A stretch of DNA of 64,000 bases, from the NCBI RefSeq assembly GCF_040396775.1, contig NZ_JBEBNT010000019.1, positions 7,880 through 71,879 on the forward strand. Direction: 5' to 3'. The translations under genes and the position numbers were made by a program. The number at the start of each line of letters is the position of its first letter. The first letter of the stretch is position 1. The notes under the pieces are model-generated. The model did no database searches, was not told where the DNA came from, and saw only the letters and a program-made list of their open reading frames with translations. Shown in pieces: positions 1-64,000 of the stretch. Origin of the DNA: Providencia sp. Lineage in GTDB: Bacteria; Pseudomonadota; Gammaproteobacteria; Enterobacterales; Enterobacteriaceae.

Positions 1-107
1 CTTGCTTTTCATCTGAGTAGTTTAAATTTACTCGCCAACAGACAAAATAGGATAAACACCTTAATTTAGATAAATAGCACTTTTCGTTGCCATTTCATCT
101 CAAAGGT

Positions 108-146
108 AAATAAAAAGCCAGATAGCTTTTTATTCTATCTGGCTTT
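108..146 (-). terminator. rho-independent terminator downstream of yigL
   Basis: Perfect 10-bp stem agccagatag/ctatctggct (116-125 / 135-144). On the minus strand it is followed by TTTTTATTT. Confidence 0.6.
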
Positions 147-171
147 CTACTAATGCACATACAAAAACTAA

Positions 172-984
172 TTATTTGTTGTCTAAATATTTACTTCTCA
201 AATAACGCGCTACCGCATCATCTTGGTTAGAACCGATCACTTCCATATGAGGCAATGCATCTTTTAGCAATTGATGAGCATTCTGCATGATGCAGCCTTT
301 ACCCGCTAGCGTCAGCATCTCTTTATCATTCATGCCGTCACCAAACGCAATGCTATCATGGGTTCCATAGCCATGTAATGCCGTCACTTGCTTTAACGCT
401 TCCCCTTTAGACACAGAGCCTGCCATCACTTCAAGGCAACTACGTAAGGAGAAAGTCACATGCACTTTATCTTTCCAGCGGCGCTGAATTCGCTGCTGAA
501 GATCCACCAGTAAATCATGATCTTCACTGGTGTAGTACACCTTACAGACTTCAGAAGTTGGAAAATCATGACGATCAAACAACTGATAATTAAAGACGGA
601 TTCCTTAAAAAACTCTTTTTGCTCTGGGCTTTCACGGTTAATAAACCAATCATCACCATGATAGTAGTTAGTGATGATTTCTGGATGATCAAACTCCATT
701 AAGCAGAGTTCCTCAGAGATATGAGGGTCAACATTATGCTCAAAAATCAGATCACCATTTGTATTGTGAATACGAGCACCGTTCGAAGTGATCATATAGG
801 CATCAATCCCCAGACCATCACGGATCTGTGCAACATCGATGTGATGGCGCCCCGTTGCGAATACAAACCGCACACCTTCTGTTGCCACAAGCTGCTTGAG
901 CGTATCTTTGGTGTATAACGTTAAATCATGATTGGGAGATAAAAGTGTTCCGTCCAAATCGGAAGCAACAACCGGATATTTCAT
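172..984 (-). CDS. yigL: Cof-type HAD sugar/pyridoxal phosphate phosphatase YigL
   Basis: 270 aa. N-terminal VASDLDGTLLSP and FATGRHH, ITSNGAR and GDGMNDxEML motifs are collinear with remembered E. coli YigL. Sits next to pldB as in E. coli. Confidence 0.85.
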   Translation of the reverse strand: MKYPVVASDLDGTLLSPNHDLTLYTKDTLKQLVATEGVRFVFATGRHHIDVAQIRDGLGIDAYMITSNGARIHNTNGDLIFEHNVDPHISEELCLMEFDHPEIITNYYHGDDWFINRESPEQKEFFKESVFNYQLFDRHDFPTSEVCKVYYTSEDHDLLVDLQQRIQRRWKDKVHVTFSLRSCLEVMAGSVSKGEALKQVTALHGYGTHDSIAFGDGMNDKEMLTLAGKGCIMQNAHQLLKDALPHMEVIGSNQDDAVARYLRSKYLDNK

Positions 985-1003
985 ACAGGATCCCTAACTA
1001 TGG

Positions 1004-1999
1004 CTAATACTGCTCAAAAAAATCACAAATTGCATTGAGTGCCATGGCTCTCAATGCATCTATTTCAAATAGGATTTCGTGGTGAGCCCCTTCGATAATG
1101 AGGGGTAATTTTTCTTCTCGTCCTATTTGCGCTTTTTGCCGACTTTGACAAAAAGCTTGTAGCTCTCGATTGCTGACCACCTTCTCTTCGCTCGCTTCAA
1201 GTAGCATCAGAGGGGTCTCAATCTCTCCCGCTTTCGCAACCAGCTCTTTGCCAATCGCAAAACTTTCTCGTAACCAGTGGTAAGTTGGACCACCGAGACG
1301 TAATTCAGGATAATCCGCATAGTAACGTAAGTAACGTCGATAACGTTCTTGGCTATGGGTTAATACATTGATTAAATAAGGTAATGGCTGCCACTTCCCC
1401 GTTGATACAGCGTAGTCATTTCGCACACTTCGGCGCGGTTCTGCCCGCTCAACAATAAAGCTTGCTAACCAATGGGGCATCGGTAAATTGACCCCAATCA
1501 TGGGAGCACATAATGCAGCAGCATCAAATGTCACGTTGTCTCGAAGTAAATAACCCGCGAGAATAGCTCCGCCCATTGAGTGCGCCAGTGCATAGCATTT
1601 AAGATAGTGGCGATCTCTGACCTCTAAATCAATGAATTTAGCGAAGTCATCAATGTAATCTGTAAATTTTTCAACGTGTCCTTTTTGCGGATCGGCTAAC
1701 ATACGCCCAGATCGCCCTTGTCCACGATGATCAATAATAAAAACATCAAAACCTAAATGATAAAAATCATAGGCAACTTCAGGGTATTTAACGTAACTTT
1801 CACTGCGACCTGGTGAGATAACCACCGCTTTGTGATGCTTTGCATGAATAAAACGCACATAGTGAATAGGAAGCTCATCAACACCGAGAAATTTCCCCTC
1901 TTCACGTAACTGCCAAAAATCTAAAAGCGGACCGTTGGTAAAGGCCGAAAACTCAGTTTCTCGATTTAACCAACTGGCTTTTAGACTATCTGGCGACAT
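1004..1999 (-). CDS. pldB: lysophospholipase L2
   Basis: 331 aa alpha/beta hydrolase with the AHSMGG nucleophile elbow. Lies between yigL and recQ. Confidence 0.8.
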   Translation of the reverse strand: MSPDSLKASWLNRETEFSAFTNGPLLDFWQLREEGKFLGVDELPIHYVRFIHAKHHKAVVISPGRSESYVKYPEVAYDFYHLGFDVFIIDHRGQGRSGRMLADPQKGHVEKFTDYIDDFAKFIDLEVRDRHYLKCYALAHSMGGAILAGYLLRDNVTFDAAALCAPMIGVNLPMPHWLASFIVERAEPRRSVRNDYAVSTGKWQPLPYLINVLTHSQERYRRYLRYYADYPELRLGGPTYHWLRESFAIGKELVAKAGEIETPLMLLEASEEKVVSNRELQAFCQSRQKAQIGREEKLPLIIEGAHHEILFEIDALRAMALNAICDFFEQY

Positions 2000-2008
2000 G
2001 GCGTTTCC

Positions 2009-3835
2009 TCATTCATAACCTTCTAGATGGTCTTGGATCAAGGTCATAAATGCCTCTCCAAAACGTTCTAACTTACGCTCGCCCACCCCATTGATCAGCA
2101 AGAGTTCAACCGGTTTAGTTGGGCAATGCTCTGCCATTTCAATTAACGTTGCATCATTGAAGACCACAAAAGGTGGGATATTCTCTTCATCTGCGATGGA
2201 TTTACGTAATTTACGCAATTTGGCAAACAGCTTCTTATCATAATTGCCATGGTAAATTTTGTTTTGTTGATTCCGGCTTTTGGTGACTAAAACTCGAGGA
2301 ACCGCCAACTGTAATGGCATTTCGCCTCGGAGTATCGGTCTGGCCGCTTCGGTTAACTGTAATGCTGAAAAATGGGTAATATTCTGGGTGATCATCCCTA
2401 AATGAATCAATTGGCGCAATACACTCACCCAATGTTCATTCGTGTGTTCTTTACCAATGCCATAGACTGGTAGCTTATCGTGCCCTAAATCACGGATCCG
2501 CTGATTATTCGCTCCCCGTAGCACTTCAACAATATAGCCAATACCAAAACGCTGTCCAACACGATAAATGCACGATAAAGCTTTTTGTGCATCCACTAAT
2601 CCATCATAGCGTTTTGGTGGATCGAGACAAATATCGCAGTTACCACATGGCTTTTGGCGGTTTTCACCAAAATAATTCAGTAACACCAAACGGCGACACG
2701 TTTGTGCTTCTGCAAACGCGGCGATCGCGTTCAATTTATGACGTTCAATATCCTGCTGCATTCCTGCCGGCTTTTCTTCTAAGCACCGACGCAACCATGC
2801 CATATCCGCAGGATCATAAAATAGAATAGCTTCCGCCTCGACGCCATCACGCCCTGCTCGTCCTGTCTCTTGGTAATACGCTTCAATATTACGAGGGATG
2901 TCAAAATGCGCCACAAAACGCACATTGGATTTGTTAATTCCCATCCCAAATGCGACGGTCGCCACGACAATTTGCAGGTTGTCTTTCTGAAAAGCATCTT
3001 GTACCCACTCACGCTGAGCATTTTCTAAACCCGCATGGTAGGCCGCAACACTTAAACCTCGCTTTTGTAATCTTTCTGCGGTTTCTTCCACTTTGCTACG
3101 GCTATTACAGTAAACAATACCGGACTTGCCTTTTTGAGCCTTAATGAAAAACCAGAGTTGATCTAACGGCTTATATTTTTCGACTAAAGTATAGCGAATG
3201 TTTGGTCGGTCGAAGCTGCTAACATGGATTAATGGGTCGTTCAGTTCCAATAAACGAACAATATCAGCGCGAGTAGTTTCATCGGCTGTTGCCGTCAGAG
3301 CCATCACTGGTACATTAGGTAACGCGCGGCGTAATTGACCTAATGAACGGTATTCTGGGCGAAAATCATGGCCCCATTGGGAAATACAGTGTGCTTCATC
3401 TACCGCCAGTAAGGCGATATCCCAACTCTCCAACTGTTGAATAAAATAGTCAGTCAGTAAGCGTTCTGGTGCCACATACAAGAGTTTAATTTTCCCTTGG
3501 GTGCACTGTTCCATGATTTGGCGTTGTTCGAGAGAAGTTTGCGAAGAGTTCAAACAGGCGGCTTCAACACCGTGTAATTTCAGTTGGTCGACTTGATCCT
3601 TCATCAAGGATATCAAGGGAGAAACCACCAATGTTATCCCTTGTTTCACCAAGGCTGGAACTTGATAACAGAGCGATTTTCCGCCCCCCGTAGGCATCAA
3701 TACTAAGCAATCGCGACCATCGAGGATCCCACCAATGACAGCATCTTGCCCTGGACGAAAGGATTGATAACCAAACGTGCTGTTTAGCACATTTTCAGCG
3801 AGTGAAAGTTGATTGATAACGCAAGCGGTAGACAC
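2009..3835 (-). CDS. recQ: ATP-dependent DNA helicase RecQ
   Basis: 608 aa. [29 protein letters not shown], the Zn-binding CGNCDIC and the HRDC tail are near-collinear with E. coli RecQ. Confidence 0.97.
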
Positions 3836-3859
3836 GAATTTCCTCTAGAGGTTGAAACA

Positions 3860-3886
3860 AATAGCTGCCCGAAAAGAGCAGCTATT
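3860..3886 (-). terminator. hairpin/terminator downstream of pldA
   Basis: 9-bp stem aatagctgc/gcagctatt. On the minus strand it is followed by a moderately U-rich tgtttcaac. Confidence 0.4.
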
Positions 3887-3927
3887 GGCAAGATATTACC
3901 TTGAATTGACCGGAATGTCTGCCCAGA

Positions 3928-4821
3928 TCACATGATATCGTTCAGCATAACACCGATACCAAAACGCGTTTGACGGTAGTTATAGTCTATCATCGACTCA
4001 CCATAACCACTAAACAGTTGGGTATAAAGGCGCACATGTTTCGTCATCGGGTAGCTCCATCCCAACTCTGCATTGCCATAACCAGAGTTCCAGTTATAGT
4101 GTCCTGCTACCGAAATTACACTTTCGCCAAGGTCATAGCCCACTTTGACGCGATAATAACCAAGGTATTTATTGATATCTGGGTTGTCATCACTGCTTTC
4201 GCTTTCAGGAATGCGGTACCACGGTTTTAACTCAACTTGCCAATCCCCTTTTTGTGCCATCGCTCGGGCATAAACTCGATTCCAGCTACGAGATGTAGGA
4301 TCTGAACGACCGTTCGACTCGTGGTTAAAACCTGTTTCAAACTCACGTAACGTCCAGCCAGCAAATTGGTTATCTAGCGCCCAGCCCACAAAAATTTGGG
4401 GTTGATAGTTGGTTTCACGAAATGGTGAAGATTCTTTCTTGTTACTTAGTTGCCACCAAGAACGCTGAGTATAAGAGGCGGCGAGCACTGAGTTTTCCCC
4501 TGCGATGCCACGCCAAATTGGAAATGCCAAACTCAATTGGAATTTCACTTCATCGTTAAGCGCATCATTCCCCCAATCATAGCTCGCGATGGCTTTTTTA
4601 TTCATCGACGAAGTATAGGTATAAATGATGTAGTTAGGTTCGTAAGGATATAAAACAAAGGGGTTATCATAATTTTGCAGTAACCCAGAAATAATACTTC
4701 CGCGAACGGGGGTATGATTTGCTGCATCCTGCTGTGCCGGTTCTTCGGTATTATCAGATGCAAAGAGTGAAACAGACCAGAAACAGAGCACAGAACTCAA
4801 CAACATTTGTAAAGCGCGCAT
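3928..4821 (-). CDS. pldA: outer-membrane phospholipase A
   Basis: 297 aa with a signal peptide. The HxSNG active-site region (FNHESNGRSDPTSRSWNR) and YTQ...GYGESMIDYN tail are as in OMPLA. Confidence 0.92.
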   Translation of the reverse strand: MRALQMLLSSVLCFWSVSLFASDNTEEPAQQDAANHTPVRGSIISGLLQNYDNPFVLYPYEPNYIIYTYTSSMNKKAIASYDWGNDALNDEVKFQLSLAFPIWRGIAGENSVLAASYTQRSWWQLSNKKESSPFRETNYQPQIFVGWALDNQFAGWTLREFETGFNHESNGRSDPTSRSWNRVYARAMAQKGDWQVELKPWYRIPESESSDDNPDINKYLGYYRVKVGYDLGESVISVAGHYNWNSGYGNAELGWSYPMTKHVRLYTQLFSGYGESMIDYNYRQTRFGIGVMLNDIM

Positions 4822-4973
4822 TTGCCATTCCTATTTCAACAGCAGTGAAAAAAAATTTGTCTCATTTTACACCGAAACATGATTAACCGTTGAAAGATTA
4901 TTCATTTGTTTTCTAGATATTAGCACATACATAATGTTAACTTATGATTAACATCATAGACAAGGATCCTAAA

Positions 4974-5444
4974 ATGAATGACCGCATCTATACCTTCGAA
5001 GAAGCCAGTAAATTTATGAGTGATGCTTTTATCTACAAAATGCCATTTAATCAACTGCTTGGGATTGAGCTTTTGCAAATGACGGATGACTTAGTTCAAT
5101 TGTCCGTAAAAAATCGCCCTGAACTTATTGGAAATTTTACCCAAAATATTCTGCATGGCGGTGTTATTGCATCCCTGTTAGATGTGGCAGGAGGCATGGT
5201 CTGTATCAATCGGATCCTACAACGCATTGACACTCTCACATATCAAGATATTGCAGATAAGATGTCAAAGATGGGCACTATCGACTTACGCGTTGACTAC
5301 TTACGTCCTGGTCGTGGTGATGTATTTATTGCGAGCGCCAGCTTACTCCGTGATGGCAATAAAATAGCAGTAACTCGCAGTGAATTGCACAATGAAAAAA
5401 ACCAACATATTGCGACGGCAACGGCGACTTATTTAATCGGATGA
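4974..5444 (+). CDS. yigI: PaaI/YigI-type hotdog-fold thioesterase
   Basis: The ORF opens at 4944, but the ATG at 4974 has AAGGA 7 nt upstream and gives 156 aa (E. coli YigI is about 155 aa). LHGGVIASxLDVAGG and GTIDLRVDYLRPGRG are conserved. Confidence 0.85.
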   Translation: MNDRIYTFEEASKFMSDAFIYKMPFNQLLGIELLQMTDDLVQLSVKNRPELIGNFTQNILHGGVIASLLDVAGGMVCINRILQRIDTLTYQDIADKMSKMGTIDLRVDYLRPGRGDVFIASASLLRDGNKIAVTRSELHNEKNQHIATATATYLIG

Positions 5445-5593
5445 AACACCCCAATAAATAATTAATAACCTCATTAACTAATAGCTTGTAAAAAAACCTG
5501 AGCAATGTCACATTAATGGCATCACACATCGAACCATCCGCTTTCTTGGTTTCGATCTCTCAGTTTGACTTTATATCAATTTCAGAGCTATTC

Positions 5594-6487
5594 ATGAGCC
5601 AACAAAATACTACCAAAGGCGTGTTATGTGCCTTAGGCGCTTATTTTATTTGGGGTGTTGCTCCCATTTATTTTAAATCTATTAAAGAAGTTCCAGCCGA
5701 AGAAATTTTGACTCACCGGATTATTTGGTCATTTTTCTTTATGCTGCTACTGCTCACTATTTCACGCCATTGGAGTTATTTCCGCCAAGTATTAAAACAA
5801 CCTAAAAAAATCTTAGTCTTAGGTGTCACTGCGGTAACAATTGCGTCTAACTGGTTGATTTACATCTGGGCAGTAAATAATGGTCATATGCTACAAGCCA
5901 GCTTAGGATACTTTATCAACCCTCTGGTTAACGTACTGTTTGGTATGCTATTTTTGCATGAACGTTTTCGTAGAATGCAATGGGTCGCGGTTGGACTAGC
6001 ATTGACGGGCGTGTTAATTCAGCTATGGCAGTTTGGCTCTGTGCCTATCATTGGGTTAAGTCTTGCGGTGACATTTGCAACCTACGGATTATTACGCAAA
6101 AAATTGGGGGTTGATGCCCAAACAGGCATGACATTTGAAACCTTATGGTTACTACCTGTTGGTATCATTTTCTTATTGTTCTTTGCAGATAGTCCTACAA
6201 GTGACATGACGATGAACAGTTGGCATTTAAATATCCTCTTAATTGCCGCAGGGATTATCACCACTGTTCCATTGTTGCTATTTACTGAAGCTGCCAATCA
6301 TTTAAGGCTATCAACATTGGGCTTTTTCCAGTATTTAGGTCCAAGCATTATGTTCTTACTGGCCGTCTTTATGTATGGTGAAGTGATGACCCAAGAACTG
6401 CTCATCACATTTGGCTTTATCTGGGTTGCATTAATTTTATTTACTTTAGATGCGTTATATACACAGCAGAAGCTTAGAAGAAAATAA
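5594..6487 (+). CDS. rarD: EamA/DMT-family transporter RarD
   Basis: Multi-TM protein. The track ORF starts at 5516, but the ATG at 5594 (MSQQNTTKGV...) gives 297 aa as in E. coli RarD. Adjacent to yigI. Confidence 0.85.
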   Translation: MSQQNTTKGVLCALGAYFIWGVAPIYFKSIKEVPAEEILTHRIIWSFFFMLLLLTISRHWSYFRQVLKQPKKILVLGVTAVTIASNWLIYIWAVNNGHMLQASLGYFINPLVNVLFGMLFLHERFRRMQWVAVGLALTGVLIQLWQFGSVPIIGLSLAVTFATYGLLRKKLGVDAQTGMTFETLWLLPVGIIFLLFFADSPTSDMTMNSWHLNILLIAAGIITTVPLLLFTEAANHLRLSTLGFFQYLGPSIMFLLAVFMYGEVMTQELLITFGFIWVALILFTLDALYTQQKLRRK

Positions 6488-6501
6488 CATTTAATTTTTC
6501 C

Positions 6502-6527
6502 TATTATGGGCATTCGTGCCCATAATA
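6502..6527 (+). terminator. hairpin after rarD (weak terminator)
   Basis: 11-bp stem tattatgggca/tgcccataata with a ttcg loop. There is no clean T-run after it. Confidence 0.4.
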
Positions 6528-6894
6528 TCGGACTTAAATTAGTGCTAACACGCTAATTATATTATTTTGTTTATATAGGTTTCATTTAATGGAACTAGAA
6601 AGATTAAATTATTTTATATAAATAAGTGATTTTTATTAAAATTCAATTTAACTTTTTATCATTTTTATCCCGTTTTCAACCTCTTTAAAGCAAACCCGTT
6701 TTATTCTTTTATTTCAATAAATTACAAATATTTTAATCACTTGATTTTAGATAAAAAATGATTCATATTTAACTTACATTAAATTCTACGTTATTTATTT
6801 ACCTTTCAAACATCAACTCGTTGAAATAAAACAGTATATTTATTTATTGAAATAAATGATTGCTTAATAGGAGCTTGATAATTATATTGTACGC

Positions 6895-7021
6895 CGCTTG
6901 TATTCACCCCAGCGGATGGTAATGGTCCGATTCATTACTGACGTTTCATTAAAGTGCGCACGATGACAGTGATTTTATATTCTGTCCTGGTGCGAGGTTT
7001 TCTGAAATTGAATACAAAGCG
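6895..7021 (+). promoter_or_regulatory. candidate structured 5' leader (three-helix fold) upstream of the permease-amidohydrolase pair
   Basis: The closing helix pairs 6895-6906 with 7009-7021 (9 bp, a 1-nt bulge, then 3 bp). It encloses hairpin gtaatg/cattac (6919-6924 / 6933-6938). It also encloses the bipartite stem cgcac..gacag / ctgtc..gtgcg (6957-6969 / 6982-6994). No known riboswitch class was recognised. Confidence 0.3.
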
Positions 7022-7173
7022 TCTACCACATACCTAATTCAATAATTAACGTATGTAAAAAACAAGACATGTAGTGCTATAGCTGAAGTTATATGGCTGC
7101 ATTTTTAGGTTCACTCGGCCTGTGTATTCAGACAGAGTTAACGTTGTTAAGGGCTTTTGGGAAGGGCTTCAAA

Positions 7174-8547
7174 ATGCAACAGAATACCGTTCAAATGAAA
7201 CGTGTACTGACCACCCCTGCGTTAGTGTTTTTCGGGCTTGCCTATATGGTACCGCTCGGGATTTTTACCACCTATGGACAAGTTACTGTATTAAGTGAAG
7301 GCCACCTGCCTATCGCTTATTTAATTACACTTGCTGCTGTCTTCTTTACAGCCATGAGCTATTGCCGCATGACCAGCGCACTCCCACTTTCTGGGTCTGC
7401 CTATTCATATGTGCAAAAAACCTTTGGCGGCACTCTTGGATTTCTTGTTGGTTGGGCACAACTACTGGATTATCTATTTCTTCCGATTATTAACTACATT
7501 GCCATTGGGATCTTTGTCCACGAAGCACTCCCCAATATCCCAATGCCAGTGATAATCTGCTCAACCATTGCGATTGTTAGCATCATGAACATTCTGGGTA
7601 TCAAACTGGTATCTTGGATGAATATGCTGATTATTCTGATGCAATTTGTGTTTATCGCCATCTTCTTATACATCTGCTTCCAAAATGCCTATGTTTTAGA
7701 TGTCGAAGCACTAATGGCGCCATTAACGGTGATGTCATCACAAGTATCAGGGCTCTTCGCCGGTGCTGCGGTACTGTGCTTAGCCTTCTTAGGCTTTGAT
7801 GCTATTTCGACGATGGCAGAAGAGACTAAAGATGCTCGTCGTGCTTTACCAAAAGCCATTTTATATACCGTATTTATCGCGGGAGCGATGTTCATTGCTA
7901 TCTCTTACGGCGCACACTTAATGTACCCGGTATGGCAAGACTTTATCCCGAACACCGATGTTGCCAGTATTGCAGTGATGCAACAAGTGGGCGATAAAAT
8001 GAAGTGGATCGGCGCATCCTTAATGGCATCAAGCTTTATTACCGCTTATGTTATTGGTGTATTTGCTTCCGCAATGACATCTCAAGCCAGTATTGTGCGT
8101 ATTTTCTATGCTATGGGTCGTGAAGGTGTGCTACCGCGTTCTATCTTTGCCTATTTACATCCACGCCTGAATACACCGGTATATTCCATTATTTTTGTGG
8201 CGGTAGCTTCGCTGCTGTCTCTTGTGCTATCTCTTAGCATGGTTGCCTCCATGATAAGCTTCGGTGCACTGATCGCCTTTACCTTCGTGAATTTATCGGT
8301 CATTAAACATTTCTATATTGACCGTAAAGCTTCCTTGGATAATACCAAACTGCTCACGTGTTTGATTATGCCATCGATTGGGGTTGTTTTAACCTTGTGG
8401 TTATGGACAAGCCTAGATGCAGAAGCCTTTACAGTGGGTTTATGTTGGTTAGCCGCAGGTGCAGGTTATCTCACTTTATTAACCCATGGTTTTACTCGTC
8501 GTCCGCCTGCTATATCCGATGCCGAGACTGAGATGATTATCAATTAA
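7174..8547 (+). CDS. APC-superfamily amino acid/polyamine permease (PuuP/PlaP-like)
   Basis: About 12 TM segments. GSAYSYVQK, GWAQLLDYLFLP and FGALIAFTFVNLSV resemble the remembered E. coli PuuP. The track ORF starts at 7093, but the ATG at 7174 follows GAAGGG by 7 nt. Confidence 0.8.
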   Translation: MQQNTVQMKRVLTTPALVFFGLAYMVPLGIFTTYGQVTVLSEGHLPIAYLITLAAVFFTAMSYCRMTSALPLSGSAYSYVQKTFGGTLGFLVGWAQLLDYLFLPIINYIAIGIFVHEALPNIPMPVIICSTIAIVSIMNILGIKLVSWMNMLIILMQFVFIAIFLYICFQNAYVLDVEALMAPLTVMSSQVSGLFAGAAVLCLAFLGFDAISTMAEETKDARRALPKAILYTVFIAGAMFIAISYGAHLMYPVWQDFIPNTDVASIAVMQQVGDKMKWIGASLMASSFITAYVIGVFASAMTSQASIVRIFYAMGREGVLPRSIFAYLHPRLNTPVYSIIFVAVASLLSLVLSLSMVASMISFGALIAFTFVNLSVIKHFYIDRKASLDNTKLLTCLIMPSIGVVLTLWLWTSLDAEAFTVGLCWLAAGAGYLTLLTHGFTRRPPAISDAETEMIIN

Positions 8548-8571
8548 TTTTCCCAGTACCTTTCGTTGATT

Positions 8572-8759
8572 ATGGGGAAGCTTATCTTCCCCATTGAGGT
8601 TGTTGACAAAGCAGGATAAAAACGTCGTTTTTCCTGCTTTGTGTTATCAGCCGAAAATCAATGAATTGATTTTCCTAATTATTTTCAAAACCTATTCAAC
8701 CTGCCACCAAACCTAGCCGGTTTGTCAGCAGTCTGTATGGGGAAGTATATCTTCCCCAT
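8572..8759. repeat. structured intergenic repeat element, copy A, bracketed by a duplicated 23-bp hairpin
   Basis: atggggaag-N5-cttccccat occurs at 8572-8594 and again at 8737-8759. The core of about 140 bp aligns with 18078-18217 (tgacaaag..ctttgtgttat..cgaaaatcaat..tgattttcct..ttattttca). Confidence 0.75.
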
Positions 8760-8768
8760 TATTTTTTT
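8737..8768 (+). terminator. rho-independent terminator (right-hand hairpin copy plus T7 run)
   Basis: 9-bp stem atggggaag/cttccccat followed by tattttttt. Confidence 0.6.
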
Positions 8769-8809
8769 GGTTCTGGCTCCTTAGGAGCCCCTGATACAGA
8801 CGGTTTACG

Positions 8810-15876: not shown

Positions 15877-18039
15877 CTACAACATTTCTAATCGAGCATA
15901 AGACGCTACCAGCCATTTAATGCCTTGTCCCTGAAACGCAATTTGCAATCGGCAATGCTCACCACTTCCCTCAAGGTTAATGATGGTGCCTTCGCCAAAT
16001 TTCGCATGTCTGACTCGCTGCCCTAATGCATAACCTGAATCATTCTGGCTGATTGGCGTACCAAGACGTTGATGACTGACAGGACGAGAAACTGTCGCTC
16101 TTAAACGTACCTCTTCCACACATTCTGTTGGCAACTCACCAATGAAGCGAGAAGGACGATGATAAACTTCTTTACCATATAAACGACGGCTTTCTGCATA
16201 GGTAATCGTCAGCTTTACCATCGCACGGGTAATCCCTACATAAGCCAGACGACGCTCTTCTTCAAGGCGGCCGCTTTCGTCCATAGACATTTGACTTGGG
16301 AACATACCTTCCTCCATTCCTACGATAAATACCACAGGAAATTCAAGCCCTTTAGCAGAGTGCAATGTCATCAATTGAACGGCATCTTGGTTGACATCAG
16401 CCTGTCCTTCACCAGACTCTAATGCAGCGTGAGATAAAAATGCCTGTAATGGCATTAAATCTTGGTCTTCATCTTGATAGCTAAAGTCACGTGTCGCGTT
16501 GACTAACTCTTCCAAGTTTTCAATTCGAGCTTGGGCTTTCTCACCCTTTTCTTGCTCATACATTGCTCGTAAACCGGAATCATTGATCACTCGGTCGGCT
16601 TGAACATGTAATGGCATCTCTTGGGTCTCTTTCGCTAATGCTTCGATTAACTCAAGAAAACGTTCAATTGAACTCGCAGCCCTGCCGCCCAATACCTGTT
16701 CGCGAAGTAAGTACTCACAACTCTCCCATAAAGTCAGTTGCTGATCCCGAGCAGTTTGACGAACTGTATCCAATGTTCTCTCACCAATGCCTCGCGTTGG
16801 TGTGTTCACCACACGCTCAAAAGAAGCGTCGTCATTACGGTTAGCAATCAATCTCAAGTATGAGAGCGCATCTTTAATTTCTTGGCGCTCAAAGAAGCGC
16901 TGGCCGCCGTAAATACGGTATGCCATCGCACCTTGAATTAACGCTTCTTCCATGACACGAGATTGGGCATTACTTCGGTAGAGGATCGCGCAATCTTGTA
17001 AAGCACCACCGTTTTCATGCCATTGCTTGATGCGTCCAACCACATAGCGGGCTTCATCAAGCTCATTGAAGGCACAATAAAGGGAAATAGGTTCGCCATC
17101 GCCGCCCTCTGTCCACAAATTTTTACCGAGTCGGTCACTATTATTGGCGATGAGCGTATTCGCTGATTTCAAAATATTATTGGTTGAACGGTAATTTTGC
17201 TCAAGACGGATAGTTTCAGCGCCGGGAAAATCATTCAAGAAACGCTGAATATTCTCAACTTGTGCACCACGCCAACCATAAATTGATTGGTCATCGTCCC
17301 CCACGATCATCACTTTGCCCGTATCGCCAGCTAATACCCGAATCCAAGCATATTGAATGCTGTTGGTATCTTGGAATTCATCCACCAAGATATTAGTAAA
17401 ACGCTCACGGTAATGCTGGAGAACATGAGGCTTGTTCAGCCATAACTCATGAGCACGCAACAGTAATTCAGCAAAATCCACCAGCCCAGCGCGATCACAG
17501 GCTTCTTGATAGGCTTGGTATACCTTCAACCACGTCGCCTCTACTGGATTACCATAACTTTCAATATGCTGAGGACGCAGCCCTTCATCTTTTTTACCGT
17601 TGATGTACCACATACCTTGGCGAGGTGGCCACTGTTTCTCATCGAGATTCATAGCTTTAAGTAGACGGCGGATCAGACGATATTGGTCGTCACTGTCTAG
17701 AATTTGAAAATCTTGTGGCAAATTGGCATCTAAATAGTGCTGACGGAGTAAGCGGTGTGCTAAACCGTGGAAAGTACCAATCCACATTCCACCTTCGCTG
17801 GTTCCCACTAACTGATTAATACGATGACGCATTTCTGCGGCAGCTTTGTTGGTAAACGTCACAGCCATAATCGAAAACGGAGACGCATTTTCCACCGACA
17901 TTAGCCAAGCAATGCGATGTACCAACACACGCGTTTTACCGCTCCCCGCCCCAGCGAGTACCAGTAAATTAGTTCGCGGGGCGGCAACCGCTTCGCGTTG
18001 TTTGTCATTAAGACCTTCGAGCAGATATGAGACGTCCAT
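15877..18039 (-). CDS. uvrD: DNA helicase II UvrD
   Basis: The track ORF starts at 18051. The ATG at 18039 gives MDVSYLLEGLNDKQREAV, matching the E. coli UvrD N-terminus. All SF1 helicase motifs are present. Confidence 0.97.
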   Translation of the reverse strand: MDVSYLLEGLNDKQREAVAAPRTNLLVLAGAGSGKTRVLVHRIAWLMSVENASPFSIMAVTFTNKAAAEMRHRINQLVGTSEGGMWIGTFHGLAHRLLRQHYLDANLPQDFQILDSDDQYRLIRRLLKAMNLDEKQWPPRQGMWYINGKKDEGLRPQHIESYGNPVEATWLKVYQAYQEACDRAGLVDFAELLLRAHELWLNKPHVLQHYRERFTNILVDEFQDTNSIQYAWIRVLAGDTGKVMIVGDDDQSIYGWRGAQVENIQRFLNDFPGAETIRLEQNYRSTNNILKSANTLIANNSDRLGKNLWTEGGDGEPISLYCAFNELDEARYVVGRIKQWHENGGALQDCAILYRSNAQSRVMEEALIQGAMAYRIYGGQRFFERQEIKDALSYLRLIANRNDDASFERVVNTPTRGIGERTLDTVRQTARDQQLTLWESCEYLLREQVLGGRAASSIERFLELIEALAKETQEMPLHVQADRVINDSGLRAMYEQEKGEKAQARIENLEELVNATRDFSYQDEDQDLMPLQAFLSHAALESGEGQADVNQDAVQLMTLHSAKGLEFPVVFIVGMEEGMFPSQMSMDESGRLEEERRLAYVGITRAMVKLTITYAESRRLYGKEVYHRPSRFIGELPTECVEEVRLRATVSRPVSHQRLGTPISQNDSGYALGQRVRHAKFGEGTIINLEGSGEHCRLQIAFQGQGIKWLVASYARLEML

Positions 18040-18057
18040 AGTTACCATCAAAGCAAA

Positions 18058-18237
18058 ACAGTGACTTGCACCACTGTGGGGTTACTGACAAAGAGGGAGT
18101 AAAATGTGGTTTTTCACTCTTTGTGTTATTAGGCGAAAATCAATAAATGATTTTCCTCGTTTATTTTCATAAACCCAAGAAGCCATTTCAAAACCCGATG
18201 GATTTGGAAATAGTTTAACAGTGGCTTACACCACTGT
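18058..18237. repeat. structured intergenic repeat element, copy B, bracketed by a duplicated 20-bp hairpin
   Basis: acagtgacttgcaccactgt (18058-18077) and acagtggcttacaccactgt (18218-18237) flank a core that aligns with copy A. The three core hairpins carry compensatory changes between the copies. Confidence 0.75.
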
Positions 18238-18249
18238 GTTTTTATACAG
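18234..18249. promoter_or_regulatory. LexA (SOS) box upstream of uvrD
   Basis: CTGtgtttttataCAG fits CTG-N10-CAG with an AT-rich spacer. It lies 8 nt downstream of the predicted -10. uvrD is a known SOS gene. Confidence 0.65.
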
Positions 18250-18256
18250 AGAGAGG

Positions 18257-18284
18257 ATTATACCAATGACAAAAGAGAATCCAA
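18257..18284 (-). promoter_or_regulatory. candidate uvrD promoter overlapping the yigB stop codon
   Basis: Minus-strand TTGGAT (18284-18279), a 16-nt spacer, then TATAAT (18262-18257). Confidence 0.5.
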
Positions 18285-18974
18285 CCGACAAATTTCTACG
18301 TGAGGTAATAAATGCCCTTCTTTCTCGTTCATCAACGTTGAATGGTCCACGTTAAACCAGCAAGCTTGCATTCCACTTTTGATTGCCCCTTCCACATCCG
18401 TTAGTAGGTTATCCCCAATATGTAAAATTGCGCTAGGCTCAATGTTTAAGCGCTGAGAGGCTAGATGGTACATATCACAATACGGTTTTGAGCGCCCATC
18501 AGGACCTGCTTTTAAGACAAACTGGAAATATTGCCCTAACCCACACTCTTGTGGTTCTGCATTACCGTTAGTGATGGCTACCAGTGGTAATTTTTCGGCT
18601 AATTTTGCTAACGTTTCATGTGTTGATTGCGGCACATCGATTTGGTTACGCCAGTAAGTAAAGTGCGACATAATCTCATCCGCACCTTTCAGAGCATCTT
18701 CTTTACTGTAACCATAGTGGCATAACATCATTTTCGACGATAACCAGCGCCAACGGGTAATATCATGACGAATATTGGGTTCTTGCTCTTCAACTAAATA
18801 ACGAAATGCATAAATATCATCGTTAGTAAAATGATGAAAACGCGGGTCATATTCACGGATAAACCGTAAAACTTCCTCTTCGGTTTTATCAATTACTGGG
18901 TGGTTGTCGTACAACGTATCATCCAAATCAAACGTCATCGCTTTGATGGGTGATAACGGACGGTAAAAGTGCAT
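18258..18974 (-). CDS. yigB: HAD-family phosphatase YigB
   Basis: 238 aa with DLDDTLYDN (DxDxT) and GDN..TDV motifs. Its start overlaps the xerC stop (TAATG). Position in the operon is conserved. Confidence 0.88.
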   Translation of the reverse strand: MHFYRPLSPIKAMTFDLDDTLYDNHPVIDKTEEEVLRFIREYDPRFHHFTNDDIYAFRYLVEEQEPNIRHDITRWRWLSSKMMLCHYGYSKEDALKGADEIMSHFTYWRNQIDVPQSTHETLAKLAEKLPLVAITNGNAEPQECGLGQYFQFVLKAGPDGRSKPYCDMYHLASQRLNIEPSAILHIGDNLLTDVEGAIKSGMQACWFNVDHSTLMNEKEGHLLPHVEICRLDSLLSLV

Positions 18975-19909
18975 TAAGATTTCTCCCTCTTCGCTCGCGG
19001 ATGCGCCACATCATAAACATTTGCGAGATGTTGGAAATCAAGGTGGGTATAAATTTGGGTTGTTGAGAGATTGGCATGACCCAATAACTCTTGGACCCCG
19101 CGTAAATTACCACTTGATTCGAGAATATGCGTTGCAAAAGAGTGGCGTAATTTGTGGGGATTGATATGGCTATTCACCTCTTGTTTGATTCCCCATTGTT
19201 CGAATCGCTTTTGCACATTACGATTCGAGATACGTTTACCACTTTGCGTCGAAATAAATACCGCACCATCAACTGGCTCATACAATTCACGCATTTCAAG
19301 CCAGCGCTTTAACCAGCTTACCGCTGTTTTTCCTAGGGGAATTTTACGTTCTTTGCTACCTTTCCCCATCACCCAAACCTCGCCTAAATCGAGATCTAGA
19401 TGCTTCACATCTAAGCCAACTAACTCAGATAGACGTAATCCTGCGCCATACATCACTTCTAACATCGTCCTATCTCTCACGACGAGAGGGTCACCACTGT
19501 CCATATTCAATAATTGAGAGATTTCATCCACATCCATATTTTTGGGCAGACGTTTTTTGGCTTTAGGTGCATGGAGAGTTTTCACCGGATTTGCAGGTAG
19601 CTCCCCTTGCTGCACCATCCAATCACAAAAACTGCGAAGGGCTGAAAGCCTTAGTGCCATACTCGCGGCTTGTAAGCCAGTTCGACGGCTTTTCGCCGCA
19701 ATACTGCGCCCTAAGGTAATATCCAGTTTTTGCCATTGATTGACTTTTAGCTCACCCAAAATTTGGCACACGACACTTAATTGACGACGATAATTGGTGA
19801 TAGTCACTGGACTTAACCGCCGTTCGACGCGCAGATAGCGAAGAAAGGCTTCGACTTGGATCATCAGCCCTTCTGGCTGAACGTCTACAGACGCTCTATC
19901 CATTGACAT
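18974..19909 (-). CDS. xerC: site-specific tyrosine recombinase XerC
   Basis: 311 aa, near-collinear with E. coli XerC ([47 protein letters not shown]). GAGG lies 5 nt before the ATG at 19909. Confidence 0.95.
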
Positions 19910-20586
19910 AATAACCTCGGTAGGATTTGAGCCACTTTTTCCAGCATCACTGTTCCCATACCATGTTGATAGTGTTCACGGTCGCGGCTACTAAAAATAA
20001 CCATACCTGACTCACCATGATGACCAAACAGTGAAATCGCCACTGAACCTACATTTTGTGCATCAGGCAGTAAAAGTTGAAGTTCAGGACCATTAAGACG
20101 ACCAAGATAATTGAGGCGATCCCCAAAACGCTGAATACGTACAGGCTCGAAAATACGACGCGGAAGCACTAATTCGTGAGCATCTAATGGGGCGGATAAC
20201 CGCCAACTGTCACTAAACAGGCGTACTGATGCTGATAAACCCAGTTTTTTTGCCCAACGGTTTAATGAAAATAACATCTCCCGCAAACTGTTTGCAGAAG
20301 ACATCTCAATCACAAGATAAAGAAGTTCATCGAACAGCAGCCCATTTTCATGCGCCTGTTCCACCATGAAGCGAATATCCTGTTCAAGATTTTTAATTTT
20401 TTGACGTTGACGACTCATCACGAGCTCAGGAAGCGAAATAGCCTCCTGAACAACGTGAGGAACCTTGATTTGCTCAGCAAGAGATACATTGCGAATAAAG
20501 AAATAAGGGTTCTGTTTTAAATATTGCACCACATCCTGCTCATCCATTCGCTGAGCAATCTCTGGCACCGTTTCACGCTTATCCAT
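19885..20586 (-). CDS. yigA: DUF484 protein YigA
   Basis: The track ORF opens with TTG at 20607. The ATG at 20586 follows GAGGGG by 4 nt and gives 233 aa (E. coli YigA is about 235 aa). Conserved dapF-yigA-xerC context. Confidence 0.85.
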
Positions 20587-20613
20587 TATTCCCCTCTTTG
20601 CACTCAATCAAGA

Positions 20614-21450
20614 TTAAATTTGGATCACTCCATCATAGACATGGGTTGCAGGTCCCGTCATGTATAACGGCGATCCGGGACCATCCCAACTAATATCCAG
20701 AGAACCGCCTGGTAAATCCACGCGAACTCTGTTCGCTAACAACCCCTGCCCAACACCGACGGCCACAGCCGCACATGCCCCACTCCCGCATGCTTGGGTT
20801 TCCCCTGCACCACGTTCATAAACACGTAGACGAATGTAATCCGCACTGACAACCTCCATAAACCCGATATTGGCACGTTCAGGGAAGCGCTCATGGCTTT
20901 CTAGTGCAGGACCTAAAACTTCCACTTCAGCGGTCTGTACATTATCGACTTGTACAACACAATGGGGGTTTCCCATCGAAACAACCCCCGCAAACACTGT
21001 ACGTTCTTGTGCTCGAATAATATAGGTTTTTTCCGCTTTCACGGCGCGAAATGGAACGTTTTGTGGCTCGAAATCAGGCTCGCCCATATTCACGCAAACA
21101 TCATCATTTTCATTAATGGTAAGAGTCATGCGCCCTGATTGAGTGCTCACTTTAATTTTTTGCTTGTTCGTCAGTCCTTTTAAGCGCACAAAGCGCGCAA
21201 AACACCGTGCACCATTGCCACATTGTGCCACTTCGCTACCATCCGCATTAAAAATACGATAATGGAAATCAAGATCGGGATCATAAGGGGCTTCCACCAG
21301 CAAAAGCTGATCAAAACCAACGCCAGTATGTCTATCTGCAAGGCGGCAGATCAGCTCTGGTGAAAAATAGACGTTCTGTGTGACGCCATCTACCACCATA
21401 AAATCATTGCCTAGACCATGCATTTTTGAGAACTGCAATTCACGTTCCAT
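20614..21450 (-). CDS. dapF: diaminopimelate epimerase
   Basis: [16 protein letters not shown] and both catalytic Cys motifs (CGNGARC, CGSGACA) are present. An alternative TTG start at 21438 would match the E. coli N-terminus. Confidence 0.96.
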
Positions 21451-21459
21451 AGCAGAGGC

Positions 21460-21639
21460 TTACTGTTTATTCGCAGCAGGCTCTTTGTTTGAGCTGCTTG
21501 GAGCTTTAGGTTGCACGTCAGATTTAGCAGGCGCAGCTGCATTGTCTTCAGGCGGAAAATACAACGGACCTTTTAAGCCGCAGCCTGAAAGGGTAAGTAA
21601 AACGAGAAGTGCACTAAGCCCAAATAAACTTTTTTTCAT
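21460..21639 (-). CDS. lptM: LPS-assembly lipoprotein LptM (YifL), 59 aa, missed by the ORF track
   Basis: Hand translation gives MKKSLFGLSALLVLLTLSGCGLKGPLYFPP.... It has a lipobox LSGC and the conserved GLKGPLYFPP. It sits directly upstream of dapF as in E. coli. Confidence 0.9.
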   Translation of the reverse strand: MKKSLFGLSALLVLLTLSGCGLKGPLYFPPEDNAAAPAKSDVQPKAPSSSNKEPAANKQ

Positions 21640-21853
21640 TATGTTTCGCCTGTAAGACTAAATTTTGCAATCTGATATTTCACACAGTAACAGGAGTCGC
21701 TTTTCAAATCACGCCTGTTTATCAAACATATTAATATTATATACGTTAAATAATTCAAATGGCATCTCACATCTGAGATGTGAGCCGTTTGACCCCTGAA
21801 CACATTCAACCCTATAATTTCGCCTAAATAAAAGTATAAACAGGAAATACATC

Positions 21854-22171
21854 ATGAACGATAGCGAATTTCATCAGTTGGCAGAGCAATTGCTTAGTTC
21901 GATTGAAGAACATTTAGATAATTACGATGGCGATGCAGATATTGATAGTGAAATTAATGGCGGCGTCATGACATTGAGTTTTGAAGATGGCAGTAAGATT
22001 ATCATCAACAAACAAGAAGCGTTCCACCAGATCTGGTTAGCGACAAAACAAGGTGGCTATCATTATGATTACAAAGATGGAAAATGGATTTGTGACCGCT
22101 CAGGTCAAGAGTTTCTGTCTATGTTAGGCAATGCAATTACCTTCCAAAGCCACTTCCCTTTTTCGTTCTAA
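21854..22171 (+). CDS. cyaY: frataxin homologue CyaY
   Basis: 105 aa. [11 protein letters not shown]..., [19 protein letters not shown] and IWLA motifs. Lies between lptM and cyaA. Confidence 0.93.
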
Positions 22172-22253
22172 ACACGCACTCATTCTAAAACCACAGGCAG
22201 AGGCAATAATATACTCTGTCTGTCGTTTATCACGATTAAAACCAATAATCATA

Positions 22254-24839
22254 TTACGCGTGCTGTTTAGATAGGCTTAGCGGCTCAGGCGAGCTTAATG
22301 GTGGTGCAGAGGGGTAATCATCATTATCTTCTTCGTCTGCAGTAAATGGCCAAGTCGCATCAGAAAAGACCATGACTTGCTTTTTGCCTGCCTCTTCTAC
22401 AATTTGATAAAACTGAGGTAAATTGAAATTAATAAAGTTCGCACCGTAAGTAAAACGGTCATGGGAAGATGAGTAAAATTTACTCACATCACGCACCAAT
22501 TCTTCTTTTGAACCTTCGCAGTGAGAATAGATTTCCACGCGATTGGCTTCATCCAACACGTAAATATTAAAGCCAGTGTTGTCGTCAGTATTTTCAAAGA
22601 AAAACTGCACAATACCTTCACTTGCGTAGCCATCAACAACCGCAGGAAGATGATTATCCCCCTTCGCTTGTAATTTTACTGGCCAACCATGCAATTTGTT
22701 ATGGGAGATAGCGCCATAGAACTCAACCGCATTTTCAAGCTTTTGCACAGAAACGTTTAAACGTTCAAAGAACAGACCCCATGTTTGCCCAGCGATACGC
22801 AGAGCCTTAAAGCGCCCTGGCTCATTATGGTTACTGGATAAACGCAGCTCAATACACTCTGATACCAACTGTTGGACACGAGTACGAATAAGACCGCGTA
22901 AATGTTCGCTATAACAAAATACTTCAACTGCCTCTGGCGGCGCCGCGTCTTGGTGCATTTTGCCAAGGATGGTTTTCAGCGCTTCTAACATACACTGCTC
23001 ACCACTGAAATGCAGAGTACGAACCTCATTCCATGAATTACGGTACAGCAGGTCAATGCTGCTAATCAGGCATTTTTGTGATTCACCAAAGCTGAAAATA
23101 TCTAGCTTTCTAAAATCCACATGCACCACTTGCTCAGAGTAAACCTGAGTCGGGTCTTTCTCCAAGTTAACAATAATGGCTAAGTGGCGGATTTCACATG
23201 GACTATACAATGCTTTAGGGGTTGGAGCTGGCAATCTTATTGGGAAATGGCTCGATACATCATGCATTAATTCCAATAACTTACGCTCATCGCATTGGGA
23301 CTTGCCATGATGCATATGGACTTGCGTATTTTCAGTCAGTAACCCATTAAAATAGGCCCACGCCACTAACTTATTCAAATAGCGGTTATATTCTAAAGGT
23401 TGATGACCAATAATGGTGTCAATTTGCGGTGCTTGGTTATACAGGTACCAACCACTGCGATTTGCACGACCTTCAGGGACATAAATAAACGTCAGATGCT
23501 CTTCACTGAGGTCTGGCGAAATCTGAGGGTTAACCAGAGTCACTTTCCCTGGTAGCGCTTCAAAGGCCGCATATAACTTACGGGTTAATACCCCAATATC
23601 TTGTGGGCTAGCACTAACACTTAAATTATTACGGCGCGCAAACCGAATTAAATTACGGTAACTTTGCATCATCGTATCGAGCAGCTCATTATGAGCTTCA
23701 CGTACTCGCTCAATTTTCCATTGGTTACGCGTATCCAATAATGCCAAACGCTCTGAACTCCATCCCCACGATTCCACTAACTGAGACAACACATCACGAC
23801 GCCAACCTGAACACGAATTACCTTCATCTTCAGACAGTTTTTCACAGACTTTGAGATAGAAACAGCGGCGAATTAAATCTAAACGTGTTGAGTCGTTAAT
23901 TTCAGTCAAATAACGAGTAACACGTTCCAACATCAAACAGTATGAATCCAACCCGTAACAGACAATTTCACCTGCATGTAAATGACGTTTGAATTCTAAC
24001 GCTAATAATTTACCGTGTGGATAATCCCAAGAATAGGATTCCAGTAAAATGCTTTTTAATACCGCTTTATAAGGAGAATCGACACTTTTATACAGCTGCC
24101 ACAGGCTCGCGCCAAAGTATTCCGCAGCTGAAAGTTCACCAAGGCCCCCTAAATCTAGCCATTCGTTTGGTGTCAAAACGCCTTGCGCATAGAGTCCCAT
24201 GACATATTCGTCATAGTGTTGCTCTTCCTCAACAGGGACCATCGTCCACAATAAGCGTTTTCCGGCCATTCTTACCGCAGTACGGTAAAATTCATCCAGC
24301 AGTAAAATATGTTGAGTAGAACCGCAATCTTCACCACCGATATGTCCACTCGCATTATGGCGAAAACGGTTTTCATCAATTAAAAAAATCGTGACATCAA
24401 TCCCCAGAGAAGCTGCCCACTGTTCGATTAATGTGCATTTTTTCTGTAGGAATCGTTTCTCTTCGTTATCTAACCAAGAAGGATGACAGACCCAAACGTC
24501 AATATCTGAACAGTGACTTTGGCCCACTGAAGACGTACTTCCCATCGAGTAAATGCCCGTAATTGGCAATTCACCATTCGCTTGGTTTTTGGTGGGTAAA
24601 AAACGTTCTAAAGGTTGTAACCATTTGAGTTGTTCTGCATCGGGAGAAAAGAAACAGACACCATGAGGGACGTTGCCTTCAATATAACCCGGCATCATTG
24701 GATGATGATAATGAAACAAAACCGGCAACAAGTTGTAAACCTTCGAAAAGGTTTCACTCATAGAAGCCGTCGCGCGTTCCAACCGCAGTTGGTTTATCGC
24801 ATCAAGTCTTTGCTTTAAAGTTTCAATATAGAGGTACAA
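22254..24839 (-). CDS. cyaA: class I adenylate cyclase
   Basis: 861 aa beginning (M)[18 protein letters not shown]. The initiation codon read from the sequence is TTG (24839-24837), as in E. coli cyaA. Confidence 0.96.
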
Positions 24840-24945
24840 AGGTTACGCCTGACTGAATGAATGTAATGACAAACCTGGGGGAATTTTCCCAGCACCCAAC
24901 AGATAGAGAAAAACTTAAATTACTTTTCAAAGGGATTGTCGGAAA

Positions 24946-24961
24946 CGTGATCAATTTAACA
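24946..24961. promoter_or_regulatory. possible cAMP-CRP site in the cyaA upstream region
   Basis: CGTGA-tcaatt-TAACA matches 8 of 10 core positions of TGTGA-N6-TCACA. It lies about 110-120 nt upstream of the cyaA start. Confidence 0.3.
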
Positions 24962-25454
24962 CCTTGGAGCAAAAGGGTAAAGTAGATCACAGAATTTTTC
25001 CCGTCTATTTTTAGTACAAATTATTTTTCAACATATTGTATAAAAAGACTTTTTATTTTTGTATCACGGAAATATCCCTTGTTTTTCAATGGAATAATAT
25101 CAGTGCCGTCGATTGTCTAACAAAAAGGCAGCCATAATCTAAATCCAGCTTAGTGCTGTCCGGCTCTACGCTTACTCGCTTCAACAAAAATCGCTTAATC
25201 CGCTCTCCATTTTATTTTAAAAAAAGCACGAATAGCTAAAGAATTTTGTTATATAGATCTTTTTTTACCCGTTTTTCTTCACTCTCTGCCCCAAAAAGAT
25301 GTAAAAAAGCGAACGTAAGATTATTCACTCTCTCTGCACACTCACTGAATATCGTTCATTCTGCGACCAACTGGAAAAATGGCCGCTAACATGTTAAAAC
25401 TAACGCCAATTGTATGGTTAATCTGCGGCAATATTCGCCTGAGAAAACAGTGAA

Positions 25455-26399
25455 ATGACATCAACAAATATCGTACGCATCGCGACGCGTAAAAGCCCTC
25501 TCGCTCTATGGCAAGCTTATTTCGTCAAAGCGAAACTCGAGCAACTCCACCCAGGTTTACAGGTAGAGTTAGTTCCAATGGTCACCAAAGGGGACATCAT
25601 TTTAGATACCCCATTAGCAAAAGTGGGTGGAAAAGGATTATTCGTCAAAGAGTTAGAGTTGGCTTTACTCGAAGGGCGTGCAGATATTGCCGTTCACTCC
25701 ATGAAAGACGTCCCCGTTGAATTTCCTGAAGGGTTAGGTTTAGTCACCATTTGTGAGCGAGAAGACCCACGGGATGCATTTGTTTCAAACCATTATGCCA
25801 ATATTGATGCGCTTCCTGCGGGTAGCATCGTCGGGACATCCAGCTTACGTCGCCAATGCCAATTAAGAGAATTACGCCCGGATCTCGTTATCCGAGACTT
25901 ACGCGGCAACGTGGGTACCCGCCTATCCAAGCTTGATAATGGCGAATATGATGCCATTATCCTTGCAGTCGCTGGTTTAAAACGCTTAGAGCTCGATGAA
26001 CGTATCAAAACCGCGTTGGAACCAGAACAATCTCTACCTGCGGTAGGACAAGGCGCGGTAGGCATTGAGTGCCGTTTAAATGATCAACGTACTCGCGATT
26101 TATTGGCAAAATTGAACCATGATGCAACATCGATTTGCGTTCTCGCGGAACGTGCAATGAATATGCGCCTCGAAGGGGGTTGCCAAGTCCCTATTGGCAG
26201 TTACGCCATCTGGCAAGGCGATAAAATCTGGTTACGTGCCCTTGTGGGAGCGCCAGATGGTAGCCAAGTCATCCGTGGTGAGCGTTTAATCGCACCTGTG
26301 GATGCAATCCAAGCAGGTATTTCTCTCGCGGAAGAGCTGCTTAATAAAGGCGCGCGCGAAATTCTAGCTGAAGTCTATAAAGGAAATGCACCAGCATGA
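25455..26399 (+). CDS. hemC: hydroxymethylbilane synthase (porphobilinogen deaminase)
   Basis: 314 aa, near-collinear with E. coli HemC ([32 protein letters not shown]). Confidence 0.96.
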
Positions 26400-27151
26400 A
26401 GGTCCTTGTTACTCGCCCTGAGCCATCAAGCTCAGCGTTGATAACAGCCATTAATGCAATAGGGGCACAAGCTTATGCTGCCCCCCTAATTACGATTGAA
26501 GCTGGCGCGGAACTGAATACGTTAATCCCACGCTTAGATGGATTATCGAAAAACGACCTCGTCTTTCTTTTGTCCAAAAATGCCGTCTGGTATGCAAATT
26601 TAGTGCTGCAACAAGCAGGACGAGACTGGTCAGATAAGTTATCCTATTATGGTATAGGACAATCGACAGGACACTATTTTCAACGGTTAACTGGACAGAC
26701 TATCCATTGGGCTGAAGCGGGTGAAACCAGCGAAGTGTTACTCACTCACCCTGACCTACAAAATTTAACCGGAAAATGTGCCATACTCCTGCGAGGAAAT
26801 GGTGGGCGTGAGCTTCTTGCCTCAACATTGCGCGCACGAGGTGCCAATGTTGATTACTGCGAATGTTACGCAAGACGCCCTGTACCGTATGATAAAACTG
26901 AGTTTAACCAAACTTGGTTTAACGCTGATATCACTGACATCGTCATCACCAGTGGAGAAATGTTAACGTTGCTTAATGATTTGCTCTCTGAAGAGATGAA
27001 ACAATGGTGGTATTCCCGCCGACTACTGGTTGTCAGCGAACGAATTGCAGAAAAAGCCCACCAAAGTGGGTGGCGTCGAGTCTGCGTAGCAACTAGCGCA
27101 GAGAATAACGCTTTACTTGAAGCATTAATTTCAACCGATATGGGATGCTAA
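26396..27151 (+). CDS. hemD: uroporphyrinogen-III synthase
   Basis: 251 aa. ATGA overlap with hemC. MKVLVTRP start. Conserved hemCDXY order. Confidence 0.9.
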
Positions 27152-27154
27152 TTT

Positions 27155-28420
27155 ATGACGGAACAAGACAAAATTACCGATACTGTTAATGATGAAGTGG
27201 TCACCGAGAAGCAAAAATCTCGCCAGCCTGCACCTTCATCCAAGCAGAAACGCTCTGGTCTTGCAGTCAGTGCGATTGCTATCGCAATCCTCGTCGTCAT
27301 GGGCGGCGGGATGTACTACTTTACTCAACAAAGCAATGCGCAATTAGTTCATGATAACAATCAACTGAAACAGCAAGTTAGTGAGCTAGTTGAGCAACAA
27401 AATGCCGATAGACAACGTGTTGATGCGCTCATTGCCAACAATACCGAACTGAAAAACCATGCTCGTGATTACGAAGATCAACTCAATCGTCGCATGCAAG
27501 AATTACAAGCCCATGTCACCGCACTTTCCAGCTCTGATGTAAAAAATTGGCTGATCGCACAAGCTGATTTTATGGTGAAAATGGCAGGTCGAAAATTATG
27601 GAATGACCATGACCCTGTTACAGCGGCGGTCCTCTTAAAAAGTGCGGATACCAGTCTGGCGGAAATGAATGATCCGAGCCTACTCGATATCCGTAAAGCC
27701 ATCGCTAATGATATGAATCGTTTAGCCGCTATCAATCAAATTGATTATGACGGTATTATTTTGCGCCTGAATCAGTTAAGTAATGACGTTGATAACTTAC
27801 GTCTTGCTGATTTAAATAATGGTGATGCGCCAGAAGAAACTGGAACAGATGTCAGTGAGGACATCGCTGACTGGAAAGATAACCTCGCGCGCAGCTGGAA
27901 AAGCTTCACGAGTGATTTCATCACCGTTCGTGCTCGTGATGGCTCTGAAGCCCCACTATTAGCGCCGAATCAAGATATCTATCTACGCGAGAATATCCGT
28001 TCCCAACTGCTTATTGCGGCACAAGCAGTACCTCGTTATCAAGAAGAGACCTATAAACAGTCCCTTGAGCAAGCCTCAACATGGGTGCGGGCGTATTTTG
28101 ACGTGGATGATCCAGCAACTAAGGCATTTTTGACTGAGCTGGATGATTTAATCAATCAACCTATCGACGCAGATATGCCAGAAGCCTTAGAAAGCCAAGC
28201 TAAGCTGGAAAAAGTGATGCAAACGCGAGTACGTAATTTGTTATCTCAAAATCCAGAACCAACTGGTGTTTCCGAAGATGCCGCGCTTGAGGCGGTAAAA
28301 GAATCTGACAAAGCCGCCCAAGAGGCAACGGCTCCTGCGGATACGCAAACCAACAAACCGGACGTTGCCGTCGAAGCTCCTGTAACGGGTGCGGCAAACG
28401 CCCCTGAGCATAAGGGGTGA
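27155..28420 (+). CDS. hemX: HemX membrane protein
   Basis: 421 aa with one N-terminal TM segment, a coiled-coil region and an acidic tail. Position in the hem operon is conserved. Confidence 0.85.
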
Positions 28421-29616
28421 TCATGATTAAAGTCTTTGTTCTGTTTATCGTTTTGATTGCTGGCATTATTTTGGGTCCCCTGCTCGCTGGGCACCAAGGT
28501 TATGTATTTATCCGTACCGATAGCTACGATATTACGACCAGCGTCACTAGCCTTGTGTTGTGCTTTATCTTGCTGCAATTTGTATTGTTATTCTTAGGCT
28601 GGTGTTACCGCCGTTTTATGAGTACCACCTCACGGACAAAGGGTTGGTTTACGGGTCACAAATACCACAAAGCCCATACCCAAACCCAGAAAGCCTTGCT
28701 CAAATTAGCGGAAGGGGATTTAGAACAAGTTGAGAAGTTGATGAGTAAACATGCTGATTTCTCGCAGCAACCCGTCATTAACTACTTGATGGCAGCAGAA
28801 GCAGCGCAACAACGTGGTGATAGCTACCGTACTCATCAATATTTAGACAGAGCCGCCGAAGCCGCAGGAAAAAACCAACTCCCTGTCGATATTAGCCGCG
28901 TTCGAATTCAGCTAGCAGAAGGTGAAATTCATGCTGCGCGTAATGGAATCGATAAATTACTCGACCAAGCACCACGCCACCCTGAAATTTTACGCCTAGC
29001 AGAACAAGCTTACCTAGGTACTGGCGCATACCAAGCATTAATCGAGCTGCTGCCAATCATGGCGAAAGTTCAATTACATAGCGAAGATGAGCTTGAAGCC
29101 CTAAAACTCAAAGCTTACAAAGGGCTAATGAACCAGTGCATGGCTGAAGGTGGAAGTGATGGGCTAAAAACGTGGTGGAAAAACCAGCCTCGTAAAGTCC
29201 GCCATGAAGTCCCTCTACAATCATTCCTCGCTGAACATTTAATCGAGTGTGGGGATGCCCGTAGCGCAGAGAAAATGATTATTGAGGGATTAAAACAGCA
29301 ATATGATGAGCGTTTACTCCTCCTGATCCCAAAATTACACAGTGATCAGCCAGAAGCTATTGAGAAAACGTTACTAAGCCTTGTAAAACAGTCTGGCGCA
29401 ACGCCATTACTAAATAGTACATTGGGCATCCTTGCACTACAGCATGCCCAATGGGAAAAAGCAGAAACCTACTTTAAAGCTGCATTAGCACAGCGTTTCG
29501 ATGCCTATGATGCAGCTTGGTTAGCGGACGCTTATGATAAGCTACATAAACCGCATGAAGCGGCGAAGATTCGCCAAGAAGCGCTAACGCACTCTCTGAA
29601 ACAAGAGCGAACATAG
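28417..29616 (+). CDS. hemY: HemY (TPR-containing inner-membrane protein)
   Basis: 399 aa with two N-terminal TM segments followed by TPR-like repeats. Overlaps the hemX stop. Confidence 0.88.
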
Positions 29617-29644
29617 TCTTAAATTTCTACGCATACCTATTTAA

Positions 29645-29674
29645 AAACGCCTCCTAATCCGAGGCGTTTTTTTG
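29645..29674 (+). terminator. rho-independent terminator of the hem operon
   Basis: Stem aaacgcctc/gaggcgttt followed by TTTTTGTG. Confidence 0.8.
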
Positions 29675-29826
29675 TGATTAAAATCGAGTCATCTTTAAAA
29701 GATAATCGTTCTAGGCGTCATTTTTAGGCAATCGAGGTAAACCGCATATTGCTATGTTATAAAAGAGACACATAGTGTATAAATGGTCGTATACATTTTC
29801 GTTTTGAATGGTTTTAGGATAAAGAT

Positions 29827-30057
29827 ATGAATGTAGTGAAAACTCTCTGGCGTTGGATTGTAGCGAGTCAAAATCGTTTACAGATCTTTTTTGACCTGCT
29901 ACTTCTGATTTTATCTCCATTTATTTTTATTTCGATCATTGGATTCAATACCGCCGATCTGAATAAAGATATCTTTATTATTACCTTTATTATTATTGCC
30001 TACACATATGTAACTCGCTGGATCAGCAAGTGGTTAAGCAAAGAGAAAAAAGCGTAA
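29827..30057 (+). CDS. hypothetical small membrane protein (76 aa, two predicted TM helices)
   Basis: AGGA lies 9 nt before the ATG. Two hydrophobic stretches and a basic C-terminus (KWLSKEKKA). AT-rich, no recognised family. Confidence 0.4.
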   Translation: MNVVKTLWRWIVASQNRLQIFFDLLLLILSPFIFISIIGFNTADLNKDIFIITFIIIAYTYVTRWISKWLSKEKKA

Positions 30058-30127
30058 GTACGATAATGACTTTTCTTTCCTAATGCTAATCAGGTTAGGA
30101 AAGAAAATAAAAACGCAGATTAATACC

Positions 30128-30330
30128 AAAAAAAACACCTGCCGAAGCAGGTGTAAATACAATCAGGTCTACAGACGGATGGTGCCTCACTCAACGTTTC
30201 GCCCGTTCGTTGATGGTAAGAGGATGAGCTCTTGATCATCTAAGTTGGACAATAGGCACCGATAATCGGCTTTGCGTCATCTCTGGGTTTATGAAGCATT
30301 GCTATCATAAGAAGTGAGATGAGCATCTAC
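30128..30330 (-). ncRNA. glmZ: GlmZ (SraJ/RyiA) small RNA
   Basis: The minus strand reads GTAGATGCTCAT...CATAAAC...ATGACGCAAAGCCG...ACGTTGAGTGAGGCACC...CAGACCTG and ends in hairpin acacctgc-ttcg-gcaggtgt plus T8. It is collinear with remembered E. coli GlmZ and sits next to hemY as in E. coli. Confidence 0.85.
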
Positions 30331-30341
30331 ATATTTAATAA

Positions 30342-30357
30342 TGCAGGATGCGTGCCA
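30342..30357 (-). promoter_or_regulatory. sigma-54 (-24/-12) promoter of glmZ
   Basis: TGGCACG-catc-CTGCA against the TGGCACG-N4-TTGCW consensus. The GC element lies 12-13 nt before the GlmZ 5' end. Confidence 0.75.
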
Positions 30358-30503
30358 ACTTTTCCTATCCTCCTACTTTTTCCATTACCTTCCTAATTTT
30401 TCCGTATCACCTCGGTTTTTCTCGTTATTTTGCATCGGCTCAATTCACCCACTGCGCTCACGGCACGTTATGGGCTATGCCCCATTATTAAGGTAGATTT
30501 TCT

Positions 30504-30521
30504 TGTCTCAATTTAGAGACA
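30504..30521. promoter_or_regulatory. GlrR (QseF) enhancer box 1
   Basis: TGTC-tcaatttaga-GACA is an exact TGTC-N10-GACA. It lies about 165 bp upstream of the sigma-54 promoter. Confidence 0.7.
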
Positions 30522-30566
30522 TCTTAATGCAGTTAAAAATTTACTCTTATAAATCAATGAGTAAAA

Positions 30567-30584
30567 TGTCTCTTTTTGGAGACA
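30567..30584. promoter_or_regulatory. GlrR (QseF) enhancer box 2
   Basis: TGTC-tctttttgga-GACA is an exact TGTC-N10-GACA. It lies about 63 bp from box 1. Confidence 0.7.
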
Positions 30585-30705
30585 TTAAAATGTGGGTTTG
30601 TATAAAAACCACGACACTTATTTTTTATATAAAAAACAATATATTAGAGACCATGATTTAATATGAAAAATTCAATGGTGACCGAGACCCAAAAGGAGCA
30701 GAAGA

Positions 30706-30725
30706 GGAGAGGAGAGGAGAGGAGA
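30706..30725. repeat. pentanucleotide microsatellite (GGAGA)x4
   Basis: Four perfect tandem GGAGA units, preceded by a degenerate gaaga unit. Confidence 0.9.
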
Positions 30726-30783
30726 TTTAGAAAATAGCAAGCAGACTCGTTCAGCAGTAAGTATGAAAAATAAATATTACTAA

Positions 30784-30812
30784 ATGCAAAAACCCCGCTA
30801 TTAAGCGGGGTT
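30784..30812 (-). terminator. terminator of the tRNA operon
   Basis: Stem aaccccgc/gcggggtt. On the minus strand it is followed by TTTTTGCA, 9 nt after the tRNA-Pro 3' end. Confidence 0.8.
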
Positions 30813-30820
30813 CTTTAAAT

Positions 30821-30897
30821 TGGTCGGCGAGAGAGGATTCGAACCTCCGACCCACTGGTCCCAAACCAGTTGCGCTACCAAGCTGCGCTACTCGCCG
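30821..30897 (-). tRNA. proM: tRNA-Pro (UGG)
   Basis: 77 nt. Reverse complement reads CGGCGAGTAGCGCAGCTTGGTAGCGCAACTGGTTTGGGACCAGT...CGCCGACCA. Anticodon loop is TTTGGGA. Confidence 0.95.
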
Positions 30898-30927
30898 AAA
30901 TGTACTGCTTCACATCAATTTTTTTCG

Positions 30928-31013
30928 TGGTGCGAAAGGGGGGACTTGAACCCCCACGTCCATAGGACACTAACACCTGAAGCTAGCGCGTCTACCAATT
31001 CCGCCACCCTCGC
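30928..31013 (-). tRNA. leuT: tRNA-Leu (CAG)
   Basis: 86 nt with a long variable arm. Reverse complement reads GCGAGGGTGGCGGAATTGGTAGACGCGCTAGCTTCAGGTGTTAGT...CGCACCA. Confidence 0.95.
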
Positions 31014-31029
31014 AATGTCACAAAAAAAA

Positions 31030-31106
31030 TGGGGTGGCTAATGGGACTCGAACCCACGACAACTGGAATCACAATCCAGGGCTCTACCAACTGAGCTATA
31101 GCCACC
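31030..31106 (-). tRNA. hisR: tRNA-His (GUG)
   Basis: 77 nt including the extra 5' G. Reverse complement reads GGTGGCTATAGCTCAGTTGGTAGAGCCCTGGATTGTGATTCCAG...CCACCCCA. Confidence 0.95.
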
Positions 31107-31184
31107 ATAACTTCACTTTTTTCAAAGCGTTGCTATCATACTACATACAACGTCATTTTGCCAACCGTAGCGACGCGCTAAAAC

Positions 31185-31261
<77 letters not shown>

Positions 31262-31282
31262 TTAACGCCGTTGCGGGAGAGG

Positions 31283-31311
31283 ATAGTACGGATTTATCTA
31301 CCCGCTGTCTA
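31283..31311 (-). promoter_or_regulatory. candidate promoter of the argX-hisR-leuT-proM operon
   Basis: Minus-strand TAGACA, a 17-nt spacer, then TACTAT, followed by a GC-rich discriminator (cctctcccgc). An A/T-rich UP-like tract lies upstream. Confidence 0.5.
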
Positions 31312-31428
31312 GTCCTTTTTGAAATAAAAATATCGATTGCTTGCCTTTTATCCATTTCGTCGAGAAAGAGAGCATTTTTGCCCTCTTTTTCGCTCGGCGC
31401 ACATAAAATTGCCGAGAAAATATCTTCC

Positions 31429-32805
31429 CTAGGCTTTTTTACTGCGGCCGTTTAACGCCTGAATTAGAAAATAAAGCAAAGAAACCGCCCCTAAAAAGAG
31501 TGCACCGACAATTAATGACATCCGCGTATCTGGGTTTATTGCCATGCCCACGAGTACACAGGCCAAAAAGAGTAACGTGGCATAGTTGACCCACGGAAAT
31601 AAAATTGATTTAAACGGGTGTCCCACTAATTTTTCTTTATTTTGCTGGCGAAAACGAATTTGGCTAGTGAGCAAAACTAACCATGGCACCATCCCTGGTA
31701 AGACGCTTGCACTGTACACGTACACAAACACTTTTTCTGGATTCGGGATGATGTAATTCAAGCTAGAACCTGCCACGAGGCACAATATCGTAAAACCAAC
31801 ACAGCGTGCGGGAACGCCATTTTTCGTGAGTTTCAGTAACCCACTCGGGAGCTGCTTATTTTGCGCTAACGCGTACAGCATGCGGCCGCCACTGTACATG
31901 CCACTATTACACCCAGACAGCGCCGCAGTAAGCACCACAAAGTTAATCACGGCTGCCGCAGAGACAATCCCCACTTTAGCAAAGGTTAACACAAACGGGC
32001 TCCCTTGCTGCCCGACCTCAGTCCACGGAAATAAGGTAACAACAATAAAAATCGCACCTACGTAGAAAATCAAAATACGCCATAAAATGTTATTAATGGC
32101 TTTTTTCAGCGTCACTTGCGGGTTTTTCGCTTCTCCAGCCGTGATCCCAACTAACTCAACACCTTGATAGGAAGCCACAACGATACACAGTGCAAATAAG
32201 AAGCCTTTCCAGCCCCCCGCAAAGAAGCCACCATGTTCCGTCAGGTTACCTAGGCCAATCGGCTCAAAGTTATTTCCAAGGCCGAAAAAGATTAAACCTA
32301 AACCAATCAGGATCATGACCACGATGGTGGTAACTTTAATCATCGCAAACCAAAACTCTAGCTCACCATACAAGCGAACGGCAGCAAGGTTGGCCAATGC
32401 GACTAAAACCACAGCGACTATGGCAAATACCCACTGAGGCACATCTGGGAACCAATATTCGGCGTAAACACCGATGGCGGTAATTTCGGAGATCCCAACC
32501 GCTACCCACATAAACCAGTAACCCCATGCAGTGAGGCATCCCCAAAATGGGCTCAGATACTTATAACCGAAAGAGGCAAACGACCCCGTGACAGGTTCAA
32601 GAAACAGCATCTCCCCCATGGAACGCATGATGAAGAACACAAAAATACCCGCAATAATGTACGCCAGCAGCACGGAAGGCCCTGCCCATTTTAACGTACT
32701 GGCTGAGCCCATAAATAGCCCAACACCAATTGTTCCTCCTAGCGCAATAAGCTCAATATGCCGAGCTTCTAACCCGCGCTGAAGTCCCTGTTGTGGATTC
32801 CCCAT
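31429..32805 (-). CDS. yifK: APC-family amino acid transporter YifK
   Basis: Near-collinear with E. coli YifK ([26 protein letters not shown]...). The ATG at 32805 follows AGGGGT by 5 nt. The track ORF extends to 32823. Confidence 0.93.
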
Positions 32806-33055
32806 AAATACCCCTGTCATCAATTATTATCGTTAAATCACAGCGTGAATTGGAACGGAATTAGTCATAACCACTGTAATTTATTAAAAACAGCCGACTC
32901 GCCGACTGAAAAGCATGTCATAGACCCAAATTAGAGAGAAAAACCATGATCTACATTTATTTTTGATGAATTATAGAAATATTTGAGGAAAGAGACCAGC
33001 GAATACGCAGTTGAATAATTCTGCAATCCGTATGGAAGGTAAATAACGTGATAAG

Positions 33056-33098
33056 CAAACAAAAATAAAGCGGGAAAAGTTAACCTTTATCCCGCTTT
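33056..33098 (-). terminator. terminator of the wec operon
   Basis: Stem aaagcggga/tcccgcttt. On the minus strand it is followed by ATTTTTGTTTG. Confidence 0.7.
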
Positions 33099-33126
33099 AT
33101 TCGTCAGCCATTGCTTGGAAGCAAAC

Positions 33127-33879
33127 TTATAGCTTACCACCGTAGTAATAGCCTAAAAACTTCAGTAACTTAAACTGACGAGTGATACGTGAAGGTTGGG
33201 ATAACAAGCGATACAGCCATTCTAACCCTAAGTTTTGCCACACTTTTGGAGCGCGCTTCACATGGCCTGTAAAAACATCGTAAGTTCCGCCAACGCCCAT
33301 ATACAGCGCGTCTGGATGAACAACACGGCAATCACGCATAAAAAGTTCTTGTTTTGGTGACCCCATGGCAACAGTGACAATTTTAGCACCGCTTGCATGA
33401 ATGCGTTCAAATAAAGCGCCGCGGTCTTCTGCGGTAAAATAGCCATTTTGCGAGCCAACAATGTTCACATTCCACTGAGCGCGCAGTTTACTTTCGGTTT
33501 GTTCAAGAATTTCAGGCTTACCACCAACCAAGAACACAGGCGTACCTTCACGCCCTGCTCTTTCCATCAGCCCTTCCCATAAATCTGCACCTGCAACGCG
33601 GGAAACCTGAGCTTCTGGGTACTTACGGCGGATTGCACGCACAATGCTGATCCCGTCGGCATATAGATATTCTGCTTGACCTAATAAGGTATTTAGCGCG
33701 GCGTCTTTTTCCGCAATCATCACTTTTTCCGCATTAATCGCGACCAAAGTTCCCGTTTTGGTTTCGCCCTTCGCAAACAAATAATCCAAAAAATGGGCCA
33801 TATCTTTAAAGCCCCAAATATTATGTCCACGAATCGAATACTGAGGAACAGATGAAGATTGAATTGATGACGGTTCCAT
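33127..33879 (-). CDS. wecG: UDP-ManNAcA transferase (ECA lipid II synthesis)
   Basis: 250-aa WecG/TagA-family protein. It is the last gene of the ECA cluster, as in E. coli (rffM). Confidence 0.9.
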
Positions 33880-33888
33880 GATGCTTCC

Positions 33889-35244
33889 TTAACGACTTTC
33901 ACGTTGTTGGCTTCTCAAGAAAGAAGCCGTTTTTGTGCGGATAAGCCCCGCACTTTCAAATAACCAATACAGGAGTTTTGCCAAAATCAGGCATAACCCG
34001 AAAATTAAGCAGAAAAAAACCACCCGCGAGACAAAAGAATCGACGCCTTCCCGCGCTAATACGATAATGTTGAAAATCGCACCGAAACAAAATGCCTGCA
34101 TAATTGCGGCTTTATAGCGGTTTGGCTCTTGCAAGCTCATACCATAGATCCAGTCAAACCACTTAATAATCAAGCCTACAGCGATTGCACCAAGCGGAAT
34201 GAAAATCACCCCGCCCATCACCACTAATGAGCCAATCAAGGTCGGGGAAATGGCTAAGCCAGAATGGTTATTCAACACTTCCCAAGTAAAATAGTTCGCT
34301 GAGTTCAGCACAGTATCTGGCCGCTCAGGCCACACCCACGACGGAATAAACACATAGAAATCACGAATGATCGGCGCAAGCCCTTGGAAATCCATCTCAT
34401 CATAATGACTGAGTAATAAGGCGAGATTTTCCCATGGTGAGAACGTATCTCGGGTCAGATACAAGAAGGTGTAATACGCCTCCGAACCGCTTACATCCAG
34501 CCCATAACGTTTTAATGCCAACCAGAACATCCCGACAATACTAGCGACGCCAGCCGCACCCAGCATCCATAGCGTAATCCAGCCTCTGACGATGCCGATA
34601 AATAAAAATAGTGCAAAAGCGATGATGATATTCGCGCGTGTTCCGCCCACGATAACGTAGGTTAAAAAACCAAAGGCTACAGTACTGATAAGGAAGAAAA
34701 TCCAGCGTTTTTGCGTTGGCCGTAGAAAATAGACAATCAACATGGCAGGGATAAAGAAGTAGAAAAACCGCTTCAATGCGACCCCTGATACTTGGCTGGA
34801 GAAAATTTGACTGTAGGATTTCAACTTAAACAGTAAAAAACCGTTCTGCATAAAGAAGATCCCCACCGTCACTACCGCGATAGCGATTAATAACATGCAA
34901 GTGAGGTTGGTTTCGACTTTATTCATGCTAAACAGCGCACGCCGTGAAGTATCCACTCGACGGGATAAGCGCGTTTTATAGGCTACATAGTAAATGGCAT
35001 AAAAACTGGTTGCCGCAAGCTGCGCATACAAAAGATAATCCGCTGTCACAACTGCCACATCAAACTGGAACACTAAGGCACAAGTGAGTGGAAAACCAAA
35101 ATAAAACGTCAATAAATACAACATTGAAAAGAAAATGTTGAAGTTAAAGCGAACACGTAAAAACTCTTTATACAGCAAGGTGCCAATAAAGATGATTGAT
35201 ATCAGGTAGACCAGCGCTAAGCCACCTAACTCCGTTAGCGTCAT
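33889..35244 (-). CDS. wzyE: ECA polymerase WzyE
   Basis: Polytopic membrane protein collinear with E. coli WzyE (RVRFNFN.FFS.L.LLTF.FGFPLT...). The ATG at 35244 overlaps the wecF stop (ATGA). The track ORF extends to 35280. Confidence 0.92.
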
Positions 35245-36323
35245 GCTCGCCCCTCCGCAACACTGAGGATAGCTTTCCAACCCTCAGTAAAGTTTGGAGC
35301 AAAAAATTCAATATTGGCTTTATCCAACAACGTCATTTGGCGCTGAGCTTCATCCACCAGCGAGGTTGTTAACTCATCACCATAGAAAAATACGGGCACA
35401 TTTTGCGCCGTTAAGTCCTGCCAAAACGTATTTTGGCGACTGATCACAAACGGAATACCGAATTGAATTAATAAGCAAACGGTACCAACCCCTTGCTGAC
35501 GGTTAAAGATAAAATAACCAAGATCACAGGTTTTCAACACGTTAAGGTAATCACTGAACGCCATACGCTCTTTGAGTATCTCGACCTGGCCCGCTGAAAA
35601 TGCGCTATTTGCCGCCTCTTCCACTTGTTGAATATAAACTTGATTGTTCGCTGGGTACCCCATTGGGATAATCACACGAGCCTTGTCACCAAACTGCTGT
35701 TTAATCGCCCCCAGAGCCTCTACATGACGATTAGAACGGTCGCCCGAGTTACCGAGCAGGATAGTCAGCTGCTCACCTTCACGTGGCTTACGTTCACTTA
35801 CCGTTAAAGCGGGGTCCATTCGTGTTGGGAAATACAGCACAGAAGCGGGGACTTTGGGATTCGACTGGTGGAAATAACATAAATCGCCCCGCGTGGCACA
35901 AACATGCCCCACCTTTTTTTGTGCCAAACGACGTAAAACATAGAACAACTTAAATTTCAGTGAACTAGACTCTTCATACAGGTCTGCCCCCCAAATATGC
36001 CACCAAAACTGGTGAGTCTTGATTTGGCCAAATAACAGTGCCAGCCAAATTGGTGCATTAAATTGCCCATGGAAGAAGAAACGGGTGCGTCGCTCTGCTT
36101 TTGCCCGTTTTATCACACTGTTTGCGATGGATTTTTTATTTGCAAAAACGTCAATTTCGAGCTGCGGATAAGCGTCAGCAAGCCCCGCATCATCGCTTAC
36201 GACCATAAAATGCGGTTTTTGTGACGGTGCCATTTCTTGGCTAATAACGTCATTAAAAAACGTTAAAACCGTCTGGTTATGATGTGGGAGGTTCGATCCC
36301 AGTACATGTATTAAGGTTGTCAT
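35241..36323 (-). CDS. wecF: TDP-Fuc4NAc:lipid II Fuc4NAc transferase
   Basis: 360 aa ([20 protein letters not shown]...). Position and length match E. coli WecF/RffT. Confidence 0.9.
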
Positions 36324-37570
36324 GCTCGCCTACGGTAAATCAAAAATACGCAACAACATAAAGTAAAGTATACGATATAAGTGGCCATATAGGCCTGTGT
36401 CGCACCAACCGCGCCATGCTCAGGGATAAGCCAGTGAGCAAACCCCATCAGCAACACAAATTGACTCAATTCTGTTAGGACATAAAAACGCAATGCGGCT
36501 TTGGCTATTACCAAATAACCAAACACATATGCACCAACTTTCAGTACGTCACCCACAAGCTGCCAAGCGAATAAGTCCCGCATTCCTGTAAATTTCTCAG
36601 AAAATAGCAGCCAAATGGCAAAATCACGCAGGAGCCACACCATAAAACTGGCGACAGCAACAGCAGGTAAGACAAATTTTAAGGCTTTAATAATTTCAGA
36701 TGAAATTTCGCTTTTATGCTGTAAACGGGAAAGTGTCGGCAATAAATACACCGAAAATGACGCAGTAATAAACTGCAAGTAAGCATCTGAAATTGTACTC
36801 ACCCCAGCCCATAACCCTACATCGTCCCAGCTATAACGCTCTGCTAATAGGTTTCGCATCATGATATAAGCGACAGGCAACGTCACCGACGTTAACAACG
36901 CCATGATGGTAAACTTACCCAAGTGCGTTGCAATGGCTTTATCCCAAGCGGGTTTCAGCATTGACAATGCAAATTGTTTGCGGCGAATAATCATCAAACC
37001 GGCGGGCAGGACAACCAAGGCTGGTACAAGCGCTAAGCCTGCAAGCGCGCCTTCATATCCCCCCAAGGTATAGCACAAATAATAGGCAACAACACCCACT
37101 AAGCTCCCTAAAATGATAGCTTGAGCGTTGCCTGATGCATCTCTATAACCTTTTAAGATAGCTAAGAAGTAGTTTGCGTATGCAATCCCCATCTGAATAA
37201 ATGCCACAGCATAAATCACAGAGGCATAATCAGGGCTATCAAACAATACCTGACTGATAGCGCCACTAAATAGCAAGAAAATAACGGCTAATAACGTTGA
37301 AAAGCCGAGAATTAGCGTTGATGATGTCCCTAAAACAGCACGAAGTTTGACTGGATCTTGATGGTGCTCTGCCACATATTTTGTGACACCATTGAAAATC
37401 CCCGCGCCAGATAACACACCAAGAACAGTGATCAATTGACGGAAATTCCCCGCCAACCCAACGCCACTCGGGCCAAATGCAATTGCCAGTAATTTAACGA
37501 TAAGCAGGCCAGCCCCGATTTTAATCAGGGTAGACCCAGCTGTCCAAACAGAGGCTTTAGCTAACGACAT
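36320..37570 (-). CDS. wzxE: ECA lipid III flippase WzxE
   Basis: 416 aa, about 12 TM segments, MOP/Wzx family. Conserved position. Confidence 0.9.
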
Positions 37571-38700
37571 TAGGCAAAGAACGCCTTAATGTGCTCGATA
37601 ACTGTTTGTTGTTCTGCATCTGTCATGTTGTAGAACATCGGCAGACGCACCAGACGGTCACTTTCTTTGGTGGTGTATTTGTCTTCACCATGGAAGCGGC
37701 CAAACTCAATTCCTGCCGGGCTTGTATGCAGTGCAACATAGTGGAATACGGTTAATACACCGTGGGATTTCATAAACTCATTGAATTCAGAGCGTTCTTC
37801 CACATCTTTCAATTTGATGTAGAACATGTGGGCATTCTGAACCAGGCCTTCAGGCACAGTCGCTAACACTAAACGGCCTGCATCCACCAGCGGTTGCAAT
37901 GCTTCGTAGTAACGTTTCCACAGCAGTAAACGGCGTTCGTTAATTTTGTCTGCTTCTTCCAGTTGAGCCCACAGGTATGCCGCTTGTAAGTCAGATAATA
38001 GATAGCTTGAACCAATGTCACGCCACGTGTATTTATCCACCTGCCCACGGAAGAACTGGGTACGGTTTGTGCCTTTTTCACGAATGACTTCAGCGCGGCT
38101 GATTAAGTCTTTATCGTTGATTAAGGTCGCACCACCTTCCCCACCAGAAGAGTAGTTTTTGGTTTCATGGAAGCTGTAGCAACCAATGTGGCCAATTGTT
38201 CCTAACGCCTTGCCTTTGTAGGTTGACATCACACCTTGGGCTGCATCTTCAATGACGAATAAATCATGTTTTTTGGCAATATCCATGATGGTGTCCATTT
38301 CACACGCAACACCTGCGTAGTGAACTGGCACAATCGCACGCGTGCGTTCGGTGATCGCCGCTTCGATTTTAGTTTCATCAATGTTCATGGTATCTGGGCG
38401 GATATCCACAAAAACAATTTTTGCACCGCGCAGAACAAATGCGTTTGAGGTTGATACAAAGGTAAAGCTTGGCATGATCACTTCATCGCCAGGCTTAATA
38501 TCAATCAGGATTGCCGCCATTTCTAATGATGCGGTGCAAGATGGCGTTAACTGTACTTTTGGGCAGTTAAAACGCGTTTCCATCCACTCTTCACAACGTT
38601 TAGTGAAGCCACCATCACCACACAGTTTGCCACTTTCCATGGCTTGTCTCATATACTCTAATTCAGTACCTACAACGGGTGGTTTATTAAATGGAATCAT
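37570..38700 (-). CDS. wecE: dTDP-4-amino-4,6-dideoxygalactose transaminase
   Basis: The ATG at 38700 gives [17 protein letters not shown]..., matching the E. coli WecE N-terminus (376 aa). DegT/DnrJ family. The track ORF extends to 38745. Confidence 0.93.
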   Translation of the reverse strand: MIPFNKPPVVGTELEYMRQAMESGKLCGDGGFTKRCEEWMETRFNCPKVQLTPSCTASLEMAAILIDIKPGDEVIMPSFTFVSTSNAFVLRGAKIVFVDIRPDTMNIDETKIEAAITERTRAIVPVHYAGVACEMDTIMDIAKKHDLFVIEDAAQGVMSTYKGKALGTIGHIGCYSFHETKNYSSGGEGGATLINDKDLISRAEVIREKGTNRTQFFRGQVDKYTWRDIGSSYLLSDLQAAYLWAQLEEADKINERRLLLWKRYYEALQPLVDAGRLVLATVPEGLVQNAHMFYIKLKDVEERSEFNEFMKSHGVLTVFHYVALHTSPAGIEFGRFHGEDKYTTKESDRLVRLPMFYNMTDAEQQTVIEHIKAFFA

Positions 38701-39427
38701 GTTGTCCCCTGTATAGCCAATAGGCGGTACTGGCAATCGCCGCACCGCTACGTGAATAAAGATTTAATGCCGCAACATTACTCATTTGGGTGGCAACATT
38801 TAACTGTCTTTTTTGGTGTTGCACACACCAGTCGAACGCCGCAGACATCAACTTGCGACCAATCCCTTGCCCTTGCGCTTCAGGCATTTTTGCTAATAAC
38901 CCGATGCGTGCAGTATCATCGTCAATATGGCGCAAACTCACAAAGCCTAAAATGCGGCCTGAGGCGTCTTTGACTAACAAGCAAGTATGGTCAAACGTAC
39001 CCAGCACGGCTTTTTCTATCCACAAAGCGTAAAACCGCCCGCTATCCCCTTCACGATACCAAGGAGCACGAAAGCGGCTATTACTAAAGACAGAGGCAGC
39101 AGCTTGTTGTAACAAAGGGACGTCATCCACTTGTGCTGCAACGACGCTATCTACCGCCGTTAAACCTGCCTTTAGATAAGCATTTTCTGTGCCAATAGTG
39201 AGAGCAAAGTCCATTTCCCCTTCGACAAATGAAAAACCCATACTGGTTAAGTCATCAATCAACCGCGTTTCAGACGAGGCTACCTTGGCTTGGGTAATAT
39301 CGTACGCATCCATTTGATAAGCAAGGATAGTCTCGAGGTTATCCCCCGAGAAATTTAACTTTGCAGTTGAGCGATGAAAAAAGTCGCTCTCCCACTGTAA
39401 TCCATCAATACTGGCGCGGACGGACAC
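38687..39427 (-). CDS. wecD: dTDP-fucosamine acetyltransferase
   Basis: 246-aa GNAT fold. [14 protein letters not shown] and SRFRAPWY motifs are as in E. coli WecD/RffC. Confidence 0.88.
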
Positions 39428-40286
39428 GGAGTAAATCCTCTAAATATTGCCCATAACCGGTTTTTTTCAGTTGCTGCGCAGACTCCGCAACTTGCTCATC
39501 CGTTAACCAGCCATTACGCCATGCGATTTCTTCTAAGCAGGCAACTTTAAAACCTTGACGTTTTTCAACGGTTTGGACGAATGTGCCCGCTTCAATCAAG
39601 CTGTCGTGAGTGCCAGTATCTAACCAAGCAAAGCCACGACCGAGGAGCTCAACATTTAGCAATCCACGTTCTAAATACATTTGGTTGATGGAGGTAATTT
39701 CTAACTCCCCACGCTCTGATGGTTTAACTTGCTTAGCAAACTCAACCACTTGAGAGTCATAAAAATATAACCCTGTGACGGCCCAATTAGATTTCGGTTT
39801 AGTCGGTTTTTCTTCGATGGATAAGGCTTTGAAATCATCATCAAATTCCACCACCCCGAAACGCTCAGGATCCATCACTTGATAGCCAAATACCGTCGCG
39901 CCTTGAGTACGCTCTGCAACGGATTTCAATTTCGGGCTGAACGAGTGGCCAAAGAAGATGTTGTCCCCTAAGACTAAACAACAGCTATCACCATTGATAA
40001 ATTCTTCGCCAATAATAAAGGCTTGGGCTAATCCATCAGGTGACGGCTGCTCTGCATAGCTCAGTTCAATACCGAACTCATGTCCATCACCCAATAGGCG
40101 TTTGAACATTGGTAAATCATCTGGCGTTGAAATAATTAAAATTTCGCGAATGCCCGCTAACATCAAAACTGAAAGCGGGTAGTAAATCATTGGCTTATCA
40201 TAGATAGGCAACAATTGTTTGGAAATACCGCGGGTAATTGGGTGCAAACGCGTTCCCGATCCCCCTGCTAAAATAATACCTTTCAT
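39405..40286 (-). CDS. rffH: glucose-1-phosphate thymidylyltransferase
   Basis: 293 aa. [18 protein letters not shown] and [11 protein letters not shown] are RmlA-family motifs. Confidence 0.95.
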
Positions 40287-40294
40287 GGTTTCAC

Positions 40295-41362
40295 CTAATT
40301 GCCAAGGCCTAAGCGTTCACCTGCGTAGGAGCCATCTTGTACACGACGCCACCACGTTTCGTTATTCAAATACCACAAGACCGTCTTACGAATGCCAGAC
40401 TCGAAAGTTTCTTCAGGTTTCCAGCCCAATTCACGCTCAATTTTTGCCGCATCAATGGCATAGCGCATGTCATGACCTGGTCGGTCTTTCACATAGGTAA
40501 TTAAATCGCGGTAATGTGCCACACCTTGTGGTTTTTGCGGGTGTAACTCTTCAAGCAGCTCACAAATGGTTTCAACAACCTCAATATTGCGACGTTCGTT
40601 GTGCCCACCAATATTGTAAGTGGTACCAGCCTGTGCCGTTGTTGCTACCAGATGCAAAGCACGTGCATGGTCTTCCACAAACAGCCAATCGCGAATTTGC
40701 TCACCTTGGCCATACACTGGCAGTGGTTTGCCTGCCAAGGCATTTAAAATAATTAAGGGGATCAATTTCTCAGGGAAATGATACGGCCCGTAATTATTTG
40801 AGCAGTTGGTGATCATGGTTGGCAAACCATAGGTTCTTTGCCATGCACGCACCAAGTGGTCGCTGGATGCTTTAGAGGCAGAGTATGGGCTGCTTGGCGC
40901 ATAAGACGTTGTTTCTGTAAAGAAGCCTTCTGGACCATCTAAATCACCGTACACTTCGTCTGTCGAGATGTGGTGGAAACGAAATGCGGCTTTTTTCCCT
41001 TCATCTAACGCAGACCAATAGTGACGTGCAGCTTCTAACAGTGTGTAAGTACCCACAATGTTGGTTTCAATAAAGGCAGCGGGTCCATCAATAGAGCGGT
41101 CAACGTGGCTTTCTGCTGCCAGATGCATAACTGCATCAGGCTGATATTGCGAGAAAACATGGTCAAGTGCTTGTCGATCGCAGATATTGACTTGCTCAAA
41201 CGCATAACGTTCGCTGCTCGCGACTGGCGCAAGGGATTCAAGGTTGCCAGCATAAGTCAGGCAATCAACCACAATCGCACTGTCGCTCGTGTTCTCAATG
41301 ATATGACGAACCACTGCGGAGCCAATAAAACCCGCACCTCCGGTGATTAGAATGCGTTTCAA
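40295..41362 (-). CDS. rffG: dTDP-glucose 4,6-dehydratase
   Basis: [12 protein letters not shown] Rossmann motif and [10 protein letters not shown] catalytic motif. The likely start is TTG at 41362, with AAGGAG 7 nt upstream and overlap with the wecC stop as TTGA. That gives 355 aa as in E. coli. The track ORF extends to the ATG at 41392. Confidence 0.93.
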
Positions 41363-42621
41363 CGCCAAACTCCTTTTGTATCCACAACCCATTTTTGTGG
41401 GATTGCTGAACCTTGAATGCCTTTAAAGACATTATGGTCAACTAACATCAGGATCACATCCGCTTCATTGACGGCTTTTTCAATGGAAACTAACTCAGAA
41501 ATACCTTTCAATGAAGTCGGTAATTCTTCGATATGTGGCTCAACGGCGTAAGTTTTACCCGGATTCCAATTCGCAACCATTTTCGTGATGTGCATTGCTG
41601 GGCTTTCACGTAAATCATCAATGTTCGGTTTAAACGAAAGGCCGAAACAGGCAATGGTGACTTCGCTGGCTTTTTTGCCCGTTTCCACTAAGCAATCAGC
41701 AACAGCGGCTTTTACTTGGTCAACCACCCAAATTGGTTTGCCATCATTGACTAAACGTGCAGTGTGGATCAAGCGTGATTGTTTCGGGTTTTGAGCAACA
41801 ATAAACCATGGGTCAACAGCGATACAATGGCCACCAACGCCAGGGCCTGGTTGTAAAATATTCACGCGCGGATGGCGGTTTGCAAGGCTGATAAGCTCCC
41901 ACACATTGATATCTTGCTCTGAACAAATTAATGATAATTCGTTGGCAAATGCGATATTAACGTCACGGAAGCTGTTTTCCGTTAATTTGCACATTTCTGC
42001 GGTTCTTGAATTGGTGATCACACATTCACCTTCAAGGAAAATATTGTATAGCTCACTCGCACGCAGTGAAGATTTTGGTGTCATACCGCCAACTACACGG
42101 TCATTTTTAATTAATTCGACCATAACTTGGCCCGGCAATACACGCTCAGGGCAATAAGCCACATCGATGTCTGCATCTTCGCCTGCTTGGTGCGGGAAAG
42201 TTAAATCTGGGCGCGCTTCCGCCATCCACTGAGCCATTTGCTCTGTCGTACCCACTGGAGAGGTAGACTCAAGGATCACTAAGTCCCCTTTTTTCAGTAC
42301 AGGCGCAATCGACTCCGCCGCAGAACGAACGTACGCTAAATCGGGTTCATGATCGCCTTTAAATGGCGTTGGAACAGCAATCAAATAAGCATCAGCTGGC
42401 TGTGGTTTTGTAAAGGCTTTCAAATGGCCTTCTTCAACGGCTTTTTTCACCACGATATCAAGTTCAGGTTCCACAATGTGGATTTTCCCCTGATTAATGG
42501 TATCCACCGCATGTTGGTTAACATCTACACCGACAACCTGTTTTTTACGTGATGCAAAGGCTGCTGCTGTTGGTAAACCGATATAACCAAGGCCAATAAC
42601 AGAAATAGTTTCAAAACTCAT
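41359..42621 (-). CDS. wecC: UDP-N-acetyl-D-mannosamine dehydrogenase
   Basis: 420 aa. Has the [15 protein letters not shown]-binding motif. UDP-glucose/GDP-mannose dehydrogenase family. Confidence 0.94.
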
Positions 42622-43748
42622 AATTTCACCTGATTACTTTTTAATGCTGTAAGAATACGCTGACAAGCATGACCATCCCCATACGGGTTATGTGCGCGGC
42701 TCATTTCATGATATTCCGCATCATCTGTCAGTAACCGATTAACTTCGTTAACAATTTTTTGTGTATCTGTTCCCACTAAGCGAACCGTCCCCGCGTCAAC
42801 CGCTTCAGGTCGCTCAGTGGTATCTCTCATCACCAGAACAGGCTTGCCGAGAGAAGGTGCTTCTTCTTGAATACCCCCTGAATCTGTCAGAATCAAATAG
42901 GCATGATTCATTAAGTAGACAAATGGAAGGTATTCTTGAGGGCTAATTAAAATAATATTATCAATATCGTGCAAAATACGTTTTACAGGCTCACTGACAT
43001 TCGGGTTCAAGTGCACAGGGTAAACCACCTGTACATCTGGGTGTGCCTGTGCAATTTCCGCCAATGCGTGGCAGATACGCTCAAAACCACCACCAAAGCT
43101 TTCACGACGGTGGCCTGTGACTAAAATCATTTTCTTATTGGGGTCAATAAACGGGTAGTTTGCACCCAATTTTTCCATCATGTGCTGGTCGCTCATGACC
43201 CGGTCTCGCACCCATAACAACGCGTCAATCACGCTGTTGCCTGTCACAAAAATATGGCTGTCTGGAATAGACTCTTTTAGCAGATTTTGGCGTGAATTTT
43301 CCGTTGGCGCGAAGTGATACATCGCTAAGTGCCCTGCAATTTTGCGGTTGGCTTCTTCAGGCCATGGGGAATATAAGTTCCCTGTACGTAAGCCAGCTTC
43401 AACGTGCCCAACAGGAATACGATGGTAAAATGCAGCAAGGCTCGTTGCCATGGTGGTTGCGGTATCCCCATGAACAAGGACAACATCAGGCTGAAAATCT
43501 GCAAAAACACTTTTCAAACCTTCAAGGATACGACAGGTAATATCGGTTAAATCTTGCCCTGGCTTCATAATATTGAGGTCGTAATCTGGAGTGATCTCAA
43601 ATAGTTTCAGTACTTGATCGAGCATTTCACGATGCTGTGCGGTGACACAAACTTTTGCTTCAAAATCAGCATCATTCGCCAGTGCATGAACCAACGGTGC
43701 CATTTTGATGGCTTCTGGTCGTGTGCCAAATACAGTCAATACTTTCAC
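42618..43748 (-). CDS. wecB: UDP-N-acetylglucosamine 2-epimerase
   Basis: 376 aa. [18 protein letters not shown] and HVEAGLRT motifs. Confidence 0.95.
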
Positions 43749-43847
43749 AGTGACTCTCTTATATTTATCGTTTGCAGTGTGCTGCTTATTTAATCTTAAT
43801 GACTTTTATCAAGCCACTGACGAAGATGTCAGTGGCTTATCCCAAAA

Positions 43848-44906
43848 TCAAGATGGACGACGGCGAGAAAGTACCACTCCGGCACCCACTAACACCCCTA
43901 TAGCACCCCATAGAACCATCATAAAGGCTCGACGCGGGCTATCGCGTTTGACTGGATCTTCAGGCGTACGCAAATAACGGTAAGCTTGAAAATTATCTTG
44001 GAGAGTCGGCCCTACGCTTAATGTTGATAACATTGCGATGTTTTGGTCATAATCTGAGTCATGATCCGGGCCTGTTGCTTTTAATGTTTCAATTTGCGCC
44101 TGCAATAATGGGGCACCTAACATAAACATTTTAGAATCAGGAATTTCATCTACGGGTGTTGTACTTTGATTACGCACAATACCTTGTTTTTCAGCAACTT
44201 TGAGTGCTTGTTCCAGCACATTCAAACGTCTTTCATAAGCAGCTGTTGCTACCATGTTTTCACGTTTAACCAATGCTTTCATGGATTGCATTTTGGTTGC
44301 CCAAGTACCTTTAATTTCATCATTCAGATTCGCCGTTGCACGTTGATTCGCAAATTGCGTGTATTGACGTAACAACTGGTTTGCATCTGTTGATGTTTCA
44401 GCCACTAATTTAATGCTATCTGTTAGATTTTTTACTTCATCCGCGGGTGTAAACTCAATATCATTAATGAGTTCATCCAATAAGGCGGCATCCGCTTTTG
44501 GATCATTTTCTAACCGCTGTTTGTAATAATCTGTGCTCAACCAAAATTGACGGCGAGTATCGTAAGAGCCGAGTTGCTTAGTAAACTCTTGATAAGCTTC
44601 TTTCGCAATTGTCGGCAACTGCCCTTCTTGCCCCGTAACATTAATACGAGAATCAAGGTTACGCAGAAACTGTTGCTGAGAATAATAACTTCCCAAATTA
44701 TTCACAGTAGGCAAATCTGTGATCGCTGTTGCACTCCACTTGGGCTGCATGAAATAAGATGCACCCAATGCAATTGCCGCAAAAATCACAGCAAATGCAA
44801 CGATCCATATTTTTCCTTGCCACAAAGAACGGCATAAACCACGGATATCCAATTCTGGCTCTATTGGCGTTTGATGCTGACTCGGTTGTGTTTCTGAGTT
44901 ATTCAC
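43848..44906 (-). CDS. wzzE: ECA polysaccharide chain-length modulator
   Basis: 352 aa with N- and C-terminal TM segments around a coiled-coil periplasmic domain. Wzz family. Conserved position. Confidence 0.88.
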   Translation of the reverse strand: MNNSETQPSQHQTPIEPELDIRGLCRSLWQGKIWIVAFAVIFAAIALGASYFMQPKWSATAITDLPTVNNLGSYYSQQQFLRNLDSRINVTGQEGQLPTIAKEAYQEFTKQLGSYDTRRQFWLSTDYYKQRLENDPKADAALLDELINDIEFTPADEVKNLTDSIKLVAETSTDANQLLRQYTQFANQRATANLNDEIKGTWATKMQSMKALVKRENMVATAAYERRLNVLEQALKVAEKQGIVRNQSTTPVDEIPDSKMFMLGAPLLQAQIETLKATGPDHDSDYDQNIAMLSTLSVGPTLQDNFQAYRYLRTPEDPVKRDSPRRAFMMVLWGAIGVLVGAGVVLSRRRPS

Positions 44907-44935
44907 TGCACAGAACCTCTATTTTTGTTTTTTCG

Positions 44936-46021
44936 TTACCGTACTGCACCTCTACGCGCTTTACGTCTAACTCGTTTGATAAAACGGGCGACTTTCCAAG
45001 CTCGTTTGATGCAATAACCATACATCATAAATACAAGCAAAAATAATGCCAACATTACCCATTCAGGCACAAATGTTAAGCGTTCACCAATAATACCAAT
45101 GCATGCTAAAAATGCAGCTGACAATGTAATCAGTACAAATGCCCCTTTCGGTGTAAAGCCAGAACGCATAATTAAATGGTGAATATGCTGACGGTCAGGC
45201 GAGAATGGACTCATACCTTTACGAATTCGACGATACATTATCGCAACCATGTCCATGAGTGGGATTGCGATAATCCACAATGCGGTGACAGGGTTGATTG
45301 GGTGAACCTCTTCCTGTGTCGAAGCGACCAAAATCCAAATAATGGTAAACCCAATTAAAGTACTTCCCGCATCCCCCATAAAAACTTTAAACCGGCGACC
45401 TAACACTCCAAGATTTAAAAGGATATAAGGAAGAATAGCTGCAATAAAAGCAAAACACCAAAATGCGAGTGCATAATTGCCATTGTTGTACAGTAAGAAA
45501 CCTAATGCGCCAAAGGAAACCGAAGAAAGCCCGCCAAGTAGTCCATCAATACCATCAACCATATTAAAGGCATTGATCGCAGCCCAGACAGCAAATAAGG
45601 TCACAATATAACCAAATGGCCCTAACACTAACTCCCATGGCCCAAAGGCATGACCTAATGATTCTAATTTGAGACCTGCGGCAGTCATCATCACAACAGC
45701 AACAATCGCCTGAACCCCAGCCCTTAATTTCACGCTAATATCAAATCTGTCATCCAATGCACCGATAAAGACTAATAACCCAGCACACGAGATATATAAC
45801 CACTTGTGAGGGATGTATTCCTCTGTGATATAAAATGCAAAACAGATCCCAAAGAAAACGGATATTCCTCCAACAAGAGGAATAAGTCCTACGTGTTTCT
45901 TTCTGAAGTTAGGTTTATCAACTAACCCGATTTTTATTGCAACAATACGGGCAAAGAAAATAAAAACCAACGAAAACAAGAAGACGTAGAAGAGGTTGGT
46001 TGCAAAGTGTATGATGTCCAC
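44936..46021 (-). CDS. wecA: UDP-GlcNAc:undecaprenyl-phosphate GlcNAc-1-phosphate transferase
   Basis: 361-aa polytopic MraY/WecA family protein (NMVDGIDGL, FMGDAGS). First gene of the ECA cluster, downstream of rho. Confidence 0.94.
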   Translation of the reverse strand: MDIIHFATNLFYVFLFSLVFIFFARIVAIKIGLVDKPNFRKKHVGLIPLVGGISVFFGICFAFYITEEYIPHKWLYISCAGLLVFIGALDDRFDISVKLRAGVQAIVAVVMMTAAGLKLESLGHAFGPWELVLGPFGYIVTLFAVWAAINAFNMVDGIDGLLGGLSSVSFGALGFLLYNNGNYALAFWCFAFIAAILPYILLNLGVLGRRFKVFMGDAGSTLIGFTIIWILVASTQEEVHPINPVTALWIIAIPLMDMVAIMYRRIRKGMSPFSPDRQHIHHLIMRSGFTPKGAFVLITLSAAFLACIGIIGERLTFVPEWVMLALFLLVFMMYGYCIKRAWKVARFIKRVRRKARRGAVR

Positions 46022-46564
46022 TGTTCGACTCTCTTAATATTTTTTATTTAACTATCAATACTAAACTTTTATTGGCGAATGCCGATAAAAATGCAATCGC
46101 TACTGCATTATCATCTCAGTAATAAAATCTACTATAAGACGAATCTATATTCATAAAGAGATTACTGTAACATTATTAAAAAACACACATTATTCGTGTT
46201 GTTTATCCAATAATGAAATCTTACACATTTTATACTTAATAGCTGCAAGATGCATGCCATAAAAGCAATACACTGAAATGGGGTTAATCAATTGATTACT
46301 TCTACAACACCTCATATTTTTTAAATAAATCAAAAAATTAATTTCAATTGAAATCATAAACCAGATAAATAAAGTTAAATTATTCCAACGATACTTATCG
46401 TAAATAATCAATTACTCACATCTTAAATAATAAATCAATCTACCAAACTCATATGGGTAGTAAATGTGAAATAAAATATCCTCCTGCTTTCAAAATCAAC
46501 ATAACTGTAAGAACACTAATATTTAAGTCGGCGTTCATTCAAATCTGTCATACGATACCTAGAT

Positions 46565-46594
46565 ACAAAAAAGGTGCCATTTAGGCACCTTTTG
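46565..46594 (-). terminator. rho gene terminator
   Basis: Stem aggtgcc/ggcacct. On the minus strand it is followed by TTTTTTGTATC. Confidence 0.8.
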
Positions 46595-46616
46595 TTGAAG
46601 CTTAAAACTCAAACAA

Positions 46617-47876
46617 CTAAGCTCTCTTCATAAAGTCAAAGAACTCTTCGTTAGTTTTTGCCATTGCAAGTTTACTAATGAGGAACTCCATTGCATCGAT
46701 CTCACCCATTGGATGGATAATTTTGCGCAGGATCCACATTTTTTGCAGTTCATCTTGAGATGTGAGTAATTCTTCTTTACGTGTACCTGAGCGGTTGTAA
46801 TCAATCGCAGGGAAGACGCGTTTTTCCGCAATCTTACGAGAGAGGTGCAGTTCCATATTACCTGTACCTTTAAACTCTTCGTAAATCACTTCATCCATTT
46901 TCGAACCTGTATCAACCAGTGCAGTTGCAATGATTGTCAGACTTCCACCTTCTTCAACATTACGTGCAGCACCGAAGAAACGTTTTGGACGATGTAAGGC
47001 GTTTGCATCCACACCACCCGTTAACACTTTACCGGATGAAGGAACTACGGTGTTATACGCACGAGCAAGACGCGTAATGGAGTCGAGTAAGATAATGACG
47101 TCTTTTTTATGCTCAACCAGACGTTTCGCTTTTTCGATAACCATTTCGGCCACTTGAACGTGACGCGCAGCTGGCTCATCAAAAGTCGAAGCGATAACTT
47201 CACCTTTAACTAAGCGCTGCATTTCCGTTACTTCCTCAGGACGCTCATCAATCAACAGAACCATCAGAACGCAATCTGGATAATTGTGTGCAATGTTAGC
47301 GGCAATATTTTGCAGTAACATTGTTTTACCCGCTTTTGGCGGAGCAACAATCAGACCACGTTGGCCACGGCCAATTGGTGCAGCTAAGTCCAAAACACGC
47401 GCCGTTAAATCTTCTGTTGAACCGTTACCACGTTCCATACGCAGACGATTATTTGCATGTAATGGGGTTAAGTTTTCGAAAAGGATTTTGCTACGTGCGT
47501 TTTCAGGTTTGTCGTAGTTGACTTCGTTGACTTTCAGGAGGGCAAAATAACGTTCACCTTCTTTAGGTGGGCGAATTTTTCCTGAAATGGTGTCACCTGT
47601 ACGCAGGTTAAAACGGCGGATTTGGCTAGGGGAAACGTAGATATCATCAGGACCTGCGAGGTAAGAACTGTCTGCGGAACGGAGGAAACCAAATCCATCC
47701 TGCAATATTTCCAGTACGCCATCGCCGAAAATATCCTCACCACTTTTCGCATGCTGCTTCAAAATGGAGAAAATAATATCCTGCTTTCTCATACGGGCTA
47801 AGTTCTCTAGCCCCATGTTTTCGCCTAATGTAATCAATTCTGATACTGGCGTATTTTTTAATTCGGTAAGATTCAT
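46617..47876 (-). CDS. rho: transcription termination factor Rho
   Basis: 419 aa, almost identical in pattern to E. coli Rho ([15 protein letters not shown]..., the Walker A PPKAGKT). Confidence 0.98.
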
Positions 47877-48579
47877 AATGGTGGGTTCTTTAACTCGGGG
47901 TAATTCTCGAACTATGAACGTTAATTGACGGCAACTTATTTTATTAAGTGGCAGTTTAACTTAACTGCCCTGTTGGTAGCCAACTCAATAAAAGCCAACA
48001 ACAATGCATAAAATTTGTGCTAGCCACTGCTAAGTCTGTTTTAACATATGACCATGACTCATCTGAACGATGTACAGCATATTATTAGAAACACATTCAA
48101 CATTAGCAATAGTTTTTTGTACATTTAAGACAACATCCATCCCAATATCGCAAGTTTAGTTTCAGTTTCGCATTTAAAAACACATTTTACTGAACACTAA
48201 TTTTTCCCGATACGTTTTTACATCCGAGGATCTAAAGACGTTTTATGTCATTACTGCTGCATATGCGCTATCTTTAAGGTATATGAAAAATTTATGTGAA
48301 ACAACAATACTGAATCTAGCGGGTGCTTAACTCAATGTCTATGTTTTCAGTTTTCATATTTAAAATCATTGCGCCATTAGTTTTGATCGTTGAAAATCAT
48401 GACAATACTGAACTAACTAGCTTGATATATTAAGATAAGAGCAATGGAATACAGGGTAATTCATACGGGTGCTACACGAGGAATAGTGATAACTTATCAT
48501 GGTTAAGTAAGGACGTCTAGCGGCTCTCTTGATAAAATAGATGCACCGCTAAACGTTTTAGATCACATATAACGGTAAC

Positions 48580-48906
48580 TTACAGATTTTCGTCTAGAAA
48601 TTCTTTCAGTTGCGTTTTAGATAATGCGCCAACTTTTGTTGCTGCGACACTACCATTTTTGAATAATAACAGTGTCGGGATACCACGAATTCCGTATTTT
48701 GGCGCGGTAGCCGGATTATCATCAATATTCAGTTTTGCGATGGTCAATTTGCCTGTATATTCTTCAGCAACTTCATCAAGGATAGGCGCGATCATTTTAC
48801 AAGGACCACACCATGCTGCCCAAAAATCGACGAGAACAGGTGAACTTGATTTCAGAACTGCAGTTTCAAAGCTTGCATCAGTTATATGTATAATTTTGTC
48901 GCTCAT
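48580..48906 (-). CDS. trxA: thioredoxin 1
   Basis: The ATG at 48906 gives [14 protein letters not shown]...WCGPCK..., 108 aa, as in E. coli TrxA. The track ORF (to 48999) is over-extended. Confidence 0.96.
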
Positions 48907-49024
48907 GTTGTACTCCAAAGAATCATCTTTTTGCAGACTTAGTGTAACATTATTGGCAGCAGTATGCTTTATTTCAAAAGATACACTTTCGTAAACCAAC
49001 CGTTAACTGATATTCTAACATACT

Positions 49025-50311
49025 ATGAGTAAAGCACACTTGACAGAAAAGAAGTTTTCCGACTTCGCATTGCACCCTAAAGTCATTGAAGCTCTGAACA
49101 AGAAAGGCTTCAATTATTGTACGCCAATACAGGCGTCAACATTGCCTTTCACTGTCGAAGGCAAAGACGTTGCGGGACAAGCGCAAACAGGTACAGGTAA
49201 AACGTTAGCATTCCTAACGTCGACGTTTCATTATCTATTAACCCACCCTGCTATCGAAGGGAAAAAAGCGAATCAGCCGCGTGCACTCATGATGGCGCCG
49301 ACTCGTGAATTAGCTGTTCAGATTTACTCTGATGCCAAAGAGCTGGCAGAATACACAGGCCTGAAAATGGGCCTCGCTTATGGCGGTGATGGCTACGACG
49401 AGCAGCTAAAAGTGTTACAAAATGGTGTCGATATCCTTATTGGAACGACTGGCCGCCTTATTGATTATGCAAAGCAAGGCCATGTGGACTTAGCTGCGAT
49501 TCAAGTCGTTGTGCTTGATGAAGCTGACCGTATGTATGATCTTGGTTTTATTAAAGATATCCGTTGGTTATTCCGTCGTATGCCAGGGGCTGCGGACAGA
49601 CTAAACCTATTATTCTCAGCTACATTGTCTTATCGCGTAAGAGAACTCGCCTTTGAGCAAATGAATAGCCCTGAATATGTTGAGGTTGAGCCTTTACAAA
49701 AAACCGGCCATCGCATTAAAGAAGAGTTATTTTACCCTTCTAACGAAGAAAAAATGCGTTTACTCCAGACCCTACTTGAAGAAGAGTGGCCTGAACGTTG
49801 CATCATTTTCGCCAATACTAAGCACCGCTGTGAGGATGTTTGGGCACACTTAGCGGCTGATGGTCACCGTGTTGGCTTATTAACAGGTGATGTTGCACAG
49901 AAAAAACGTTTGCGTATTTTAGAGCAATTCACACAAGGCCAACTGGATATTTTAGTGGCAACAGATGTTGCAGCTCGTGGATTACACATTCCGTCAGTGA
50001 CACACGTCTTTAACTATGACTTACCTGACGATTGTGAAGATTACGTTCACCGTATTGGTCGTACCGGCCGTGCAGGGGAAAGTGGTAACTCAATTAGCTT
50101 GGCTTGTGAAGAATATGCGCTCAACTTGCCTGCAATCGAAGAGTACATTCAACATTCGATCCCAGTGAGTAAATATAACAGTGATGCGTTATTGAGTGAC
50201 TTACCAGCACCTAGACGTCGTCATCGCCCACGCCCTGGAGGCCAGCGCCGCAATTCAAATGCACCGCGTCGCCACAATGGTCCGCGTAATAACCATAAAC
50301 GTCCAGGCTGA
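49025..50311 (+). CDS. rhlB: ATP-dependent RNA helicase RhlB
   Basis: 428-aa DEAD-box protein ([23 protein letters not shown]) with an Arg-rich tail. N-terminus [20 protein letters not shown] is as in E. coli. Confidence 0.96.
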
Positions 50312-50322
50312 GTAAAAACGTT

Positions 50323-51825
50323 ATGCTGAAATCTTCTTCTCTTTATGCTGCTATCGATTTAGGCTCAAACAGTTTTCACATGCTCGTAGTACGTGAAACT
50401 GCTGGCAGCATACAGGTTATTTCTAGGGTTAAGCGAAAAGTTCGTCTTGCTGCGGGGTTAGATAAAAATAACCTCCTTTCTGAGCAAGCGATGGAACGAG
50501 GCTGGCAATGCTTACGACTTTTTTCGGAACATCTACAAGATATTCCGAGCACACAAATTCGTGTTGTCGCAACCGCAACACTGCGTCTAGCAAAAAATGC
50601 TGATATTTTCATCGAAAAAGCCAGTGAGATCCTAGGTAATCCCGTTAAAGTGATTCAAGGGGAAGAAGAAGCGCGTTTAATTTACCAAGGTGTTGCACAC
50701 ACAACAGGCGGCCCCGACCAACGCTTGGTGGTGGATATTGGTGGGGGAAGTACCGAACTGGTGACCGGAACTGGCGCAAGAGCCCAACAACTTTATAGCC
50801 TTGAGATGGGTTGTGTGACTTGGCTCGAGCGCTATTTCAGTGATAGAAGCTTAACAGAAGACAATTTTTCAGCCGCGCAAGCTGCGGCAAAAAAAGTGAT
50901 CGAACCTGTTGCTGAGGCTTTAAAAACTCACGGCTGGAAAATCTGTGTTGGTGCATCGGGTACCGTGCAAGCCATCCAAGAAATCATGATTGCACAAGGC
51001 ATGGATGAGCTTATCACCTTGCCTAAATTGCAGCAGCTAAAACGCAAAGCCATTCAATGCCAAAAGCTAGAAGAGCTTGAAATTGAAGGCTTAACATTTG
51101 AACGCGCACTGGTTTTCCCTAGCGGCTTATCAATTTTAATTGCCATATTTGAAGCGTTAAATATCGATAACATGACACTTGCGGGTGGTGCTCTGCGAGA
51201 AGGCTTGGTTTATGGCATGTTGGAATTGCCCATTGAGCAAGATATTCGTGCTCGTACCGTACGCAATATCCAGCGCCGTTTCCAAGTAGACATCGAACAA
51301 GCTGGCCGTGTTCGTCAATTAGCTGAATATTTTTATCTGCAAGTTGCGAAAGATTGGCAATTAGATACTCGTTGCCGCGATTTATTATCAAGCGCCAGTG
51401 CATTGCATGAAATTGGCTTAAGCGTTGATTTTCGTAGAGGCCCTGAGCACGCCAGTTATTTGATCACTCATTTGGATTTACCTGGCTATACACCGGCACA
51501 AAAACGGTTACTGGCGGCATTGTTAAGAAATCAGCAAGGCCCTGTCGATTTGGCATCACTCAGCCAACAAAATGCGTTACCGATGCAGCAAGCCTACTTT
51601 TTGTGCCGCTTACTTCGATTAGCCATTATTTTTGCTAGTCGTAGACGTGACGACACCTTGCCCGCCTTAAGGTTGAATGTAAACTCAGACAGACTCACGA
51701 TTATGCTCCCATACCGCTGGTTATCTGAGCATCCGCTGCGTGCAGAAAACTTACAGCAGGAAGTTCAATGGCAAGGTTATGTGAACTGGGTATTAGAGCT
51801 GGAAGAACGTAACAGTTCGAATTGA
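50323..51825 (+). CDS. gppA: guanosine pentaphosphate phosphohydrolase / exopolyphosphatase family
   Basis: 500 aa. [21 protein letters not shown] and the downstream motifs are collinear with E. coli GppA. Confidence 0.95.
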
Positions 51826-51833
51826 TAATCTAT

Positions 51834-51866
51834 TCCACACTAGAGTTATTCTAGTGTGGATTTTCA
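51834..51866. terminator. convergent terminator between gppA and rep
   Basis: Perfect 10-bp stem tccacactag/ctagtgtgga followed by TTTTCAAC on the plus strand. Confidence 0.7.
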
Positions 51867-51877
51867 ACTAATTGTTA

Positions 51878-53902
51878 TTAATCATTTTTCTTACTTAGTC
51901 CTAATCGTGCTTTGATATCAGCTAATGCAGATTGCCCCTTTTGCATGCGCTCTTCGGCACTAACAACTTTTCGCTGTTGTTCCCACTCAAGGTCATCTTG
52001 CGGTAGCTCAAGTAAAAAACGACTCAGCTCAGGACGAATTAACTCTCCATATTGACGGCGCTCGCGGCAATGCGTGAAAAATAGCTCTCTTTGTGCTCGA
52101 GTGATCCCCACATAGGCTAAACGGCGCTCTTCATCGATATTATTTTCGTCAATACTGCTTTGGTGCGGAAGCAATCCTTCTTCCATTCCGACCAGAAAAA
52201 CATAAGGAAATTCAAGCCCCTTGGATGCATGCAGAGTCATTAGCTGAACTTGGTCAGATTCTTCATCGTCTTCCCCTCGTTCCATCATATCGCGTAATGT
52301 AAAACGAGTGACCACTTGGCTGAGCGTCATCGGGTCGTTAAGTTCATCCCCTTCCACCATCTCACTCATCCAAGTAAACAATTGGTTGACGTTTTTCATG
52401 CGCATTTCAGCGGCTTTGGTACTGGTTGATGTTTCATACAACCAACTTTCGTAATCCATTTCACGCAGTAAATCACGTACTGCAATCAATGGCTCGCGCT
52501 CTGATGTACGAACGATACTGTCCATCCACTGAGTAAACCGTTGTAATGCCTCTAATCCTTTGCCTTTTAGGGTTTGTTCTAGCCCTAAATCAAAACTGGC
52601 TTGATATAAGCTTTTCCCCCGTTGATTCGCCCACTCTCCCAATTTTTGAATAGTTTTTGGGCCAATTTCCCGGCGCGGTGTGTTCACAATGCGTAAAAAG
52701 GCACTGTCATCTTCAGGGTTAGTCAGCACTCGCAAATAAGCCAGTAAATCTTTAATTTCAGGGCGTGAGAAAAATGAAGTACCGCCAGAGATACGATATG
52801 GAATACGGTTCTGCATCAACATTTTTTCAAAAATACGCGACTGGTGATTACCGCGATATAAAATCGCATAATCTTTGTATTCCGTTTTGTTGATAAAGTG
52901 ATGGGCGATAAGTTCGCCAATCACCCGCTCCGCTTCATGATCTTCATTATTTGCCGTTAAAACTTTTAATGGCACGCCGTAACCCAGCTCAGAGAACAAT
53001 TTCTTTTCAAATACATGGGGGTTGTTCGCAATTAAGATATTTGCAGTTTTTAATATTCGGCCTGAAGAGCGGTAATTTTGCTCAAGCTTAATCACGTTCA
53101 ATTTAGGAAAATCTTGGCTAAGTAGCACCAAGTTTTGCGGCCTTGCACCACGCCATGAGTAAATCGATTGGTCGTCGTCCCCAACCACCGTAAAACGCGC
53201 ACGTTGTCCCACTAGCAATTTCACCAGTTGATATTGGCTGGTATTGGTATCTTGGTATTCATCCACCAGCAAATAACGAATTTTTTGCTGCCAGCGCTCA
53301 CGCACTTCTTCATTTTGATATAACAAAAGCGTTGGCTTGCTGATTAAATCGTCAAAATCCAGTACGTTGCAGCTCTTTAAATGCAATTCATAACGGCGGT
53401 AACACTCTGCAAAGTGGTGTTCTTTTTCCGTTCGTGCCTGCCCGACAACTTGCTGTGGTGAGATAAGATCGTTTTTCCAATTTGAGATCGCAGAGATCAA
53501 CTGCTGTAGCAGGTCTTTATCTTCTTCAAGTAAATCAAATGTTAGCTCTTTGAGTAATGCCATTTGGTCTTGGTCATCAAACAGTGAAAAATTGGCTTTG
53601 ATGCCCAATGCCTTATATTCACGCTTAATAATTTCCAAGCCCAATGTATGGAAGGTTGAAATGATGAGCCCACGCGCCTCTTTTTTACCTAACGTTTGTG
53701 CGACACGCTCTTTCATTTCACGTGCAGCTTTGTTGGTAAAGGTAACAGCGGCAATTTGTCGTGGTTGATAACCACACTGGCGGATCAAGTGTGCAATTTT
53801 GTTAGTAATAACACGGGTTTTACCTGATCCAGCCCCTGCCAATACAAGGCAAGGGCCATCGACAAATTCAACTGCCTGTTGCTGGCCTGGGTTTAATCGC
53901 AT
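51878..53902 (-). CDS. rep: ATP-dependent DNA helicase Rep
   Basis: 674-aa SF1 helicase. [31 protein letters not shown] is as in E. coli Rep. Confidence 0.97.
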
Positions 53903-54000
53903 GGTTTCTCTACATCACTTAGTTATTCAAAATGGAACTCGCTACAGATTGTAGCAGAAACCCAACCAACTCTTGAGCCGTTAATTCTCCCAATTGATAG

Positions 54001-54040
54001 AAAACAAAAAACCACACTATTCGCTGGAACAATGTGGTTT
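54001..54040 (-). terminator. distal ilvC terminator copy
   Basis: Stem aaaccaca/tgtggttt. On the minus strand it is followed by TTTTGTTTT. Confidence 0.65.
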
Positions 54041-54090
54041 GGTTTTATTCTTTTACTACATCAATGCATTTTTCTAGACTATTCGCGTTA

Positions 54091-54166
54091 GAGGAAGGCG
54101 GCAAGTGGTGCTACCCCAATGAGCATACATTAGTATGTGACTTGGGTAGCAACATGTAGCCAACGC
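54091..54166. repeat. ERIC/IRU-like repeat, copy 1
   Basis: gaggaaggcggcaagtggtgctaccccaatgagcatacattagtatgtgacttgggtagcaacatgtagccaacgc has the same order of blocks and the same imperfect palindrome as the remembered ERIC consensus (..AGGAAGGCGGCAAG..CCCCAGGAGCTTACATAAGTAAGTGACTGGGG..CAGCCAACGC). Confidence 0.7.
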
Positions 54167-54180
54167 ATCTACAGCCCAAA

Positions 54181-54214
54181 ACAAAAAACCACATCATTCA
54201 TCAGAACGATATGG
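54181..54214 (-). terminator. proximal ilvC terminator copy (degenerate duplicate)
   Basis: Stem ccacatc/gatatgg (includes one G-U pair). On the minus strand it is followed by TTTTTTGT. Confidence 0.5.
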
Positions 54215-54278
54215 CTTGCTTTGTTTTTTTGTTCTTTCTTTTACTACATCAATGTATTTTTCTAAACTATTCGCGTTA

Positions 54279-54354
54279 GAGGAAGGCGGCAAGTGGTGCT
54301 ATCCCAAGGAGCATACATTAGTATGTGACTTGGGTAGCAACATGTAGCCAACGC
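54279..54354. repeat. ERIC/IRU-like repeat, copy 2
   Basis: Near-identical to copy 1. Part of a tandem duplication of about 188 bp (54001-54178 and 54179-54366). Confidence 0.7.
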
Positions 54355-54387
54355 GCCTATCACGCGAAGAGTGATGAAAAATTAGGT

Positions 54388-54442
54388 TATCCCAAGGAGC
54401 ATACATTAGTATGTGACTTGGGTAGCAACATGTAGCCAACGC
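54388..54442. repeat. ERIC/IRU-like repeat, partial copy 3
   Basis: Right-hand two thirds only. Part of a tandem duplication of about 87 bp (54299-54385 and 54386-54472) whose end includes the ilvC stop codon. Confidence 0.7.
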
Positions 54443-54469
54443 GCCTATCACGCGAAGAGTGACGAAAAA

Positions 54470-55945
54470 TTAACTTCCAACTGAAATTTTCTTCATATCC
54501 GTCATATAACCACGTAACGTCTTACCGATTTTCTCGATAGGATGATTACGGATTGCTTCATTGATATCACGTAGCTGCGCGTTATCTGTACCATTATCAG
54601 CAACTGGTTTCGCTAAATCACCTGCTTGTAACTTGGTCATGAAGTCTTTCAGCATCGGAACAGCTGCAAATGAGAACAGGTAGTTACCGTATTCCGCGGT
54701 ATCTGAAATAACCACGTTCATTTCATATAAACGCTTACGCGCAATGGTGTTCGCAATCAGTGGCAGTTCATGCAGAGACTCGTAGTATGCTGATTCTTCT
54801 AAGATACCCGCTTCTAACATAGTATCGAACGCTAATTCAACACCCGCTTTAACCATCGCAACTAACAGAACGCCGTGGTCGAAATATTCTTGCTCTGCGA
54901 TTTTTCCTGCATATTCAGGGTAATTTTCAAATGCAGATTGGCCTGTCTCTTCACGCCATGTCAGCAGGTTTTTATCATCATTAGCCCAGTCTGCCATCAT
55001 GGTTGATGAGAACTCACCTGAAATGATGTCATCCATATGTTTTTGAAACAGCGGTGCCATGATAGTTTTCAGTTGCTCAGACAACGCATATGCGCGGACT
55101 TTCGCAGGGTTAGATAAACGATCCATCATCAGCGTGATACCACCTTGTTTCAGCGCTTCTGTGATAGTTTCCCAACCAAATTGAATCAATTTACCGGCGT
55201 AGCCTGGCTCAACACCGTCCGCAACCATTTTGTCGTAGCTCAGTAATGCGCCTGCTTGCAACATACCACACAGAATGGTTTGCTCGCCCATCAGGTCAGA
55301 CTTAACTTCAGCGACAAATGAAGATTCCAGAACACCTGCACGATGACCACCAGTGGCAGCTGCCCATGCTTTAGCAATCGCCATCCCCTCACCTTTCGGG
55401 TCATTTTCTGGGTGAACAGCAATCAGAGTTGGAACACCAAATCCACGTTTGTATTCTTCACGAACTTCCGTACCTGGGCATTTTGGCGCAACCATCACAA
55501 CAGTAATATCTTTACGGATTTCTTCACCCACTTCAACAATGTTGAAACCGTGTGAATAACCCAGTGCTGCGCCTTGTTTCATCATAGGCTGAACAGCACG
55601 AACAACGGTAGAGTGTTGTTTGTCTGGCGTTAAGTTAACAACTAAGTCCGCCGTTGGGATCAATTCTTCATAGGTGCCAACTTTAAAGCCGTTTTCAGTT
55701 GCTTTACGCCATGAAGCACGTTTTTCGCTAATCGCTTCTGCACGTAATGCATAAGCGATATCTAAACCAGAGTCACGCATATTCAGGCCTTGGTTCAGAC
55801 CTTGTGCACCACAACCGACGATGACGATTTTTTTCCCTTTCAGGTAGCCAGCTTCGTCCGCAAATTCTTCACGTTTCATAAAGCGGCACTTGCCTAACTG
55901 AGCTAACTGCTCACGCAAATTCAATGTGTTAAAATAATTCGCCAT
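54470..55945 (-). CDS. ilvC: ketol-acid reductoisomerase
   Basis: The ATG at 55945 gives [23 protein letters not shown]..., 491 aa, collinear with E. coli IlvC. The track ORF extends to 55987. Confidence 0.97.
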
Positions 55946-56032
55946 TGTCATACTCCATTGTTCTGTTGTGTTCGTTATGTCAGGCAATCAATTTGCCTGT
56001 CGCTTATTTTTAAGCGTTTATGGATTTACTAT

Positions 56033-56096
56033 ATGCGATGTTTCGCATTGCTTAAATTGATATATTAACAATACAATGTTGCAATATTCGCAACAT
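56033..56096. promoter_or_regulatory. candidate IlvY operator pair in the ilvC-ilvY divergent region
   Basis: Two dyads: ATGCGA-N4-TCGCAT (56033-56048) and ATGTTGC-N7-GCAACAT (56076-56096). They lie between the divergent ilvC and ilvY starts, as expected for a LysR-type regulator. Confidence 0.5.
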
Positions 56097-56122
56097 GGTT
56101 AATGACTTTATCAGAGGGCAGA

Positions 56123-57019
56123 ATGGATATTCGTGATCTGAAACTTTTTTTACATTTAGCACAGAGCTGTCACTTTGGCCGTACCTCTAAAGCCATGCAT
56201 GTCAGCCCTTCAACACTGTCTCGGCAAATTCAGCGCTTAGAAGAGCAACTGGGTCACCCGCTGTTTGTCCGTGATAATCGCTCAGTAAAACTCACACAAG
56301 CAGGTGAGCACCTAAAACAATTTGCACAGCAAACCTTGTTGCAGTATCAGCAACTACAGCATGCCCTTAATCAACAAAGCCCATCACTCAGTGGTGAGTT
56401 GCATCTTTTTTGCTCAGTCACTGCCGCATACAGTCATTTACCACAAGTTTTAGACAAATTCCGTGCTTTACACCCGTTAGTCGAAATAAAGCTCACCACC
56501 GGAGATGCCGCAGATGCGGTGGAAAAAGTGGAAGCCCACGAAGCAGATCTTGGTATTGCAGGCAAGCCAGAGCGTTTACCCGATAATGTGCGTTTCACCA
56601 AAATTGGTGAAATTCCATTGGTACTCATTGCCCCATCATTGCCTTGCGCTGTACGGTCGATGGTAACGGAAGCTGAACCTGATTGGTCAACAGTGCCGTT
56701 TATTTTGCCGGAACACGGCCCATCACGAAAACGCATCGAACTATGGTTTCGCCGCCATCACATCAATAACCCTGTTATTTACGCCACAGTATCTGGCCAT
56801 GAAGCGATTGTATCGATGGTCGCGCTTGGTTGTGGTATCGCCTTGATCCCAAGTGTGGTGGTGGATAACAGCCCTGAGCCTGTTCGTAGCCGTATTTCAC
56901 AACTCGATAATATTTCGATGGTGGAACCCTTTGAACTCGGCGTTTGCCTACTCAGCAAACGCCTAAGTGAGCCGCTCATTAAAGCGTTTTGGGAATTACT
57001 CCCAGACAACTCAATCTAA
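56123..57019 (+). CDS. ilvY: LysR-family transcriptional activator IlvY
   Basis: The ATG at 56123 gives MDIRDLKLFLHLAQSCHFGRTSKAMHVSPSTLSRQIQRLEE, matching E. coli IlvY. AGAGGG lies upstream. Confidence 0.94.
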   Translation: MDIRDLKLFLHLAQSCHFGRTSKAMHVSPSTLSRQIQRLEEQLGHPLFVRDNRSVKLTQAGEHLKQFAQQTLLQYQQLQHALNQQSPSLSGELHLFCSVTAAYSHLPQVLDKFRALHPLVEIKLTTGDAADAVEKVEAHEADLGIAGKPERLPDNVRFTKIGEIPLVLIAPSLPCAVRSMVTEAEPDWSTVPFILPEHGPSRKRIELWFRRHHINNPVIYATVSGHEAIVSMVALGCGIALIPSVVVDNSPEPVRSRISQLDNISMVEPFELGVCLLSKRLSEPLIKAFWELLPDNSI

Positions 57020-58585
57020 GGTTTTTTGGCTATCTTGTGGCGCTAGGAAAAAACGAAAAGAAGGGTTGCCTGTCTCATCGTGGTACTCATACCCTAGCGC
57101 ATCAAGGTGCCTATCAAAACGCACTTCAGGTCCTGCAAGTTCAAACGCCGCCAGCACTCTCCCATAATCCGTGCCATGGCTACGGTAATGAAAAAGCGTA
57201 ATATTCCAGTGTGTTCCGAGTGTTTCTAAAAATCTCAGCAACGCTCCTGGAGACTCTGGGAACTCAAAACTATACAGTCTTTCATCTAATGGTTTGGATG
57301 GACGGCCGCCAATCATATAACGCACATGAAGCTTCGCCATTTCATCATCAGATAAATCATCAACGTCATAGCCGTTACTTCTGAGCTCTTGGATAATTTC
57401 TGCACGCTCACCATCACGACCACTTAAGCGCACCCCAACAAAAATACAGGCGCGATCAGGGTCTGCATCCGTATAACGGTAATTAAACTCCGTGATAGCA
57501 CGGTGCCCTAATAGCTGGCAAAAGCGTAAGAAACTGCCTTTTTGCTCAGGGATCGTTACCGCCAACAGCGCTTCGCGTTGCTCACCAATCTCACAGCGCT
57601 CAGAGACATAACGCAGCCCGTGGAAATTCATATTCGCGCCAGACAGGATATGTGCTAAACGCTCACCTTTAATGTTGTGCTGTTGGACATATTTTTTCAG
57701 CCCTGCCAGTGCTAAAGCGCCTGAAGGCTCGGCTATTGCACGGACATCTTCAAAAATATCTTTCAACGCTGCGCAGATAGAGTCACTATCTACCGTGATA
57801 ACATCATCAACATACTGTTGGCACAACCTAAACGTTTCATCACCGATACGTTTAACGGCAACACCTTCGGCGAATAAGCCAACACGCGGTAAATCAACGG
57901 GATGCCCCGCTTCTAACGCCGCTTTCAAACACGCCGCATCTTCCGCTTCAACACCAATGATTTTAATCTCAGGCATCAATTGCTTGATGATAACCGCCAC
58001 ACCCGCGATTAGGCCGCCACCGCCAACTGGGATGAAGATGCGGTCTAGATGCACGTCTTGTTGTAATAACTCTAACGCAATCGTCGCTTGCCCAGCAATC
58101 ACCGATGGGTGGTCAAAAGGTGGGACAAATGTATACCCCTCTTCTGCCGCCATAGCGATCGCTTTGGCTTTTGCCTCATCAAAATTCGCGCCGTGTAAAA
58201 TGGCTTCGCCACCAAAGCTACGAACCGCATCCACTTTGATATCCGCCGTTGCTACAGGCATAACAATTTTGGCTTTAACGCCAACACGACTTGCCGACAG
58301 CGCAACACCTTGGGCATGGTTTCCTGCCGATGCAGTCACAACACCTTTGGCTTTTTGCTCTTCCGTCAACGTGGCAATCATCGCGTAAGCCCCGCGTAGC
58401 TTAAAGCTGTGTACAGGCTGCCTGTCTTCGCGTTTAACCAAAATCGTATTGCCTAAACGTGCAGATATTTTGTCCATTTGCTGAAGCGGAGTAACTTGAG
58501 CCGCCTCATAGACTGGCGCACTCAGCGCCGCCTTTAAATAATCAGCACTTGTTGGTGCTGCGGGTAATGGTTTTGCCGCTGCCAC
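57011..58585 (-). CDS. ilvA: biosynthetic threonine deaminase
   Basis: 524 aa. Has the PLP motif (FKLRGAY, SAGNHAQG) and two C-terminal ACT-like regulatory repeats. Its end overlaps the ilvY end by 9 bp. Confidence 0.96.
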   Translation of the reverse strand: MAAAKPLPAAPTSADYLKAALSAPVYEAAQVTPLQQMDKISARLGNTILVKREDRQPVHSFKLRGAYAMIATLTEEQKAKGVVTASAGNHAQGVALSASRVGVKAKIVMPVATADIKVDAVRSFGGEAILHGANFDEAKAKAIAMAAEEGYTFVPPFDHPSVIAGQATIALELLQQDVHLDRIFIPVGGGGLIAGVAVIIKQLMPEIKIIGVEAEDAACLKAALEAGHPVDLPRVGLFAEGVAVKRIGDETFRLCQQYVDDVITVDSDSICAALKDIFEDVRAIAEPSGALALAGLKKYVQQHNIKGERLAHILSGANMNFHGLRYVSERCEIGEQREALLAVTIPEQKGSFLRFCQLLGHRAITEFNYRYTDADPDRACIFVGVRLSGRDGERAEIIQELRSNGYDVDDLSDDEMAKLHVRYMIGGRPSKPLDERLYSFEFPESPGALLRFLETLGTHWNITLFHYRSHGTDYGRVLAAFELAGPEVRFDRHLDALGYEYHDETGNPSFRFFLAPQDSQKTLD

Positions 58586-58586
58586 A

Positions 58587-60437
58587 TCAGCCCCCTAATT
58601 TCGACTTATCGCGTACAGCGCCTTTATCTGCACTGGTTGCTAAGGAAGCATAGGCACGCAGAGCAAAAGAGACTTCGCGCTGACGATCACGTGGTGTAAA
58701 GGCTTTATCACCACGGGCTAATTCAGCTTCACGGCGTTGGTTAAGCTCACTTTCACTGACATCCAGTACCATCGTTCTTTTTGGAATATTGATATCAATA
58801 GTATCGCCATCTTGAACCAATGCTAATAAGCCTCCACTGGCTGCTTCTGGTGAAATATGACCAATAGATAGGCCTGAACTACCGCCCGAGAAACGGCCAT
58901 CCGTGATAAGTGCGCAGCTTTTACCTAATCCCATTGATTTCAGGTAAGACGTTGGGTACAGCATTTCCTGCATTCCCGGTCCACCTTTTGGCCCTTCGTA
59001 ACGGATCACCACCACATCACCTTCAACAACTTTGCCACCTAAGATTGATTCAACCGCATCATCTTGGCTTTCAAACACTTTCGCAGGGCCACGGAAGGTT
59101 AGGCTACCTTCATCTACGCCAGCTGTTTTGACGATACAGCCATCTTCCGCAATATTTCCAGACAGTACAGCCAGACCACCATCCAAGCTATAAGCATGCT
59201 CAATGTTACGAATACAGCCATTTTCACGGTCAGTATCCAGTGAAGGCCAGCGACAATTTTGTGAAAATGCTTTGGTAGTACGAATGCCCGCAGGCCCCGC
59301 AGAAAACATGGACTTAACACTTTCGTCTTTCGTCAACATGACGTCATATTGCGCCAATGTTTCTTGAAAGGTCAGTCCTAAAATATTGGTGACATTTTCT
59401 TGCAATAAACCTGCACGGCTCAATTCACCTAAAATACCAATTACCCCACCCGCACGGTGAACATCTTCCATATGGTATTTCTGTGTACTTGGTGCCACTT
59501 TACATAAGTGCGGGACTTTACGAGATAAGCGGTCGATGTCTTCCATCGTAAAATCAACATCTGCTTCTTGTGCCGCCGCCAGCAAGTGCAGAACAGTATT
59601 CGTCGAGCCACCCATTGCGATATCAAGGGTCATTGCATTTTCAAACGCCGCTTTATTAGCAATATTGCGAGGTAACGCGCTTTCATCATCTTTTTCATAA
59701 TAGCGTTTCGTTAACTCGACAATACGTTTACCTGCGTTGATAAATAAGGTTTCACGGTCTGCGTGAGTGGCTAATAACGAGCCATTACCTGGCTGAGATA
59801 AACCTAATGCTTCAGTTAAACAGTTCATGGAGTTTGCGGTAAACATACCAGAACATGAACCACAGGTTGGGCAAGCAGAACGTTCGATTTGTTCGCTATC
59901 TGCATCACTCACATTCGGGTTTGCCCCTTGGATCATCGCATCGACTAAATCCAACTTAATGATTTGGTCTGAAAGCTTGGTTTTCCCTGCTTCCATCGGG
60001 CCACCAGACACGAAAATAACAGGGATATTGAGGCGTAATGACGCCATTAACATACCTGGAGTGATTTTGTCGCAGTTAGAAATACACACCATAGCGTCTG
60101 CACAGTGTGCATTGACCATGTATTCAACAGAATCAGCAATTAATTCACGAGAAGGTAAGGAATACAGCATTCCGCCATGCCCCATTGCAATCCCATCATC
60201 AACCGCAATTGTATTAAACTCTTTCGCTACGCCGCCTGCGTTTTCAATTTGCTCTGCAACCAGTTTACCAAGGTCACGTAAATGTACGTGACCAGGTACA
60301 AACTGAGTGAATGAGTTAACAACTGCAATAATGGGTTTTCCAAAATCAGCATCGGTCATTCCAGTTGCACGCCACAATGCGCGCGCACCCGCCATATTAC
60401 GACCATGAGTTGTTGTTGCTGAACGGTACTTAGGCAT
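58587..60437 (-). CDS. ilvD: dihydroxy-acid dehydratase
   Basis: 616 aa. [27 protein letters not shown] and CDKITPGM motifs. Confidence 0.97.
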
Positions 60438-60504
60438 ATCTTTAACTCCCGTGTTTAAAACAGGCGGGGAACGTCCGCCTGTAACATCTATTTCAATTTA
60501 GTTA

Positions 60505-61431
60505 TTAAGGGTTTACTGGATCTAACCAGCCCCATTTGTCTTCCGTTGTACCATTAAATAAACCGAAGAATGCTTGTTGAATTTGTTTCGTGACTGGGCC
60601 ACAACGACCAATACCAACTTGGATACCATCAACGCTGCGTACAGGGGTAATTTCTGCTGCGGTGCCTGTCATAAAGACTTCATCAGCAAGGTATAGGGAC
60701 TCACGTGATAGTGTTTGCTCACGAACTTCAATGCCCATATCTTTTGCTAAGGTTAAAATCGCATCGCGAGTAATACCGGGTAATGCTGATGACGTGAATG
60801 GAGGCGTGTATAAAATGCCATCTTTCACTTCAAAAATATTTTCCCCTGCGCCTTCTGAAAGATACCCATGAACATCTAATGCAATACCTTCTTGATAACC
60901 ATGACGGCGTGCTTCGCTACCCACTAATAAAGATGATAAATAGTTACCGCCCGCTTTTGCACCTGTAGGGATGGTATTCGGTGCGACACGGTTCCACGAA
61001 GAAACCATCGCATCAATTCCCTGATCCAAGGCTTCCTCGCCTAAATAAGCGCCCCAAGGGAAAGCGGCTAAAATGACGTCAGTGTTATAACCATCTGGTG
61101 GATTAACCCCCATGCCAACATCACCGATAAAAACGAGTGGGCGAATATATGCGCTGACTAAGTTGTTTTTGCGTAAAGTTGCACGACAAGCTTCCATTAA
61201 CTCTTCTACGCTGTAGCTGACAGGCATACGGTAAATTTTTGCAGAATCGTGCAAACGTTGCATGTGCTCACGGTGGCGGAAAACCACAGGTCCTTTGTGA
61301 GAATCGTAGCAACGGACGCCTTCAAACACTGATGTACCATAATGCAGAGCATGAGACATTACATGAACCTTTGCATCAGCCCATGGCGTCATTTCACCGT
61401 TAAACCAAATAAAGTCAGCTTTCTTAGTCAT
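60505..61431 (-). CDS. ilvE: branched-chain amino acid aminotransferase
   Basis: 308 aa. MTKKADFIWFNGEM... and the EGxRCY-like FEGVRCY motif. Confidence 0.96.
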   Translation of the reverse strand: MTKKADFIWFNGEMTPWADAKVHVMSHALHYGTSVFEGVRCYDSHKGPVVFRHREHMQRLHDSAKIYRMPVSYSVEELMEACRATLRKNNLVSAYIRPLVFIGDVGMGVNPPDGYNTDVILAAFPWGAYLGEEALDQGIDAMVSSWNRVAPNTIPTGAKAGGNYLSSLLVGSEARRHGYQEGIALDVHGYLSEGAGENIFEVKDGILYTPPFTSSALPGITRDAILTLAKDMGIEVREQTLSRESLYLADEVFMTGTAAEITPVRSVDGIQVGIGRCGPVTKQIQQAFFGLFNGTTEDKWGWLDPVNP

Positions 61432-61442
61432 TTTTATCTTCC

Positions 61443-61712
61443 TTACATTGCACTTTGTGTGCGTAATAGTCGTGATTCTTGTTGTAGCACTTCAACTTCT
61501 GTAATGTCGGAAAGCTTAGTTAACTGAGCACAAAGCTGGGTTAACGGCCTTTGACTACTTACAGTCAATTCAATATTAACATTATCGCCATCTGGTGACT
61601 GTCCCATATTCATGGCATTTATCTTAAATCCTCGATGGCGAGTGACCCTTAATATACGCTCTAAAACCTCAGGACGGAAACGGGCCAATATCGAGAGTTG
61701 ATGTTGCATCAT
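61443..61712 (-). CDS. ilvM: acetolactate synthase II small subunit
   Basis: 89 aa, overlaps the ilvG stop. ACT-like. Conserved position. Confidence 0.88.
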
Positions 61713-63355
61713 AATGGTTTCTCCATCATTTTTTCATTACTCGCCCCTGGTGGAACCAATGGCCAGACATTTTCTAATTCATTAATTGATACCTGTAATA
61801 AGTAGGCACCTTCGCTATTCAATAATTCGTCTAATGCTGCATTTACTTGCGATTTATCTGTAATACGCTGCCCTTTAATGCCAAACGCACTGGCTAAAGC
61901 AACAAAGTCAGGATTATCCGTTAATATCGTTTCGCTATAACGTTGTTCAAAGAACAACTCTTGCCATTGGCGAACCATACCTAAACGTTGGTTATCCAAT
62001 AAAAGAATTTTGACAGGTAACTGTTTACGTTTGATGGTGCCTAGTTCTTGGACATTCATCATGAATGAGCCATCACCCGATACACAAACTACAGTGTCTT
62101 CAGGCCTCGCGACTTGTGCACCTATCGCGGCAGGAATACCAAACCCCATCGTGCCTAACCCACTTGATGTTAAGAAGTTTTCAGGGGCATCTACCGTAAT
62201 ATGCTGTGCTGACCACATTTGGTGTTGCCCAACATCCGTTGTCACAACCGTGTTTGGCTTCATTTTATCGGACAATTGTTTCAATAAGAGCGGTGCATAA
62301 ATAGGTTCGCCTGGGTGGTCATAACGCCATCCAAACTCTGTTTTCAGCTGTTGAACCTCGGCTTGCCATGGCGCAATTGATTTTTTCAACATTAATTTTG
62401 GTAATAACGCTTTTGCATCACCGTGTAAGGCTACGTGGGTTTGACGTAATTTATCCAGCTCAACGTGGTCAATATCGATATGAATAACTTTAGCATTCGG
62501 TGCAAAGGTATTTAATTTCCCCGTTACACGGTCATCAAAACGCGCCCCAACGGCAATCAGCAAATCACATCGTTGAACAGAAATGTTGGCAGCTTTCGTG
62601 CCATGCATTCCTAACATTCCTAGGTAATTCCCATCTTTTGGGTCGACGGCACCTAAGCCTTTTAATGTTGAAACAGAAGGCAATCCTGTATAGGTGATAA
62701 ATTCCCTTAATTCAGGAACGGCACCAGACATCCCAACACCGCCACCGATATACAACATCGGTTTTTCTGATTGTTCCAGCAACGCTCTCGCTTGCTGTAT
62801 CTCAGCCTCTGGAGATGACATTTCTTGCTCCACAGGCATTAAAAAAGGAGATAGCTCTGCGTGTTGCAACTGAATATCTTTCGGAATATCAATCAGTACA
62901 GGTCCAGGACGCCCACTATTTGCGATTGCGAAAGCTTCAGCAAGAATGCGAGGCAAATCATCTATCGATTCAACTAAAAAGCTATGTTTAGTACAGGCCA
63001 GAGATAGCCCTAAAACATCAATTTCCTGAAAAGCATCTGTGCCAATAAACGCGGAAGCCACTTGCCCTGTGATAGCAACAACAGGAACGGAGTCTAACAA
63101 TGCGTCCGCTAACCCAGTAATAACGTTTGTTGCACCAGGCCCTGATGTAGCGATACAAACACCTGTTTTACCTGTTGAGCGAGCATAGCCAATTGCTGCA
63201 ATCACTGCTCCTTGTTCATGCCTACACAGTAAATGTTCCACACCGCCATCATACAATGCGTCATACACTGGCATAATTGCACCACCAGGGTAGCCAAAAA
63301 CAGTATCAACCCCTCGAGTTCGTAACGCTTGGACTAACCATTGTGCTCCTGTCAT
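61709..63355 (-). CDS. ilvG: acetolactate synthase II large subunit (intact)
   Basis: 548-aa uninterrupted ThDP enzyme ([34 protein letters not shown]...). Confidence 0.96.
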
Positions 63356-63437
63356 ATTTTTCTCCTGCTGTCCGTTTTTATCTATTTGTATTTATTATGT
63401 TTTATTTATTATATTTGGGTTAACAAACATTCATGTC

Positions 63438-63469
63438 AAAAAAAACCCCGCGCCTTTCGGTGCGGGGTT
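63438..63469 (-). terminator. ilvLG attenuator terminator
   Basis: Minus-strand aaccccgc-accgaaagg-cgcggggtt followed by T8. It lies between ilvL and ilvG. Confidence 0.85.
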
Positions 63470-63486
63470 CTCGTAAGATCTGGCTG

Positions 63487-63588
63487 TTATTTTAGCCTTC
63501 GTCGTCCAAGTGCAGCCCCGCACGGTGGGATAATAATCACCACCACGCTAATAATAATTAGGCTAACTGCTTGGATAAATGCGTTCAT
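63487..63588 (-). CDS. ilvL: ilvGMEDA leader peptide (33 aa)
   Basis: Hand translation gives MNAFIQAVSLIIISVVVIIIPPCGAALGRRRLK, with 14 Ile/Val/Leu codons. The ...VVVIIIPPCGAALGR core matches remembered E. coli IlvL. Confidence 0.9.
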   Translation of the reverse strand: MNAFIQAVSLIIISVVVIIIPPCGAALGRRRLK

Positions 63589-64000
63589 GAGTTTTACTTT
63601 TTTAACTTTTATTTGTTGTCCTTATTAAGAGGTATCATTTTAAAATCATTTTGACAACTTTTATTTATTTTATTTATTTTCAAAATGTTTACCTTTAATA
63701 AAATCAAATAGTTAAACTAAAAACAAAATAATAAACTAGAAAACAAACAGTAAGGCAGTAATTATCTATGATTTTCACAGCATAATCAGCTGCATCCTCC
63801 ATGACCTTTTAATGTAAATGGCTAAATACCACTTCACTCAATTAGTCATTTTTTCTTAACTTTATCCAAGTTCTCATTAAAATGCACCACATCTCAAATA
63901 ACCTCAATCCTAGGTATACCAACTTATAAAAGCCCTTCCCAAAAAAATGAAACAGTCAGGTAACTACATAAATAAATTATCGAGCAGCTTCGCAAATATT

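Follow-up and report, generated by a model that had tools for sequence, protein, structure and literature searches.

Results

The window, as we call the whole 64,000-nucleotide stretch of the Providencia sp. contig NZ_JBEBNT010000019.1 that was analysed, contains one ~140-bp element twice, at 8596-8735 (copy A, in a permease-amidohydrolase spacer) and at 18079-18217 (copy B, in the yigB-uvrD spacer), with a locus-specific hairpin directly duplicated around each copy. A sequence-only reading of this DNA had described a ~140-bp core in these two spacers, flanked by a duplicated hairpin peculiar to each locus and followed on the right by a T-run, and the exact anatomy agrees with it, the duplications measuring 25 and 21 bp. 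The cores of copies A and B are 80% identical over ~100 bp by BLAST (E = 2.7e-16; 77% over the whole alignment), a match well above chance. The element is non-coding and 139-141 bp long: copy A overlaps no open reading frame (ORF) of at least 80 aa, and the sole ORF overlap at copy B is between a flanking gene's stop codon and the final bases of the duplicated hairpin. Elsewhere in the window, Rfam matches mark a sok antitoxin RNA of a hok/sok-type module (10826-10976, minus strand), GlmZ (30129-30330, minus strand) and a four-gene tRNA cluster (30824-31261, minus strand).

Copy A (140 bp, plus strand, subfamily A) is preceded by the left duplication TATGGGGAAGCTTATCTTCCCCATT (8571-8595, plus strand), whose stem-loop spans 8572-8594 and which is now parted from its original T-run. 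The left terminal inverted repeat GAGGTTGTTGACAAAG (8596-8611, plus strand) fits the family consensus AGryTGnTGACAAAs as well as the ends of IS1182-family insertion sequences (IS), and it is overlapped by hairpin 1 (ACAAAGCAGGA...TCCTGCTTTGT; 8606-8642, plus strand) in the same architecture as at IS ends. A central palindrome, GAAAATCAATgaATTGATTTTC (8653-8674), has an invariant stem and carries WATCAANNNNTTR on both strands. Hairpin 3 (CTGCCACCAAACC...GGTTTGTCAGCAG; 8701-8731, plus strand), in which 10 of 13 pairs have changed on both sides, overlaps the right terminal inverted repeat (8720-8735, minus strand; reverse complement CAGACTGCTGACAAAC), and this repeat agrees at 15 of 16 positions with the IRL of a Providencia IS1182-family element, CAGACTGCTGACAAAG. 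The right duplication (8736-8760, plus strand) has 2 mismatches relative to the left one, so that the pair reads TATGGGGAAG(c/t)(t/a)TATCTTCCCCATT, 25 bp each, and is followed by the T-run 8761-8768; a terminator scan shows that the upstream permease gene has its working terminator here, in the right hairpin plus T-run.

Copy B (139 bp, plus strand) belongs to a diverged subfamily, B, and has orthologues in five or more further Providencia species. Its duplications, ACAGTGACTTGCACCACTGTG on the left (18058-18078, plus strand) and a version with 2 mismatches on the right (18218-18238, plus strand), read ACAGTG(a/g)CTT(g/a)CACCACTGTG, 21 bp each, and the right one again runs into a T-run. The scan called terminators only at outer hairpin copies with a T-tract; at copy B these are the left hairpin, read on the minus strand, and the right hairpin, read on the plus strand, which indicates that a bidirectional terminator has been split.

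The element had been read as present twice; the two window copies stand, but the host genome (4.29 Mb, 37 contigs) has ~28 core matches by BLAST, 20 of them full length, and a search for further copies also found more in other genera. All 20 full-length host copies are flanked by an 18-31-bp direct repeat that is a hairpin differing from locus to locus. In a pattern scan of species-representative genomes, the family was carried by Providencia, Morganella morganii, M. psychrotolerans, Serratia quinivorans and one Cedecea genome, and BLAST added Klebsiella pneumoniae, K. aerogenes and Proteus mirabilis, with one copy each. Copy counts for relatives are lower bounds: many sister species hold at least 15-26 copies, and across Providencia, Morganella, Serratia and Cedecea the element is a recurrent intergenic repeat of at least 20-30 copies. 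BLAST found it in none of the 5,426 complete E. coli genomes and in no phage, and the plasmid matches were MITE copies only.

Hairpin duplications flank 65 of the 68 complete, scorable copies from Providencia, Morganella, Serratia, Cedecea and Klebsiella. They measure 13-34 bp (median 22), 40 are perfect, and the mean hairpin energy is -12.4 kcal/mol. At least four of the six bases to the right of the duplication are T in 48 copies, and at least four of the six to the left are A in 32; T exceeds A in 40 copies and A exceeds T in 16, an orientation bias. Among 39 perfect duplications, the repeat is centred on the hairpin dyad (|L-R| ≤1 in 28), its length tracks the GC stem plus loop, and its ends lie at the borders of the A/T tracts. 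Judged by eye, the copies of one complete genome have no clear replication-strand bias. A search of the host genome for other hairpin-duplicating elements returned only an infC paralogue pair, a false positive.

A few host copies are incomplete or rearranged. Truncated copies (query 1-110) were considered as possible ends of a longer element and rejected as plain deletions. A dusA-like ORF of 337 aa is fused by its 3' end to one copy (contig C20, 18763-18871) that is cut at position 110; the ORF reads to the fusion point and has its stop at the junction. Another spans two contig ends (C2, 421100-421177, joined to C37, 5605-5657) and has two full or partial hairpins on each side (acccatcatgatgatgggt); repeated insertion and loss at one hairpin might account for this four-hairpin locus, as might slippage in an internally repeated hairpin.

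Orthologous empty sites, another check that the sequence-only reading had proposed, were found for both loci and consist of one hairpin and a T-run. At copy A, the matches to the two flanks in the four closest species overlap by 26 bp, which sets the element's boundaries, and the overlap comprises one hairpin and the T-run; all other scorable members of the genus also have a single hairpin there. At copy B, the element is present in six species, while ACAGTGGCAAATACCACTGT plus the T-run occurs once in several species and on a second contig of the host assembly. One species has an internal deletion at this locus, and four (L047, L048, L052 and L053) retain a remnant in which the left hairpin is followed by 13 nt from the left end of the element and by part of a second hairpin; this looks like one old imprecise deletion inherited by all four. 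The single-hairpin sites at both loci establish insertion with target duplication, and the alleles at copy B are those expected if such an insertion then decayed.

Contig C28 of the host assembly is syntenic with the window at both loci (16877-17717 with window 8150-9150, and 25889-26628 with window 17700-18600; ~74-83% identity), and both MITE loci on it are empty. It looks like DNA of a second Providencia species or strain within the assembly, for which the contamination estimate is 1.9%. In other Providencia (L019, L023, L024 and L033), the permease-amidohydrolase spacer holds another repeat, with ERIC-like ends (...aataattcgag...gaagtatgacgggtat); since this spacer hosts different repeats, it is a repeated landing site.

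In an alignment of 68 copies from five genera, the element's ends are imperfect terminal inverted repeats of 15-17 bp with the consensus AGryTGnTGACAAAs, each overlapping a subterminal hairpin. Covariation was assessed over 36 pairs against shuffles and slid partners. Both sides had changed in 17 of the 36 pairs (10.7 in shuffles), and the covariation score was 0.18, compared with 0.084 in shuffles (0 of 500 reached 0.18) and at most 0.074 with slid partners. Hairpin 1 is paired in 98% of cells and has six pairs changed on both sides: its two central pairs vary among CG/AU/GC/UA and AU/GC, and three further pairs are altered in Klebsiella. Three hairpins with compensatory changes had been proposed, with a covariance analysis of the copy alignment as the check. 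That analysis upholds hairpins 1 and 3, but hairpin 2 (aaaatcaa/ttgatttt) is essentially invariant in all copies, and what differs there in copy B is a 1-nt deletion.

Hairpin 2 is the central palindrome, GAAAATCAATnnATTGATTTTC, whose stem is unvarying across the 68 copies and five genera. It carries WATCAANNNNTTR, the consensus of IHF sites, which also have an A/T-rich 5' flank. Both strands bear this motif in 65 of the 68 copies (1.2% of shuffles). The consensus match marks the palindrome as a putative IHF site.

The host genome contains no IS1182-family transposase in a search of the whole assembly, which extends the earlier observation that the window lacks a transposase. Pairing of terminal-repeat matches in the host, Cedecea, Serratia and Morganella yielded pairs ~112-138 bp apart and none separated by kilobases. 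The unpaired matches in Serratia proved to be two further MITE families, with ends CAGACTGCTGACAAAG ... CTTTGTCATCAAACT, hairpin duplications and unrelated interiors. In the S. quinivorans genome G041 (L206-L216) these families are ~125-130 bp long, and one has a GC-rich interior (GGGAGAGCGTGCCGAAGGGGTCGTAGCGGCTTGTCCGCC...). With several MITE families having the same ends around unrelated interiors, it is by its ends that the system is defined, not by its interior.

A metagenome scan with the terminal-repeat 16-mer CAGACTGCTGACAAAG, filtered for an inverted partner and a flanking direct repeat, recovered elements of 1,598, 1,528 and 664 bp, all with hairpin duplications. The 1,598-bp element has a 447-aa ORF that matches the IS1182-family transposase model NF033551 (E = 1e-152; 509 bits, cut-off 270) and contains the Pfam domains DUF772, DDE_Tnp_1_6 and DDE_Tnp_1. 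An intact copy of the same IS lies on a Providencia chromosome (L377), two decayed copies on the chromosome of another Providencia species (L378 and L383), and one copy on a P. rettgeri conjugative plasmid (L376). Others occur in two further genomes of the host's GTDB family (L345 and L361), on a K. pneumoniae IncC plasmid, in Salinivibrio and in Burkholderia pseudomallei, where the element is annotated 'IS1182-like element ISBma2 family'. NF033551 scores were 509 bits for L243, 507 for L345 and 487.8 for L377 (cut-off 270).

The IS is ~1,596 bp long, with left end CAGACTGCTGACAAAG, the right-end reverse complement CAGATTGATGACGAAC and a hairpin overlapping each end, and 11 of the 13 IS copies examined have whole-hairpin duplications. 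Full-length copies on a Providencia plasmid (NZ_CP120531; L375) and a Salmonella plasmid (CP054717; L385) have a different hairpin on each side and no duplication, a mismatch that fits recombination between copies. Six places on NZ_CP120531 match the IS, suggesting that the IS has rearranged these resistance or conjugative plasmids. Between the right end of the MITE and the left end of the IS, 15 of 16 positions are identical, with similarity extending ~70 nt inward, and the MITE left end also fits the IS-type consensus. The duplications had earlier been thought to lie outside known IS and MITE behaviour; however, terminal repeats, end hairpins and whole-hairpin duplications are all common to ISBma2-like members of the IS1182 family.

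A search for an rve-domain transposase common to the MITE-rich genomes found none, and IS3-type ends (TGTAGTGGTC...) resemble the MITE end at only ~10 of 17 positions. Among genomes of the host's GTDB family, a second type of IS30-family element (L179-L184 and L197; 392-408 aa, ends GCTGTGAGTTCAACGGGTCGATGCAAC) always lies centrally in a similar palindromic target (..CTGCTT.. / ..AAGCGG..).

Discussion

We conclude that the element is very probably a terminator-hairpin-duplicating MITE, a non-autonomous derivative of an ISBma2-like IS1182-family IS. The proposal that a mobile element inserts at terminator hairpins and duplicates them gains support from the many copies, each with its own duplicated hairpin, and from the single-hairpin empty sites. 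The same copies and empty sites, together with the lack of any Rfam match, favour a DNA-level mobile element over a conserved sRNA, as had also been argued. The shared ends and the shared type of duplication suggest that the MITE was mobilised in trans by an IS1182-family transposase. Host copies average 82-92% identity, with a maximum of ~96%; given this ceiling and a host that lacks the transposase, there is no sign of current activity, and the copies are not recent but relics, either of past activity or of a transposase that was provided in trans, for instance by a plasmid.

The first driver considered was an IS30-family transposase like that of IS1630, reportedly the classic case of an element duplicating inverted repeats of 19-26 bp. 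The 8 terminal nucleotides of the MITE (TGAGATTG or TCAGATTG) bear a loose resemblance to the IS30 tip, TGTAGATT. However, the host genome has no IS30-family transposase, and in the genus and a 401-genome family sample the IS30-family elements have unrelated ends and either no hairpin duplication or insertion at the centre of a fixed palindrome; in relatives these ends read TGTAGATTCAATTGG... or GCTGTGAGTTCAAC..., and hairpin duplication is absent. The host, genus and family-sample searches effectively refute this driver, which we consider very unlikely also because the identical terminal repeat and the same type of duplication belong to IS1182-family elements. Less credible still is local origin, in which replication slippage or recombination around pre-existing sequence would have duplicated the hairpins and no transposition would have occurred. 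Palindromes do slip readily, and the C2/C37 locus has four hairpin copies around its element, yet at ~85 independent loci in five genera a different hairpin is duplicated exactly at the element ends, the empty sites have one hairpin and no element, and the terminal inverted repeats are common to transposase-bearing IS. An identity as REP/BIME was excluded: these RAYT-associated sequences form clusters of ~35-bp palindromic units, each headed by a conserved tetranucleotide, and are not known to duplicate their target, whereas the present element is 140 bp long, with terminal inverted repeats and locus-specific flanking duplications.

Alternatively, the 140-bp core could in the first place serve the host, as a functional RNA (for instance an sRNA derived from a 3' UTR) or as a regulatory module (for instance a nucleoid-protein site), and owe its spread and conservation to that function rather than to transposition. 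The covariation in hairpins 1 and 3 would suit such a role, as would a central palindrome that is invariant over five genera and fits the IHF consensus, the position of all copies within a 3' UTR with a hairpin on one side and a working terminator on the other, and the orientation bias relative to the T-run (40 versus 16 copies). Rfam, however, gave no match at the gathering score (the sole match, to a miRNA, was at chance level, E = 0.07), and the autonomous IS has the same end hairpins, which makes these inherited IS features. Other MITE families have only the terminal repeats in common with this one, sister species have lost, truncated or internally deleted copies with no replacement, and presence or absence differs by lineage. 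We therefore think a host module improbable as the primary explanation; it allows for some copies having been co-opted later but leaves the origin of the element unexplained. The covariation of hairpins 1 and 3 was probably inherited from the IS ends. A requirement for pairing, either during transposition or in the regulation of the transposase, may lie behind it, and part of it could stem from quasi-palindrome template-switch mutation or correction rather than selection.

If the element is indeed an IS1182-derived MITE, the shared terminal repeats would be bound by an IS1182-family DDE transposase, and the target would be recognised by structure, as an extruded cruciform or single-strand hairpin, rather than by sequence. 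The two element ends would be joined to opposite strands, at both bases of the stem, and repair of two single-stranded, hairpin-length gaps would then leave a hairpin on both sides. In an extruded cruciform the attack points would adjoin at the junction, so that an enzyme with a fixed small stagger could generate duplications of variable length. The left hairpin copy would keep the A tract and the right copy the T tract; with these outer tracts retained, both flanking genes would keep a terminator, and we propose that insertion is thus nearly neutral. The element would be carried in the 3' UTR, with terminators serving as safe landing sites, and IHF bending at the central palindrome, suggested by the match to its consensus, may bring together the ends of the 140-bp element.

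A broader and more tentative possibility, which we hold to be somewhat less than an even bet, is that the ISBma2-like IS1182 transposases are structure-guided DDE enzymes that attack stem bases, and that the polarity of strand transfer decides whether a hairpin is duplicated, as in this clade and its MITEs, or deleted, as in IS1272. If true, terminators would be a deliberately preserved 'safe harbour', and the enzymes would constitute a natural sequence-independent, structure-directed DNA insertion system. The clade offers more than 80 natural insertion sites with matched empty sites and several MITE families, and is directly comparable with the hairpin-deleting IS1272, making hairpin targeting by the IS1182 family testable with simple substrates.

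For annotation, these results account for an intergenic repeat that recurs in Providencia, Morganella, Serratia and Cedecea and occurs singly in Klebsiella and Proteus, and identify the duplicated terminators around its copies as insertion scars rather than regulatory designs. Furthermore, each insertion adds ~165 nt of highly structured sequence, including a putative IHF site, to a 3' UTR, and may thereby change mRNA stability or DNA bending.

Relation to known elements

ERIC/IRU and Correia MITEs resemble the present element in being short, intergenic, highly structured and often co-transcribed, and Correia elements also carry an IHF site. Both families, however, duplicate a TA dinucleotide and are not known to target or duplicate hairpins. 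IS1630 of Mycoplasma fermentans, an IS30-family element, duplicates inverted repeats, but its transposase and ends are unrelated, which makes it an analogue and not a relative. Within the IS1182 family, ISfinder reportedly gives a range of 0-60 bp for direct repeats.

Other IS1182-derived MITEs have been described from the archaeon Methanosarcina acetivorans, in which ISMac2-derived elements are 160-169 bp long and have direct repeats of 4 or 0 bp (PMC3852290). These are likewise non-autonomous, but they are archaeal, and hairpin duplication is not reported for them. The IS1182-family ISPse1 of Paracoccus generated a 4-bp repeat (PMC3281130). A 2024 review of prokaryotic MITEs includes no terminator-duplicating family and no MITE from the genera considered here (PMC10969869), and our literature search by sequence and keyword found no paper that describes this MITE family or prints its consensus.

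The autonomous ISBma2-like IS share with the MITE a terminal repeat (CAGAyTGnTGACAAAs in the IS), overlapping subterminal hairpins, a terminator-like hairpin target, duplication of the whole hairpin, and occurrence in the same genus. Unlike them, the MITE is 140 bp long and non-coding, has an interior that is unrelated beyond ~70 nt at one end and contains a central IHF-like palindrome, and presumably relies on a transposase missing from its own genome.

The staphylococcal elements IS1272 and TnSha1, whose transposases are of the same family, also target hairpins or terminators, inserting into terminator hairpins whose sequence is not fixed (PMC4923244, PMC5678879). Siguier et al., as cited in both papers, noted in a review that some IS1182 members target palindromes, with data not given (PMC4923244, PMC5678879). 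Insertion of these elements deletes part of the hairpin and produces no duplication (PMC4923244), or the hairpin is described as 'replaced' (PMC5678879). IS1272, the best-studied member of the family, thus loses part or all of the hairpin, whereas the present element duplicates the whole of it, one per flank, so that the hairpin chemistry of the IS1182 family is not uniform. Hairpin targeting by this family was known already and the MITE family is new, while the rule of whole-hairpin duplication, and its contrast with IS1272, may be under-described.
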